Shown: in pieces, positions 1 through 64,000 of the stretch
Layout of the letters: each line of letters begins with the position of its first letter
Numbering within the stretch: position 1 is the first letter of the stretch
Origin: Mobula hypostoma
Lineage: Eukaryota
DNA length: 64,000 bases
Direction: 5' to 3'
NCBI RefSeq assembly: GCF_963921235.1
Contig: NC_086097.1
Coordinates: 8,680,001 to 8,744,000, forward strand
The notes under the pieces: generated by a model
Seen by the model: only the letters and a program-made list of their open reading frames with translations
Databases searched by the model: none
What the model was told of the DNA's origin: nothing
Position numbers and translations under genes: made by a program

Positions 1-134
1 TCAATGAGCTGATGTGAGTATAAGAGCACTAATCATATTAACTGTGGAGCATACTGATTGTTGTTACTGGGTCACTATGAACTAAACTTCAGAACCATCT
101 ATTTTCATCTCCCTGGCAATCACTTTGTTGACTA

Positions 135-437
135 GTGTAGCACAGTAGCGTAGTGTTTATTGTGACACTACTACAGCTTGGGGAGTTCTGGAGTTCAGAG
201 TTCAGTTTCAGCACTGTCTGTAAGGAGACTTTGTCTGTCCTCCCTGTGTAACGTATGGATTTTCCATGGGTCCTCTCATTTTCTCTCTCAGTCTGAAGAT
301 GTATCGGATAGGTTAAATGGTCATTATAAATTGTCCTGTGACGAGGTTAGGGTTAACCAGGGTTGTGTGGTTGCTGGGTAGCCTGGAAGGGCTGGAATTG
401 CCTACTCCACGCTCTATCACTTAAAAAAAATAAATAA
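135..437 (+). mobile_element. tRNA-derived V-SINE (HE1-like), degenerate
   Basis: tRNA-like head (cacagtagcgtagtg...gagttcag), degenerate V-domain (atggatttccatgggtcctctcattttctctctcagtctgaagat) and (TAAA)n tail; about 12 copies in the window. Confidence 0.8.
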
Positions 438-878
438 CTGGACTGACAAGTCCTGCTGGGTGTGTGCATTTGTTAGTCTAACAATAAAGAAAATGCTTTT
501 GGGTGGTCTCTCTAGTGAACACTCCCATCCAGATGTGGTTTTTGCTGGAGAAATAATATCCCCTCTGTGGAATCCACAGGGGCCTCAAATGAAGAGAGCA
601 TACTACCTTTCTTGACCCACTAAAAATACCAAGGATGAAATGATTATAACCAAAAGATTTTTAGCTCCCAGAGCTATGCGGTCACATCCACCTTTCTATA
701 AGGCAATTGAGGTTTTGAGGAGTTAGATGATGAGGATAGATCTGGGAGGTTACAGATAATTTTTAATAACAATTTTGACAAGTTTGTATAGTATTGTGGG
801 ATAGTTTTAATATTCTGTTTAATGATTTATATATTTTAGATTCCCAGGATTTATAGGGATTTTATTTTGAGTAAAAAA

Positions 879-1465
879 TGATCAGAATCAGGTTTAACAT
901 CCCTGACATATGACATTATTTGCTCATTTATTGCCATTTGTGTGACTTGTTCTGTTTTTTTTACATTTTGAGTGTTTGATGTTCTCTTTGGAAGGGTTCC
1001 ATAATGTTTCTTTGTTTCATGCCTGTCTGTGAAAAGATGGCCCTCAGGGCTATATACTGCATACTGTGTACACACTTTGATAATGAGAGTACTGTGACTG
1101 TGATATGTTATGAAGTTTATTGTTGTTGCATTACAGTACATTACGTAAAAAAAACCTTAAATTACCATATAAAGTACATATCAAAAAGAAAATAAATAAG
1201 AACTGCCAATAGAGAGGAAAAATAGTGAGTTAGTATTCATTGTATTCAGGTACCTCTTCACTGATGGTTACAATAAAAATAAGGCATATCCTGGGAGATG
1301 GGGGTTCTTAACGATGTTGTCTCTCTTGAGACACGACCTTCTGAGGATGTTCCAAATGCTGGGGAGGCAAAAGTTCATGATGGAACTGGCTGTGTTTGCA
1401 ACCCACTACAACTTTTTCGGATCCTCTGCAATGGTCCCTTCATACCAGGCAGTATTGCAACCATT
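879..1465 (-). mobile_element. Rex1/Babar-type LINE 3' fragment (interrupted)
   Basis: Reverse complement of the aaacctgattctgat tail at about 880; minus-strand CNTAWYEG..DPKKL matches the Rex1 ORF C-terminus. Confidence 0.65.
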
Positions 1466-1469
1466 TACA

Positions 1470-2105
1470 ATGCTCCTGTATATTATTGAAACCCAATGTA
1501 GGTTGGGAGACCACTTTGCTGGGCACCTACGCTCCAATGCCAGAAAAAGTGAGATTTCCCAGCGGCCACCCATTTTAATTCCACTTCCCATTCCTATTCC
1601 GATACGTCTATCTATGGCGCCTTTACTGACGTGATGAGGCCATACTCAGGTTGGAGAAACAACACCTTATATTCCGTCTGGGTAGTCTCCAACCTGATGG
1701 CATGGACATCAATTTCTCAAATTTCCTATTACGGTCCCCACCCTCCTTCACCATTCCCCATCCCCTTTTCCCTCTGTCACCTTATCACCTTCCTCTTTTC
1801 TCCCCTCTTTTCTCTCTTCCACGATCTTCTGTCCTCTCCTATTAGATTCCCCTTCTCAGTCCTGTACTTCTTTCAGCAATCAACTTCCCAGCTCTTTACT
1901 TCACCCCTCCGCCTCCTGGTTTCACCTTTCACCTTGTGTTTCTCTCTTTTCTCCCTCACCTTTTAAATCTACTCCTCATCTTTTTTCTTTCCAGTCCTGC
2001 TGAGGGGTCTCGGCCCGAAACGTCGACTGTTCTCTTTTCCATAGATGCTGCCTGGCCTGCTGAGTTCCTCCAGCATGTTGTGTGTGTGTTGCTTAGATTT
2101 CCAGT
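1470..2105 (+). mobile_element. Penelope-like element 3' fragment (GIY-YIG remnant plus pLTR-like end with hammerhead motif)
   Basis: LLYIIETQCRLGDHFAGHLRS and EKQHLIFRLGSLQPDGMDINFSNF, followed by a pyrimidine-rich tract and a hammerhead motif at 1992-2029. Confidence 0.9.
1992..2029 (+). ncRNA. Minimal type I hammerhead ribozyme motif (core mutated, CUGCUGA)
   Basis: CAGTC-CTGCTGA-GGGGTCTCGGCCC-GAAAC-GTC-GACTG; stem I CAGTC/GACTG, stem II GGG/CCC. Confidence 0.75.
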
Positions 2106-2289
2106 ATGTCTGTAGAAATTTGTAGAGATTTATTGTTGAAATAGTGTTAAATCAGCTGAAATCAGATTTGGATACCCTTGTGAGGAATTTGAATTGCTAG
2201 TTATGTAATGAGAGTTTATAGCTTATAGTGATTTTCAGGGCACTCTGAGAAGAGCTATTCCAATATTGTTATTACTGTGCTTTGGTTTT

Positions 2290-2578
2290 GATGCTCAATC
2301 TCTACATGGAGTATTGTCGCAAGAAAACAACATCCAACAACAAGAAGCTCCTCCACCCCGACCATGCGTTCTTTTCACTGCTGCCATCAGGAAGAAGGTA
2401 CTGGAGCCTCAGGCCCCAATCAACCAGTTTCAGGAACAGTTACTACCCCTCAAACATCAGACTCTTGAATCAGAGGGGATGACTTCACTCATCCCGATCA
2501 CTGAATTGTTCCCATAGCCTATGGACTCGCTTTCAAGGACTCTTCATCTCATCTTTTTGATAATCATTGCTTATTTGG

Positions 2579-2610
<32 letters not shown>

Positions 2611-2782
2611 TTTTTTCTTTTGTATTTGCAGTTTGTTGTCTTTTTCACCTTGGTTGCCTGTCCTAATGGGTATGGTCTTTCATTATGTTTTTGGATTTAC
2701 GAGTACGCCTGCAAGAAAACTAAACTTCGGTTGTATATTGTGACCTATGTGTACTTATATAATAAATGTAATTTGAACTTTG
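2290..2782 (+). mobile_element. Rex1/Babar-type LINE 3' fragment with (ATT)n microsatellite
   Basis: HPDHAFFSLLPSGRRYWSL...FRNSYYPSNIRLLN; 3' tail aataaatgtaatttgaactttga. Confidence 0.8.
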
Positions 2783-3156
2783 ATCTATGATGAAGAAAGT
2801 CAATAAGTATCAGGCAATTTGCCACTGTTCCAAGAAGAAGTTGGGCACTGTTACAAAGAATAGCAGTGCCTTCAAGTTGGAGAGAGCCTGTCTTTCTCAG
2901 TGTACTGGGTCTAGGATGGAGTGTTCATCGAAGCTGGCATGGGCCAGAATAAAAAGCACAGGTACCTGCTTGTTTGAAACTCTGAAAGAGAATTAGGTTA
3001 ATATTATTGTGATGAAGTTATTGTGATTAGTATTAAGTGGAAGTCCTTGTCAATTTGCATGAAGCTGAAGTCATCAAGTTATTGAACTCAGAGGAAAAGT
3101 CTAGGTGCTGGAAGAATATTAATGATTTAATAGCCAGCAAACTTAACATTATTCAC

Positions 3157-3432
3157 TTAGAGACACAGTGTGGTACAGGCCTATTGGGCTCAACAAGCCC
3201 TGCTGCCCAACTAACCACCTATTTTTAACCCCAGCCTTATCACAGGACAATTTACAATGACCAATTCACCCACTGACAGGAATGTCTTTGGACTGTAGGA
3301 GGAAATTGGAGCACCCAGAGGAAACCTACGACCAGTGGGATATACAAGCTCCCTACAGATGATGCCAGAATTGAGCTCCGGTCTTTGACGCCCGAAGCTG
3401 TAATGGTGTCACACTAATCACTACACCACCCT
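3157..3432 (-). mobile_element. V-SINE
   Basis: Reverse complement of the V-domain (gtctttggactgtaggaggaaattggagcacccagaggaaacc). Confidence 0.8.
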
Positions 3433-3944
3433 TACCTCAGACAAATAAGCAATCTCTGACAAGTGGTGCTTGATGGACGAGTCGGAGTTGTGCAGTGCTT
3501 CGTCTGAGACTTCTGTTACTGCAGATACAGATCCCTTTAGCAATGATAAGCAAACTGAAAGTAATTTTACAGGCCAGTGCTGGCTTAGTGCCCCTCTCAT
3601 ACATGCATTAGTTTTTAAGGTTATACAGTAACTATGAGAGATGAGAACTTCAAATGTTTCACCGGAGGTGTGGTAGATAATGTAGATTCAGATATTGTTT
3701 CAACCCATGAAGGCTCTGACAGGTAGTTCAACAACTGGAGAAGCAGGAGATTTGATACCTCACCCAGATACATATTGTGATAAGTTATTACAGGAACAGC
3801 ATTTGATTCATGGATTAATTAAGGTTTTTTTTTAAAGAGTCCAATTTTTTAAGCACCCACAGGGTTTAGAATCTATTTTAAGAATACTTATTTGAAAAGG
3901 GAGTTTGTTTTAAAAGTTAGCAATCCCTCAGTTTAAAAGCAAGG

Positions 3945-5930
3945 ATCCAGAGATCAAAACAATTAAGATATGGCCGCAGGAGGCAGAGGAACGGTTGCAG
4001 GATGCCTTAAGTTAGTGGACTGGGTCATGTTCAATAACTCATCTGAGAACCTGAATGACTACACCAGAGTTGTAACAGACTTCATTAAAACAGCTGTGGA
4101 TGAGTGTGTCCCCACAAAATCATTCAGGGTCTTCCCCAATCAGAAGCCTTGGATGAACCATCAAATCCTGAGAGCCAGATGAGAGACATTCAAGTCTGGA
4201 GATCAAGAGTGCTGCAAGAGGTGCAGGTATAACCACCGGAAAGTCATCTCGCAGGTGAAATGAAGATTCCGGACTAGACTGAAATCAACAAGTGATGCTT
4301 GACAGCTGTGACAGGGTTTGAATATCATAACCTCCTGCAAAGTTAAATCTTGCGACATAGGGAACAGCAGATCTTCACTTCCAGATGAGTTCAATGCCTT
4401 CTATCCTTACTTTGATCACCAAAACAGGGAGGAACTATTGCATACCCATGCCTCCCGATGATCCTTTGCTATCCGTATCAGAAGATGACGGGCAGGTTGC
4501 CTTCAGGAGAGTGAATCCAAGGACAGAGTATTTAGCTGAGTACTCAAGATCTGTGCTGTCCAACTGGCTGGCATATTTATGGATATCTTCAACCTTTTGC
4601 TCTAGTAGTGTGTGGTAGCCACCTGCTTCGAGCAGGCCTAAGTCATACTGATGCCCAAGAAGAGCGCGATAACTTGCCTAAGAAGAGCAGTGTGTGCTGT
4701 CTCAACAACCATCATCCAGTCGTGCTCAGATCTACGGTGATAAAATGCTTCGAGAGGTTGCTCACGGCTAGAATCAGCACCTCTTTGAGGAAAGACCTTG
4801 ACCCACTGCAATTGTCCTATCGCCACAATAGGTCAACAGCAGAGACGATCTCAATGGCTCTCCACGCAGCCTTGGATCACCTGGACAATGCAAGTTCCTA
4901 TGTTCAGGATGCTGTTTATTAACTGTAGCTCAGCATTTCACCATCATTCCTACAGTCCTGATCAAAAAGCTACAAAACCTAGGCCTCTGCACCTCCATCT
5001 GCAACTGGATCCTTGACTTCCTAACTGGAAGACCACAATCTCTGCAGATTGGAAATAATATCTCCACCTTGCCGATAATTAACATTGGCGCTCCACAGAG
5101 ATGTGTGCTTAGCCCACTGCTCTACTCTCTCTACACCCATGACTGGGTCATAGCTCAAATACCATCTATAAATTTGCTGATGATACAACCATTGTTGTCA
5201 GAATCTCAGGTTGAGAAGAAAGAGCATACAGAAACAAGATATATCAGTTTGTTGAGTGATGTCACAGCAACAACCTTGCATTCCACGCCAGCAAGACAAA
5301 AGATCTGACTGTACACTTCAGAAAGGGTAAGCTGAAGAAGCACACATCAGTATCCAAAGAGGGATCAGAAGTGGAACAAGTTCCTGGGTGCCAATACCTT
5401 TGGGGAACTAACCTGGACCCAACATTTTGATGCAGCTACAAAAAAGGCAAGAGAGCTGCTATATTTCATTAGGAATTTGTGGAGATTTGGTATGTCACCA
5501 AAGAAACTCGCAGATTTCTACAGGTGTACACCGCAAAGCGTTCAAACTGGCTGCATCACCATCTGGTATGGTTTGTGGGGGTGGAGATTGAAGTAAGCTG
5601 CAGAGAGTTGTAAACTTAGTCAGCTCCATCATGGGCACCAGCCTCCATAGTGTACAAAACATCTTCACGGAGCGATGTCTTAACAAGGCTGTGTTGATTA
5701 TTAAGAACCCCCATCACCCAGGTTATGCCTTGATCTCATTGCTATCATCAGGAAGGAGGTACAAAAGCTTAAAGGCATACATTCAACGATTCAGGAACGG
5801 CTTCTTCCTGACTGTCATCCAATTTCTGAATGGATATTGAACCCATGAACACTTCCTCTCTACTTCTTTATTTCCATGTTTGCACTACTAATTTAATTTA
5901 ACTATTTAATATATATTATTAAAATTAACT
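3945..5930 (+). mobile_element. Rex1/Babar LINE, degenerate RT-containing fragment
   Basis: [92 protein letters not shown]; many stops and frameshifts. Confidence 0.9.
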
Positions 5931-5939
5931 ATATATTTT

Positions 5940-7345
5940 TGCTGTTTGGCATTGGCTTGAACCCCTTCAGCTGGATCATCTCAAGAGTGGATATGGTACA
6001 GATTCAAGAGTGGAGTGGCCATCAGCCACCTCCTGCACATGGATGACGTCACGCCATATGCCAGAAATGAAAGAAACTCTAATCCACCAGTCAAGTGTGC
6101 ACAGGATATCGGGATGTCATCTGGACTAGAAAAGTGAAGCCGGATGGTAGTGAAAAGAGGCAAACTCATCAAGACTGGAGGAATAGAATTACCCAAGGGC
6201 CACATACCAGATGTACAGGACAGCTACAAATACCTGTGGAACCCTGCAGGTGCATAGAAACCACAATGAAGATGCAAGGAAGGCTGTAACATTCAAGTAC
6301 CTCCAAAGAGTGACAGGTCCTAAACAGCCAGCTGAATTGGAAGAACAAGAGCAGAGCCATCAACACATTCGCCCTGCCAGTCATCAGATACCCAAACACA
6401 ATAGTGTGCTGGCCAACGAATGAACCGGAAGCCGCTGATATCAAGACGTGGAAACTATTAACAATATATGGAGGATTCCACCCAAAGTCCAATTCGAGCG
6501 ACTGTACATTCACCAGAATAAAGGAAGACTGGGGCGTGGAAGTGTCAAGGCCACAGTCCTGGAAGAAATGCAAAGCATCCATGAGTATATCAGGAAGGTG
6601 GCCCCTAAGGAGGACCTGCTAGGAGAATACCTCAGGAAGCAGGCAGGGCATATGGAAATGGAAGTGGGTGAAGCAGAGTCAGAGGATCAGAGGCCATGGT
6701 AGGACAAGCCACTGCGCGGGATGTACCATCATCACCAGATATCAGAGGTGGCTGACATAAGAAAGTCCTACTGACTGTAAATGGCAGGGCTGAGGGACAG
6801 CACTGAGGCGCTGCTCTTGGCTGCTCAAGACCAGGATCTAAACATAAGGACAATAGAAGCAGGCAAACCCAAGATCCACTCCAGACAAACCCAAGATGCA
6901 GACTGCGCAAGGAATCTGCTGAAACCATCCAGCACACTGTAGCAGGGTGCAAGATTGTGGGGAATGACAGAGACAAGATCCTGTGGGACTTCCAAATGAA
7001 GACTGATAAGCAGGTACTGGCCAACCAACCAGACATAGTAATACTGGACAAGGAAGCAATGTTAATTAATATGGCAATCCTGAACGACAGTATCATCAGG
7101 AAGAAAGAATGTGAGAAGTAGGAGAAATACCAGGGCTTGAAAGAACAGATAGAAAGGATGTGGAAGGTTAAAGCCAGAGTAATCTTGGTGGTGATAGGAG
7201 TACTTGGAGCTGTGACGCCTGGACTGGGAGAGTGACAACAACAAATCCTGGGAACAACATCTGAGATTTCAGTACAGAAGAGCGCACTACTAGGAACAAC
7301 ATGGATACTGCGCCAAGGTCTCTGGTAGAGGACTCAAGATTGAGG
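5940..7345 (+). mobile_element. R4/Dong-clade non-LTR retrotransposon 3' part (RT end, CCHC, REL endonuclease), decayed
   Basis: HLLHMDD (RT), DIKTWKLLTIYGGFHPKS, ETIQHTVAGCK, ILWDFQMKTDKQVLANQPDIVILDK, VVIGVLGAV, QKSALLGT. Confidence 0.85.
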
Positions 7346-7349
7346 GACT

Positions 7350-7588
7350 AAAACTGCGCTGCTCCAAAGAGCACTATGTGAAACCATTCTTACCCTCGGC
7401 CATTAGACTCTACAATGAGTCAACCTATCGTCGGGGAAGTGATGACCCCTCTCCTGTTGGACTGTTTATGGTAACCTATTTTTTTTATTCTTTCTGCTTC
7501 TTTTCTAATATTTATATCTGTGCAATGGTAATGCTTCTGTGACATTGTAATTTTCTCTGGGATCAATAAAGTATCTATCTATCTATCT
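7350..7588 (+). mobile_element. Rex1-type LINE extreme 3' end with (ATCT)n tail
   Basis: PFLPSAIRLYNES then gggatcaataaagtatctatctatctatct. Confidence 0.65.
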
Positions 7589-7589
7589 A

Positions 7590-8640
7590 ACTTGCAGACC
7601 CCAGTTAGGCAAAAACATCTCCTCCACAATCTCCATCAGCACAGGAGCACCATGGGGATGTGTACTTAGCCCCCTGCTCTACTTGCTTTACACCTATGAC
7701 CATGTGGATAACTACGCCTCCGACACCATTTACAAGTTTGCTGATGGCACCACTGTTGTGGGCTGTATCAAAGGGGGTGATGATCCAGCATACAGGAGGG
7801 AGATTGAAAATTTGGCTGAGTGGTGTCATAACAACAACCTCTCACTCAATGTCAATAAGACCAAGGAACTGATTGTAGACTTCAGGAGGGGGAAACTGGA
7901 GATCTATGAGTTAGTAATCATTAGAAGATCAGAGGTGGAGAGGGTCAGTAGCTTTAAATTCCTGGGTGTCACTATCTCAAAGGACGTGTCCTGGACCAAT
8001 CATATAAATATAACTACTCAACTTCTTTAGGAGTCTCCGGAGGTTCAGCATGTCATCAAAAATTTGGCAAGCTTCTACAGATGTGTGGTGGAATGTGTGC
8101 TGACTGTCTACATTACGGCCTGGTATGGGAACACCAATGCCTTTGAATGGAAAATCCTACAAAAAGTAGTGGAGTCGGCCCAGTACGTCACGGGTAAAGC
8201 CCTCCTAACCATTGAGCACATCAACGTGAAACATTGCCGTAGAAAAAACAGCATCCATCATCAAAGATCCTCACCACCCAGGCCATGTTCTTTTCTCGCT
8301 GCTGCCATCAGGTAGAAGATACCAGTGGCCTCAGGACTCACACCACCAGGTTTAAGAACAGTTACTACCCCTCAACAATCAGGCTCTTCAATAAAAGGGG
8401 ATAACTACACTTAATCTATTTTAGTGTTCCAACAACCAATGGTTTCACCTTAAGAACACGTTTTTTTCATTTCATTATTCATTGCTATTTATTTATGTGT
8501 GCATTTGTGCATTTTGTTGTCCATTGATTCTGTTTAGTTACTGTTCTATATTTTTGCTAAATATGCCCACAGGAAAAGCAATCTTGGGGTTCTATGTGGT
8601 GACATGTATGTACTCTGACAATAAATTTTACTTTGAATTT
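7590..8640 (+). mobile_element. Rex1/Babar LINE 3' fragment
   Basis: IYKFADGTTVVG...WCHNNNLSLNVNKTKELIVDFR; ITAWYGN...LQKVVESAQ; 3' tail. Confidence 0.9.
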
Positions 8641-9967
8641 CTAACTTTGAGATTCATCCTGCAATGTAGTGTAACTCAGGTTAATTAAACTCAAAGAAGT
8701 AACATTTGAAACTTTCACCTGTGGAGGGATGAAAACTAGATTTACCAATTTAAAAAAAAAGAGAACTTGAGAATTAAGAGCTATGCGAGAACGAGGCGTA
8801 ACTGACCGGGCGTGGACAAGCGACAGAAATGCAGCAAACTATAGAAACTAACTAAAGATATAAACTGTTAAAAGTGGATCTAGAAGTTAGTACCTCTACC
8901 CTACTTGTCGGAAATCCTCAGGGTGAAACCCTTGGAGGAGAGACGATATTGATAAAAGATTTATTGAAGCTACGGCTATAACGAGTATCAATGGTAGCGA
9001 GACAATATTGGCAGAGAACTGTATCCAAGATCTCTACCATGTAACTGGGAGATAATTCTGTTAAATCATACCAAGGGGATTTGGTGAGTTTAAGCACTTT
9101 AACTGTTCTGAGTGTATAATTTGTGTTGAAATAAGCTCAGTAGTGTTGTTACTGAGAAATGTTTGGATATGTCAATGTGATATTGAGTTATTTTGAAATA
9201 GAAAATAGAATATGTATGAGAACTTACAGACTGTTATCCTGTTGTATAGAGGTCAGGGTTGTTTCTGAGCATGTATTATGAATCAGCTTTCCGTGGAGGA
9301 CCCACTACTTCATCCAACAAACCCAGAAACAAGACGGTGAGCCACCCAAGATCGAAGAACGAGTGCACAAATGAAATGTTTCAAGATATAGAGGGTTTAA
9401 GTTAATTTCTCATTCAAAGAATCTTGATTTTTTTGGAAAGACTACTTATTTTACAAGAACTTTGATAAGAGACTGAATGAGATTTGCTTTGTTTAAAAGT
9501 TGTGATGTTGGAGAATGAGTCAGGAAAGGAGTTAAGCTGTATATATTTTCTTCTGGGGAGGGGTTGAATTTTGAATTTGTCAACATACTGACCTGAACTG
9601 AAATTGAAATTAACCATAATACTTAACAATAGGAATTCAATTAGTTTTGCAATTAACTGGGGATAAATAAAAAGGAAAGGTCAGTCTGTAAACCTTTAAA
9701 TAGAGAATGACACTAGATCTAATTAGTTAGAGAAAATGGAGTACTAAAGGTTATTCTAATGAATCTCACTGATTCTAACTAAAAAGAAATTTGGCTTTTG
9801 TTGATATCTGAGATTTGGAACCTAAGACAGGAATGTTAGAATTTTGAATTGTTCTTATTCATGTAAATATATTGTATATATATTGTTTTTTTTATGAAAA
9901 AAACTTACTTCCAGTAAGTTAGAGGAACTCAGCAGGCCAGGCAGTATCTATGGAAAAGAGTAAACAA

Positions 9968-10078
9968 TGTTTGTGTGTGTGTGTATATCTGTGTATATGT
10001 ATGTGTCTGCATATGTATGTATATGTGTGTGTGTGTGTGTGTATGTGTATATATATATATACACACACATACATACAC
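9968..10078. repeat. Compound (TG)n/(TA)n/(CA)n microsatellite
   Basis: Directly visible dinucleotide runs. Confidence 0.9.
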
Positions 10079-10924
10079 TTCTTATGTTAATTTACAGTTT
10101 TATTATTATGTGTTGCAATGTACTGCTGCCACATAACAATTTTCATGACATAAGCCAAAGATATTTAACCTGATTCTGATTCCACCATACCAGTCGCCTC
10201 AGACTCCTGATGATATATAGCCTCTGTCATGCCTTCTTTGTAATTACATCAATAGGATGGGCCCAGGTTAGATCCTCAGAGATTTGGATTCTGATATTTT
10301 ACCACCTACTCTTGTTTGGGATGGATGAAGTTTTCACTGGGGATGGACATATTTTATTCGACTTGCTTTGGCCACTACTGATGACAGTGTCCTTGTGAGA
10401 CGCATGTCTAAAATCCAAGATGATAGGGAGGAGAGGGTTTAAATCTGGGTGCCAGGAAGGCCTGATAAACTCAAATGGGAGATTATGCCAATCCCAAGAA
10501 TGTGCAAGGAAAATGTAAGGGCCCATGCTGGTCACCTTATGGGTGGACAAACTAATCCTGTTGGCAATTCATAATTCAGAAGATCATTCTGATATTGGAA
10601 AAGTTAGGTTTTGCCTAGCTCAGACTAATGAGGAAAACCTTTTAAGTAATATTAGTGTAATCAAGATTAAAGACAAATTTGTTGTTTTATTAAAGACACC
10701 AGAGTTAGTTGACAGCATAGCTGCAGAGGAGGTTTAAACAATGGGCATTGGCACGTTAGCATAATTATATTTCTCTTAGGTTTGTACAGTACGGCATCAG
10801 CACATGTTGAGAATAACTATGCTGACCTTAAATGAACCAATTAAATTGCAAAATGTCTTCTTACAATCAACAGCATGTTATTGAGACTGTCTGTAGTGAT
10901 CTTGACATGTTAATTGGCTGATGT

Positions 10925-11305
10925 GGTCCCGCTAAGAGGTAGGCCCTCTGTTCATCTGGGTTTACCATGGATTTTGTGTCCAAGCTGTCTGCGTAAGTCA
11001 GGACAGTACAATAAGGAGAACAAGGTGTTATCCATGCCACAGACTCCCCTTCTCCATGCTGCTGATGAATCCAAATGAACGGCAGAAGCAGATACAGTTT
11101 GGCAGCAGTGGCATTGCAGGAGTTGCCAGTCACTGCTGGACACACTGTTAGGAATGCCTTTGGGACTCCAACTATGGATTTTCCTCAGGGTTTACTCCTG
11201 AAGCCACCCCCGTGAATGGATATAGCCACAAGGCAGCAGAATTTGAGATCAGAGTTTTTCTTCTTCTAGACGGGCTGCCGACCACATCTGATGAGCCCCA
11301 TCTGC
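10925..11305 (-). mobile_element. Non-autonomous RTE-related short element
   Basis: Homologous to 21195-21665; carries the agatggg...cccgtctagaagaagaaaaactctga motif, which resembles RTE 5' regions. Confidence 0.55.
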
Positions 11306-11309
11306 AGTC

Positions 11310-12147
11310 AAAGTTTAAGTTCACAGTATATTTATTCTCAAAGAATACATCAGCTATACACCTTGAGATTTGTTTTCTTACAGGCAGCCACAAAAAAAAG
11401 AATCATGAACAACCCAAATTTAAAAAAAAAGACAATAACCAGTGTGCTGAGAAAGAGGGGAAAGCACACACACACGTCATGCAAACAATAGGAGCTAATG
11501 ACAGCATTCTGAACCAGACTGTGTCCTTAGATCTGCTCCCTAGGGCAGCTGCAGAAGGCCCAAGCCCTGATCTCAGTTCATCATATTAGTGTGGCAAAAA
11601 CACCGTGAAACTCGCAGAGATGACAACTGCTGGAACAGTTTACAGCCTTGGACGTGCAGATAGGGGGATGAACATCGTGGGACGACAAGCACCACGCACC
11701 CCCCCCCCAACTCCAGTCCTGACGCTCGGGCTTTCCAGTTACCTGGACCAGCATTTAAATTGTCCAGTCACCGGGTAGTTAGTGCTTCATTCTAGGAACC
11801 GGACCCAGTCACAGCAAGACACACTAGGCCGCACTACCTAAAACCATTCTCAACCTCATCAACTTGGCTCAGCACTTGAAGCGATCAAACTTGACCCGGG
11901 TTAGGCGGACAGGTATCGAAACTGTTCCACATCGACTCCTCTCCAAATCACCCTGTGCTTCGGCTTTGCGATACACCAGCATGGCTCATCCCTTGAATCA
12001 TCTTCTTCTCTGCTTGCTTCTTCATTCTTTGTCACAATAGTTGGCCATAATTTACTTCAGAAAAGGTATTGTTAGTTATGTTTTTAGTCAGATATCTTGC
12101 CTTCAGTAAGCTGTTACACATTTCAGTAGCGCCATCTTAAACCAGAA
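11310..12147 (-). mobile_element. About 850-bp non-autonomous element with tctggtttaagatggcgc start and Rex1-type 3' tail
   Basis: 5' start and 3' tail (tggctgcctgtaag...aaatctcaagg...aataaa...gaactt) are shared with 42182-43085. Confidence 0.55.
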
Positions 12148-12149
12148 AT

Positions 12150-12309
12150 GGTTTCACATAGTGTTTTTATAGCAAGATACAGAAATAGGTTGCCAGGCCT
12201 TTCTTCTGCATAGATACTGCCGCTGCCCAGGTTGGGACACGGCTGGGCTCGAACTCAGGGCCATTTGCCGTGAAGTCCCGTGCTGATGCCACTACACCAC
12301 CAGCCAGTC
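12150..12309 (-). mobile_element. tRNA-derived SINE
   Basis: Minus strand gactggctggtggtgtagtggcatcagc...gagttcgagccc gives A and B boxes. Confidence 0.7.
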
Positions 12310-12469
12310 ATCCTAAAAGGTTTCACCCTGAAATGTTCCAAAGAGATTTTTTTATGTATAACCAGTTGGGTTGTCATCAAAGTATTGCAGATAAGTAGCC
12401 AAGGAAATCTGATAGATCCCAGTCAGTAGTTTTTAAAAACTGACGAAGGTAAAGCTCTCGACTCTATGA

Positions 12470-12912
12470 ATGGGGGAAAACCCGGCAAGTGGAGTCTGAA
12501 GTGTGAGGTCATGCACCTCGCCAAGAGTCAAAAGGAAGACTACTATTATTAAGGTGGAGAGAGGCTGCAAATGAGTGAAGTTCAGAGGGATCAAGATGTT
12601 CCAGTGCATGAACCACACCAAGTTAGCAGACAGATCCAACCAATAGTTTAAAAAATGGCATGTTGGTCTTTATTGTAGAGGGTGTTGTGTTTAAGAATAA
12701 GGAAGCTATATAACAGTTCTGTAGGGTATTGGTGAGGCCAGACTTGAAATAATGTTTAGTTTTAGTCCCCTCACCTAAAAAGGGATATAGCAGCACTGAA
12801 GACAGTCCAGAAAGTTGATGTATCATCAGAGGCTTGGTCTGTATTCCTTGGAGTTTAGAATGAGGGGGACCTTAATCAAGCATAAATGATCCTAAGGCGA
12901 TTTGACAAGCTA
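12470..12912 (+). mobile_element. Old CR1 LINE fragment
   Basis: Degenerate KCEVMH and LVRPDLK motifs matching the CR1 ORF2 C-terminal region. Confidence 0.7.
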
Positions 12913-12924
12913 GGTGTCAGGGTG

Positions 12925-13419
12925 TGCTGGTGTACCTAAGAATTTTGCACAGGACTGTATCTGTCAATATGGAGTGGAGAGCGAGTTTGTAAATATAACA
13001 GGAGGAAATGATTGGAATGGCGAGGGTGGGAGGGGTGTGGGACAGGTGGCAAAGAAGGAGTGCCGGGGAAGAGGGGTGGCATGGATGAAGGCACGCCCAG
13101 CCCTGGGACACTAGACAAGGTAATTTCATTCCGAACTGTTGGGTTATTGATCAGTACAGAATGTCTCTCTGGTGCTTCCCACTCCCTCCCCTCTGCCTTC
13201 CCCTTTTCCCAACCATAATTCCTCTCTCCCTGCCCCCTTCCTCTCTCAGTCAACAATGGAGACCTATATCAGAATCAGGTTTATCATCACTCATATACGT
13301 CATGCAATTTTTTTTGTGGCAGCAGTAAAATGCAATACATAACATTACTGTAGTACTGTGCAAAAGTCTTATGCACCATAGCTATATATAAGTACCTAAA
13401 GCTTTTCCACAGTGGTGTA
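12925..13419. mobile_element. Non-autonomous Tc1-like composite element
   Basis: TIR-like cagtactgtgcaaaagtctt sequences at both ends; body homologous to 25049-25495. Confidence 0.65.
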
Positions 13420-13582
13420 AATACATGATAAGAGACATTTAGTGCTGAAGTGTGCAGCAATATTCACACAGGTGGAATTGAATTTCTGGACTTTTTTGAC
13501 CTGTAGAGTGGTGGAGGCCTGATCAACTTTTTGTGCCATTATTAACAGAAGTGTCTGCTCAGTATAGCATCATGTTATTGAT

Positions 13583-13815
13583 TACTTATTTAGAGATACA
13601 GCGAGGAATGGGCCTTTTCAGCCCTTTGAGCTGTGCCGTCAAGCTACCCACTGATTTAACCCTAACCTAATCGCAGCACAATAACCAATTAACCTATTAC
13701 TGGTACATCTTTGGACTGTGGAAGGAAACCCACGCACTCATGGGAAGGAATTACAAACTCCATTATCAATAGCGGCAGGAATTGAACTCTGAATTCTTAT
13801 GCTCAGAGCTGTGAC
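13583..13815 (-). mobile_element. V-SINE (internally deleted)
   Basis: ttatttagagatacagc tail and tctttggactgtgg V-domain in reverse. Confidence 0.75.
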
Positions 13816-14291
13816 ACTGTGTATAAACTACAGGTGTGAACTTTGGTTTTGAGGGGAAAAACACTAGCATTTTCAAGACCCAGGTTAATAATGTTAAATT
13901 GATGATTTTATATCAGCAGTCAGTATTCCATCATTCAGTTGAAATATTAGAAGCTTAGCCTTGCGGGTGAATGCAAATAATTTGAAACACTTCTAAGAAG
14001 AGCAGGGACGTTCTCAGCATTCTGATCAACACCATTAAAATAAGATTATCGATCATTCAGCCTTCTACCGCATGTGGGATACAACCGTGTAAAGATTAAC
14101 TGCCACATTAAAAGGTAATCAATCAAAGGATTTAGGCATTGCTGGTACAGCCAAAATTTATTGTCCATCCCTCATTACAGTAGATGTCCTGTATACTACT
14201 TGAACTGCTGCAGTCACTGCACTGAAAGTTCTCCCTTCAAAGAGGGAGTTAGGAATTGACCCAAAGGTGATAAAGAAATAGTCACAACTGA

Positions 14292-14725
14292 AACACAAGA
14301 GATTCTGCAGATGTTGGAAATCCAGAGTAACACACACAAAATGCTGGAGAACCTCAGCAGGTCAGGCAGCCTCTATCGATGGAAATGAATAAACAGTGTA
14401 CGTTTCAGGCCAAGACTCTTCTTCATGACTGGAAAGGGAAGGGGAAACGGCAGAATATGAAGGTAGGAGGGAGGGGAAGTAATACAAGCCAGAAGGTTAT
14501 AGGTGAAGCCAAGTGGGTAGGAAAAATAAAGGGCCGGAGAAGAAAGAATCTACGAACGTAATAGGAGAGCAAAGTGGATCATAGGAGAAAGGGAAGGAGG
14601 AGGGGTACCGGGGGAAGTGATAGGCAGGTGAGAAGAGTTAAGAGGCCAGAGTGGGGAACAGAAGAAGGAGGGAAGGGGAAGGGAAAAATCTTTTTACCAA
14701 AAGGAAAAATCAATATTCATACTAT
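14292..14725 (-). mobile_element. Penelope-derived 3' end fragment
   Basis: aaatgctggagaacctcagcaggtcaggcagc, a degenerate hammerhead and a purine-rich tract. Confidence 0.8.
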
Positions 14726-14848
14726 CCATTTGCATGCTACCGAGATGCAACACAGAACGTCACAGGAAGTCATTCCTGCCTGTGGCCATCAAACTTTACA
14801 ACTCCTCCCTTGGAGGGTCAGACACCCTGAGCCAATAGACTGGTCCTG

Positions 14849-15802
14849 GAACACACATCAAAGTTGCTGGTGCAGCAGGCCAGGCAGCATCTCTAGGAAG
14901 AGGTGCAGTCGACGTTTCAGACTGAGACCCTTCGTCAGGACTAACTGAAGGAACAGTGAGCAAGGGATTTGAAAGTTGGAGGGGGAGGGGGAGATCCAAA
15001 ATGATAGGAGAAGACAGGAGGGGGAGGGATGGAGCCAAGAGCTGGACAGGTGATTTGCAAAAGGGATATGAGAGGATCATGGGACAGGAGGTCCGGGAAG
15101 AAAGACAAGGTGGGGGGGGGGGACCCAGAGGATGGGCAAGGGGTATATTCAGAGGGACAGAGGGAGAAAAAGGAGAGTGAGAGAAAGAATGTGTGTATAA
15201 AAATAAGTAACGGGATACGAGGCGGAGGTGGGGCATTAGCGGAAGTTAGAGAAGTCAATGTTCATGCCATCAGGTTGGAGGCTACCCAGACAGAATATAA
15301 GGTGTTGTTCCTCCAACCTGAGTGTGGCTTCATCTTTACAGTAGAGGAGGCCGTGGATAGACATGTCAGAATGGGAATGGGATGTGGAATTAAAATGTGT
15401 GGCCACTGGGAGATCCTGCTTACTCTGGCGGACAGAGCGTAGGTGTTCAGCAAAGCGGTCTCCCAGTCTGCGTCGGGTCTCGCCAATATATAAAAGGCCA
15501 CATCGGGAGCACCGGACGCAATATATCACCTCAGCCGACTCACAGGTGAAGTGTTGCCTCGCCTGGAAGGACTGTTTGGGGCCCTGAATGGTGGTAAGGG
15601 AGGAAGTGTAAAGGCATGTGTAGCACTTGTTCCGCTTACAAGGGTAAGTGCCAGGAGGGAGATCAGTGGGGAGGGATGGGGGGGACGAATGGACAAGGGA
15701 GTCACGTAGGGAGCGATCCCTGCGGAATGCAGAGAGAGTGGGGGAGGGAAAGATGTGCTTAGTGGTGGGATCCTGTTGGAGGTGGCGGAAGTTACGGAGA
15801 AT
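14849..15802 (-). mobile_element. Penelope-like element, 5'-truncated, with open GIY-YIG endonuclease domain
   Basis: ORF 15236-15817: PCKRNKCYTC...VIYCVRCSRCGLLYIGETRRRLGDRFAEH...VATHFN...LEEQHLIFCLGSLQPDGMN. Confidence 0.95.
14906..14943 (-). ncRNA. Minimal type I hammerhead ribozyme motif, intact core
   Basis: Minus strand TAGTC-CTGACGA-AGGGTCTCAGTCT-GAAAC-GTC-GACTG. Confidence 0.85.
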
Positions 15803-16917
15803 ACAAGTGCTACACATGCCCTTACACTTCCTCCCTTACTAATTTCAGTACAAAGAGAGCATTAATGGGAAAACAAGCTCAATATTTCAGGGAAGTGACT
15901 ATTCTTCAAAAGCAACATACACACGAAATGCTGGAGGGTCTCAACAGGTCAGGCGGCATCTTTGGAGAGAAATAAACAGTCTATATTTCGGACTGCAACA
16001 CTTCATCAGAAATGGCCATCCTTTATTTTCCAAGTTGATATCATGTGTGACCAGAAGGAGAACTTGAAGGTATCTGTGAACTTGTCAATGTGAGTTCCTT
16101 GTCCTCCCAGATGATGAAAGACATGATTTGGGTTACAAACGTATATTGGCTAAAAAAAAAAGCTTTGAAACATTACGGAAATCTGCATGTTACTAAATAA
16201 ATGCAGGGTGCTAATAATAAGCTGGTAGCCTTTCTTAGCTTACGTATTTACTTAGCTACGAGGGATTTTGTGCAGCTGAAATTAGAATTTCATTATTATG
16301 GTAGAAATAAAGAAGAAAAACCTAAATGCAAAAAAAAAGTCTATTGGAGTGTTCTCAGAAGCAGTGACTCTCAATTGATGTTATACAATAAAAATGCATA
16401 AATTATTCATACCAGAATTAGTTTAGCAATAAGGTACATTGATGTAAACCTATCCTAAATTGTCTCATATTAATAATGTATAAATTGATATTTGATTCTT
16501 TATTAATGTATTTTCTTTTAAAATGCACAGCAACATTATTTTAGTTGAAGCATTAATTAAAATGACAGTCTCCAATTATTGCCACTGCAGCTTCAAATTC
16601 TGGCATGCAAGAGTCATGTGAATTTAACCTGCAGTAGAAAACAGCTTTGTTTATAATGGCACACTGATTGCAGGCTAGGTCAAGGATGGATACATATTAA
16701 GCTGAGCTGAAGATTATATTTTTTAAAGATTTGAGCTACTGTACCTATTAAGCTAATAGAAGATCAAGAAAAAAAGAGCACACCAGAGGGGAATCATAAG
16801 AAATACTTATTCTTTCTTTTCTCTGCCAAGGTTAGAATTTATTGACTTGTTTATTTGATGCAAATTAATTTCCTAGAATGTAAAAACTCAGGCAGGATAG
16901 AGAATGATACATTCACA

Positions 16918-17221
16918 GGGGAGGCACGATAGCGTAGTGGTTAGCTCAATGCTTTACAGTGCCAGTGACCCAGGTTCAATTCCCGCTGCTGCCTGCAAGG
17001 AGTTTGAATGGTCTCTCCGTGAGCGCGTGGGTTTCCTTTGGGTGCTCCAGTTTCCCACCACAGTCCAAAGATGTACTGGTTGATAGGTTAATTAGACATT
17101 GTACATTGTCCCGTGATTAGGCTAGAGTTAAACCCGGATTTGCTGGCAGGGTAACAGGGTAGCTCAAAGAGTCAGATGGCCTATTCTGCACTACATCTCA
17201 ATAAATAAATAAATAAATAAC
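16918..17221 (+). mobile_element. V-SINE, full length
   Basis: A box tagcgtagtgg, B box ggttcaattcc, V-domain gcgtgggtttcctttgggtgctccagtttcccaccacagtccaaaga, (TAAA)n tail. Confidence 0.9.
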
Positions 17222-17929
17222 ATAAACAACAGGAATTCTGCAGATGCTGGAAATTCAAGCACCAGCAACTTTGAAATAAATAACATAGTGTTTGCAGTAC
17301 CGAGCCACAATTCATGCAGAAATAGTGTCCTTTTCATTTTCAACATTTTAAGCATTTCTCCATGGAGCTCAACTACTATAATATATCCCATGTTGACTTT
17401 AATGCATAAAATGTAATGTTAAACAGTGTGATAGAATGAATTCAGTAATAATTTCTCCTCTTTCGACATCAAAGGATTTTGACTGGCATTCTTGTGATTT
17501 TGAACAGAATAACTTAAGCAGTGTGGCCTTGTGACATTTTGCTTCGGTAATCAATACAGCACTTTCCTAAAAGTGCGCCACTTCACGTCCATACATTTTG
17601 TAGTGAAGTATTTGCACTCTTACTGAGCACTAGAGTTATCATAAGGGTAGAGTAGAGGACTCTTACATTGAAGCAAGCCTGTCCCTCCCATACATCCAAC
17701 AATCCAGCAGGTCAAAGGTACTGCAGCATTAGGACAAGAACTGTTAGGATGGGAAACAGCTTCTATACCAGGACATTAAACTTCAGCTACAGAATCTCTT
17801 GTGTTACTGAGCTCCCTGCCACCATCTGAATCTCATCATGTATGAAGCACCAGTATCATTATACTATTTGCTTTTTAACTTGTGTCAGAAGTGCACTTTA
17901 TTATATTTTGCTTTATTTGTGGTAATAAA

Positions 17930-19400
17930 GCAATAAGACCATATGATATAGGAGCAGAATTAGGCCATTTGGCCCATCGAGTCGGCTGCACCCTTCCATC
18001 ATGGCTGATTTACTACTTTTTCAGCCTCATTCTCCTGCCTTCTGTCTGTGTCTTTTGACACCCTGACTAACCGAGAACCCATCAACCTCTGCTTTAAATA
18101 TACTCAATGACTTAGTTGCCACAACCATCCTTGGCAAGATACTCCTCAGATTCACCACAATCTAGCTAAAGAAATTCCTTCTCATCTCGGTTCTAAATGG
18201 ATTTCCCTCTATTCTGAGGCTGTGCCTTCTGGTTCTAGACTCCTTCACTATAAGAAATACCCTCTCCACATCCACTCTATCTAGGCATTCAATTCAATAT
18301 TCCACAGGTTTCAATGAGATCCCACCTCATTTTTCTAAACTCCAGTAAAGTTTAGGGCCAGAGCCTTCAAACACTCCTCATACATTAGCACTTTCATTCC
18401 CAGAGTCATTCTTGTGGACCTCCTCTGCATCCTCTCCAATGCCAGCACATGCTTTCTTTAATAGGGGTCCAAAACTGCTCACAATACTGCATTATAAAAC
18501 CTCAGCATCACATCATTGTTTTTATATTCCAATGCTCTCACAGCATTACATTTGCCTTCCTTACTACCTACTCAGCCTACATGTTAACCTTTTAGGGAAT
18601 GCTGTACAAAGACTTCCAAGTCCATTTGCACCTCTGATTTTTGAAGTTTCCCCTTATTTAAAAAATAGTCCACACCTTTATTCCTTCTACCAAAGTGCCT
18701 GACCATGCAGTTCCCTACACTATATTCCACAACTCATTTTTTTGCCTATTCTGCCAATTTGTTCCTTCTGCAGACTCCCTACTTCATCAAAACTACCTAA
18801 CCCTCCACCTATAATGTGAAAAGAGGTGGACCCTATACTGGTCCCTGTGGAACACTACTAGTTACCAGCAGCCAACCAGATAGGCCCCCTTTTACTCAGA
18901 CTCTATGCCTCATGCCAGTCAACCAATCTTCTATCCATGATAGTATTTTTCTCATAATACCATGGGCTTGTATTTGTAAAGTAGCCTAATGTCCTTCCTG
19001 ACAATCTCACTACACACTTCCTACTCAGTTTCCCATCCTCCTGCCAAATTAATGTAAACTCTCTCCAACAGGATGTATATTGTATACATTTCCCTGACAT
19101 TAAATGTACCTGTTGAAAGCTACTGAAAAGCTCGAGCAAACCCGCCCACAAAGATATTGTCCCTCTTGGGTTCAGGTGTAACCCATCCTTTTTATAAAAG
19201 TCCTAGCTTCCCCAGAAGAGATCTCAATGATCCAGAAATGTGAAACCCTGTCTCCCTTCACCAGTTCCTCAGCCAATCGTTCATTTGTACTATCATCCTC
19301 TTCCTGCCATGATTCTCATGTGACACTGGGAGTAATCCAAAGATTACTACCTTGGAGATGTTCTTCAGTCTCTTCCCTAGTTCCCTATACTCACTGCTCG
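17930..19400 (-). mobile_element. CR1 LINE remnants (3' end, RT pieces and ORF1 esterase remnant)
   Basis: CR1 3' terminus at about 17935; GVPQG RT motif at about 18845; KDGLHLNPRG (SGNH esterase block of CR1 ORF1) at about 19160-19190. Confidence 0.75.
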
Positions 19401-19404
19401 GGGT

Positions 19405-19665
19405 AGAATATAAGACCATAAGATATCAGAAGAGAATTAGGTCATTTGGCCCATTAAGAATGCTCTACCATTTCATCATGGCTGATTCATTTTCTTTCTC
19501 AGCCCCAATCTTCTGCCTTCACCCCTTCATGCCCTGACTAATCAAGAATCTATTAACCTCTGCCTAGAATATACATAAAGATTTTGCTTCCACAGCTTCC
19601 TGTGGCAAAGAATTCCACAGATTCACCACTCTCTGGCTAAAGAAATTCCTCATCATCTCCGTTCA
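19405..19665 (-). mobile_element. CR1 3' end fragment
   Basis: Same terminus as 17935 and 51865 (taagaccataagata...ggccc...ctctggctaaagaaattcct). Confidence 0.8.
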
Positions 19666-20027
19666 TCTCCATATACTACTTTATATACTGAGTTACGTGA
19701 GTTATCTGTACTGTGTTATGCAGCTTGGACTGGAGGAAATGTTGTTTGATTTGGTGGTATACATGTGTACGGCTGATGGACAATAAACTGAACTTGAATT
19801 TGAAACATTTAAGGAACAGAAGTTCTGCAAAAGCTAACTGAATTTTCTGGTAAGGATTGTACAGAGCTTTATTTTCTAAGCTTAGATATGTTTTTCGTAT
19901 CAACCATGCATTGTATTTCTCACTCAATATTCAATTCCATTTCAATTTTCAGAAATGGTGAATAAGATAGCATCTTTGAATGCTTGTGAATAAAGATAAA
20001 TTTCTGAAGGCTTCTGCTCAGTGTAAT

Positions 20028-20260
20028 ACAATAATAATAACTTATTTATAGAGCACTTTTCATACAGAAGATGTAGTTCAAAGTGCTTTACAGGGGGATA
20101 CATACAAATATGAAAATAAAAGACAAAAAGGTGTTAGTTAAATAAGGTTAAACAAATAGGTTTTGAGTTGGTGTTTAAAATTGACAACTGAGTCTGCATC
20201 CCTTATAGTTTTAGGCATTGAATTCCACAGCTTAGAAGCATGGTTCAGAAAAGCTGACCA
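20028..20260 (-). mobile_element. L2 LINE 3' end
   Basis: AFLNHASKLWNSMPKTIRDADSVVNFKHQLKTYLF, then tgtaaagcactttga...aaagtgctctataaataag and a (TTA)n tail. Confidence 0.8.
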
Positions 20261-20528
20261 GCATATACTGTATATATGCCATAAATACAAATCCATCTTT
20301 GGCTTACCTGGCAGTTTAGAAGAATGCTTGCCAAAGAAAAGAACATATAACTGTACCGCAGTACATGTGACAGCAATAAACCACTTCTGATTCCAGATTC
20401 GTATAATGTACAGGAACATCAGAATGAATTTGTTAGCCAGCTGACGTGGCCTGTCACATTAGTATTAAGGTTTCAAAAACTCATTTTAAATCCCAGTTTG
20501 AGGTTTTTAGTATTGGATAATGTTAAAC

Positions 20529-20860
20529 TTCATTGGCCCACTACACTGCTGGAGTTTAGGGCAGCAATGAAGGTCTGCCGTCTCTGTCTGTCCATACCAT
20601 TACACAGAGATGTAGAAGGACTCTTCATTACTGTTTCCATAATAAGTTTTTGACCAATCAGGGCTATTAGCCTTGAGCTGAACCCTGAACCTGGTGGACC
20701 GGTGGACCACTCTTAGTCTGGCCTCTACCCCTTGACCTGTTTGACATGAGTGCCCCACCAAGAGCCAAAGCACAAGGCCCTGACCCTAGCCAACATAGCT
20801 CTCTGGATCATTGAGGCATGCAGACCTCCAAACCCCATGACAAGGTTGTGGTCCTCCTGG
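20529..20860 (-). mobile_element. Bipartite non-autonomous RTE derivative (5' UTR fused to 3' end)
   Basis: Minus strand begins ggaggaccacaaccttgtcatggggtttggagg...tcaatgatccagagagctatg, resembling RTE/Expander 5' ends, and ends in an RTE-like tail. Confidence 0.6.
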
Positions 20861-21194
20861 AGAATTATTAGATGTGGTCTGAGCTTATAAAGGAGACAAG
20901 AGCCAGCTCAGATGGCGTGCTAATAGGTGAAGGTTTTCAAACAGACATCATGGTATTAGCTCAGATGTATTTCTCTTTGTTCTAAATGAAACTGTTTTCT
21001 GCTACAAGGTAAATTTGAAAGACTCAGCATGCCCTGAATTCCAACCTATTGTGGCAATAATAGATTACAAAGGAGACATACAATAATATCCATGATACGG
21101 CAAAGGTAATGTAAGGCTTTGTAAAACATTGGTAATAGCATTAAAGGAATTTTGTCAGATGGAATTTTCAATGAGAAAATTTAAACGTCTGTAC

Positions 21195-21665
21195 ACCAGT
21201 AGGCCCTCCATTGTTTGGGGTCAACCATGAATACTGTGTCCTAGTGGTATATGTGATACGCAAGCCAGCACAATATGATATATAGAGCAAGCTGTTGCGG
21301 CAGGCTCCCTCTCTCCACGCAGCTGATGGATCTAAATTAACAGCAGAGACCAATACAGTTTGGCATCCATGGCATCAAAGGAATTGCCCGTCAGCATTGA
21401 ACACAACATGGGACTGCCTTAGGGACCCCAGCCCCAGATTTTTTCCTCTGGAATCCTTCATCATGCCTGGAAATAGCCACAAGGCAAGGGAGGTTTGAGA
21501 TCAGAGTTTTTCCTTCTCCTAGATGAGCTGCTAACCATGGCTGATTAGCCACAGATACCTGAAATGTCTGATTTTAAGGTGCCGGTAACCTGCTTTTGTC
21601 CTTTCTCCTGTCAGTAGAAACATTTCTGCTGGGCTTGGTGGTTAAGCAACACGTGAAGGCCAAGA
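21195..21665 (-). mobile_element. Non-autonomous RTE-related short element
   Basis: Homologous to 10925-11305. Confidence 0.55.
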
Positions 21666-21666
21666 G

Positions 21667-21905
21667 CTCCAGCCCTTTACTTTTCCTACCCACCTGGTTT
21701 CACCTATCATCTTCTTGCTATCCTCCTTCTCCTCCCCTTGCCTTTTTGTTCTGGAGCTTTCACTTCCAGTTCCGAAGAAGGGTCCCGGCCTGAAACGGTG
21801 ACTGTTTAGTCATTTCCTTAGATGCTGTGTGACCCGCTGAGTTCCTCCAGCATTTTCTGTGTGTTCCTCTAGATTTCCAGCATCTGCAGAACCTCTTGTA
21901 TTTAC
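21667..21905 (+). mobile_element. Penelope-derived 3' end fragment
   Basis: Degenerate hammerhead at about 21767-21805 and ctgagttcctccagcatttt. Confidence 0.8.
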
Positions 21906-22299
21906 GGAATAGGTTAAGCTAGAAGAAAATTAAGAATGGTAGGGCAGGAAGGAAAATAGTGACAGCCAGATTATGGTGGGAACAGGGAATAGGGTGAAAA
22001 CACATGACAAAGCACATTTGAGTATTTCATGTGGGACAAGCTCAGGCTGTCATTGCGTGTCATTGATTTTTCAGAACTGAAAGCGTTCTTGGTAAGTCTA
22101 GAATTGAATGCCAACCCATACCTGTCCTTGAGGAGGTGGTGATGAGCAGTTCTCGGAGTTGAGGTGCAGTTACTGTGCTATTGGTCATCATGCAGGACTT
22201 AAACGCAGGAATAGTGATATATTGCCACATCTGGATGGGATGTTAAAGAAATAGTTAGCCCTGAAAGGAGACAGACATAAGTTCAGAAGCTTTGGATTG

Positions 22300-22722
22300 A
22301 ATCATAGAGTAATAGAAAAGTACAGCACAGAAACATCTAGGCTGTGCCAAAACATTTAAACTGCCTACTCCTACTGACCTGTACCAGGATCACAGCCCTC
22401 CTCACCCCTACCACGCATGTACTTATCCAAACTTCCGTTAAATGTTGAAATCGATCTGGCATATACCATTCACGCAGCAGTTCATTCCACACTCTCACAA
22501 ACCTCTGAGTGAAGAAGTATCCCTTCATGCTCCCCTTAAACTTTTCACCTTTCACTATTAACCATGAACCCTATTTGTAGTTCCACCCAACCTCAGCTTG
22601 CATTTAAGTACCCTATCGATACTCCTCATAATTTTCTATACTTCTATCAAATCTTCTCTCAGTCTTCTATGTTCCAAGGAATAAATTCCTAACCTATTCA
22701 ATCTTTCCTTATAACTCAAGTC
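22300..22722 (-). mobile_element. CR1 3' fragment
   Basis: KGEKFKGSMKGYFFTQRFVRVWNEL. Confidence 0.85.
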
Positions 22723-23751
22723 TCAGGCTTTAAACAGAACCAGAATCAAAATTAGAATCAGGTTTAGTATCACTGACATATGTTGTGAAATTTGTTTTTT
22801 TTTCATCAGCAGTAAATTGCAATACATAGTAATAAAAAAACTATAAATTACAGTAAGAAATATGAGCATATATAAGTTAAATAAGTAGTGCAAAAAAGAG
22901 GAAAAAACTGAGCAAAACAAATACTAAGGTCGCATTGATGGGTTCAGTGCTCATTCAGAAACCTGATAGTGGAGGAGAAGAAACTGTTCCTTAAATGTTG
23001 GGTGTGTGAAACAATCAACTTCATTGACAGTGGGCGACAGGGAATTAAGGGCAACAGTGTTAGTGTTTATCTCACACATAACCAATTTCTTAGCCCTTTC
23101 AGGAACACCACATACTTTGCTGCCCTGATACTCTAGTGAACTACCTTCAGTCTGTGAAATCCTTAAGGAAGGTCTGTATAAAATGGTGAAACGTAGCTGT
23201 TACAAGGCAAGATATAAAGGGACACCATCAAGCTCCCACACTGCCAAATCATTCTAATGCAACAATAACATTTATGGTATTCCCCAGCTTGTCATGCAAT
23301 GTGTGCTTTGCATGAAAGATCCTAAACCTCATTAGCTTTCTATGTAAATGAAAGCCACAGACCAACAAAGTACAGCTTGCACTCAACACAAACGAGTGAA
23401 ACTCAAGTCAGCATTAAATTGAGATCATGTGCCATGCCATTTTTTTTAGAGATACAGCATGGAACATGCCAGCCCGTTCCAACAAGCCAAACTGTAGCTG
23501 AAGAGTAGGTAGGAGAATCCCTGGCAACACTGGATACTGTTGGAAGCTCCGAAGCACTGGCCTCTGGGATGAGTTTGGTAAGACACAATGGAGAGAAAAC
23601 ATGGACCAGAAGTTCAGAGATCCAAGTAAGTTTGGTAACCTCAGAGGAAGGACCAAAGGCAATTACTTTTTAAAATCTTTACATTGTATTTAACATTAAT
23701 TTTGATTGAAATAGGTTGTTCATGGGTTAATCCTGACAAACTCCAGATACA

Positions 23752-24048
23752 ATTTATTTATTTATTCAGAGATACAGCACAGAACAGGCCCTTCCATTCC
23801 AATAAGTCACACTGCCCAGCTACCCACCAATTCAACCCTAGCCTAATCATGGGGCAATTTACAATGACTAGTGAACCTACCAACCACCTTTGGAATATGG
23901 GAAGAAACCAGAGGACCTGGAAGAAGCACACACATTCCACAGGGAGAAACATACAGATTCCTTACAGACCTCACCAGAATCGAACTGTGAGCTCCAATTT
24001 CCCGGGCTGTAATAGCGTCATGCTAACCGCCACGCTACCGTGGCGCCC
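23752..24048 (-). mobile_element. V-SINE
   Basis: Head gggcgccacggtagcgtggcggttagc on the minus strand; (TAAA)n tail. Confidence 0.85.
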
Positions 24049-24534
24049 AATGTCATGTTATAATGACATTTTCTGTTGCTTGTGGGCACGTCTGCAGAGA
24101 GAAAATAGCTCAGCTGAATGGAACTTGCATTGGGTGTTTATAATATTCTACCAATTTACTGAACTCAGCAAAACAGGGAGAGTGACGCAGGCTTCAGTAA
24201 ATTACTAAAGCATCCACCACCACGCTGAAAGAGTGCTGACCCAAGCGTAGCTCACTCATCAAGCTGTAGCAAACACATCAGTTTTCTGCACAGGCAATAA
24301 AGGGTCACTTGAGACAGAGACAGCTGAAGAATTAACTTTACAATCAACCCCTGCTGCTGGTACCTCGGCAGGGATACACTTAATAGCTCTGCATGAGCAA
24401 GCAACGTACAAAGGATCATGAATCGCAGGGGACTCCTTAAGATGCAGAAGAATCTGAGAACACACACACACCAACTGTAATACCCCAGATGAACTCAACT
24501 ATCATCAGTGTTCCCTTGCTGAATAAATTCTGTC

Positions 24535-25048
24535 ATTCAGCAGTTCTTCTGCATTTGGAGTTTGAGGAGATTTAGTATGTCACTAAAGACCCTAGAAAAT
24601 TTCTACCAATGTACCGTGGAGAGCATTTTAATTGGTCGCATCTCTGCCTGGTATGGGGACTTTAATGCATATACACAAAGAGAAAGCTGCGGAGGGTTGT
24701 AAACTTAGCCAGATCCATTAAGGTTGCAAACCTCTTCACCATCAAGGACGTCTTCAAAAGACAGTGCCTCGCTAAGTTGGCATCCATCGTTAATGATCCT
24801 TACCAGCTGGGGTCTCTTCTCATTACTGCCATCAGGGAGGTGGTGCAGGAGCCTAAAGATGTAAATCTAATGTATTAGGAACAGTTTGGTCCCCAGTGCC
24901 ATTGCATTTCACAGTGATCCATGAAATCATGAACACTACCTCACCATTCATCTTCTGCACGATTTATTTTATCTTTAGTGTAATTTATAATAATCTTTTT
25001 ACGTCTTGCGCTGTACTGCTGCCACAGAACAACAAATTTTACAACATA
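24535..25048 (+). mobile_element. Rex1/Babar 3' fragment (tail resumes at about 25496-25531)
   Basis: FYQCTVESILIGRISAWYG and SLLPSGR motifs; 3' UTR interrupted by the Tc1-like composite. Confidence 0.8.
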
Positions 25049-25495
25049 CAGTACTGTACAAAAGTCTGAGGCACATATACATAGCTAGGGCGCCTAAGAC
25101 TTTTGCACAGTACTGCATTCGCCAATGTGGAGCAGAACGTGAGTTTGTAAATGTAGTGGGAGCAAAGGAGGCGGGGACTGGTGAGGGTGGAGTATCATGG
25201 GAGGGGTGTGGGACAGATGGTAGAGAAGGAATGCCAGGGGCAGAAGATTGTGTGGGTGCAGCCACACCCAGCCCTGAGACACCCAGCAAGATCATTTGAT
25301 TCCAAACAATTCATTTATTGATTATTACAGAATTCCTCTCAGGTGCTTTCCGCTCCCTCCCTTCTTCTTTTCTCTATCCCTGCCCCCTTCTCACAATAGA
25401 TACCCATATCAAAATCAAGCTTATATAAATCACTCACATATATCATGAAATTTGTGTTTTTTGCAGCAGAAGTACAGAGCAGTACATAAAACCAC
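25049..25495. mobile_element. Non-autonomous Tc1-like composite; 67-bp palindromic TIR-TIR unit at 25049-25115
   Basis: ta-cagtactgtacaaaagtctgagg...cctaagacttttgcacagtactg; body homologous to 12925-13419. Confidence 0.7.
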
Positions 25496-25882
25496 TAGTC
25501 ACTGATAATAAACCTACTTTTGATTCTGATTATGGATCATGGAGGCTTTGTAACTAAGACAGGGCTGCACCCATGGACTGTACAGCTTAGCACTAGCATT
25601 TCCTGATTTGGAAATTACTGGGTGAAATTACAGGTGCAAGATGAATCAAAAATAGAAGAGTGAGCTGAAGAGTGGGTAGGAGAATCAGAGGCAACATTGG
25701 AATACTGCTGAAAGTTCTGGAGCATTGTCAGGTTTGGAGGATAAGAGTGTTGTCTTCGGGGATGAGACTAACAAGGTAAAATGAAGAGAAAGCAGGGACC
25801 AGAAGTTCAGAGTTCCAAGTGAGCTCGGTAACATCAGACGAAGGAACAAAGACAAATCCTTTTATTTTCTTTGCACTGTATT

Positions 25883-28800
25883 TAGAACATAGAACATAGA
25901 ATAGTACAGCACAGTACAAGCCCTTCTGCCCACAATGTTGTGCCGACCCTCAAACCCTGCCTTCCATATAAGCCCCCACCTTAAAGTCCTCCATATACAT
26001 GTCTAGTAGTCTCTTAAACTTCACTAGTGTATCTGCCTCCACCACTGACTCAGGCAGCGCATTCCACACACCAGCCACTCTCTGAGTAAAAAACCTTCCT
26101 CTAATATCCCCCTTGAACTTCCCACCCCTTACCTTAAAGCCATGTCCTCTTGTATTGAGCAGTGGTGTCCTGGGGAAGAGGCGCTGGCTATCCACTCTAT
26201 CTATTCCTCTTATTATCTTGTACACCTCTATCATGTCTCCTCTCATCCTCCTTCTCTCCAAAGAGTAAAGCCCTAGCTCTCTTAATCTCTGATCATAATG
26301 CATACTTTCTAAACCAGGCAGCATCCTGGTAAATCTCCTCTGTACCTTTTCCAATGCTTCCACATCCTTCCTATAGTGAGGTGACCAGAACTGGACACAG
26401 TACTCCAAGTGTGGCTTAACCAGAGTTTTATAGAGCTGCATCATTACATCGCGACTCTTAAACTCTATTCCTTGACTTATGAAAGCTAACACCCCATAAG
26501 CTTTCTTAACTACCCTATCCACCTGTGAGGCAACTTTCAGGGATCTGTGGACATGTACCCCGAGATCCCTCTGCTCCTCCTCACTACCAAGTATCCTGCC
26601 ATGTACTTTGTACTCTGCCTTGAAGTTTGTCCTTCCAAAGTGTACCACCTCACACTTCTCCGGGTTGAACTCCATCTGCCACTTCTCATCCCAGGATGAG
26701 ATGAACTCCTGCATCCTATCAATGTCTCTCTGCAATCTTTGACAATCCTCTACACTATCTACAACACCACCAACCTTTGTGTCATCTGCAAACTTGCCAA
26801 CCCACCCTTCTACCCCCACATCCAGGTCGTTAATAAAAATCACGAAAAGTAGAGGTCCCAGAACAGATTTTTGTGGGACACCACTTGTCACAATCCTCCA
26901 ATCTGAATGTACTCCCTCCACCACCACCCTCTGCCTTCTGCAGGCAAGGAAATTCTGAATCCACCTGGCCAAACTTCCCTGGATCCCATGCCTTCTAACT
27001 TTCTGAATACGCCTACCGCGTGGAACCTTGTCAAATGCCTTACTAAAATCCATATAGATCACATCCACTGCACTACCCTCATCTATATGCCTGGTCACCT
27101 CCTCAAAGAACTCTATCAGGCTTGTTAGACACAATCTGCCCTTCACAAAGCCATGCTGATTGTCCCTGATCAGACCATGATTCTCTAAATGCCTATAGAT
27201 CCTATCTCTAAGAATCTTTTCCAACAGCTTTCCCACCATAGACGTAAGGCTCACTGGTCTATAATTATCCGGACTATCCCTACTACCTTTTTTGAACAAG
27301 GGGACAACATTTGCCTCCCGCCAATCCTCTGCTACCATTCCCGTGGACAACGAGGACACAAAGATCCTAGCCAGAGGCTCAGCAATCTCTTCTCTCGCCT
27401 CGTGGAGCAGCCTGGGGAATATTCCGTCAGGCTCCGGGGACTTATCTGTCCCAATGTATTTTAACAACTCCAACACCTCCTCTCCCTTAATATCAACATG
27501 CTCCAGACCATCAACCTCACTTATATTGTCCTCACCATCATCAAGTTCCCTCTCATTGGTGAATACCGAAGAGAAGTATTCATTGAGGACCTCGCTCACT
27601 TCCACAGCCTCCAGGCACATCTTCCCACCTTTATCGCTAATCGGTCCTACCTTCACTCCTGTCATCCTTTATTTCTTCACATAATTGAAGAATGCCTTGG
27701 GGTTTTCCTTTACCCTACTCACCAAGGCCTTCTCATGCCCCCTTCTTGCTCTTCTCAGCCCCTTATTAAGCTCCTTTCTTGCTTCCCTATATTCCTCAAT
27801 GGACCCATCTGATCCTTGCTTCCTAAAGCTCATGTATGCTGCCTTCTTCCACCTGACTAGATTTTCCACCTCACTTGTCACCCATTGTTCCTTCACCCCA
27901 CCATTCTTTATCTTCCTCACTGGGACAAATTTATCCCTAACATCCCGCAAGACATCTCTAACATCGACCACATGTCCATAGTACATTTCCCTGCAAAAAC
28001 ATCATCCCAGTTCACACCCGCAAGTTCTAGCCTTATAGCCTCATAATTTGCCTTTCCCCAATTAAAAATTTTCCTGTCCTCTGTTTCTGTCCTTTTCCAC
28101 GATAATGCTAAAGGCCAGGGAGCGGTGGTCACTGTCCCCCAGATGCTCACCCACTGAGAGATCTGTGACCTGACCCGGTTCATTACCTAGTACTAGATCT
28201 AGTGTGGCATTCCCCCTGGTCGGCCTGTCCACATACTGTGACAGGAATCCGTCCTGGACACACTTAACAAACTCTGCCCCATCTAAACCCTTGGAACTAA
28301 TCAGGTGCCAATCAATATTAGGGAAGTTAAAGTCACCCATGATAACAACCCTGTTATTTTGCACCTTTCCAAAATCTGCCTCTCAATCTGCTCCCCTGTA
28401 TCCCTGCTGCTACCAGGGGGCCTATAGAATACCCCCAATAGAGTAACCGCTCCCTTCCTGTTCCTGACTTCCACCCACATTGACTCAAAAGAGGATCCTG
28501 CTACATTACCCACCCTTTCTGTAGCTATAATAGTATCCCTGACCAGTAATCCCACCCCTCCTCCCCTTTTTCCGCCCTCTCTATCCCTTTTAAAGCACTG
28601 AAATCCAGGAATATTGAGAATCCATTCCTGCCCTGGTGTCAGCCAAGTCTCTGTAATGGCCACTACATCATAATTCCATGTATGTATCCAAGCCCTGAGT
28701 TCATCACCTCTGTTCCTGATGCTTCTTGCATTGAGGTACACACATTTCAGCCCTCCTACCTTACTGTCTTTACACCGTTTATTCTGCTTCTCTTTCCTCA

Positions 28801-28900
28801 AAACCTCTCTGTATGTTAGATCTGGCTTTACTCCATGCACTTCTTTCACTGCTCTATCGCTCTGGGTCCCATCCCCCTCGCAGATTAGTTTAAACCCTCC
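25883..28900 (-). mobile_element. CR1 LINE, near-complete ORF2 (APE endonuclease plus RT), frameshifted, truncated at the end of ORF1
   Basis: CVYLNARSI, ITETW, GDFNFPNIDW, SDH (APE); YRPVSL, QHGF, DFSKAFDKV, GVPQKSVLGP, FADD (RT); 571-aa open segment 25950-27665; (TTCTATG)n tail. Confidence 0.97.
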
Positions 28901-28969
28901 AGAAATTTGACATTGGTTTTGGTTGAAACAGGTCATTCATAGTTTAATCCTGGTAACCTCCAGATACAG

Positions 28970-29265
28970 TTTATTTATTTCTTTTTATTTTATTTAGAGA
29001 GAGCACAGAACAGGCCCTTTTTGCTCAATGAGCCACACTGCTCAGCAACTGACCTATTTAACTCTAGCCTAATCACAGGACAACTTACAATGGCCAATTA
29101 ACCCACTAACCGTAATATCCTTGAAGTGTGGGGGTAAACCAGAGCACCCAGTCATGAGCAGAACATACAAGCTCCTTACAGATGGCACCTGAATCGAACT
29201 CCAAATTCCAGAGTGCCTTGAGCTGTAATAGTGTCACGCTAACTTCTACGCTACCGTGATGCCCT
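28970..29265 (-). mobile_element. V-SINE
   Basis: Homologous to 23752-24048. Confidence 0.8.
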
Positions 29266-29649
29266 AGTTATAGCAAGCAATAAGTGTCTTATCTAAAGAT
29301 TTCCATGTTTGCTGCCAAAGTGTCCCTGAGTTTAATCCACCTGCTTGGTTGTGCCTAACAACTTCATTAATAGAAAAAGATTTGCATTTATATTGAGTAT
29401 TTCTTAGCCTGAACACATCTCAGAGGAGATTAGATATTTTTGAATTGTATTCACTGTCAGAATGCAGATAACTTGGCAGCTAATTTGCAAATAATGAAGT
29501 TCCACAAACAACAATGTAATAATAACAAGCTAATGGATTAATTGAGCAATCAATCCTGATCAGATTGCCAGGAGTTGCAGGATCTTTAACATCAACCATG
29601 GATGGAATTCTGTTACTGCTTGTCATTCGAAAGAAACCATAGGAGGATT

Positions 29650-30255
29650 CCAGTGCTCCCGCTGCGATCAGCTCTACATTGGTGAGATCCGTCGTAAATT
29701 GGGGGACAACTTCATTTGTCCACTCTATCTAACAAAAGAGCAACTTCCCAGTGGCCAAACACATTTTAATTCCAATTCCCATTCCCATTCCAACATGTCG
29801 GTCCTTGGGCTCCTCTTGTGCCAAGATGAGGCGATCCTCAGCATAGGGGAGAAAAGCCTGATATTCCATCTGGTTAGCCTCCAACCTAATGGCATGAATA
29901 TCAATTACTCCTTCTGGTAAAAAAAAATTCTCTTCCTATTCCTCCTTCTTCTTTTCCTCACTCTGGCCTTTTGCTTCTTCTCATCTGTCTATCATATCCC
30001 ATTGGGTGCCTTCCTCCTTCCCTTTCTCTATGGTCCACTCTCCTCTCCTATCAGATTCCTTCCTCTCCAGCCCTTTCTTTCCCACCTGGTTTTACCTATC
30101 GGCTTCTAACTATCCGCTTTCCTCTCCCTCCAACCTTTTCTTTTACTGGCGTCTTCCCCTTCCTTATCAGTTCTCAAGAAAGGTCACGGCCCGAGACATT
30201 GATAGATGCTGCTTGATCTGCTGAGTTCCTCTGACATGTTTGTGTACGTTGCTTC
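29650..30255 (+). mobile_element. Penelope-like 3' fragment
   Basis: CSRCDQLYIGE and LIFHLVSLQPNGMNI; degenerate hammerhead end. Confidence 0.85.
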
Positions 30256-30258
30256 CGA

Positions 30259-30522
30259 TTATTTATTTACTTATTTAGAGATACAGAGCTGAACAGGCCC
30301 TTCAGGCCCACCGAGTCACGCCTTCCAGCAAGTCACTGATTTAACCCTAACCTAATCATAGGTCCATTTATAATGACAAATACACCTACTTAACCTGTAT
30401 GTCTTTGGACTGTGAGAGGATACTGAAGTTTACAAGAAACAACTTACAAACTTACTCACAGAGGATGCTGGAATTGAACTCTGAACACCAAGCCCCGAGC
30501 TGAAATAGCGTCACTCTATACT
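30259..30522 (-). mobile_element. V-SINE
   Basis: Tail and V-domain in reverse. Confidence 0.75.
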
Positions 30523-30524
30523 TT

Positions 30525-30730
30525 GCCGGCCGGTAGTGTAGTGGCATCCACACCACACTCCAAGCAGAGAGGTCCCAGATTCGAATCCGACTGGCTCCTC
30601 GCATGCTGTCCATCCGTGCTGGGTTCTGCATCAAGCTAGCAACTTGGCCTCTTAAAAACAGAAAAATGCTAAAGGAACAGCAAGTTTGCCACCTGAAGCG
30701 CCGCAAGGTGCAAAGAGGATGAACAATAAC
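30525..30730 (+). mobile_element. tRNA-derived SINE
   Basis: gccggtagtgtagtggcatc...gattcgaatcc (A and B boxes); body related to 50034-50307. Confidence 0.7.
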
Positions 30731-32626
30731 CACTATTCTACACTGGTGGCTCTTCCCCCCACCCCCATCATGCAGTACCATATTTTTCACCAAAGATCCC
30801 TTGAAAAGAGCTGTCTTCAGTCTTCTACGTGCCAGCAGTTTAAAGTGCAAAGTAAAAGGTACCATTCATTTTCTGGGTATTCACCTCTGACAGGGCAGTA
30901 CTCCCTCATTACACATTCAGATTGTCAGCCTGGCACTTATATGGAGCTTCACTTTCTGCTTCAGAAGGAAGGCTATTACAAGCTGAACCATGACTAATGG
31001 GAAATAGATTCTGCATGTACTTATCATCCACTTCAATAATGCACACTGGTTTATTAAGCAGTGAATCTTTTCCACACCCTGATTCATGACTGCATTTTGT
31101 CCCACACTGTTGATGAACTCTGCTGTTTTATTGAAATGCCTCTTATTCAGTTTATCAATGCCGTCTAGAAATATTGGACTTCTACCTAATACTTGCATTT
31201 ATAAGAGCTCGTAATACATTACAATCCATGATTAACTCAAGTTGACTATAGTGAAGTACTAGCTACAGATTAATTTCTAAGAAATAACAGAGGCAAACTT
31301 ATTTTGAGACATATTTCCTTTAAATCATTTCTCAATAGAAGAGAAAATCCTGGAAACACTCAGCAGATCATACAGCATCTATGGAAGGAGAAGCAGGGTT
31401 ATCAAGTCAGAGACACTGATTCCGAACTTTTCTATTTTTATATCAGATATCCAGCATCTGTATTTTTAAATTTCTTTTTGAACATTTCAGCATTAGAGCA
31501 AATGAATCAAAGTACAAAGAGATAACAGATTCTTCTTCTTCTTCTTCTTCTTAAACCATCATCACTACTTGGGGATAAGCCACTGACAGTAGCTCATGAA
31601 GGTTTTCTGTCCTGGGCCAGTCTTGCAAATTGTCTCCAGGTGCAGGAGATCTTTTCTCTCTCAGGGACGAGGTCTTTGGAGCTCCTTTTGCTGTTTCTAC
31701 AACTCTGGGTTTTTACGGGAAGAGGTTGCCATTGTCATACCCAAACCTTCTCCTTTCATAGCCAGGGCAGAGTTAAAACAGTTACTGGAAGGAGTGAATT
31801 TTAATCTCTTTACTGGAAAAAAAAGCAAAAGCAGCAGTTGATAACAGAGAGAGAGTGGAATAGTGAATTAAAATGATAGGACTTCCAGGGTTGCCATTTC
31901 AAACTGAACAGAAATGTTCTACAAACCCGATCTCTTCATTCATTTAATGCTAAGTATTAATTTCCCCTCAGCTTCATGATGGAAATAGAATCTTTGAACA
32001 ATTTAAAGTGTAAAATTAGTCATAATCTGACAGAAAAGGTTAACTAGATTACAATTTGTATATTCTTATGTTTAAATTACATCATTTAGGACTGAGCGGC
32101 AAAGTCAACAGTTAATTGGTATTTGATCCATTCTACTAAATATCAGTTACATCTACCTCGATACACAGTGACTACAAGATGTACCATCTACGAAATATAC
32201 TGCAGTTATTTGTCTAAGCTAGCCTGATTTGAGAAAGAAGGTACCAGGGCTTTGGGACTCACAGCACCAGGTTTTGGAACAGTTACTACCCCTCAAATAT
32301 CAGGCTCTTGAACTTCACTCAACTTCATTTGCCTCATTATTAAAATGTTCCTCAACCAAAGGACTCTTCATGTCATGTTTTTGATATTTATTTCCACAGT
32401 TTGCTCTCCTTGCGCTTTGGGTGACAGCCCAGTTTGGCAGTCATTCACTGATTCCATTACAGCTACTATTCTATGAATTTGTTGTATATGTCCGCTGGAA
32501 AATGAATCTCAGAATTGTATATGGTGACATATATATACTTGATAATAAAATTCACTTCGAACTTTGTACTTGTCAACACCTTTCTACAACTATCAGGTTT
32601 CTGACTGACCCACATAACCCTCATTA

Positions 32627-32929
32627 AGGTGTCACGATAGTGTAGCGGCTCATGTGATGCTATTACAGTTCAGGGTATCAGAGTTCAGAGTTCAATTCTG
32701 TCATCATCTCTATGAAGTTTGTGTGTCCTTCTGATGAGTGGCTGAGTTTCCTCTGGGTGTTCCAGTTTCCTCCCACAGTCCAAAGACATACCGGTTATTG
32801 AGTTAAATTGTCTTTGTAATTTCTCTAGTTATTAGGCTAGGGTTAAGTAAGTGGGTTGCTAGGTGATGCAGCTCATTAGGCCAGAAGAGCCTGTTCCACA
32901 CTGTATCTCTAAATAAATAAATAAATAAT
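32627..32929 (+). mobile_element. V-SINE
   Basis: V-domain tttcctctgggtgttccagtttcctcccacagtccaaagacat; (TAAA)n tail. Confidence 0.85.
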
Positions 32930-33024
32930 AAGATTCTCCCTCAGCAATGCATGTTATGGACATCCCTTACATTTCACTGGACTTCTCTCTAATTGTGTTT
33001 TTTTAATCAACTAATACCTTGTTT

Positions 33025-33225
33025 TCACAATGCTCTGCGACGACACCGGTGCCAAGCTGTATCTGCCCTAGTGCCCTTCCCTTGGACAACATCAGTGTGG
33101 TGGAGAGGGGAGACTTGCAGCATGGGCAACTGCTGGTCTTCCATACAACCTTGCCCAGGCCTGTGCCCTGGATACCTTCCAAGATGCAAATCCATGGTCT
33201 CACGGGACTAACGGATGCCTATATA
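33025..33225 (+). mobile_element. 5'-truncated copy of the 63185-63497 SINE
   Basis: Highly similar body gctctgcgacgacaccggtgccaagctgta...gactaacggatgcct. Confidence 0.85.
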
Positions 33226-33559
33226 TAATATCTTGTTTTCAAATCTGTGTTTTTTTTTTCACTGTTCTGCCTGTGCAGGTGCTCTGTACCTGTGTAGGTG
33301 CAGTTGGCATGTTTTCTATTGTACCTGTGCCTCACCGTACTTGTGCGCATGATAATAAATTCAGTGTGACTTGACTTGAGACCTAAACGTCTCCCATTCC
33401 AGTCCCTGTATAAATATCCAATGATTTGTAGCAATGAGGATACATTTGATTCTTCCGGGGCACGATAAGATAAAAATCAAATTTAAGGTCACTGCTTCTT
33501 CAGACTTCGGAAGTCAGATCCCTTTTATTGGATAAATGGACCAGGGCTTCAAGTGCCTA

Positions 33560-34410
33560 TCAATAACATACCACTACTCCACACTATCCTACTTCCAGTA
33601 GGACATAACCTCAGAATAGGGGTTGGCAACAATGTTGATGCCTCCACCTACCTGGGAAGGTGCCTCACCTTCTCTTGCAGTCTAAATCGAGAGGTCTCTA
33701 ACAGACTTGCGAAGGCTGGGGCATCCTTTGGCAGGCTATGGACACATATGTGGGGCGAATATGGCATCTGGGTGAAGACCAAGATGGAATCTACAGAGCA
33801 GTTGTCCTGACTTCTCTGCTGTATGGCTGTGAAGCATAGACCCTGTACTGCAGGCACATCAAGATGTTTGACCAGTTCTACCTGCGATGCCTTCGTAAGA
33901 TCATGAGCATCTCATAGCAAGACAGAGTCCCCACCACAGAAGTGCCACGAAGGGCTGAGAGCTCTGACTCAGTGACACTGAACATGAAGGCCCAACTTCG
34001 ATGGGTTGGACACGTGGTCTAGATGGAAGACAACCGCCTTCCAAAGATGAGATTATTTTCTGAGCTGGGACATGGCACTAGAAAGTAGGGAAACCATATG
34101 AAACTCTATAAACACTGCATGAAAGCATCCTTGAAGGCATGCAAAATTCTTGTGACTGGTTTGGAGGCCTTGGCCAAAGACCTCAATGTCCAGCGCCTGG
34201 CCGCCTACAAAGGCACCAGTTCATTCGAAGAGCAGCTGCTGAAGGACCTCTATCAAAAGCACCAGGACCGCAAGGAGAGACGACCTGATCCTCCAATGGC
34301 AGTAATGTGCACGACCTGCAGGCGCACCTGCACTTCCCAGTTTGGGCTTTGGTCTCATCAGAGGTGTCATTGATGTCATCGTCATTCCTGACGGACTTCC
34401 AAGAGGAGAA
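33560..34410 (+). mobile_element. RTE (BovB-like) LINE 3' fragment
   Basis: YLG..REVSNRLAKAGASFGRL, LLYGCEA, LRWVGHVV.MEDNRLPK and C-terminal CTTCRRTCTSQFGLWSHQRCH zinc finger. Confidence 0.9.
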
Positions 34411-34484
34411 TTGGGGTAATAAAAGAATTCTCTCTTAGTAGACTTTAGTAGACCTTTTGGATTTACTATCTCAGAGGATGGAGG

Positions 34485-34697
34485 GGTGAAGATACTTTTC
34501 TACCAAAGGAGGTGTAGGGAGTTCCTTTCCTCCGCCAGCCTGAAGGTCACTGTTGGGCAAGGTGTAGCACCTGCTTAGCCCCCTTGATCAGGGCCACGTG
34601 AAGCCATGTGAGCAGGTGGTGGATGATTGGATGAGTAGCTGGTGTATAACATGTCCTGGTTATGTGACGGCTGACACCAGGCAGACAATCTCTGAAG
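34485..34697 (+). mobile_element. RTE-tailed short element family, 5' part
   Basis: Homologous to 47857-48240 and 61287-62305. Confidence 0.6.
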
Positions 34698-35704
34698 GCT
34701 TAAATAGACGGAGCACTGGGTGGTGCAACTGTAAGGGCCTGCCCCCACTGTATCTTTAAATAAATAAAAATGATTGGAAGAGCATCTGTGACTTATGCTT
34801 CCTCCAGTATCTTATGTTCTCATTCACTGAGTCCTCACTGGGAGCTGACTGATTGAAATTTTAAATGTAATTTGGCAAGAATATCATTCAAAATCCTATT
34901 ATTTTACCAGCAGAAATACAAACTTTAACTTTGTAGCTGTAACTTTGGGCTATATTTTTCAGTCTAATGATATTGCTGTATTGAATGAACATAATATAAC
35001 ATTGCTAGTTGTCCTATTTCTTTATGTGATCATTTTATATATTCTATCAATGCGCATTTTAAGTTAAAATTAGCTTTTAATCAACATGAAAGGCATGGCA
35101 AGTTTTAGTTTGATCGAGGTGAGTATTGTTCTGCAGTTCTATGATTATCTGATGAGCAATCATTGAGTTTTGATAGGATCTGAGGTTGGTAAATGGATTG
35201 CATCCATTACCGTGTAATTTTGAGGTTCAGAGCTTCACATGTGCCTCAGCTCCCTAATCTGTTGTCTTGCCTGTCACTTTAAGAGGAACATGCCAGCCCT
35301 GTACTCTGTCTGTCTGTGTAATACACTTACTCTTTATTGTTCTGAAATATCATTTATTGCATGGTACCGCAACAAAAATTAACAAATTTCACAACATACG
35401 CCGATGATATTAAATCTGATTCTGATTCTAAGAGGTTTTAATCTCTCTCTATAAGAACTAACAACGTAATTCTTGAGGAAACTTTCCTCGACACACTCAC
35501 TAAATTCTGGACCCACCCATCTGAGGTTTTTCTTTCATTATTTTTCTGCTTATCACATATCAGCTGCTCCTCCCCTACCTGGCTCTATCTGCCCATCTTT
35601 CCTGCTCCCTCCTCATCTGGTCTCACCAATCCCTCCACGATCTATATATTGACTACCTTTCAGCTGCGCTATCAGACCTGATGCAGAGTCTTCACCCAGA
35701 ATTT

Positions 35705-37370
35705 TAGGACGTAGAACAGTACCACACAGTACAGGCCCGTTGCAACACAATGTCCTGCAAAACTTTTAACCTTCTGCAAGCTCAATCTAACCCTTGTCGC
35801 CCATATTCTTTTATCCATCCGCCTATCTAACACTCTCATTAATATACCACCACTCCTCGTAGTGCAGTCTATGCACACACCAGTCTCTGTGTAAAAATCC
35901 TATCTCTGACATTCCCACTGTATTTTCCTTCAATCACTTTAGAATTATGCCCCCTCATATAAACCATTTCCACTCTGGGAAAAATGTGCTGGCTTTCCAC
36001 TCTGAATATGGTTCTTATCATTGTATATACCTCTATCAAGTCACCTCTCATACTCTTTTGATCCAAGGGAAAAAACCCTATCTCCCTCAACCTATCCTCA
36101 TAAGACATGTTCTGTAATCGAGTCAGCATCCTCATAAATCTCCTCTGCATGCTATCTAAAGCTTTGACTGCCTTCCTATAATGAGGTGATTAGAATTGAA
36201 CGTGATACTCCAAGTGTGGTCTAACCAGAGTTTTATAGAGGTGCAGCTCCTAAACTCATCAAAGGTTCAAATGTTCATTTATTATCAAATTATGTATCCA
36301 TATACAACTCTGAGATTCTTCTTCTCCAGATTGCCATGAAACAAAGAAAAACCGTGGAAGCCAGTTCAGAGAAAAACAACCAGCTCACCAACACAACCAT
36401 CTGCCCTGTAAATCCCTCCTCCCCCTCCATAAAAAGTAATACGATCACCCCCCAACACCCCACCCTCTCCTTGCACAAAAGGCTAACAAAAATGCAACAA
36501 GAACATTGACCTTAAAACCTCCTTCCCCTACATGAAAACACAAAAAGAACATCGAACCCCAAATCCCCCACCCCCACAAAGAACAGTAAGAAAATGCAGA
36601 ACATAAAAACTAGAAGTCTGAAAAAAGGTCTATAGTCCAAAATCTAGATGCAAAAACTTGGTAATCCAGCGACTAATGAAGGCAAACACACCATACCAAC
36701 TTTCGCGGTAACTTTGAGGGATCTATGCACTTTGCCCTCAAGATCCCTCTGTTTGTCCACACTGCTAGGAATCCAGTAAGCGTAACTACACCAGACAAAC
36801 TCTGCCCCATATTATCCTCTTGCACTAAAGAGGTGCCAATCAACATCGGAGAAGTTGAAGTCACCTATGACAATAACTACAGTGGGGCGTCATGTTAGCG
36901 TAGCAGTTAGCGTGATGCTATTAGAGCTCAAGGCGACCCGGAGTTCAGAGTTCAATTCTGGTGTTGCGTGTACGGAGTTTGTACATTCTCCCTTTGAACA
37001 TGTGTGATTGCTCCAGGTACTCTGATTTCCTCCCACAGTCCGAAAGTGTATCGGTTAGTAGGTTAATTGGTCATTGTAAATTGTCCTGTGAATAGGCTTG
37101 GATTAAATAGATGGTTTGATAACTGGCTCATTGGGCAGGAAGGATCTATTCCTCACTGTATCTCCAAATAAAATAAAATAAACAACCCTGTTATTTTTGC
37201 ACATTTCCCAAATCTGCCTGTAGTTCTGCTCCTCAGTGTCCCTGTTGCTGTGGGAATGGGGGAGGCCTTCTATAGAATACTCCCAAAGCAGTGATTATTG
37301 CCTGCCTGTTTCTGACTTCCAATCATACTGACTCGGTAGACAATCTCTCAAAAACTCCTCCCTTTCTACA
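35705..37370 (-). mobile_element. Fragmented CR1 with nested insertions (Rex1-tailed element about 36262-36660; V-SINE 36884-37182 on +)
   Basis: QRRFMRML...RGDLIEVY...FTQR; APE remnants at 36790-36880 and 37182-37370 either side of the V-SINE. Confidence 0.75.
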
Positions 37371-38134
37371 GCTGTTGACCGTCCATGCTTTTCAACCTGC
37401 TGAATCCTTCCAACACTTTATACTTGGCACTAGATTCCACTATCAACAATCGCATGTAACTCTGATCATTGAAACAATATGGCATCCTGCAATCCAGTTT
37501 CCAGATCAGTCAATTCAAACTCAATAGTAAAGGCATATGTGATTATTGCTATTGCAGAGCAAGAATGTGCTCCTGGTAAGAGGAATTAAATCCATCCAAT
37601 GGAAGAATAATTATGTAGTGAGAGAAAATAACTTGTTTTTCTGGGTGGTGTTGGTGCCTTTAGGAGTACACAATATGTAATAGCTTGCAGATGCATGTTG
37701 AGTTGCAATAAAGTAACTCAGGCACTGCTGCGTCTCTGTGGTAGAGCCATATTGACTCACTCTGCTGCAAAAACTGGAAGATTAAAACCATTTCATTGAT
37801 TGTTGATAAGTTTTGTTATACGCAAAAGTTTTTAAAAAAGGCATTGAATAATCTTTTAGCTTGACAACCTTTTACTATTTCTGGCATCTGAAGTCCCAAT
37901 AATTTTCATGAAGATTGATTGAAGAAAGCCACATTTAAGTTGAGGCAAACTTTTTGGTTTGGTGCTTTGTATTCTGAGCTTGTCGCTATTTCTCTCCCGT
38001 TTAAATGATTTGTTCTCTTTTTTTGTGCATTGAGGGTTTAATATTTTTTCTTTGAATGGGTACCTTAGTTTTTATTGTTTCATGGCTGCTTGTGGGAAGA
38101 TGAATCTCAGGGTTTTATACTGCATGCATACTGT

Positions 38135-41100
38135 CATGTCTGTGCATGACGACATATATAACTAATTTCAGAGTTCTAAAGATTCAGTCTTTCGGATGGC
38201 ATATTGTTTCTTTCAGAATATCCCCCCAGACCTGTGGAGTGGCGTCAGGATTGGTAGATGTCTTGTCTCAGATGACGTTCTCAGTTTCTATTATCACATG
38301 GCCGTCAGTGACATAATTATCACTGAGAGGTAAGTCTGGTGACTGTAATATGTCTGTCTTGTTGGATGCAATTGACACAGGTGTGTTCTTTTGTATCTGG
38401 TGCACATGGTGTCTCCATGCCTGATCTCCGACATCCACTGTGAACATCAATGGTCCAGTTCTTGCAGCTATCCTACCAGGTGTCCACTTGTCATCTTGGT
38501 AATCACACACTAGGACTTCTTGTCCAAACTCAAAGCTCCTTGTTGTTTCACTTGACAACTGGTTGAATTAGTTTAAGCAGTTGAACTAATCCTCAGGATT
38601 AGTTCCTGAGGATTGGAGAGTGGCTAATGTAACCCCGCTTTTCAAAAAAGGAGGGAGAGAGAAACAGGGGAATTATAGACCGGTTAGCCTGACATCGGTG
38701 ATGGGGAAAAAGCTAGAGTCAGTTATCAAAGATTTGGAAAGCGGTGAAATCATCGGACAAAGTCAGCATGGATCTATGAAAGGAAAATCATGTCTGATGA
38801 ATCTTATAGAATTTTTTGAGGATGTAACTAGTAGAGTGGATAGGGGAGAACCAGTGGATGTGGTATATTTGGATTTTCAAAAGGCTTTTGACAAGTTCCC
38901 ACACAGGAGATTAGTGTGCAAACTTAAAGCACACGGTATTGGGGGTAAGGTATTGATGTGGATAGAGAATTGGTTGGCAGACAGGAAGCAAAGAGTGGGA
39001 ATAAACGGGACCTTTTCAGAATGGCAGGCAGTGACTAGTGGGGTCCTGCAAGGCTCAGTGCTGGGACCCCAGTTGTTTACAATATATATTAATGGCTTAG
39101 AAGAGGGAATTAAATGCAGCATCTCCAAGTTTGCGGATGATACGAAGCTGGGTGGCAGTGTTAGCTGTGAGGAGGATGCTAAGAGGATGCAGGGTGACTT
39201 GGATAGGTTAGGTGAGTGTGCAAAGTCATGGCAAATGCAATTTAATGTGGATAAATGTGAGGTTATCCACTTTGGTGGCAAGAACAGGAAAACAGATTAT
39301 TATCTGAATGGTGGCCGATTAAGAAAAGGGGAGGTGCAACGAGACCTGGGTGTCATTGTACAACAGTCATGAAAGTGGGCATGCAGGTACAGCAGGCGGT
39401 GAAAAAGGCGAATGGTATGTTGGCATTTATAACAAGAGGATTCGAGTACAGGAGCAGGGAGGTTCTACTGCAGTTGTACAAGGCCTTGGTGAGACCACTC
39501 CTGGAGTATTGTGTGCAGTTTTGGTCCCCTAATCTGAGGAAAGACATCCTTGCCATAGAGGGAGTACAAAGAAGGTTCACCAGATTGATTCCTGGGATGG
39601 CAGGTCTTTCATATGAAGAAAGACTGGATCGACTAGGCTTATACTCGCTGGAATTTAGAAGATTGAGGGGGGATCTTATTGAAACATATAAAATTCTAAA
39701 GAGATTGGGCAGGCTAGATTCAGGAAGATTGTTCCCGATGTTGGCGAAGTCCAAAGTGAGGGGTCACAGTTTAAGGATAAAGGGGAAGCCTTTTAGGGCT
39801 GAGATGAGGAAAAACTTCTTCACACAGAGAGTAGTGAATCTGTGGAATTTTCTGCCACAGCAAACTGTTGAGGCCAGTTCACTGGCTATATTTAAGAGGG
39901 AGTTAGATATGGCCCTTGTGACTAAAGGGATCAGGGGGTATGGAGAGAAGGCAGGTACAGGGTTCTGAGTTGGATGATCAGCCATGATCATACTGAATGG
40001 CAGTGCAGGCTCAAAGGGCCGAATGGCCTACTCCTACACCTATTTTCTATGTTTCTATGTTTCTATGAATTGTTTATTCCATACTTCCCTCCAGAGGTTT
40101 GGTTTCAGGAGGTCTATGCAAGATCTCAGATTCCTGCTCATGAACAGCATTGCAGGTGTTTGATTTGTTGTTGCATGAACAGAGTTCTGACACACAAAGG
40201 GGAAGTTGTCCACCTTGTCCTGTAGAGAATTTTCCTCCTTGTCCATTGCTTTAATTGACTTCTTGAAAGTTTGGATTTACCTTTCAGCTAGCTCATTCTG
40301 TTCCATCCAGTTCAATTCTGGCTTCATGCCTTAGCGTTTACTAATCCTCTTCTCAAATGCCTTCTCTATAGCATTGAGCAAATATACCAGTCTCTGGTTA
40401 GTGCTACCATTTGGGCTGCCATTTCCTGTTGATGTCACACTAAGAGCTTTGAATGACTGCCAGTCCAGTTGGATCTTTCTCAGCGATTCATGTCTGAAAA
40501 GTGCTGGCCCTCCACTTTCAATGCATAAACTTCTACCTTTTGTGATTGGCCTCCATACGTCACATTTACTTTCAGTTTACCTTTGGGAGACACTTTGTAG
40601 GTCTGTAGCATCACTGGTCTCTCTAATGGTATCTTAGGAAACAGTCTGTTGTAGTCAGCCTCTGGAATTATAGACAAAGCTGGCCCTGTATCCAGCTTAC
40701 ACCAGACACATCTATTGTGATCCAAGTTAGATTACTATCTGCTTCAATAATATTTTGCAGTTCTAAGCATGGCCGTTCATCCTTTTCTCGTCTTGTCAGA
40801 CTCTATGTTGTCTGATTCTGTTTTACATTTGGTAACTTTACACACTTGCTTAGTTTTGTGTTTATGACTTTTCACTCGGTTGTGCTTTTTTTCAGCCTTG
40901 CACACTCTCTCTATGTGACCTTGCTTGTGACACTTCCTGCAAGCTTGTTCTTTGAACCCACAGTTTTTTACATCATGGAAGAATTTGACACATTGATACC
41001 ATTTTTGGCTTTTTGCACCATTCAGAAACATTTTGTGCATTTCACATTCTAACTAATTTCTTTAGTTCTGCTGCATCTTACGCTGCAGTCTCTAAAGATA

Positions 41101-41150
41101 TTGCAATGGCCAATCCTCGTTCTAAGATTAGGTCTCTTTCTGCCATTCAT
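38135..41150 (-). mobile_element. Gypsy/Ty3 LTR retrotransposon internal region, deleted and interrupted by CR1
   Basis: Gag zinc knuckle CRKCHKQGHIERVC; protease LDTG; integrase HATTNQTPAMLF...LLKP and FEFGQEVLV...KWTPG...TGP; no recognisable RT/RNase H. Confidence 0.85.
38599..40067 (+). mobile_element. CR1 LINE, 5'-truncated, relatively young
   Basis: VPEDWRVANVTPLFKKG, YRPVSL, YLDFQKAFDK, FADD; (TTTCTATG)n tail; candidate TSD tgaatt at 38564-38569 and 40066-40071. Confidence 0.97.
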
Positions 41151-42181
41151 TCTATTGTGTTTCTTTGTATTTACTGTGAATTCCCACAGAAAACGAATCT
41201 CAGGCTGTAAATGGTAACATATATGTACTTCGATAATAGAGTTACTTTAAACATTGAACTTTGAACCTATCAGTGATCTTGTGATGCAAGTGTGCATGGT
41301 GCCATCTGGATCACACACCAATTCAGGCACAATTCTTTGAGATTAGGGGCAGAGGTTAAAATAGCGCACAGTTACTCCTGATGACTCAGGCAATCCTGTA
41401 GAAACTGTTTGAATGTCTTACCACCTGGGTCCTGAAGGAACCTTTATATTCAATATTTCAGGAACAGCTGTTTCCCCTCTACCATCAGATTTTTAAATGG
41501 ACCACCTCACTATGTTTTTTTTTGCTTTCCTTTTGTGTAATTTGTAGTTTTTTTTATTATTATGTATTACAATGTAGTTGATTGTATGTGACATTGACAA
41601 AAACCTGTGCGAGGAAGGTTTTAAGGTGGAAAAGCAGTTGTACTGGATTTTTCCACTCTCTTGATCTCATAAGTCAATGTACCATTTCACTGTACTGCTG
41701 TCACAAAAATAACAAATTTCACAACATACGCCAATCATATTCAACCTTATTCGGATTCTGAACCTGATTCACTTGGGTCCTGAAGGAACCTTTACAATGT
41801 ACAGTACTTTAAAGCAAATGCAAAAGACAACATAACCACAACTTTTGGGTGTGATAATTATCAGACACGCTTAACAGAGGAGTTAAAATAGAATCAAAGT
41901 ATTATTTGAGAATAGGGAAAGCATGGGCAAATTGTCGGGGCTGGGAGAAGTGAAGGGAAAAAGCAGCTGGAAGATTAACCATACTGATGGGCATTTTGTA
42001 CAAGAGGTCACAAGGGGTAGAGTGAATGGACAATGACCAGAAGCATTAAATCCAGGTCTTTCTTCACAGATATCTCTTGACATACAACATAAAATAGTGC
42101 AGCACAGGATCAGTCTATTTTGGCCCACAATCCCACAATGTTGGTCGAACCAAATAAATGTGTTACCAAATGGCTAATTCC

Positions 42182-43085
42182 TTCTGGTTTAAGATAGCAT
42201 TGGTGAAGCTCAGTGACTGCTTGCTGGTGGCAAATAAAACAAAGACAACAAGTCAATACTTCATTAATTACACTTTTTCCGCTAAACAATCACTGCAATC
42301 AATAGACTAACTTCCCTGCTGGAGTTAAGCTTTGAACTACCTGTACAACCCGGCATTATTTGCAGTGAGAATTGAAGTCTCGAAGGTGCAGGACAGCTGC
42401 AGCATGCTGTGCATGGGCTGAAGCAAGATGGTGGATTTGGGCTGGAGAGTGGGGAATGAGCCAATGTTTGGCCATTCCTGGAGCGAACTTGGAGGCAAGT
42501 TGATTTGGCAGAACAGAGGCGAGGGGAGCAGAGGCCTGGACCCGGGTCCAACAACAAGGAAATATCGAGGTTTGATCGATTTAAGTGCCAAGCTGAATTG
42601 GAAAAGTTTGGTACGGGCCAAATTGTGGTGACGGAGCACTGGCCTGAGAGCTTAACGACACGGCAGGCATGGGGTCCAAGAGCAAGATCTGAACGATTTA
42701 AGCGCTGGGCCAGATTGAAAAGGACTGTGTGTTGGGGTGAGAGTTGAGGCATGAGCTGGTTCAAATTGCTGCTCCACGAAGTTTACTGGTCTCCACACTG
42801 AACTTCAACTTGTTACTCTGTGAGGTTTACGCATCTCTGCACTGAACTGTGGCTGTGGCCTGCAACGATCACAGAGTGAACTCACTTTTGTAAACTTCAG
42901 TCTTGAATGTCATTTCCTAACTTTTATCATTTGAATTTTTTTTTCAGCGTGTTGGGTGTTTGATGGTGTTCTTTTACTTTAATGGGTTCTATTGGATTTT
43001 TTTGTTTTGTAGCTGCCTATAAGAAGACAAATCTCAAGGTTGTATAAAGTATACATACTTTAATAATAAATGTACTTGGACTTTA
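42182..43085 (+). mobile_element. Non-autonomous Rex1-tailed element nested in a CR1 3' fragment (42080-43415, minus)
   Basis: Same termini as 11310-12147; flanking CR1 reads GDLIEIYEVMKG...RGHAFKV. Confidence 0.6.
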
Positions 43086-43784
43086 ATTAATCCCTTCTGC
43101 CTACACAATGTCCATATTCTTCCATTTCCCTCACAATCCTGTGCCAATCTAAACATCGTTTAAAAACTCCTAATGTATCTGCCTCGACCACCACCCCAGG
43201 CAGCACATTCCAGACACCCACCACTCTCTGTGCAAAAAATACTTGCCCCTCATTTCTCCTTTGAAATTAATCAATCTCACCTTAAATGCATGCCCTCTGG
43301 TATTAGACATTTGAACCCTGAGAAAGAGATAATGTCTGGCTACACTATATATGCCTTTCATAACCTCATAAATCTCGATCAGATCTCCTGGCAGCCTCAG
43401 CCATTCCAGAAAAATACTTGACCTTGAAGTATTTCCAGGACTTCTGGTTTTCATTTTGGTTTTCCACCATCTGATTTTTTTTTAAGAGCATGAATTGGGG
43501 ATTAGTGTAGAGGAATTTGTACTGATGGGGAAGGAGGTAGAGAATTGCAAACCTTGAATTCAGTGTAAAGGGTGGTCAATGGGCCCCAGTAGATCTTTGT
43601 GCTGGATAGAACCTAGACACTGAATTTTGGAAAAGTCTGTGTTAATTTAGATCAGAAAAAAATAGTTTGAAATGCTTTGGATGAGTGTAAACACAAGAGA
43701 TTCTGCAGATGCTGGAAATCTGCTTACGTTTGCTGGAATGATGGATAGTCAGCTCCTTCTCGGGTACTTGACTCTGTAGTATCC

Positions 43785-44113
43785 AGCACATCTTCAAGAA
43801 ATGATGTCACAAAAAGGTGTCATCCATCATTAAGGACTCCCATCACCCAAGTCATGCCTTATTCTCATCTCTACCATCAAGAGGTCCAGAAGCCTGAAGA
43901 CACTCTCTCAACAATTCAGGAACAGCTTCTTCCCCTCTGTCATACAGCTTCTGAATTTCTGTTTTCACACTACTTATTTAATTATTTTATATATATATAC
44001 TTGCTGTATTTCAGATTTTTTCTCTATTATTATGTATCACATTGCATTGCTGCCACAAAGACAATAAATTTCACGAGATAGGCCGTTGGTACTTAACGTG
44101 ATTCTGATTCTGA
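43785..44113 (+). mobile_element. SIIKDSHHPSHALFSSLPS: Rex1 3' fragment
   Basis: SIIKDSHHPSHALFSSLPS and FRNSFFP; tgattctgattctga tail. Confidence 0.75.
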
Positions 44114-45000
44114 ATCCAGTGCAACACACAAAAACTCAGGAACTCAGCAGGTCAGGCAGCATTTATGGAAGTGAATAAACTGTTGACATTTCAGGCTGAG
44201 ACCCTTCATCAGGACAGATGAATGTAGGCATATTAAAAGCCTGTTTGAGGTAGCAGCAGGAATGGTAATGATTGATGTGTGCATCTTTATGACGGATAAA
44301 AAATGGGGTCTGAAACTTCATTCAGGATAAGATGAAATGCTGAGGTTGTTCAGGGTAGTTTTCACTTTCAACGCTTGGATGCTCAGCTGCTCTCTCATAC
44401 CAGGTCCACTGATTCTCATTATTGAAGCCGAACATGAAAATGAAGTAGTCCTTCAGGTGTGAGTCAAATGCTGCAATTATTTGGATCACCCTATCTGTCA
44501 AATAGATCTTTACAATGGTAAAGTTAATGAGATGTGCTGGGAACAGGCCGGGACCTAGAGGGAAATGTTACAACTGGTCCAATATTTCAGAACTTAAACA
44601 ATCATGATCTATAAATGGCCACCTCTGGACTCTGTGACTCGATGCAGGAAACAGTGAAAGGATTGCAGAAGAAAAATAGAATTGGAAATGTTCACAGGTT
44701 CAAAACTAGCATCGTTCATCAAAGTCTGTGAATTCAAAGGGGAAGTTCAGGCCATCGAAGGTGATGAAAATACATGACAGAGGGGAAAAAAAGGACTCAT
44801 ATTGTGATCTCAAAATTCTTTGCAGCCAATGAAGTGGCTTTAAGTTATAGTCACTGTTAAAACGTGAACTGAGTTTCACTCAAATTGTACCCGACGTACC
44901 AATTCAATAATAGCTAAGTAATCTTTCAAAAACAATGCTGAACACAGATTGAATAACAGTGATAACAGGGCTGTAAACTTGGATTAAACCCCAATATAAA

Positions 45001-45290
45001 TGGAGCACCACAGTAGTGGAGTGGTACGTGCGACGATATTATAGCTCAGGACATCGGAGTTTGGAGTTCAATTCCAGCATCCGCCGTAGGAATTCTTTAC
45101 GTTCTTCCCATGAGTGCGTAGGTTTCCTCCAAGTACTCCAGTTTGCTCCCACAGTCCAAAGACGTGCCAGTTAGTTGGTTAATTGGTCTTGTGATTAGGC
45201 TGGGGTTAAATCAGTGGGTTGCTGGACAGCACAGCTCAGTGGGCCAGAAGGGCCTGTTCCGTACTGGATAAAATAAAAATACATAAATAA
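45001..45290 (+). mobile_element. V-SINE
   Basis: tRNA head, cccacagtccaaagac V-domain and tail. Confidence 0.8.
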
Positions 45291-45939
45291 CCTACATTGG
45301 ACATTATATATCTAACTGTGAATTTCAATCTAATTTTAATTTCAAATCCAGAGAAGAAATGTGCTGGCAGTCTGTGTCATTCAGGCCCCAGCAAATATGA
45401 GTCAACTGTTGTGCTTTCTGTAATGCTGGCTGGCTGATACTGGTTTTATGAGACCCAATTACAACCTGCAATAGCGCATCACTCCCTTCATACCACACTG
45501 GGGTTTTGAAACTCAGGCTCTGTAGCACTGCGCTAGCCCACATACTTCTGAATCCAAAATCAGGCTGTTGCCAATTTGTACCGTGACTGACAATGTAGCA
45601 GTTGTATCATGACTGTTCCAAGTGCTAAGCTCAATAACCTGGATGCACAAAATGCTTTGCATTCTGCACCAAAATGGAGGAGACACAAGTAGGATTAGTC
45701 CTTACTTCAGCCAGGCTGTACTTCATTGGCAAGCTGGCTGGGAAAACAGGATAAGAATGATTTTGGCCATCCTTCATCATTGGTATGACAAGAAAAATGT
45801 TTTTGATATTATAAAGCTGTAGTTTTTTGAGTTCACTCTCTCTCTCTCTCTTTCCCCTTGATCTCTATTCTCCTATTTCCTGTCTCCCAAGCTTTTATTT
45901 GTTAAAACACAGATGGTTGAATCACCACCTGGTGTGGAA

Positions 45940-46500
45940 ACAAAAATGCCCTTGATCAAAAAAACACACTAAAAGTAATCAATACAGCCCAGTCTATCAC
46001 AAGTAAGATCCTCCTCACCATTGAGTACATCTACATTGAACACTGTTGCAGGAAAGCAAAATCCATCGTCAAGGACCCCCAATATCCAGGCCATGCTCTC
46101 ATTTTCCTTTTGTCATCAGGAAGGAGGTACAGGAGCCTCAGGACCCACAACACCAGGTTCACGAACAATTATTATCCCTCAACCATTAGGGGATGATTTC
46201 ACTCAACTTCGCTCACCCCATCACTGAACTGACTCACTTTCAAGGACTCTTAATCTCATGTTCTCAAGGTTTATTGTTTATTTATATATTATTATGATTT
46301 TTTTTCTTTTTATGTTTGCACAGTTTGTTGTTTTTTGCACATTTATTTTTTTTGCTTGTCCTGTTGGGTGCAGTCTTTCGTTGATGCTATTGTGTTTCTT
46401 GGATTTACTATGAATACCCGCAAGAGAATGAATCTCAGAGTTGTATATGGTGACATATAGTGTATGTATACGCTTTGGTAATAAATTTACTTTGAACTTT
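45940..46500 (+). mobile_element. Rex1 3' fragment
   Basis: IVKDPQYPGHALIF..SGRRYRSL; tail aataaatttactttgaacttt. Confidence 0.8.
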
Positions 46501-47334
46501 TAACTTTGTAAATTAAACAAATAGTTAAACACTGACATGACCTTTACACTCTGCCAATTGTGACTGGTGTCAATCTGTCTCTTGCAATGTGATAATTTAG
46601 TTACAACTAATGCACTCCTCAATGTACACAATCCACTGATGACACAATCACTTTGTTCTGTGATAATGGCATTGTTAGTTTCAAAGTGCGTATGGCCCAC
46701 CAGGACCTCAGGATAATGCCTAAGCAAACTGATGTTATTGTTGTGATCATCATATTGATGTAACAGAGCCTAGCAACACAATGAGGATCTCACTGACAAT
46801 TCTGTGAAGTAGTCCCCAGTCAGGAAACACGGTATTCAGTGGAAAGTTTTGTGGTCACTGGGATGGAGTTCGTTCAGATGAAGGATGCCTTTAATAGGAG
46901 TTAACAACTAACCAAACAAGGTGAAAAGTTAAAATGAGCATAGTTACAGCAACACATATTTCTTTTTATAACAAAATTAACTTTATTCATAATTTTAAAA
47001 TCAGTTACAATAATAAACCATTCCATGTCTATTCATTCTTTAAATTTGTAGTCTATGCTGGTGGTGCGCATTTTCAAGTTTCTGTATCTTGTTCCCAAAT
47101 GGGAGACTAGGGGAAGAGAGAACATCCATGGTGGGTGCAGCCTTTAGTTTTGCAGGCTTTGGAGCATCCATCAATCTGTACTCCTTCAGTCTAGAATGTG
47201 CCAGTTAGCAGCATTCCTCCATAGATATCCTTACATTTCCTTCTGATATAGACAACAATTTAGGCAATCAAGCCTTTAGAAAATTAGTTCCCCCCCCCTC
47301 CGTTATTTCCCTGTAAGTTACTATTAGTTACATG

Positions 47335-47841
47335 CTCCTTCACACCTGCTTATTAAATCAAATATCTAATCATCCAATCACGTGCCAGCAACTCTGTGCA
47401 TAAAAGCATGCAGACATGGTCAAGAGGTTCAATTGTTGTTCAGACCAAACATCAGAATGGGGAAGAAATGTGATCTAAGTGACATTAACTGTGCAATGAT
47501 AGTTGTTGACACGAGATGGTTTGAGTATCTCGGAAACAGCTGATCTCCTGGGATTTTCATGCACAACAGTCTTTTTTTACAGTTTACAGAGAAAGAGGTG
47601 AAAAACAGGAGAAACATCCTGTGAATGGCAGTTCTGCCGGTGAAAATGCCTTGTTAATGATAGAGGTCAGAGGAGAATGGCTAAACTACTTCAAGCTGAC
47701 AGGAAGATGACAGTAACCTAAATAACCACACGTTTCAACCATAGTGTGCAGAAAAGCATCTCTAAATGCACAACATATCGAACTTTGACCAGAGCACCAC
47801 ACTGATTTCCATTCCTGTCTTAATAAAGTGGCCACTGACTG
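47335..47841 (+). mobile_element. Tc1-like DNA transposon deletion derivative with transposase N-terminal remnant
   Basis: MGKKCDLSD from 47457, SISETADLLGFS, RGQRRMA; right end taataaagtggccactgactg followed by TA. Confidence 0.85.
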
Positions 47842-47856
47842 TAATGGGTGGCGACG

Positions 47857-48240
47857 TGGAGGTACATCTCTACAAAAGGAGCTGTTAGGTGCCCTTTCCC
47901 TCCACTAGCCTGTGGGTCTCCCTTGGGCAAGCTGGAGCACCTGCCTAGGCCCCCCACCCCGATTAGGGTCATGTGAAGCTACGGGAGCTGGTGGTAGATG
48001 GTTGCATGAGCAGCTGATGCATATCACAATTTCTAGTTATGATTTCACTGATGCCAGACATACAAACTCTGAAAAGTATTGATAAATGCTGGGGTCACCT
48101 GTCTTGTAAAGACATTGCCCAGAAGAAAGGCAATGGCAAACCACTTCTTTAGAAAATTGTTCCAAGAACAATCACAGTCATGGAATGGAATGACCATGAT
48201 CACCCACATCATACGACATGGCATATAACAAACGAACAAA
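47857..48240 (+). mobile_element. RTE-tailed short non-autonomous element
   Basis: agaagaaaggcaatggcaaaccacttc resembles the BovB/RTE motif; further copies at 34485 and 61287. Confidence 0.6.
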
Positions 48241-50033
48241 CTAAGTGTAAATGTGTGTACATAGTTATATCTTCATTTCTTTCACTTGCTACGACTATGT
48301 TTGAAACTTTCGCAAAACCACCAAGAAAAAACTTGTATTTCTATCATAACTTCAGCAGAGGTTCTGCAAAAAAATCTCAGTTACAAACATAACTGGGCCT
48401 TTTGCCAAAGTTAGATCAGTGGCGCCATAGAGGTCTGGAGAAATTTGTCATCGAGTCTCTGTGCTGTGTACAGATCAGACAAGCATATTCAACAAGAGGC
48501 TGCAGAATTTTTTAAAAAGTTGCCAAGCAAACGAACTCTAGCCAACGGTAGCAAACCTGCTGTTTCTGTAGCAACTCAAGGTACTTCTCAGAAACATATT
48601 TGTTTAGAAAGTACAGTCCCTCCAGATGCTTAGATTGGTTTTAAACGGATTTATCAAACTCTTAGAAACAGACCTAGATACAGACAAAATGATCAAGACC
48701 TATGATAATTAAAACAGCGACTCTGTTTTTGTAAGCAAAGCCATTTTTTTTATTTCCTCATAAATCAAGGACAAACTAAAGAATGTAATTATGTTCACAA
48801 TCTGAGTGGTTAGTTCTCATGTTAAAATAATAAACATAATATGTTTTTGCTCGGCAAACTGGTAAATGTGATTTCTATTATAATTGTTACATTGTACTAC
48901 CTTAGTGAAGTTCCTTGGTTTTACTTTGGGCCTTGGGCCTATAACCTGTCCAATTGTTGGATATGAACAAACACTTCATGGGTATATTGTTTAAACTACG
49001 AGAATCCTTGACACATTGGGAATAAAAAATGTTAATTTAATAGAATAATGGATATGAAGAGATACGTGTACCAATTTTATTTTGTTCCCTGTAATGGGGT
49101 GGTGTGGCCATATTGTTCAAGGGTGTTCAGGTACCTATAAAAGGTGTCCATGATTCAGCTCCATACAGTAATGTAAGAAAGATGATTTCTCTATAAACAA
49201 AAAGTTTTGTTTGAACCTAAAGGTCATGGTCTTCAAAATCTCATTTTCCTTAATCTTGCATGGGCTCCACTAGCACTAGTCAGGTGGTGGCTGATCTCCA
49301 AGTTGTTGTCTGCTTTTGAGGACAGAATGCTGCCAAGGCAGGGAAAGTGGTCTACACTTTCAAGGGTGATATACAACCAAAAGACCTGACCACTAACCAA
49401 AGCCAGCACTTATTCTTGCTCACACTGTACTAGAATATGTGAATCCAGGACTGGACTTCACAGCCACCTGAGAACCCACCAATAGACAACCTCTTTGGAG
49501 AAAATCATACTCGAGTGATCACACTACCCATTGCTAAACAGGGAGTTGGCGGCTAATGCAGGTGTGTACAGAAATCCACAGCTTCAGGGACTCTCTTTCC
49601 TATAGCACTTTGACTTCAATTAGCATTCGTGTGTTTCTGATTTCCAGCTGCCATAGTGATTGAGTCTTTAAGGACTGATGACCAGTGCTGCATTCTGTGC
49701 ACTGAATTGTTAGAAGCTGCATTCAACTATACTGCTCCCTATAGGAGTCAGGACAGAATATAGTCATGCATCTTTTGAGGTAGAAAGTATTTTCAGCGAA
49801 TCTTGCACCATCTCCACAGGTAACAATACCAAAAAAGGTGTGATCCAATTTCAAAGAACTCATCTGAGTGACAGCTCCTTCAATAATGCAGCACCAACAC
49901 TCTACTTCAGAACTGTACTAAATCTCAACAAGTTTAAGTCTTCATAGCCTGAAAGTAGAATGGTCGATTTAGAATTAGAACCTTCACCCAAATTTCTCAG
50001 TTATGTGCTATAACTTACCAGTTATAAAAGTGC

Positions 50034-50307
50034 ATGCATGATGATGATGATGGTGATGCTGATGACGTCGACTCAGACCTGAGAGGCCAGCATCGGGCAT
50101 TTTTATGCCCCACAAGGCACAGTTTGAAAGGCTGTGTGGGGCGCAACTCCTCGCACAGACATTCCACAGCATTATTTTACAAGGCCGAGTTGCGAGTTCG
50201 ACTCGGCGCGGATGGAGAGCGCGCACGGGGGCGGTCTGTCACTGGATCGAACTCGGGAACCTCCCTTCTCGAGCCCGGCGCTGATTTCACTGCACCACCA
50301 GCCGACC
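50034..50307 (-). mobile_element. CpG-rich tRNA-derived SINE with (CAT)n tail
   Basis: Minus strand ggtcggctggtggtgcagtg (A box)...gagttcgatcc (B box); (CAT)n tail. Confidence 0.8.
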
Positions 50308-50369
50308 ATTATGAAATCTTCTCAACAACTAATCCCAACAAGATCAAAGAGACAAGCTTAATACAGTGT

Positions 50370-51735
50370 AGATTCAAGATTGTTCAATGTCATTTCCAGT
50401 ACTCAAGTGTAACGGAGAATGAAATAATTGTTACTCTGGATCCGATGCAGCAACAAAAATAAAATACAATAAGATAAAGGACACAATAAAAATTAAAAAA
50501 AAACACATTAGATATAAATAGGTAAGATAGCTTATATATACAGTAGATTAATTGTATGTCCATAAAGTGATGCAAAGCTGACCATAAGTTGACAGATAGG
50601 AAATAATAAAGTAGTGGTGGAGTTAGTTGGTGGAGGTGTAAATTAGCCTTACTGTTTGGGAAGGTTAGATTGTCCTGGTATGGATGCTTCATAGGCTCCT
50701 TCTTGAAGGGAGATGGGCAAGCACTATAGGAGCAGGGTTTGTGGGATCATTCATGATACTACTGGACTTTTCCCTGCATCTTTCTGTATATTTCTCCTTG
50801 AAGACATTTAGGCTGGTGCTGGTGCTCCTAATAGAGCCTCCTTTTCTGCCACAGTACAGTTTCCGTACCAAGCAGTGACACACCTTGTTAAGTTACTCTC
50901 TACTGTGCAACTGTAGAATGACATAAGTGTAAGGGGGTTTCGTCTTTTATGTTACTGCGTAGGCTAATTAAAATGGCTTCTTTGTTATGTTATACTTGGG
51001 AATGCTTCTTTGTTATGTTAACCGCTGAGAAAGTTCTCGCGCTAGCAGCTTGTTTTGGGTTAGACTGTGATAAGTAGATGTTACAAACCAATTGGGATAG
51101 TTCTTATGTTTTTAGTGTATCTGAAGATATTGTATGTGCAGGGTTTTGGGGCAGAAGGTAGGAGAGAGACAGAGGATAGACCAGGTGCTGTGAGTCCGCT
51201 AACTGGGTGGGACCCCAAGCGGGGCGTTCGGCGAGGAGAGGAGACGGAGACAGACTCGTTTGAAGAGTCTGGTCAACCACCGTTGTTGGTCCCAAGCGGC
51301 CTGTCGAGGTGGTCCGAGGGGTCACAGGGTGAGGAAGAAGGGTCCTGAGCTCCAACTGTTTGTGCACGAAGAGATTGAACTTTGATAAGTGTGGCACCTT
51401 TTATTTCCCTTTTATATTTTATTCTCTATTAATTATATAGATCCAGTAATATCTATAAACTGCAAATCATTTAATCGTATCTGGTATATTATCTGTTATT
51501 TGGGCGGGGTGGGGTACATCACACAGCATCCACACAAACTTATTACCCAGTTTGGCGGGGCCGAGGGCTGTTTCCCTAGACGACAGCGAGCTGAGCGACC
51601 CTGAGGCTGGCCGGGGGGGCTACATAAGTATAGGTGTGCAAAGTCCAGCTCTCTTCAGACTCCTCAGAATGTAGAGATGTTGGTGATCTTTCTTGACTGT
51701 GTTGGATGTGTTCTGGGACCAGGAGAGGTTGTGTG
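50370..51735 (-). mobile_element. Rex1 3' fragment interrupted by a solo LTR
   Basis: HLYILRSLKRAGLCTPILM-SFYS reads through once the LTR and one TSD are removed. Confidence 0.85.
50928..51624. mobile_element. Solo LTR (697 bp)
   Basis: TGTA...TACA termini; 4-bp TSD TAAG at 50924-50927 and 51625-51628. Confidence 0.9.
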
Positions 51736-51861
51736 TGATATGCATACAAGGCAAAATAAGGCTGAAAATAAGACAAAATGAAATACACAAGATGTTTGGA
51801 GATGGATGTTTTGCCTTTTTATCTAGACGACTCTTCAAATTTGCATATCACAATACTTGTT

Positions 51862-52465
51862 ATAAGACCATAAGATAAAGGAGCAGAATTAGGCCATTTG
51901 GCCTATTGAGTCTGCTTTGCCATTTCATCACGGCTGATTCAATTATCCTCTCGGCCCCAAACTCCTGCCTTCTTCCCATATCCCTACATGCCCTAACCAA
52001 TCAAGAATCTATCAACCTCTGCTTTAAATATGCATAAAGACTTAACCTCCACAGCTGCCTGTGGCAGAATTCCACAGATTCACCACTCTCTGGCTAAGGA
52101 TTATGGATACTGGCCTCCACAGCATCCAGGACACTTTCAAAAGGTGACGCCTCAAAAAGGTGGCATTCATCAGTAATGACACCCTACCTCCCTGGGCTTA
52201 CCCTCTTCTCATTGCTACCATCAACGAGGAGCAACAGGGGTCTGAAGACACACACTCAACATTTCAGGAACAGCCTATTTCCCTCCACCACTGATCGGTT
52301 TTTTCCCTCTCTTTTTGCACTACATATTTAACCTAACTTTCTTTCTTTATACACACTTCTTATTGTAGTTTATAGTTTTTTGTTATTATGTATTGCAATG
52401 CAATGCTGCTGCAAAAACAACACATTTCACGTTTACCATTGATATTTAACCTGATTCTGATTCTA
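51862..52465. mobile_element. CR1 3' end (minus, to about 52098) abutting a Rex1 3' end (plus)
   Basis: Termini match other copies in the window. Confidence 0.7.
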
Positions 52466-53449
52466 ACAGATTTCAACTAAAAACATTCATTGCAAGTTGA
52501 TTTATGATGGATCCTCGGGATAAAAATGGTTGAAAAATATTGAAAAAGATTGCAAAGGTAGTCATTTAATCCCCAATCTTTGCTGTACAGTGTCTGGCAG
52601 ATTGATTCGAGACCTCTCTCCACTGTTTTCTTGCGGGCACTGATCTATTTATTTTAGTGATACCAGCCATATTCTCTTATCAGAGTCCTAAATTTCAATT
52701 AGACATTTCAGGCTTTTGTACTTGTCTTTAGTTCAGAGTTGAATGTTCTTATACTTACAGTTGAAAATAGAGTCCAATCTAAACCTTTCTAAATGCTCTA
52801 CCACCTACCGAGCTTGAAAGGTCAAATCTATGTCACTATTTTCTTTCTAAATTCCTAATTTATTCTAAGTTAACTTTTTGTTTCAACCCAAGTTCAAGTT
52901 TTCATTTGCTTCTTGCGATGAATTAAAGCCAAAATTCAAAATGCATGGCATGGATTGCAATTGTTTTTTTTCTCTCTACTCTGAATTAAGGTACCATGGC
53001 CAAATAATCCCAAAGTGCTGTATCATTTTTTAGGCAAATAAACAGCAGATACAGCAGGCAGTATTCCCACTCTGACTGAAATGATACTCTTCCTCATAGT
53101 GGACAAAGCAGAGGTTTCAGATTCTCCGTATGTAATTTCTTCCCCTCCATCATCAGATTCAGAATGGGCAATGAACCCTGTGCAATACCTCGCTATTTTC
53201 TTTTTAGCTCTCTTTTTTTGCATTATTTGTTTAATTTAATTTATATATAAATAAAGAGGTGCTCCACCGATATAATGTGGAATAAAGTATTATGATTATG
53301 AGGACATGCAGCCCCCTTTTATTGTCGTTTAGTAATGCATGCATTAAAAAATGATAAAAATGTTTTTCCAGAATGATATCACAAAAACACATGACAACCC
53401 GACTTAAAAACTAACAAAAAACACATAATTATAACATATAGTTACAACA

Positions 53450-54566
53450 ATCTAATCTAATGTAAACAGAAATACTGTATATTAAAAAAACGTGAGGTAG
53501 TGTCCAAAGATTCAATGTCCATTTAGGATTCAGACAGCAGAGAGTAAGAAGCTGTTCCTGAATCACTGAGTGTGTGCTTTCAGGCTTCTGTACCTCCTAC
53601 CTGATGGTAACAGCAAGAAAAGGGCATGCCCTGGGTGCTGGGGGTCCTTAATAATGGACGCTGCCTTTCTGAGATACAACTGCCTGAAGGTGTCCTGGGT
53701 ACTTTGTAGGCTAGTACCCAGGATGGAGCTGACTAGATTTACAACCTTCTGCAGCTTCTTTCAGTCCTGTGCAGTGGCCCCTCCATAGCAGGCAGTGATG
53801 CAGCCTGTCAGAATGCTCTCCATGGTACAACTATATAAGTTTTTGAGTGTATTTGTTGACGTGCCAAATCTCATCAAACTCCTAATAAAATATAGCCACT
53901 GTCTTGCCTTCTTTATAACTACATCGATATGTTAGGGCCAGGTTAGATCCTCAGAGATCTTGACACCCAGGAATTTGAAGCTGCTCACTCTCTCTACTTC
54001 TGATCCCTCTATGAGGATTGGTATGTGTTCCTTCGTCTTACCCTTCTTGAAGTCCACAATCAGCTCCTTCATCTCACTGACACTGAGTGCCTGGTTGTTG
54101 CTGTGACACCACTCCACTTGTTGGCATATCTCACTCCTGTATGCCCTCTCATTACCACCTGAGATTCTATCAACAAATTTATAGATGGTATTTGAGCGAT
54201 GCCTAGCCACACAGTCATTTGTATATAGAGTGTAGAGCAGTGGGCTAAGCACACACTCCTGAGGTGCGCCAGTGTTGATCGTCAGTGAGGAGGATATGTT
54301 ATCACCAATCCACACAGATTGTGATCTTCCAGTTAGGAATTCAAGGATCCAATTGCAGAGGGAGGTACAGAGGCCCAGGTTCTGCAACTTCTCAATCAGG
54401 ATTGTGGGAATAATTGTATTAAATGCTGAGCTATAGTTGATGAACAGCATCTTGAAGTAGGTGTTTGTGTTGTCCAGGTGGTCTAAAGCCATGTGGAGAG
54501 CCATTGAGATTGCATCTACCATTGACCTATTGTGGTGATAGGCAAATTGCAATGGGTCCAGGTCCT
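53450..54566 (-). mobile_element. Rex1/Babar LINE RT fragment
   Basis: ORF 53932-54552: [42 protein letters not shown]; the ADDT motif is deleted. Confidence 0.92.
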
Positions 54567-54569
54567 TTG

Positions 54570-55025
54570 CTGAGATTTATAAGGATGTTGCCTGGATTGG
54601 AGGGCATACTTTATGAGAATAGATTCAGTGAACTTTGCCTTTTCTCCTTGGAGTGACAGACGATGAGAGATAACCTGGTAGAGCTTATAAGACGATGAGG
54701 GGCATGGATCCTCTGGATAGCCATAGGCTTTTTCCCAGGGCTGAAATGGCTAACATGAGGGGGCATAGTTTTAATGTGCTTGGAAATAGGGACTGATGAG
54801 ATGACAGGGCTAAGTTTTTCACACAGAGAGTGGTGGGTACATGGAATGCACTGCTGGCAGTGGTGGTGGAAGCGGATACAATAGGTTCTTTTAAGAGCTT
54901 AGAAAATAGAGGGTTATGCGCTAGGGCAATTCTAGGCAGTTTCCAGCGTGAGTTACATGTTTGGCACAGCATTGTGGGCTGGAGGTCCTGTAATGTGCTG
55001 TAGATTTCTATGTTCTATGTTCTAT
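54570..55025 (+). mobile_element. CR1 3' fragment
   Basis: [11 protein letters not shown]...FFTQRVVGTWNAL; (TTCTATG)n tail. Confidence 0.85.
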
Positions 55026-55294
55026 ATTCCCTCTGCTAGCCTGCAGGTCACCCTTGGGTGGTGTCTATTCAGAAGTCTGATGGTGAAGGAGAAAAAGCTG
55101 TTCCACCTGTTCATCAAGAAGCCAAATCTTGTGCCTAATTTTCTACTCTATGTCCAAGTTTTAGTAAAATGCCTATTTGCACTGCTTTTATGTCGTCTAC
55201 AACCTCAAATTCCTTCAAAAATGCATCGATTGTTTGAGGAATAGGGAAAATCCAGTAATCCAGAGACCAACACTAATAATGTGAGTATGAATTC

Positions 55295-56420
55295 ATAGAA
55301 CATGGAACACAGCACAGTTCATTAGTTTTGGTTCATGATGATGTGCCAAACTTTTAACTGCTCTAAGAGAAACCTAACCCTTCCCTCCCACATAGTCCAC
55401 AATTTTTCTTTCATCCATAAGTTTATCTAAGAGTTTCTTAATTGTCCCTAATGTATCTGCCTCTACTACTAAACCTGGCTGTGTGCTTACCACTCTCTGT
55501 GTAAAAACTTACCTCTGATATCCCTCTATACTTTTCTCCAATCACCTTAAAATTGATGTTGAGATGATACTGACTGGTTCTTTGATTGTGAAGATCAAGA
55601 TTTTCCCACCTGGACCACATAGGTTTATAGTGAGGATCGGTGCACGTAAACCGATTCCACTCTTTGGGCCGGGGGATGTTCCACAATAGCACAGCGAGCT
55701 GTGACGACTGCGGCGACCAAAAGGCTGTAGGCTGGGTATCAGAGTTTTCCTTCTGCCAGACAGACCGCCTGGCAAGGCTAACAAGTCCCATCTACCCGGG
55801 TTTGGAATGGGAGATGTCCTTCTCCTAAGCTGGCTGCAACCAGAGCTGATGAACCCAGACTGCCCGCCCAGTTACACTGCTGAATACTCAATGTCGCCAT
55901 GACATTGCAAACTCAGTAAGAACAGGGACGCCACGCAAAGGCGTTGCTATGCTAGGCTACGGGAGACGCTTCACCTTCCTTGAGTGAGCAGGGTGCAGAG
56001 CATCCCTGTCGTCTTGAAATGGCACCCTCTTGTATTAACCATTTCCATCATGAGAAAAAGTCCCTAGCTGCTCACTTCACCTATGCCTCTTATCATCTCG
56101 TACACCTCTATGAAGTCAGCCCCCATTCTCCTTCGCTTCAAAGAGAAGAGCCCTAGCTCACTCGACCTATTATGACATCCTCTCTAATCCAGGCAGCATC
56201 CTTGCATATCTCCTCTACATCCTCTCTCCAACTTTTCCATGCTTCCTGTAAAGAGATGACCAGAGCTGAGTGCAATATTCTAAGTGTGATCTAACCAGAG
56301 TTTTACAGAACTACAAAATTATCTCCCCAGGAACAGAACTCAATCATCTGACTAACTAGTCCAACACAACATATACCTTCTTAACCCCCTATCAACTTGT
56401 ACAGCAATGTTGAGGAATCA
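55295..56420 (-). mobile_element. CR1 3' fragment interrupted by an RTE-related short element (about 55570-56010)
   Basis: CR1 sequence breaks after ccttaaaattgatg and resumes at ccctcttgtattaacc. Confidence 0.65.
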
Positions 56421-56699
56421 TAACCAAGCATGATAATCAGAAAATTTAATTTAAATTAATAATCTAGAATTTTTACAATTGTCTTAATAATAATATCTGA
56501 AAAATTCTGAGAGACACAAGAGATACCAGATATTAGAATCTGAATCAAAAACAAGCTTTTAGAGGAGGCAGCATCAGTGGTCAGAAATGGATGGGATTAT
56601 ATAGACTATCTTTATGCGCATGGAACTCTAATGTTAGTTACTCTTAAATGATTGATTTATTTATCTATTTAATTATTGATTGATTGATTTATGGATTTG

Positions 56700-56970
56700 T
56701 TTGTTTGTTTATTTTAGAGGTACCGTGCTGAATAGGCCCTTCCAGCTCACTGAGCAACCTACCATTTTAACCCTAGTCTCATCATGGATAATGTACAATG
56801 ACTCTTTAACCTACTTTGGAATGTGGGAGGAAACTGGAACGCCCTAAGGAAATCGAAACAGTCACGGGGAGAACATACAAAATCCTTACTGATGGTGCTG
56901 GAATTGAACTCTGAACTCCGAAGCCCCAATCTGCTATCATGTCACCCTAACTGCTACACGACTGTGGTGA
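56700..56970 (-). mobile_element. V-SINE
   Basis: Homology to other copies. Confidence 0.7.
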
Positions 56971-57008
56971 CCATTACAAGCAACTCAAGAGGCATCAGAA
57001 TTTGATTT

Positions 57009-60000
57009 GAAAATACACATGGACTAAGATGTTAACTGTCCTGTGCTATCACCAGTGGGATCATCAGTTGATCTGCCACCTGTCTTCAGGAGTTTCGGCC
57101 CGCTTATGATCAAGACTCCCTCGAGGTGGTGGGCCAGCAGTGCTAAAGCACCGCCTCCCACTGGTGAGCTTAAAAACTTAGCATCTGCCTCCATCAGAGT
57201 TGGTGGTTGCTTCCATCCAACAGATAGTCTACTCTTCAGGTGTCTATGCAACTACTGAAGGGTTTGCAAGATATGTATACACTGTCCGACTATCTGCCCC
57301 TCAGGACATACTTGGTCCACACTCATGCTGATCCTGTCTCTGCTGTCTCAGCTACAGCCCTGCTGGTTGACTTGATCTCTCTTCTAGTGAAGCCAAGGTC
57401 ATGCAGCCACTTCTGGAAAGTGAACGCAATAAAGCCACAGCAACCTACTTCTAATGGTAGCATGAGACCTTCCACCATCTGTCTCTGCACTCTGATCTTA
57501 AATCTGCATACTTGGTTGACCTGCGCTCGTGGGCTTCATCGATGTTGTCTTCCCAGGGGACTGTGAGTTCACCAATAACCACCTCTCTACTGCTGTCAGA
57601 CCATACGATTATATCTGGACGCAATGTGGAGAAAGCTATTTGCTCCGGGAAACTGCCTTTCCCATCCAGGTCGTCCTTGACACACCAATCATTGGCTGAA
57701 GGAAGTATGCTTGATCGTGAGCCTGTGCTGTACACCTTTGACTTGGAGCCTTCTTTCACAAATGATTTGCAATGTTCTGTGCAGCATGGGGCATGAGATA
57801 AGTTGTGCTGCAGTACTCTCTGCTCAACCGCTTCTGTTACAACTTTGAGAACATGGTTATGTCTCCAAGTGTACATGCCGCTGGAAAGATTGACTCTGCA
57901 TGCACTCAAGATATGTTGAAGTGTTCCCTTCTCGCCACAGGCAGCACACCTGTCTGTCTTATCTTCATACCAGGTGCTGAGGTTGGCAGGTGTTGGGAGC
58001 AGGTCATACGCTGCTCTGCATAGAAAAGAAATGCGGAGCGGTTCCATCTGCTACAGAACATTCCAAGATAGATGTCATTGTTCAACGCTTTCCCACCAGG
58101 TCCAAGCACCTTGTTTGGCCAGGCCAGCTGTTTTAGATAACCTCTTCTCCTCTTCTACCTCTCGTATTTCTTGTGTTACAAGCTCACGGCACTCCGTACC
58201 TGTAGAAGGTGACCACCACTTGTGGGTTGGACATCCAAGTACCTGGCAGCCTAGCTAGATAGCCCCAACCGTCTCCTTGTGCTTCAATCTAGACTGTGCC
58301 TCATCAACTGCTACACGGGCTGACCTCTTCCTGCCTGATCTCACATCCGGCTGGGTGTTCTTGATGACAGGGTCTTCTGAGTCTCAAAGCATCAAGAATG
58401 ATCTTACCTTGGCTACCTTGACCTCTTCAACAAGGGATTGCACTGGGATGGTAAACTTTGTCTGGCTACTGTGGATTGCAACATTGGTCAGGCTGCTTGG
58501 TATTGCAAGCCACTTCTTCACATACTTGTTGATCTTCGTTTCCATTGCCTCAACATGGGACATTGCCACTTTATAGACAGTTAGTGGCCACATTATCCAT
58601 GGCATCAGTCCGTACTGCAAGCACCACAACTTCAACTTGCCAGGCAGGCCACACTTGTCGACAGACATCAGACCTCTGCTGATCTGTTCTCCTGTCTCTT
58701 GAACCCTCTTGGTGTCTCTCAGACCTCTGTGTACCATTGCGTGAGGCTCTTAACTGGTTGGTCCTGAATGAATGGACTCTCCTTTCCACAAAGGGTGAAA
58801 TGAAAGTCAGCCAGCTTACCTCTCCTAAGAACAAGGCTCCTTGACTTCTTGGTCTTGAACTTAATTCTTCCCCAATCCATTAGCTCCTCAAGCTTAGATA
58901 GTACATTTTCCACTGCCTCCGTGCTGGGACCCAAAAGGGTGAGATCATCCATGAATGCTCGTATTGGTGGTAACTCCCCTCCGCCATCAAATGCGACACC
59001 TGGTCCCACTGATTCTACAGCCCTCACAATAACCTCCATGGCTAACACAAAAAGGATGGGTGAAATTGCACATCCCATTGGGATTCCAACATCCAAGCTC
59101 TGCCACCTAGTTGTAAACAGCTGAGTGCAAAACCTCATTCAGAAATCATTCTACTGCTGCATAATAAAGTTCCTCACCTTAGCAGGAATCCGTAGGAATT
59201 CCATTGCAAACTCAATCAGGACATGGGAAACAGAATCATATGCATTTGCAAGATCAAGCCAAACTACAGCCAGATTTCTTCTCAACATTTTCAACTCCTG
59301 GATGGTATGCCATATCATACTAGTATGTTCAAAGCATCCTGGGAAGCCTGGTATTCCTGCCTTCTGCACAGATGTATTTACCAACCCATTCTCTATCACA
59401 AATGAAGATATTCTTTCTGCTAGAATGTCAAACATAATCTTCCCCTCTACATTCAGGAGTGAAATTGGTCGGAACTGATTCAATGTAGAAGAATTCTCTT
59501 CCTTCGGGATGTATACTCCTTCAGCCTCACTCCATGACAAAAGAACAACACCTTGTCTCCACACCACCTTTAACAATCTCCACAAGTATTTCCTCAGCTC
59601 TTCACACTTCTTGAACACCTTATACGGCACTCCATTAGGTCCTGGCACTGAGCCTGACCTTGCCATTCTGATGAACCGATCGACTTCTGCCAGTTTGGGT
59701 TCTGACAGATCGAATTTCACTCCTGGTTTGGTAGGCTTCACAAGCCCTGAAATGACAAGCAAAGGAGCCTCCCGCTGTTCGTTAGAGTAAGTGCTTGCCA
59801 GGTGATCCTCAAGTTCTCGTTGAGAGATGTTAAGTTGCCCGCTCTTACTTTGTTCAAACAATTTCTCTGTGAACTCGTGAGGGTTCTGAAAGAACGACTT
59901 TCTTGCCTTCTCTCTCTTCTTTCTCTTTTTACATTGTGACTCTGCACGATGGAGTGACGCTAACTTTATTTGAAAATGCTCTCGGAGATCAGCAAGCCTT

Positions 60001-60901
60001 GGCTTGTCACCCTCACTTGCTACCTTCCACCTCTGTCTCAACGATCTAAGCTCTCTCCTCAATCTACTAATCTCCTCCTGGTACCTGCTTGGTTGCTGTG
60101 TTGGCTTTGCTTTCTTCAACTCAACCAAACCAAACCTGTACTTTCCAACATTGTAAATCATATCACCCATCACTTCCAACTTTCTCTTTGATGTTCCCCT
60201 GAGAGTGTTCTCCAACATCATACTGATATCCTCATCAAACACACGCCAAGCCTTCTCATTTTCCATTGCTGACCACTTGACCTTTCTCTTCTTCTCCACC
60301 TCCTCACCACTGCCATCATGCGAAGGATCTACCTGGGTACCGTGGTCTGAAACCTGACCTGGGTTATCTCTCGGCTGATTTGGAGTATGATGACTCTCTC
60401 CAGAGCGAATCGCTGTGGTTTGTGAATCAGTGTTTGAAAAGACCACATCATCTGTGCTTGGTGAAGTAATCTCATCTTCATCCACTGGGACGGAATAGCA
60501 CCTCAACTTTGCTTGGTGGAGTCGTAAACCTTTAACCCTCTCCCAGGCCAACACATTGGACACTCAGTGCCTCTTATCCTAGCTCTTGGCCGTAGTCGTT
60601 CCCCGTGATTAATTGTAACCGTCCGATTGGGTCCATCATTCTCCCTCTCTCTCGGAGGACCCCGAGGGTATGTTTCTCTGTGTAAACTAGAAGCTTCAAG
60701 AGGTGGGTGCTCTTCTGAGCTGGTGCCCGGACTGCCAATCCCGACAGCCCCGGTCCAGTCTTTCCTGGCTGCCCGCTGTCTCTCCACGCTGTCACCAGAC
60801 TATTCCCGGTTGCCAGCCAGACTATTTCTGGTAGTCACTGGTGTCCAGAACAAAAGAACTGAAGATACATGTGGACGGAGATGTTAACTGTCGTGTGCTA
60901 T
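57009..60901 (-). mobile_element. HERO-type (R2/NeSL group, REL endonuclease) non-LTR retrotransposon, near full length, frameshifted single ORF (about 60790 to 57290)
   Basis: GLRLHQAKLRC; FRPISLLNVEGKI, QKAGIPGFPGCFEH, WLDLANAY, GIPMGCAISPILF, AFMDD; YDLLPTPANL, CAACGEKGTLQHILSAC, WRHN, RPDIIVW, ELTVPWE. Confidence 0.92.
57054..57128 (-). ncRNA. Candidate rearranged (non-circularly permuted) hammerhead ribozyme in the HERO 3' UTR
   Basis: GGAGUC, UUGAUC ... GAAACUCC ... GAUCAA-CUGAUGA-UCCC; stems I and III pair perfectly in hammerhead register. Confidence 0.7.
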
Positions 60902-61286
60902 TCAAAGAAATGTCAATGAATCATTGTGATGCCTGGAACTTGCACAATGAAGCAACACCTCAAACGCTGGAGGAATTTAATGGGTCAGGCAGCTTCTCAG
61001 GAGGGAATTGGATAGTCAGTCATTGGTCCTGATGAAGGGACTCCACGCAAAAATAACAACTGTCCATTTCTCACTTGAACCACTGCTTTCCTCAAGCATT
61101 TTGTGTGCTGCTCCAGATTTCCAATATCTGTGGTCTCTCTTGTGTCTCCGTCTTGCACAATGAATATACTTAAAGGAATAAACACAGCATCTAATTTGCA
61201 CACAATAGTATCCCACAAACAACAAGGAAAGAATTGGGAAGGTTACCTTCTGATGATGGCATAGCATTGTAAGCAGAAAGTAGAGG

Positions 61287-62305
61287 TGTGGAGATACGTC
61301 TCCACCAAGGGAGGTGTAGGACTCTCTTTCCCTCTGCTAACCTCCTGCTTACCCTTGGGCAAGGTGTAGCACCTGCTTAGACCCCCCCACCTGATTAGCA
61401 TCATGTGAAGCCAACAAGCAGCTGCTGGGGATAGTCATACGAGTAACTGGTGCAAATCATGTCCAGGTGATGCGACCACTGACACCAGGCAAACAACCTT
61501 TGAAGAGTCGCAAACACGAGGAATTCTGCAGATGCTGGAAATTCAAGCAACACACATCAAAGTTGCTGGTGAACGCAGCAGGCCAGGCAGCATCTCTAGG
61601 AAGAGGTACAGTCGACGTTTCGGACCGAGACCCTTCGTCAGTACTAACGGAAGGAAGAGCTAGTAAGAGATTTGAAAGTGGGAGGGGGAGGGGGAGATCC
61701 AAAATGGAGGACAGGACAACAGGAGGGGGAGGGATGGAGCCAAGAGCTGGACAGTTGATAGGCAAAGGGGATATGAGAGGATCATGGGACAGGAGGCCCA
61801 GGGAGAAAGACAAGAGGGGGGGGGGACCCAGAGGATGGGCAAGGGGTATAGTCAGAGGAACAGAGGGAGAAAAGGAGAGTGAGAGAAAGAATGTGTGTAT
61901 ATAAATAACGGATGGGGTACGAGGGGGAGGTTGGACAATAGCGGAAGTTAGAGAAGTCAATGTTCATGCCATCAGGTTGGAGGCTACCCATATGGAATAT
62001 AAGATGTTGTTCCTCCAACCTGACTGTGGCTTCATCTTTACAATAGAGGAAGCCGTGGATAGACATGTCAGAATGGGAATGGGATGTGGAAGTAAAATGT
62101 GTGGCCACTGGGAGATCCTGCTTTCTCTGGCGGACAACCTTTGAAGAGTATTGATAATGGCTGAAGTCACCCTTATTGTAAAGACACTGCCCAGAAGAAG
62201 GGGATGGTAAACCACTTCTGTAGAAAAATTGGCCAAGAACAATCATGATCATGAAAAGACCATGATTGCTCATGTCATACAACACTGCATATAATGAATG
62301 AACTA
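61287..62305 (+). mobile_element. RTE-tailed short element split by a Penelope insertion
   Basis: Colinear with 47857-48240 once 61509-62149 is removed. Confidence 0.75.
61509..62133 (-). mobile_element. Penelope-like 5'-truncated copy with 16-bp TSD and hammerhead motif (61609-61646)
   Basis: VRQRKQDLPVATHF...EEQHLIFHMGSLQPDGMNIDF; very similar to 14849-15435; TSD acaacctttgaagagt. Confidence 0.93.
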
Positions 62306-62410
62306 TTTTAAGTAGGAGAACGGAGAACCCCCCTACTTAAAAATACACCGATGGTGGGTATTGTTCAACACATTAGCACGATATTCAACATGCAGTTCAT
62401 ATGGTTGGTA

Positions 62411-62703
62411 TTATTTTATTTATTTATTTACTTATTTATTTCGAGTTACATCACAGTTGGCACTTCTGGTCCAACGAGCCACACCTCACAGCAGGCCATT
62501 GATTTAACATTGGCCTAATTACAGAGCAATTTACGATGATGAATTAATCTACTTACCAGTACAGCTTTGAACTGTAGGAGGAATCCCACATGATCACAGG
62601 AAAAATGTACAAACTCCTGACAGATGGTCCTGGAATTGAACCCTGAACTCCAAAACAACCTTAGCTCTAATAGTATCACGCTAACTGCAACACTGCCGTG
62701 GCT
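62411..62703 (-). mobile_element. V-SINE, degenerate
   Basis: (TTTA)n tail and tRNA head in reverse. Confidence 0.7.
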
Positions 62704-62917
62704 ATGATTCATGGAAGTACTGCCTGAGTCTGTACTGCTATGCACTCTGATCTTCATAGAAATATTACGCTGGAGGTCTTATTTGTATTCCCAACAGAGC
62801 AAGTAAGCTTCAGCATATGTCTCATCTGAAAGATAGGAAATGGGGTAATGGAAGGAGATAAAAAGCCATGATATGACACTCTATAATCAGAAATTACCTC
62901 ATGCAGATTTATGGATA

Positions 62918-63170
62918 ACAACACACGCAAAATGCTGGAGGAACTCAGCAAGTCAGGCTACATCTATGGAAATGAATGAACAGTCGATGTTTCAGGCTGA
63001 GACCATTCTTCAGGACTGGAAAGGAAGGGGAAAGGCACTAGGACATAAAGGTGTGGGAGGAGAAGGAGGATAGTTAGAAGGTGTTGGGTGATCCCAGGTG
63101 GGTGGGAAAAGTACAGAGCTGGAGAGGAAGGAATCTGATAGGAGAGGAGAGGACCATCGAAACATGTGAA
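62918..63170 (-). mobile_element. Penelope-derived 3' end fragment with hammerhead motif
   Basis: Minus strand CAGTC-CTGAAGA-ATGGTCTCAGCCT-GAAAC-ATC-GACTG at about 62981-63018. Confidence 0.8.
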
Positions 63171-63184
63171 TATGGATGGTGTTG

Positions 63185-63497
63185 TGGGCACGTGGCCAAG
63201 TGGTTAAGGCATTGGACTAGCGACCTGAAGGTCGTGAGTTCGAGCCCCAGCCGAGGCAACATGTTGTATCCTTGAGCAAGGCACTTAATCACGCATTGCT
63301 CTGCGACGACACTGGTGCCAAGCTGTATGGGTCCTGATGCCCTTCCCTTGGACAACATCGGTGTCGTGGTGAGGGGAGACTTGCAGCATGGGCAAATGCC
63401 GGTCTTCCATACAACCTTGGCCAGGCCTGCGCCCTGGAGAGTGAAGACTTTCCAGGCGCAGATCCATGGTCTCGCAAGACTAACAGATGCCTTTAAA
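63185..63497 (+). mobile_element. tRNA-derived SINE with CORE-like segment, full length
   Basis: A box tggccaagtgg, B box gttcgagcc, CORE-like tccttgagcaaggcacttaa. Confidence 0.85.
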
Positions 63498-63844
63498 TTT
63501 AATTGTACAGAAGCATATTTGTGGGTTCAGTTAGTGAAACAGCAGACACTGATTGTGGATAAGTACAGCAACTGTTTATTCACAAATAAGCGATAAAATA
63601 TTTCACTCACATGTAAGTCCAACAAGCATTCATCCAAGTACCCAGACTATAGAAACTACAACACTGAACACTCAATACACTTGTTAAATCTGTCCAAGTT
63701 ACACAACAAGATCAGGCAAACAATAAACAACTACTTAACTAGGTGTGAACTCGAAGCATGAGCCCTCCCCTGTTAACTGTAACACACCTTCCAAATCGTT
63801 TCTCCAGTGCTGCCTGCAGCTCACAGCCTGGAGTGGTTCAGGGT

Positions 63845-64000
63845 TTAAGGCATCCGTTAGTCTTGCGAGAGCATGTATCTGCACCTGGAAAGTCTTCACT
63901 CTCCAGGGCGCAGGCCTGGGCAAGGTTGTATGGAAGACCAGCAGTTGTCCATGCTGCAAGTCTCCCCTCTCCACGACACCAATGTTGTCCAAGGGAAGGG
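63845..64000 (-). mobile_element. Same SINE family, inverted copy running off the window end
   Basis: Reverse complement of about 63342-63495. Confidence 0.9.

What the first reader, a model, noticed from the sequence alone, without database searches (positions are those of the whole stretch)
57049..57167. Rearranged (pseudoknotted) hammerhead ribozyme in the 3' UTR of a HERO retrotransposon
Seen on the minus (sense) strand, 5' to 3': GGAGUC (57119-57114), UUGAUC (57113-57108), AUAAGC, GGGCC, GAAACUCC (57096-57089), a linker, GAUCAA (57073-57068), CUGAUGA (57067-57061), UCCCACU. ACUCC pairs with GGAGU to give stem III with a GUC cleavage triplet. UUGAUC pairs with GAUCAA to give a perfect 6-bp stem I directly abutting CUGAUGA. 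CCCACU/AGCGGG gives an imperfect stem II, and CCACCU/AGGUGG extends stem III. The three strands occur in the order UH-strand, GAAA-strand, CUGAUGA-strand. That is the reverse of every circular permutation (types I-III), so standard hammerhead searches would miss it and folding needs a pseudoknot or a dimer. A 7-bp hairpin (57137-57154) and a perfect 12-bp inverted repeat (57049-57060 / 57156-57167) frame it; the repeat overlaps stem II and could act as an on/off switch. Known: R2-group elements normally use 5' HDV-like ribozymes, and non-circularly permuted hammerheads have been reported, but I cannot verify whether this family was included. Inference: HERO RNA ends are generated by self-cleavage after position 57114.
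Basis: partly seen in the sequence, partly recalled or inferred. Interest (0 to 1): 0.92.

Follow-up and report, generated by a model that had tools for sequence, protein, structure and literature searches.

The report
Permuted hammerhead in a retrotransposon tail
The tail of a broken jumping gene carries a rearranged copy of the self-cutting hammerhead RNA, and distant relatives of the element keep it with matching changes in its helices, so the fold is real, although its cutting has not been tested.

Summary
A model built only from five metagenome relatives finds window 57049-57167 (minus strand) end to end (E 5e-13).

The same architecture lies in the 3' UTR of 34 of 80 related retrotransposon loci. 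CUGANGA, GAAA and the U:A pair are invariant, position 7 is free and position 17 is never G in 25 distinct sequences.

The strand before GAAA pairs with an upstream strand, and the strand after CUGANGA forms the outer helix. A four-way junction therefore sits where helix II joins the core.

The block order is the published type SGC (Eckert 2023), but block C is split. No paper searched reports this, or a hammerhead in this retrotransposon group.

Cleavage is untested. Family copies run about 104 nt past the predicted cut, so cutting does not make the template's 3' end. A sub-threshold twister-like motif sits in the 3' UTR, about 200-230 nt after the ORF stop, in a sister group.

The parts
57156..57167 (-). 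X: 5' strand of the outer helix that closes the domain; pairs with 57049-57060
   Evidence: Perfect 12-bp inverted repeat. It covaries in relatives: helix 1 has 12 of 12 pairs with changes on both sides. In one search, 22-25 of 25 sequences are paired over the first 9 pairs.
57136..57155 (-). Pa: 8-bp hairpin with a 4-nt loop, lying between X and Y with no unpaired letter
   Evidence: Folds. Helix 2 has 8 of 8 pairs with double changes. 57153 is a private change of this copy that keeps a pair.
57131..57135 (-). Y (GGCCC): pairs with 57097-57101, the strand just 5' of GAAA; it stands in for the 10.x strand of helix II
   Evidence: pairs 0-3 are paired in 25 of 25 sequences, and the first pair is G:C in 23 of 25. 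Searches count this helix although it was not part of the search model.
57124..57129 (-). 5' strand of helix IIIb (CCACCU); pairs with 57076-57081 and ties the far ends of stems I and II together
   Evidence: Helix 3 has 5 of 5 pairs with double changes.
57114..57120 (-). Stem III 5' strand (57120-57116), U16.1 (57115) and C17 (57114); the predicted cut lies between 57114 and 57113
   Evidence: U:A in 25 of 25; position 17 is C in 12, A in 11, U in 2 and G in 0; stem III pairs 1-3 are paired in 25 of 25.
57108..57113 (-). Stem I 5' strand (UUGAUC)
   Evidence: pairs 0-4 are paired in 25 of 25, with 2-5 pair types each. Searches count it although it was not in the model.
57102..57107 (-). L1 linker between stem I and the 11.x strand (1-7 nt in relatives)
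   Evidence: One search gives the L1 lengths.
57093..57101 (-). 11.x strand GGGCC (57101-57097) and GAAA (57096-57093)
   Evidence: GAAA is invariant, and the letter before it is C in 23 of 25.
57076..57092 (-). Stem III 3' strand (57092-57088), a 6-nt spacer, and the IIIb 3' strand (57081-57076)
57061..57073 (-). Stem I 3' strand GAUCAA (57073-57068) and CUGAUGA (57067-57061)
   Evidence: CUGANGA with N = U in 12, C in 6, A in 5 and G in 2 of 25.
57049..57060 (-). 3' strand of the outer helix; follows A9 with no spacer
57008..57048 (-). 3' tail of the element after the domain; family homology ends at about 57007-57010
   Evidence: depth falls from about 3e5 to about 10, and loose ends with unrelated letters appear at 57007 and 57010 in all four runs.
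57290..60859 (-). Degraded single-ORF non-LTR retrotransposon with RT, a CCHC finger and a PD-(D/E)xK endonuclease; the true stop is at 57292-57290

Best explanation
Window 57167-57049 (minus strand) is one copy of a conserved ~120-nt RNA domain. It lies in the 3' UTR of a clade of animal non-LTR retrotransposons that carry a restriction-like endonuclease (R2 group, HERO-like).

What is shown: the domain holds a complete hammerhead catalytic core in block order S-G-C, the published type-SGC non-circular permutation. It has one further rearrangement. The strand that should follow A9 as the 5' strand of helix II lies upstream of the cleavage-site strand (Y, 57135-57131). It pairs there with the strand before GAAA, usually opening with a G:C pair. 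A9 itself runs into a long outer helix (57060-57049 with 57167-57156) that closes the whole domain. The outer helix, a hairpin (Pa), helix II (Y:11.x) and the core arm meet in a four-way junction, mostly without unpaired letters. Helix IIIb and the short linker L1 tie the far ends of stems I and II together, as in the validated type-SGC ribozymes.

What is inferred: the RNA cuts itself between C57114 and U57113. The two products stay held together by about 29 base pairs (outer helix, Y:11.x, IIIb, III). The cut is therefore a nick that uncouples the coding part from the ~104-nt 3' part holding the priming tail.

My most likely role, held weakly, is a switch between two fates of the transcript. 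Intact RNA serves as template, perhaps protected by bound reverse transcriptase. Cut RNA serves as message or decay substrate, which limits use of RNAs not bound by their own protein.
For: 1. A model built from five metagenome loci alone finds the window domain end to end: 58.7 bits, E 5e-13. The second model gives 92.9 bits, and its 31 hits all lie on the sense strand.
2. The motif is in 27 of 52 loci with at least 250 nt after the stop, and in 7 more loci with less downstream sequence. By identity to the window protein it is in 24 of 29 loci at 39% or more and in 3 of 23 below that.
3. Core letters in 25 distinct sequences: CUGANGA with all four letters at N7; GAAA invariant; U16.1:A15.1 in 25 of 25; position 17 never G, although G was allowed in that selection.
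4. Covariation. Model helices: 96.8% paired against 60.0% in shuffles, 31 of 31 pairs with double changes. RNAalifold predicts the same nested helices. Stem I and Y:11.x, which were not in the model: 87.3% against 71.0% and 82.3% against 60.8%. No shuffle of 500 reached the observed percentage paired or covariation score; slid controls gave 30-60%.
5. The four-way junction has no unpaired letter in 17 of 25 sequences.
6. Type-SGC hammerheads cleave in vitro and need all four stems (Eckert 2023, sections 13-15 read).
7. Weak support: a twister-P5-like match lies 200-230 nt after the stop in a sister group (L058 28.3 bits against a cut-off of 37.6, L057 20.5 bits). The stretch is conserved in 4 loci.
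8. Two loci with mutated core letters (L042, L024) look like decayed copies.
Against: No cleavage was shown by any search. The canonical helix II, a defining feature, is not met: 47.5% paired against 47.8% in shuffles. The backbone break between A9 and helix II has no tested precedent that I found (listing only).

Family copies run about 104 nt past the predicted cut to 57007-57010. One search lists no insertions or deletions at 57113/57114 at a share of 5% or more. Templates that were copied were therefore intact, or were re-joined exactly.

A second, more abundant repeat family shares only the last ~83 nt (from 57092). It lacks the S and G blocks, so that part has a role without any ribozyme.

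The distance from the motif to the element end varies from about 45 to at least 525 nt, which fits no simple end-forming role. The alignments used were fitted to the model. The 25 sequences were chosen by requiring at least 4 stem I pairs and at least 3 stem III pairs.
Confidence: 0.6

Rival explanations
1. The domain is the folded 3' UTR module that the element's reverse transcriptase binds to start target-primed reverse transcription, comparable to the pseudoknotted R2 3' UTR. It descends from or mimics a hammerhead but no longer cuts, because the link between A9 and helix II is broken. On this reading the invariant letters are protein or tertiary contacts.
For: The domain is closed by a long helix and lies in the 3' UTR of every family. 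Copies include it whole. The second repeat family keeps only the 3' part and still multiplies. The canonical helix II is absent.
Against: The pattern is the catalytic one: N7 free, position 17 never G, the A:U pair fixed, a G:C pair opening helix II, and helices abutting the core without spacers. This holds while all helices change sequence. A different self-cleaving class may fill the slot in a sister group.
Confidence: 0.25
2. The ribozyme is active, and its job is 5' processing of whatever lies downstream. In head-to-tail arrays or read-through transcripts it would release an RNA that starts at 57113, carries the tail as a leader and runs into the next copy. This would resemble the 5' HDV-like and twister-variant ribozymes of other LINEs.
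For: The cleavage-site strand comes before the G and C blocks, which suits 5' processing. A copy of the last 42 nt of the tail (60860-60901, 86% alike) lies directly upstream of this element's 5' end. Twister variants at the 5' end of Perere-3 are published (abstract read).
Against: 66 nt of the domain lie upstream of the cut and would be lost. The upstream piece is 42 nt, not the 104 nt expected. Only one copy could be examined, because the relatives' 5' ends could not be fetched. No other copy of the element lies in the window.
Confidence: 0.1
3. The match is a chance assembly of short words in a GC-rich structured stretch.
For: As a single copy the match is only about a 1-in-100-per-window event, and the scan covers very many windows.
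Against: 15 descriptor hits in relatives against 0.425 expected. The model built without the window finds it. Helices that were not in the model also covary.
Confidence: 0.02

Closest known systems
Type-SGC hammerhead ribozymes (HRIMA-1 motif and type-SGC variants; Eckert, Friedrich, Weinberg and Weinberg 2023, PMC10085705; sections 13-15 and passages of the supplement read)
   Same: The block order is S-G-C. A short linker joins stem I to the 11.x strand (typically 3 nt there, 1-7 nt here). A further stem ties the other sides of stems I and II together (IIIb here). All core letters are conserved, and the three helices cross one another.
   Different: In those RNAs CUGANGA is followed directly by the helix II strand. 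Here that strand (Y) lies upstream of the S block. A9 runs into an outer closing helix, which gives a four-way junction. This is the published form circularly permuted and opened inside block C, which that paper assumed cannot be interrupted. Their 583 examples come from metatranscriptomes and metagenomes. In the supplement 'reverse transcriptase' has 0 hits, and 'retrotransposon' occurs only in reference lists.
Hammerheads of Penelope-like elements and retrozymes (PMC4209133 and PMC7229834: search listing and abstract starts only; Lunse 2017 seen only as a cited reference)
   Same: Hammerhead motifs carried by animal retroelements in non-coding terminal regions, at high copy number.
   Different: Those are classical circular permutations. 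They sit in elements with other enzymes (GIY-YIG) or in non-autonomous elements, and in repeats at both ends. This element has an RT, a CCHC finger and a PD-(D/E)xK endonuclease.
5'-end ribozymes of LINEs: twister variants of Perere-3 (PMC8501958, abstract read); HDV-like ribozymes of R2 (recalled, no call)
   Same: Self-cleaving RNA built into a non-LTR retrotransposon transcript.
   Different: Those sit at the 5' end and free the element from an upstream co-transcript. This one sits in the 3' UTR, 37-428 nt after the stop, and would cut off the 3' part. No HDV-like match was found at this element's 5' end.
Discontinuous hammerhead in 3' UTRs of rodent Clec2 genes (recalled, no call)
   Same: A hammerhead in a 3' UTR whose cut removes the end of the message.
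   Different: That one lies in a host gene and has a classical topology with a long insertion. This one lies in a retroelement and is non-circularly permuted.

Membership tests
Hammerhead ribozyme | Conserved CUGANGA with N7 free | tested here: met
   25 of 25 distinct sequences; N = U in 12, C in 6, A in 5, G in 2. Window 57067-57061.
Hammerhead ribozyme | Conserved GAAA whose last A pairs with U16.1, followed by position 17 that is not G | tested here: met
   GAAA in 25 of 25; U:A in 25 of 25; position 17 is C in 12, A in 11, U in 2, G in 0, with G allowed in the selection.
Hammerhead ribozyme | Stems I and III abut the core and covary | tested here: met
   stem I pairs 0-4 and stem III pairs 0-3 are paired in 25 of 25, with several pair types.
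Hammerhead ribozyme | Helix II formed by the strand right after A9 and the strand right before G12 | tested here: not met
   47.5% paired against 47.8% in shuffles, with 399 of 500 shuffles as high. In one search only 8, 11, 16, 15, 20 and 6 of 25 are paired. A helix abutting G12 does exist, but its partner is the upstream strand Y.
Hammerhead ribozyme | Site-specific self-cleavage 3' of position 17 | not testable with these tools
   The contigs laid cannot show RNA ends.
Hammerhead ribozyme | Match to curated hammerhead models (Rfam) | tested here: not met
   No hammerhead hit with E up to 10 in window 56500-57700 or with E up to 1 in 20 motif-bearing loci. This is expected for a permuted, pseudoknotted form.
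Type-SGC hammerhead (Eckert 2023) | Order S block, G block, C block, with a short stem I-stem II linker and a stem joining their other sides | tested here: met
   (L1 is 1-7 nt). IIIb covaries.
Type-SGC hammerhead (Eckert 2023) | Block C uninterrupted (stem I strand, CUGANGA, helix II strand in a row) | tested here: not met
   The helix II partner lies upstream of the S block, and the letters after A9 form the outer helix.
HERO clade of R2-group non-LTR retrotransposons | Single ORF with RT, a C-terminal CCHC finger and a PD-(D/E)xK endonuclease | tested here: met
   RVT_1 E 5e-10 and zf-RVT E 3e-4, the latter below Pfam's cut-off. Invariant C, C, H, C and PD...E columns in 25 sequences.
HERO clade of R2-group non-LTR retrotransposons | Groups with reference HERO elements in an RT tree | not tested
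   No reference sequences are held. Named relatives are from Branchiostoma, Amphiura, sea slugs and a catfish. HERO references listed in PMC7650587 include amphioxus and sea urchin elements (passages).

The most novel reading that the evidence does not exclude
A hammerhead whose core backbone is interrupted between A9 and helix II, and bridged by a four-way junction, is an active ribozyme. This layout lies outside the six-permutation scheme. It is kept in the 3' UTR of a widespread clade of animal LINEs. A twister fills the same slot in a sister group, so self-cleavage in the 3' UTR would be a required step of this group's life cycle.
Probability: 0.4. Interest if true: 0.9.

Novelty: new variant of a known kind. 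Interest (0 to 1): 0.82.

Why it matters
Non-circularly permuted hammerheads are so far known only from environmental RNA and DNA of unknown hosts. This would place them in animal genomes, at thousands of copies, inside an autonomous retrotransposon.

It would also show that the hammerhead core tolerates a strand break at the A9/helix II junction. That widens the search space for permuted ribozymes and for engineered ones.

Ribozymes of LINEs are known at 5' ends. A conserved one in the 3' UTR, which would cut off the part used for priming, poses a new question about how these elements handle their RNA. The domain is about 120 nt, so the question is directly testable.

Tried and rejected
- No genome is held for the window, and there are no earlier notes on it.
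- The viral-contig scan found no relative.
The 42-nt repeat at the 5' end could therefore not be checked in relatives.
- I first read the 42-nt direct repeat as a target-site duplication, which would put the element's 3' end at 57050. I rejected this because family homology runs to 57007-57010.
- Laid contigs cannot show RNA ends. Contigs of X15 (RNA only by guess) cross 57113/57114. The higher depth at 57036-57092 follows the second repeat family's edge at 57092, not the cut site. None of this counts for or against cleavage.
- ARAGORN found no tRNA in 10 loci or in the window, despite T-arm-like words upstream of the motif.
- Rfam found nothing for the motif and no HDV-like RNA at the 5' end.
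- MAFFT alone misplaced the cleavage site in 9 of 22 rows, so I used model-based alignments and anchored counts.
- Paper searches for a hammerhead in HERO or R2-group elements, or with a four-way junction at helix II, gave nothing relevant (listings only for most hits).
Full report
**Observation.** The 12-nt inverted repeat 57049-57060 / 57156-57167 is perfect. The 132-nt stretch folds better than all 200 shuffles (z -3.9). Rfam finds no hammerhead there, even at E up to 10.

**The element.** The minus strand from about 60859 to about 57010 is a degraded single-ORF non-LTR retrotransposon. It has RT pieces, a CCHC finger and a PD-(D/E)xK endonuclease. Relatives show that the ORF does not end at 57451. 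It continues in another frame to a stop at 57292-57290, passing an in-frame stop that most other copies lack. The 3' UTR is therefore 57289 to about 57010. Named relatives come from Branchiostoma, Amphiura, sea slugs and a catfish. That fits the HERO clade as listed in PMC7650587 (passages), but I could not test clade membership.

**Chance.** I wrote a descriptor for all six block orders on both strands. It asks for stem I of at least 5 bp, stem III of at least 4 bp beside the A:U pair, and stem II of at least 3 bp with slack. It hits the window once, at this place. In 200 shuffles it gave 25 hits, 2 of them as good as the real one. The single copy alone would not be convincing.

**The family in the host.** Four runs were laid: three DNA runs from three coded organisms and one run guessed to be RNA. 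They gave 1901, 1312, 2714 and 75 contigs. Within the domain the window copy equals what nearly all contigs read, except at 57153, where the change keeps a pair. Homology ends at 57007-57010, where loose ends with unrelated letters begin. A second, more abundant family joins at 57092 and shares only the last ~83 nt.

**Relatives.** An alignment of the C-terminal domain drew 80 loci from metagenome contigs, at 30-52% amino-acid identity. The descriptor hit 15 times in these loci. Thirteen hits were in order S-G-C on the sense strand, 100-250 nt (once about 470 nt) after the ORF stop. Forty shuffled sets gave a mean of 0.425 hits and a maximum of 3. CUGANGA occurs in 33 of 58 downstream regions.

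A covariance model built from five of these loci, without the window, found the window domain from first to last position (57049-57167, E 5e-13). A second model found 31 matches, all on the sense strand. Together with four loci found only by the descriptor, 34 of 80 loci carry the motif. That is 27 of the 52 loci with at least 250 nt after the stop. By identity to the window protein it is 24 of 29 loci at 39% or more and 3 of 23 below that.

**Architecture.** From 5' to 3' the domain reads:
- X, the outer 5' strand
- hairpin Pa
- Y
- IIIb 5' strand
- III 5' strand
- U16.1 and H17
- stem I 5' strand
- linker L1
- 11.x strand
- GAAA
- III 3' strand
- IIIb 3' strand
- stem I 3' strand
- CUGANGA
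- the outer 3' strand
- tail

**Anchored counts on 25 distinct sequences.**
- Stem I pairs 0-4 are paired in 25 of 25, with 2-5 pair types each.
- U16.1:A15.1 is present in 25 of 25, and stem III pairs 1-3 are paired in 25 of 25.
- Y:11.x pairs 0-3 are paired in 25 of 25, and the first pair is G:C in 23 of 25.
- The outer helix is paired in 22-25 of 25 over nine pairs, with 4-6 pair types each.
- N7 takes all four letters.
- Position 17 is C, A or U and never G, although G was allowed.

These 25 sequences were selected by requiring at least 4 stem I pairs and at least 3 stem III pairs. I dropped L010 as dubious and L019 as identical to L018.

**Tool counts.**
- Model helices on A6: 96.8% paired against 60.0% in shuffles, and 31 of 31 pairs have double changes. 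This alignment was fitted to the model.
- RNAalifold predicts the same nested helices.
- Stem I and Y:11.x, which were not in the model: 87.3% against 71.0% on A6 and 82.3% against 60.8% on A7. No shuffle of 500 reached the observed percentage paired or covariation score; slid partners gave 30-60%.
- The canonical helix II (letters after A9 with letters before G12): 47.5% against 47.8%, with 399 of 500 shuffles as high.

**Reading of the fold.** The helix that abuts G12 is Y:11.x, and its opening G:C pair resembles the usual G10.1:C11.1 pair of hammerheads (that resemblance is recalled knowledge). A9 continues into the outer helix. X, Pa and Y follow each other without spacers, so four helices meet at the spot where helix II normally leaves the core. 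There is no unpaired letter there in 17 of 25 sequences, and some of the others are mis-assignments by my script.

IIIb joins the strand after Y to the strand before stem I. L1 joins stem I to 11.x. These are the two ties between stems I and II that Eckert et al. describe for type SGC and found necessary by mutation and rescue. The domain is thus their form circularly permuted and opened between A9 and helix II. Their scheme excluded such a break by assumption.

**What it does.** Nothing here shows cleavage. The conservation pattern is the catalytic one, so I put about 0.7 on activity in intact copies. The cut would fall between 57114 and 57113. The two products would stay paired through the outer helix, Y:11.x, IIIb and III, about 29 bp in the window copy.

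Genomic copies run ~104 nt past the cut, and one search lists no insertions or deletions at the site. Cleavage therefore does not create the template's 3' end. The tail after the motif varies from about 45 nt to at least 525 nt among families.

I commit, weakly, to a fate switch: intact RNA is the template, and cut RNA is message or waste. The main rival is a reverse-transcriptase-binding fold without cutting. A second rival is 5' processing of downstream RNA, prompted by the 42-nt copy of the tail just upstream of this element's 5' end.

**A lead in a sister group.** In four loci of a more distant group (L054, L056, L057, L058) a conserved stretch lies 200-230 nt after the stop. It matches the Twister-P5 model below its cut-off: 28.3 and 20.5 bits against 37.6. 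In L058, two letter pairs that differ from the model consensus stay complementary to each other by my reading of the printed alignment. If this is real, two ribozyme classes share this slot, which would favour cutting as the selected function.

**Literature.** Type-SGC hammerheads are published and validated (PMC10085705: sections 13-15, passages and parts of the supplement read). That paper shows no link to reverse transcriptase or retrotransposons. Hammerheads of Penelope-like elements and retrozymes appear in listings. Twister variants at the 5' end of Perere-3 are published (abstract). Six searches found no report of a hammerhead in HERO or R2-group 3' UTRs, or of a four-way junction at helix II. 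Subscription journals are not covered by these searches.

**Verdict.** This is a new variant of a known kind, with catalysis and role still to be tested.

Noticed in passing
window 60860-60901 and 57008-57049: A 42-nt direct repeat, 86% alike. A copy of the element's last 42 nt, the tail right after the ribozyme domain, lies directly upstream of the element's 5' end. It may be a template jump, a partial tandem copy or a true terminal repeat.
   Followed up: partly
window 57010-57092: Depth rises 2-3 fold from 57092 to the element end in the DNA runs. Contigs that match up to 57092 continue with a shared purine-rich sequence that is unlike the window. A second, more abundant repeat family therefore shares only the last ~83 nt (stem III 3' strand onward) and lacks the S and G blocks.
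   Followed up: partly
L058:3532-3588, L057:2772-2821, and the same stretch in L054 and L056: A sub-threshold match to the Twister-P5 ribozyme model (28.3 and 20.5 bits; cut-off 37.6) on the sense strand, 200-230 nt after the ORF stop. The loci belong to a more distant group of these retrotransposons. The stretch is conserved in all four loci and is flanked by a closing helix.
   Followed up: partly
window 57290-57451: The ORF continues past the apparent stop at 57451 in another frame to 57292-57290. An in-frame stop at 57325-57323 is absent from most other copies. This copy is dead although its 3' domain is intact.
   Followed up: yes
window 56814-56970, also 141-248, 13722-13796, 29149-29264, 30441-30518, 32678-32785, 45006-45161, 62594-62701: An unrelated short interspersed repeat (71-77% alike), just downstream of the element and at seven other places in the window.
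   Followed up: no
L015, L031, L039, L078, L010, upstream of the motif: tRNA T-arm-like words (GGTTCRAATCC type) lie in the 3' UTR just before strand X. ARAGORN calls no tRNA.
   Followed up: partly
L015 and L039, downstream of the motif: These two loci stay 76% alike for at least 525 nt after the motif, so in that family the domain is far from the 3' end.
   Followed up: no
L042:3285-3389, L024:2583-2704: Copies of the domain with changed core letters (in GAAA and in CUGANGA). They are probably decayed copies.
   Followed up: no
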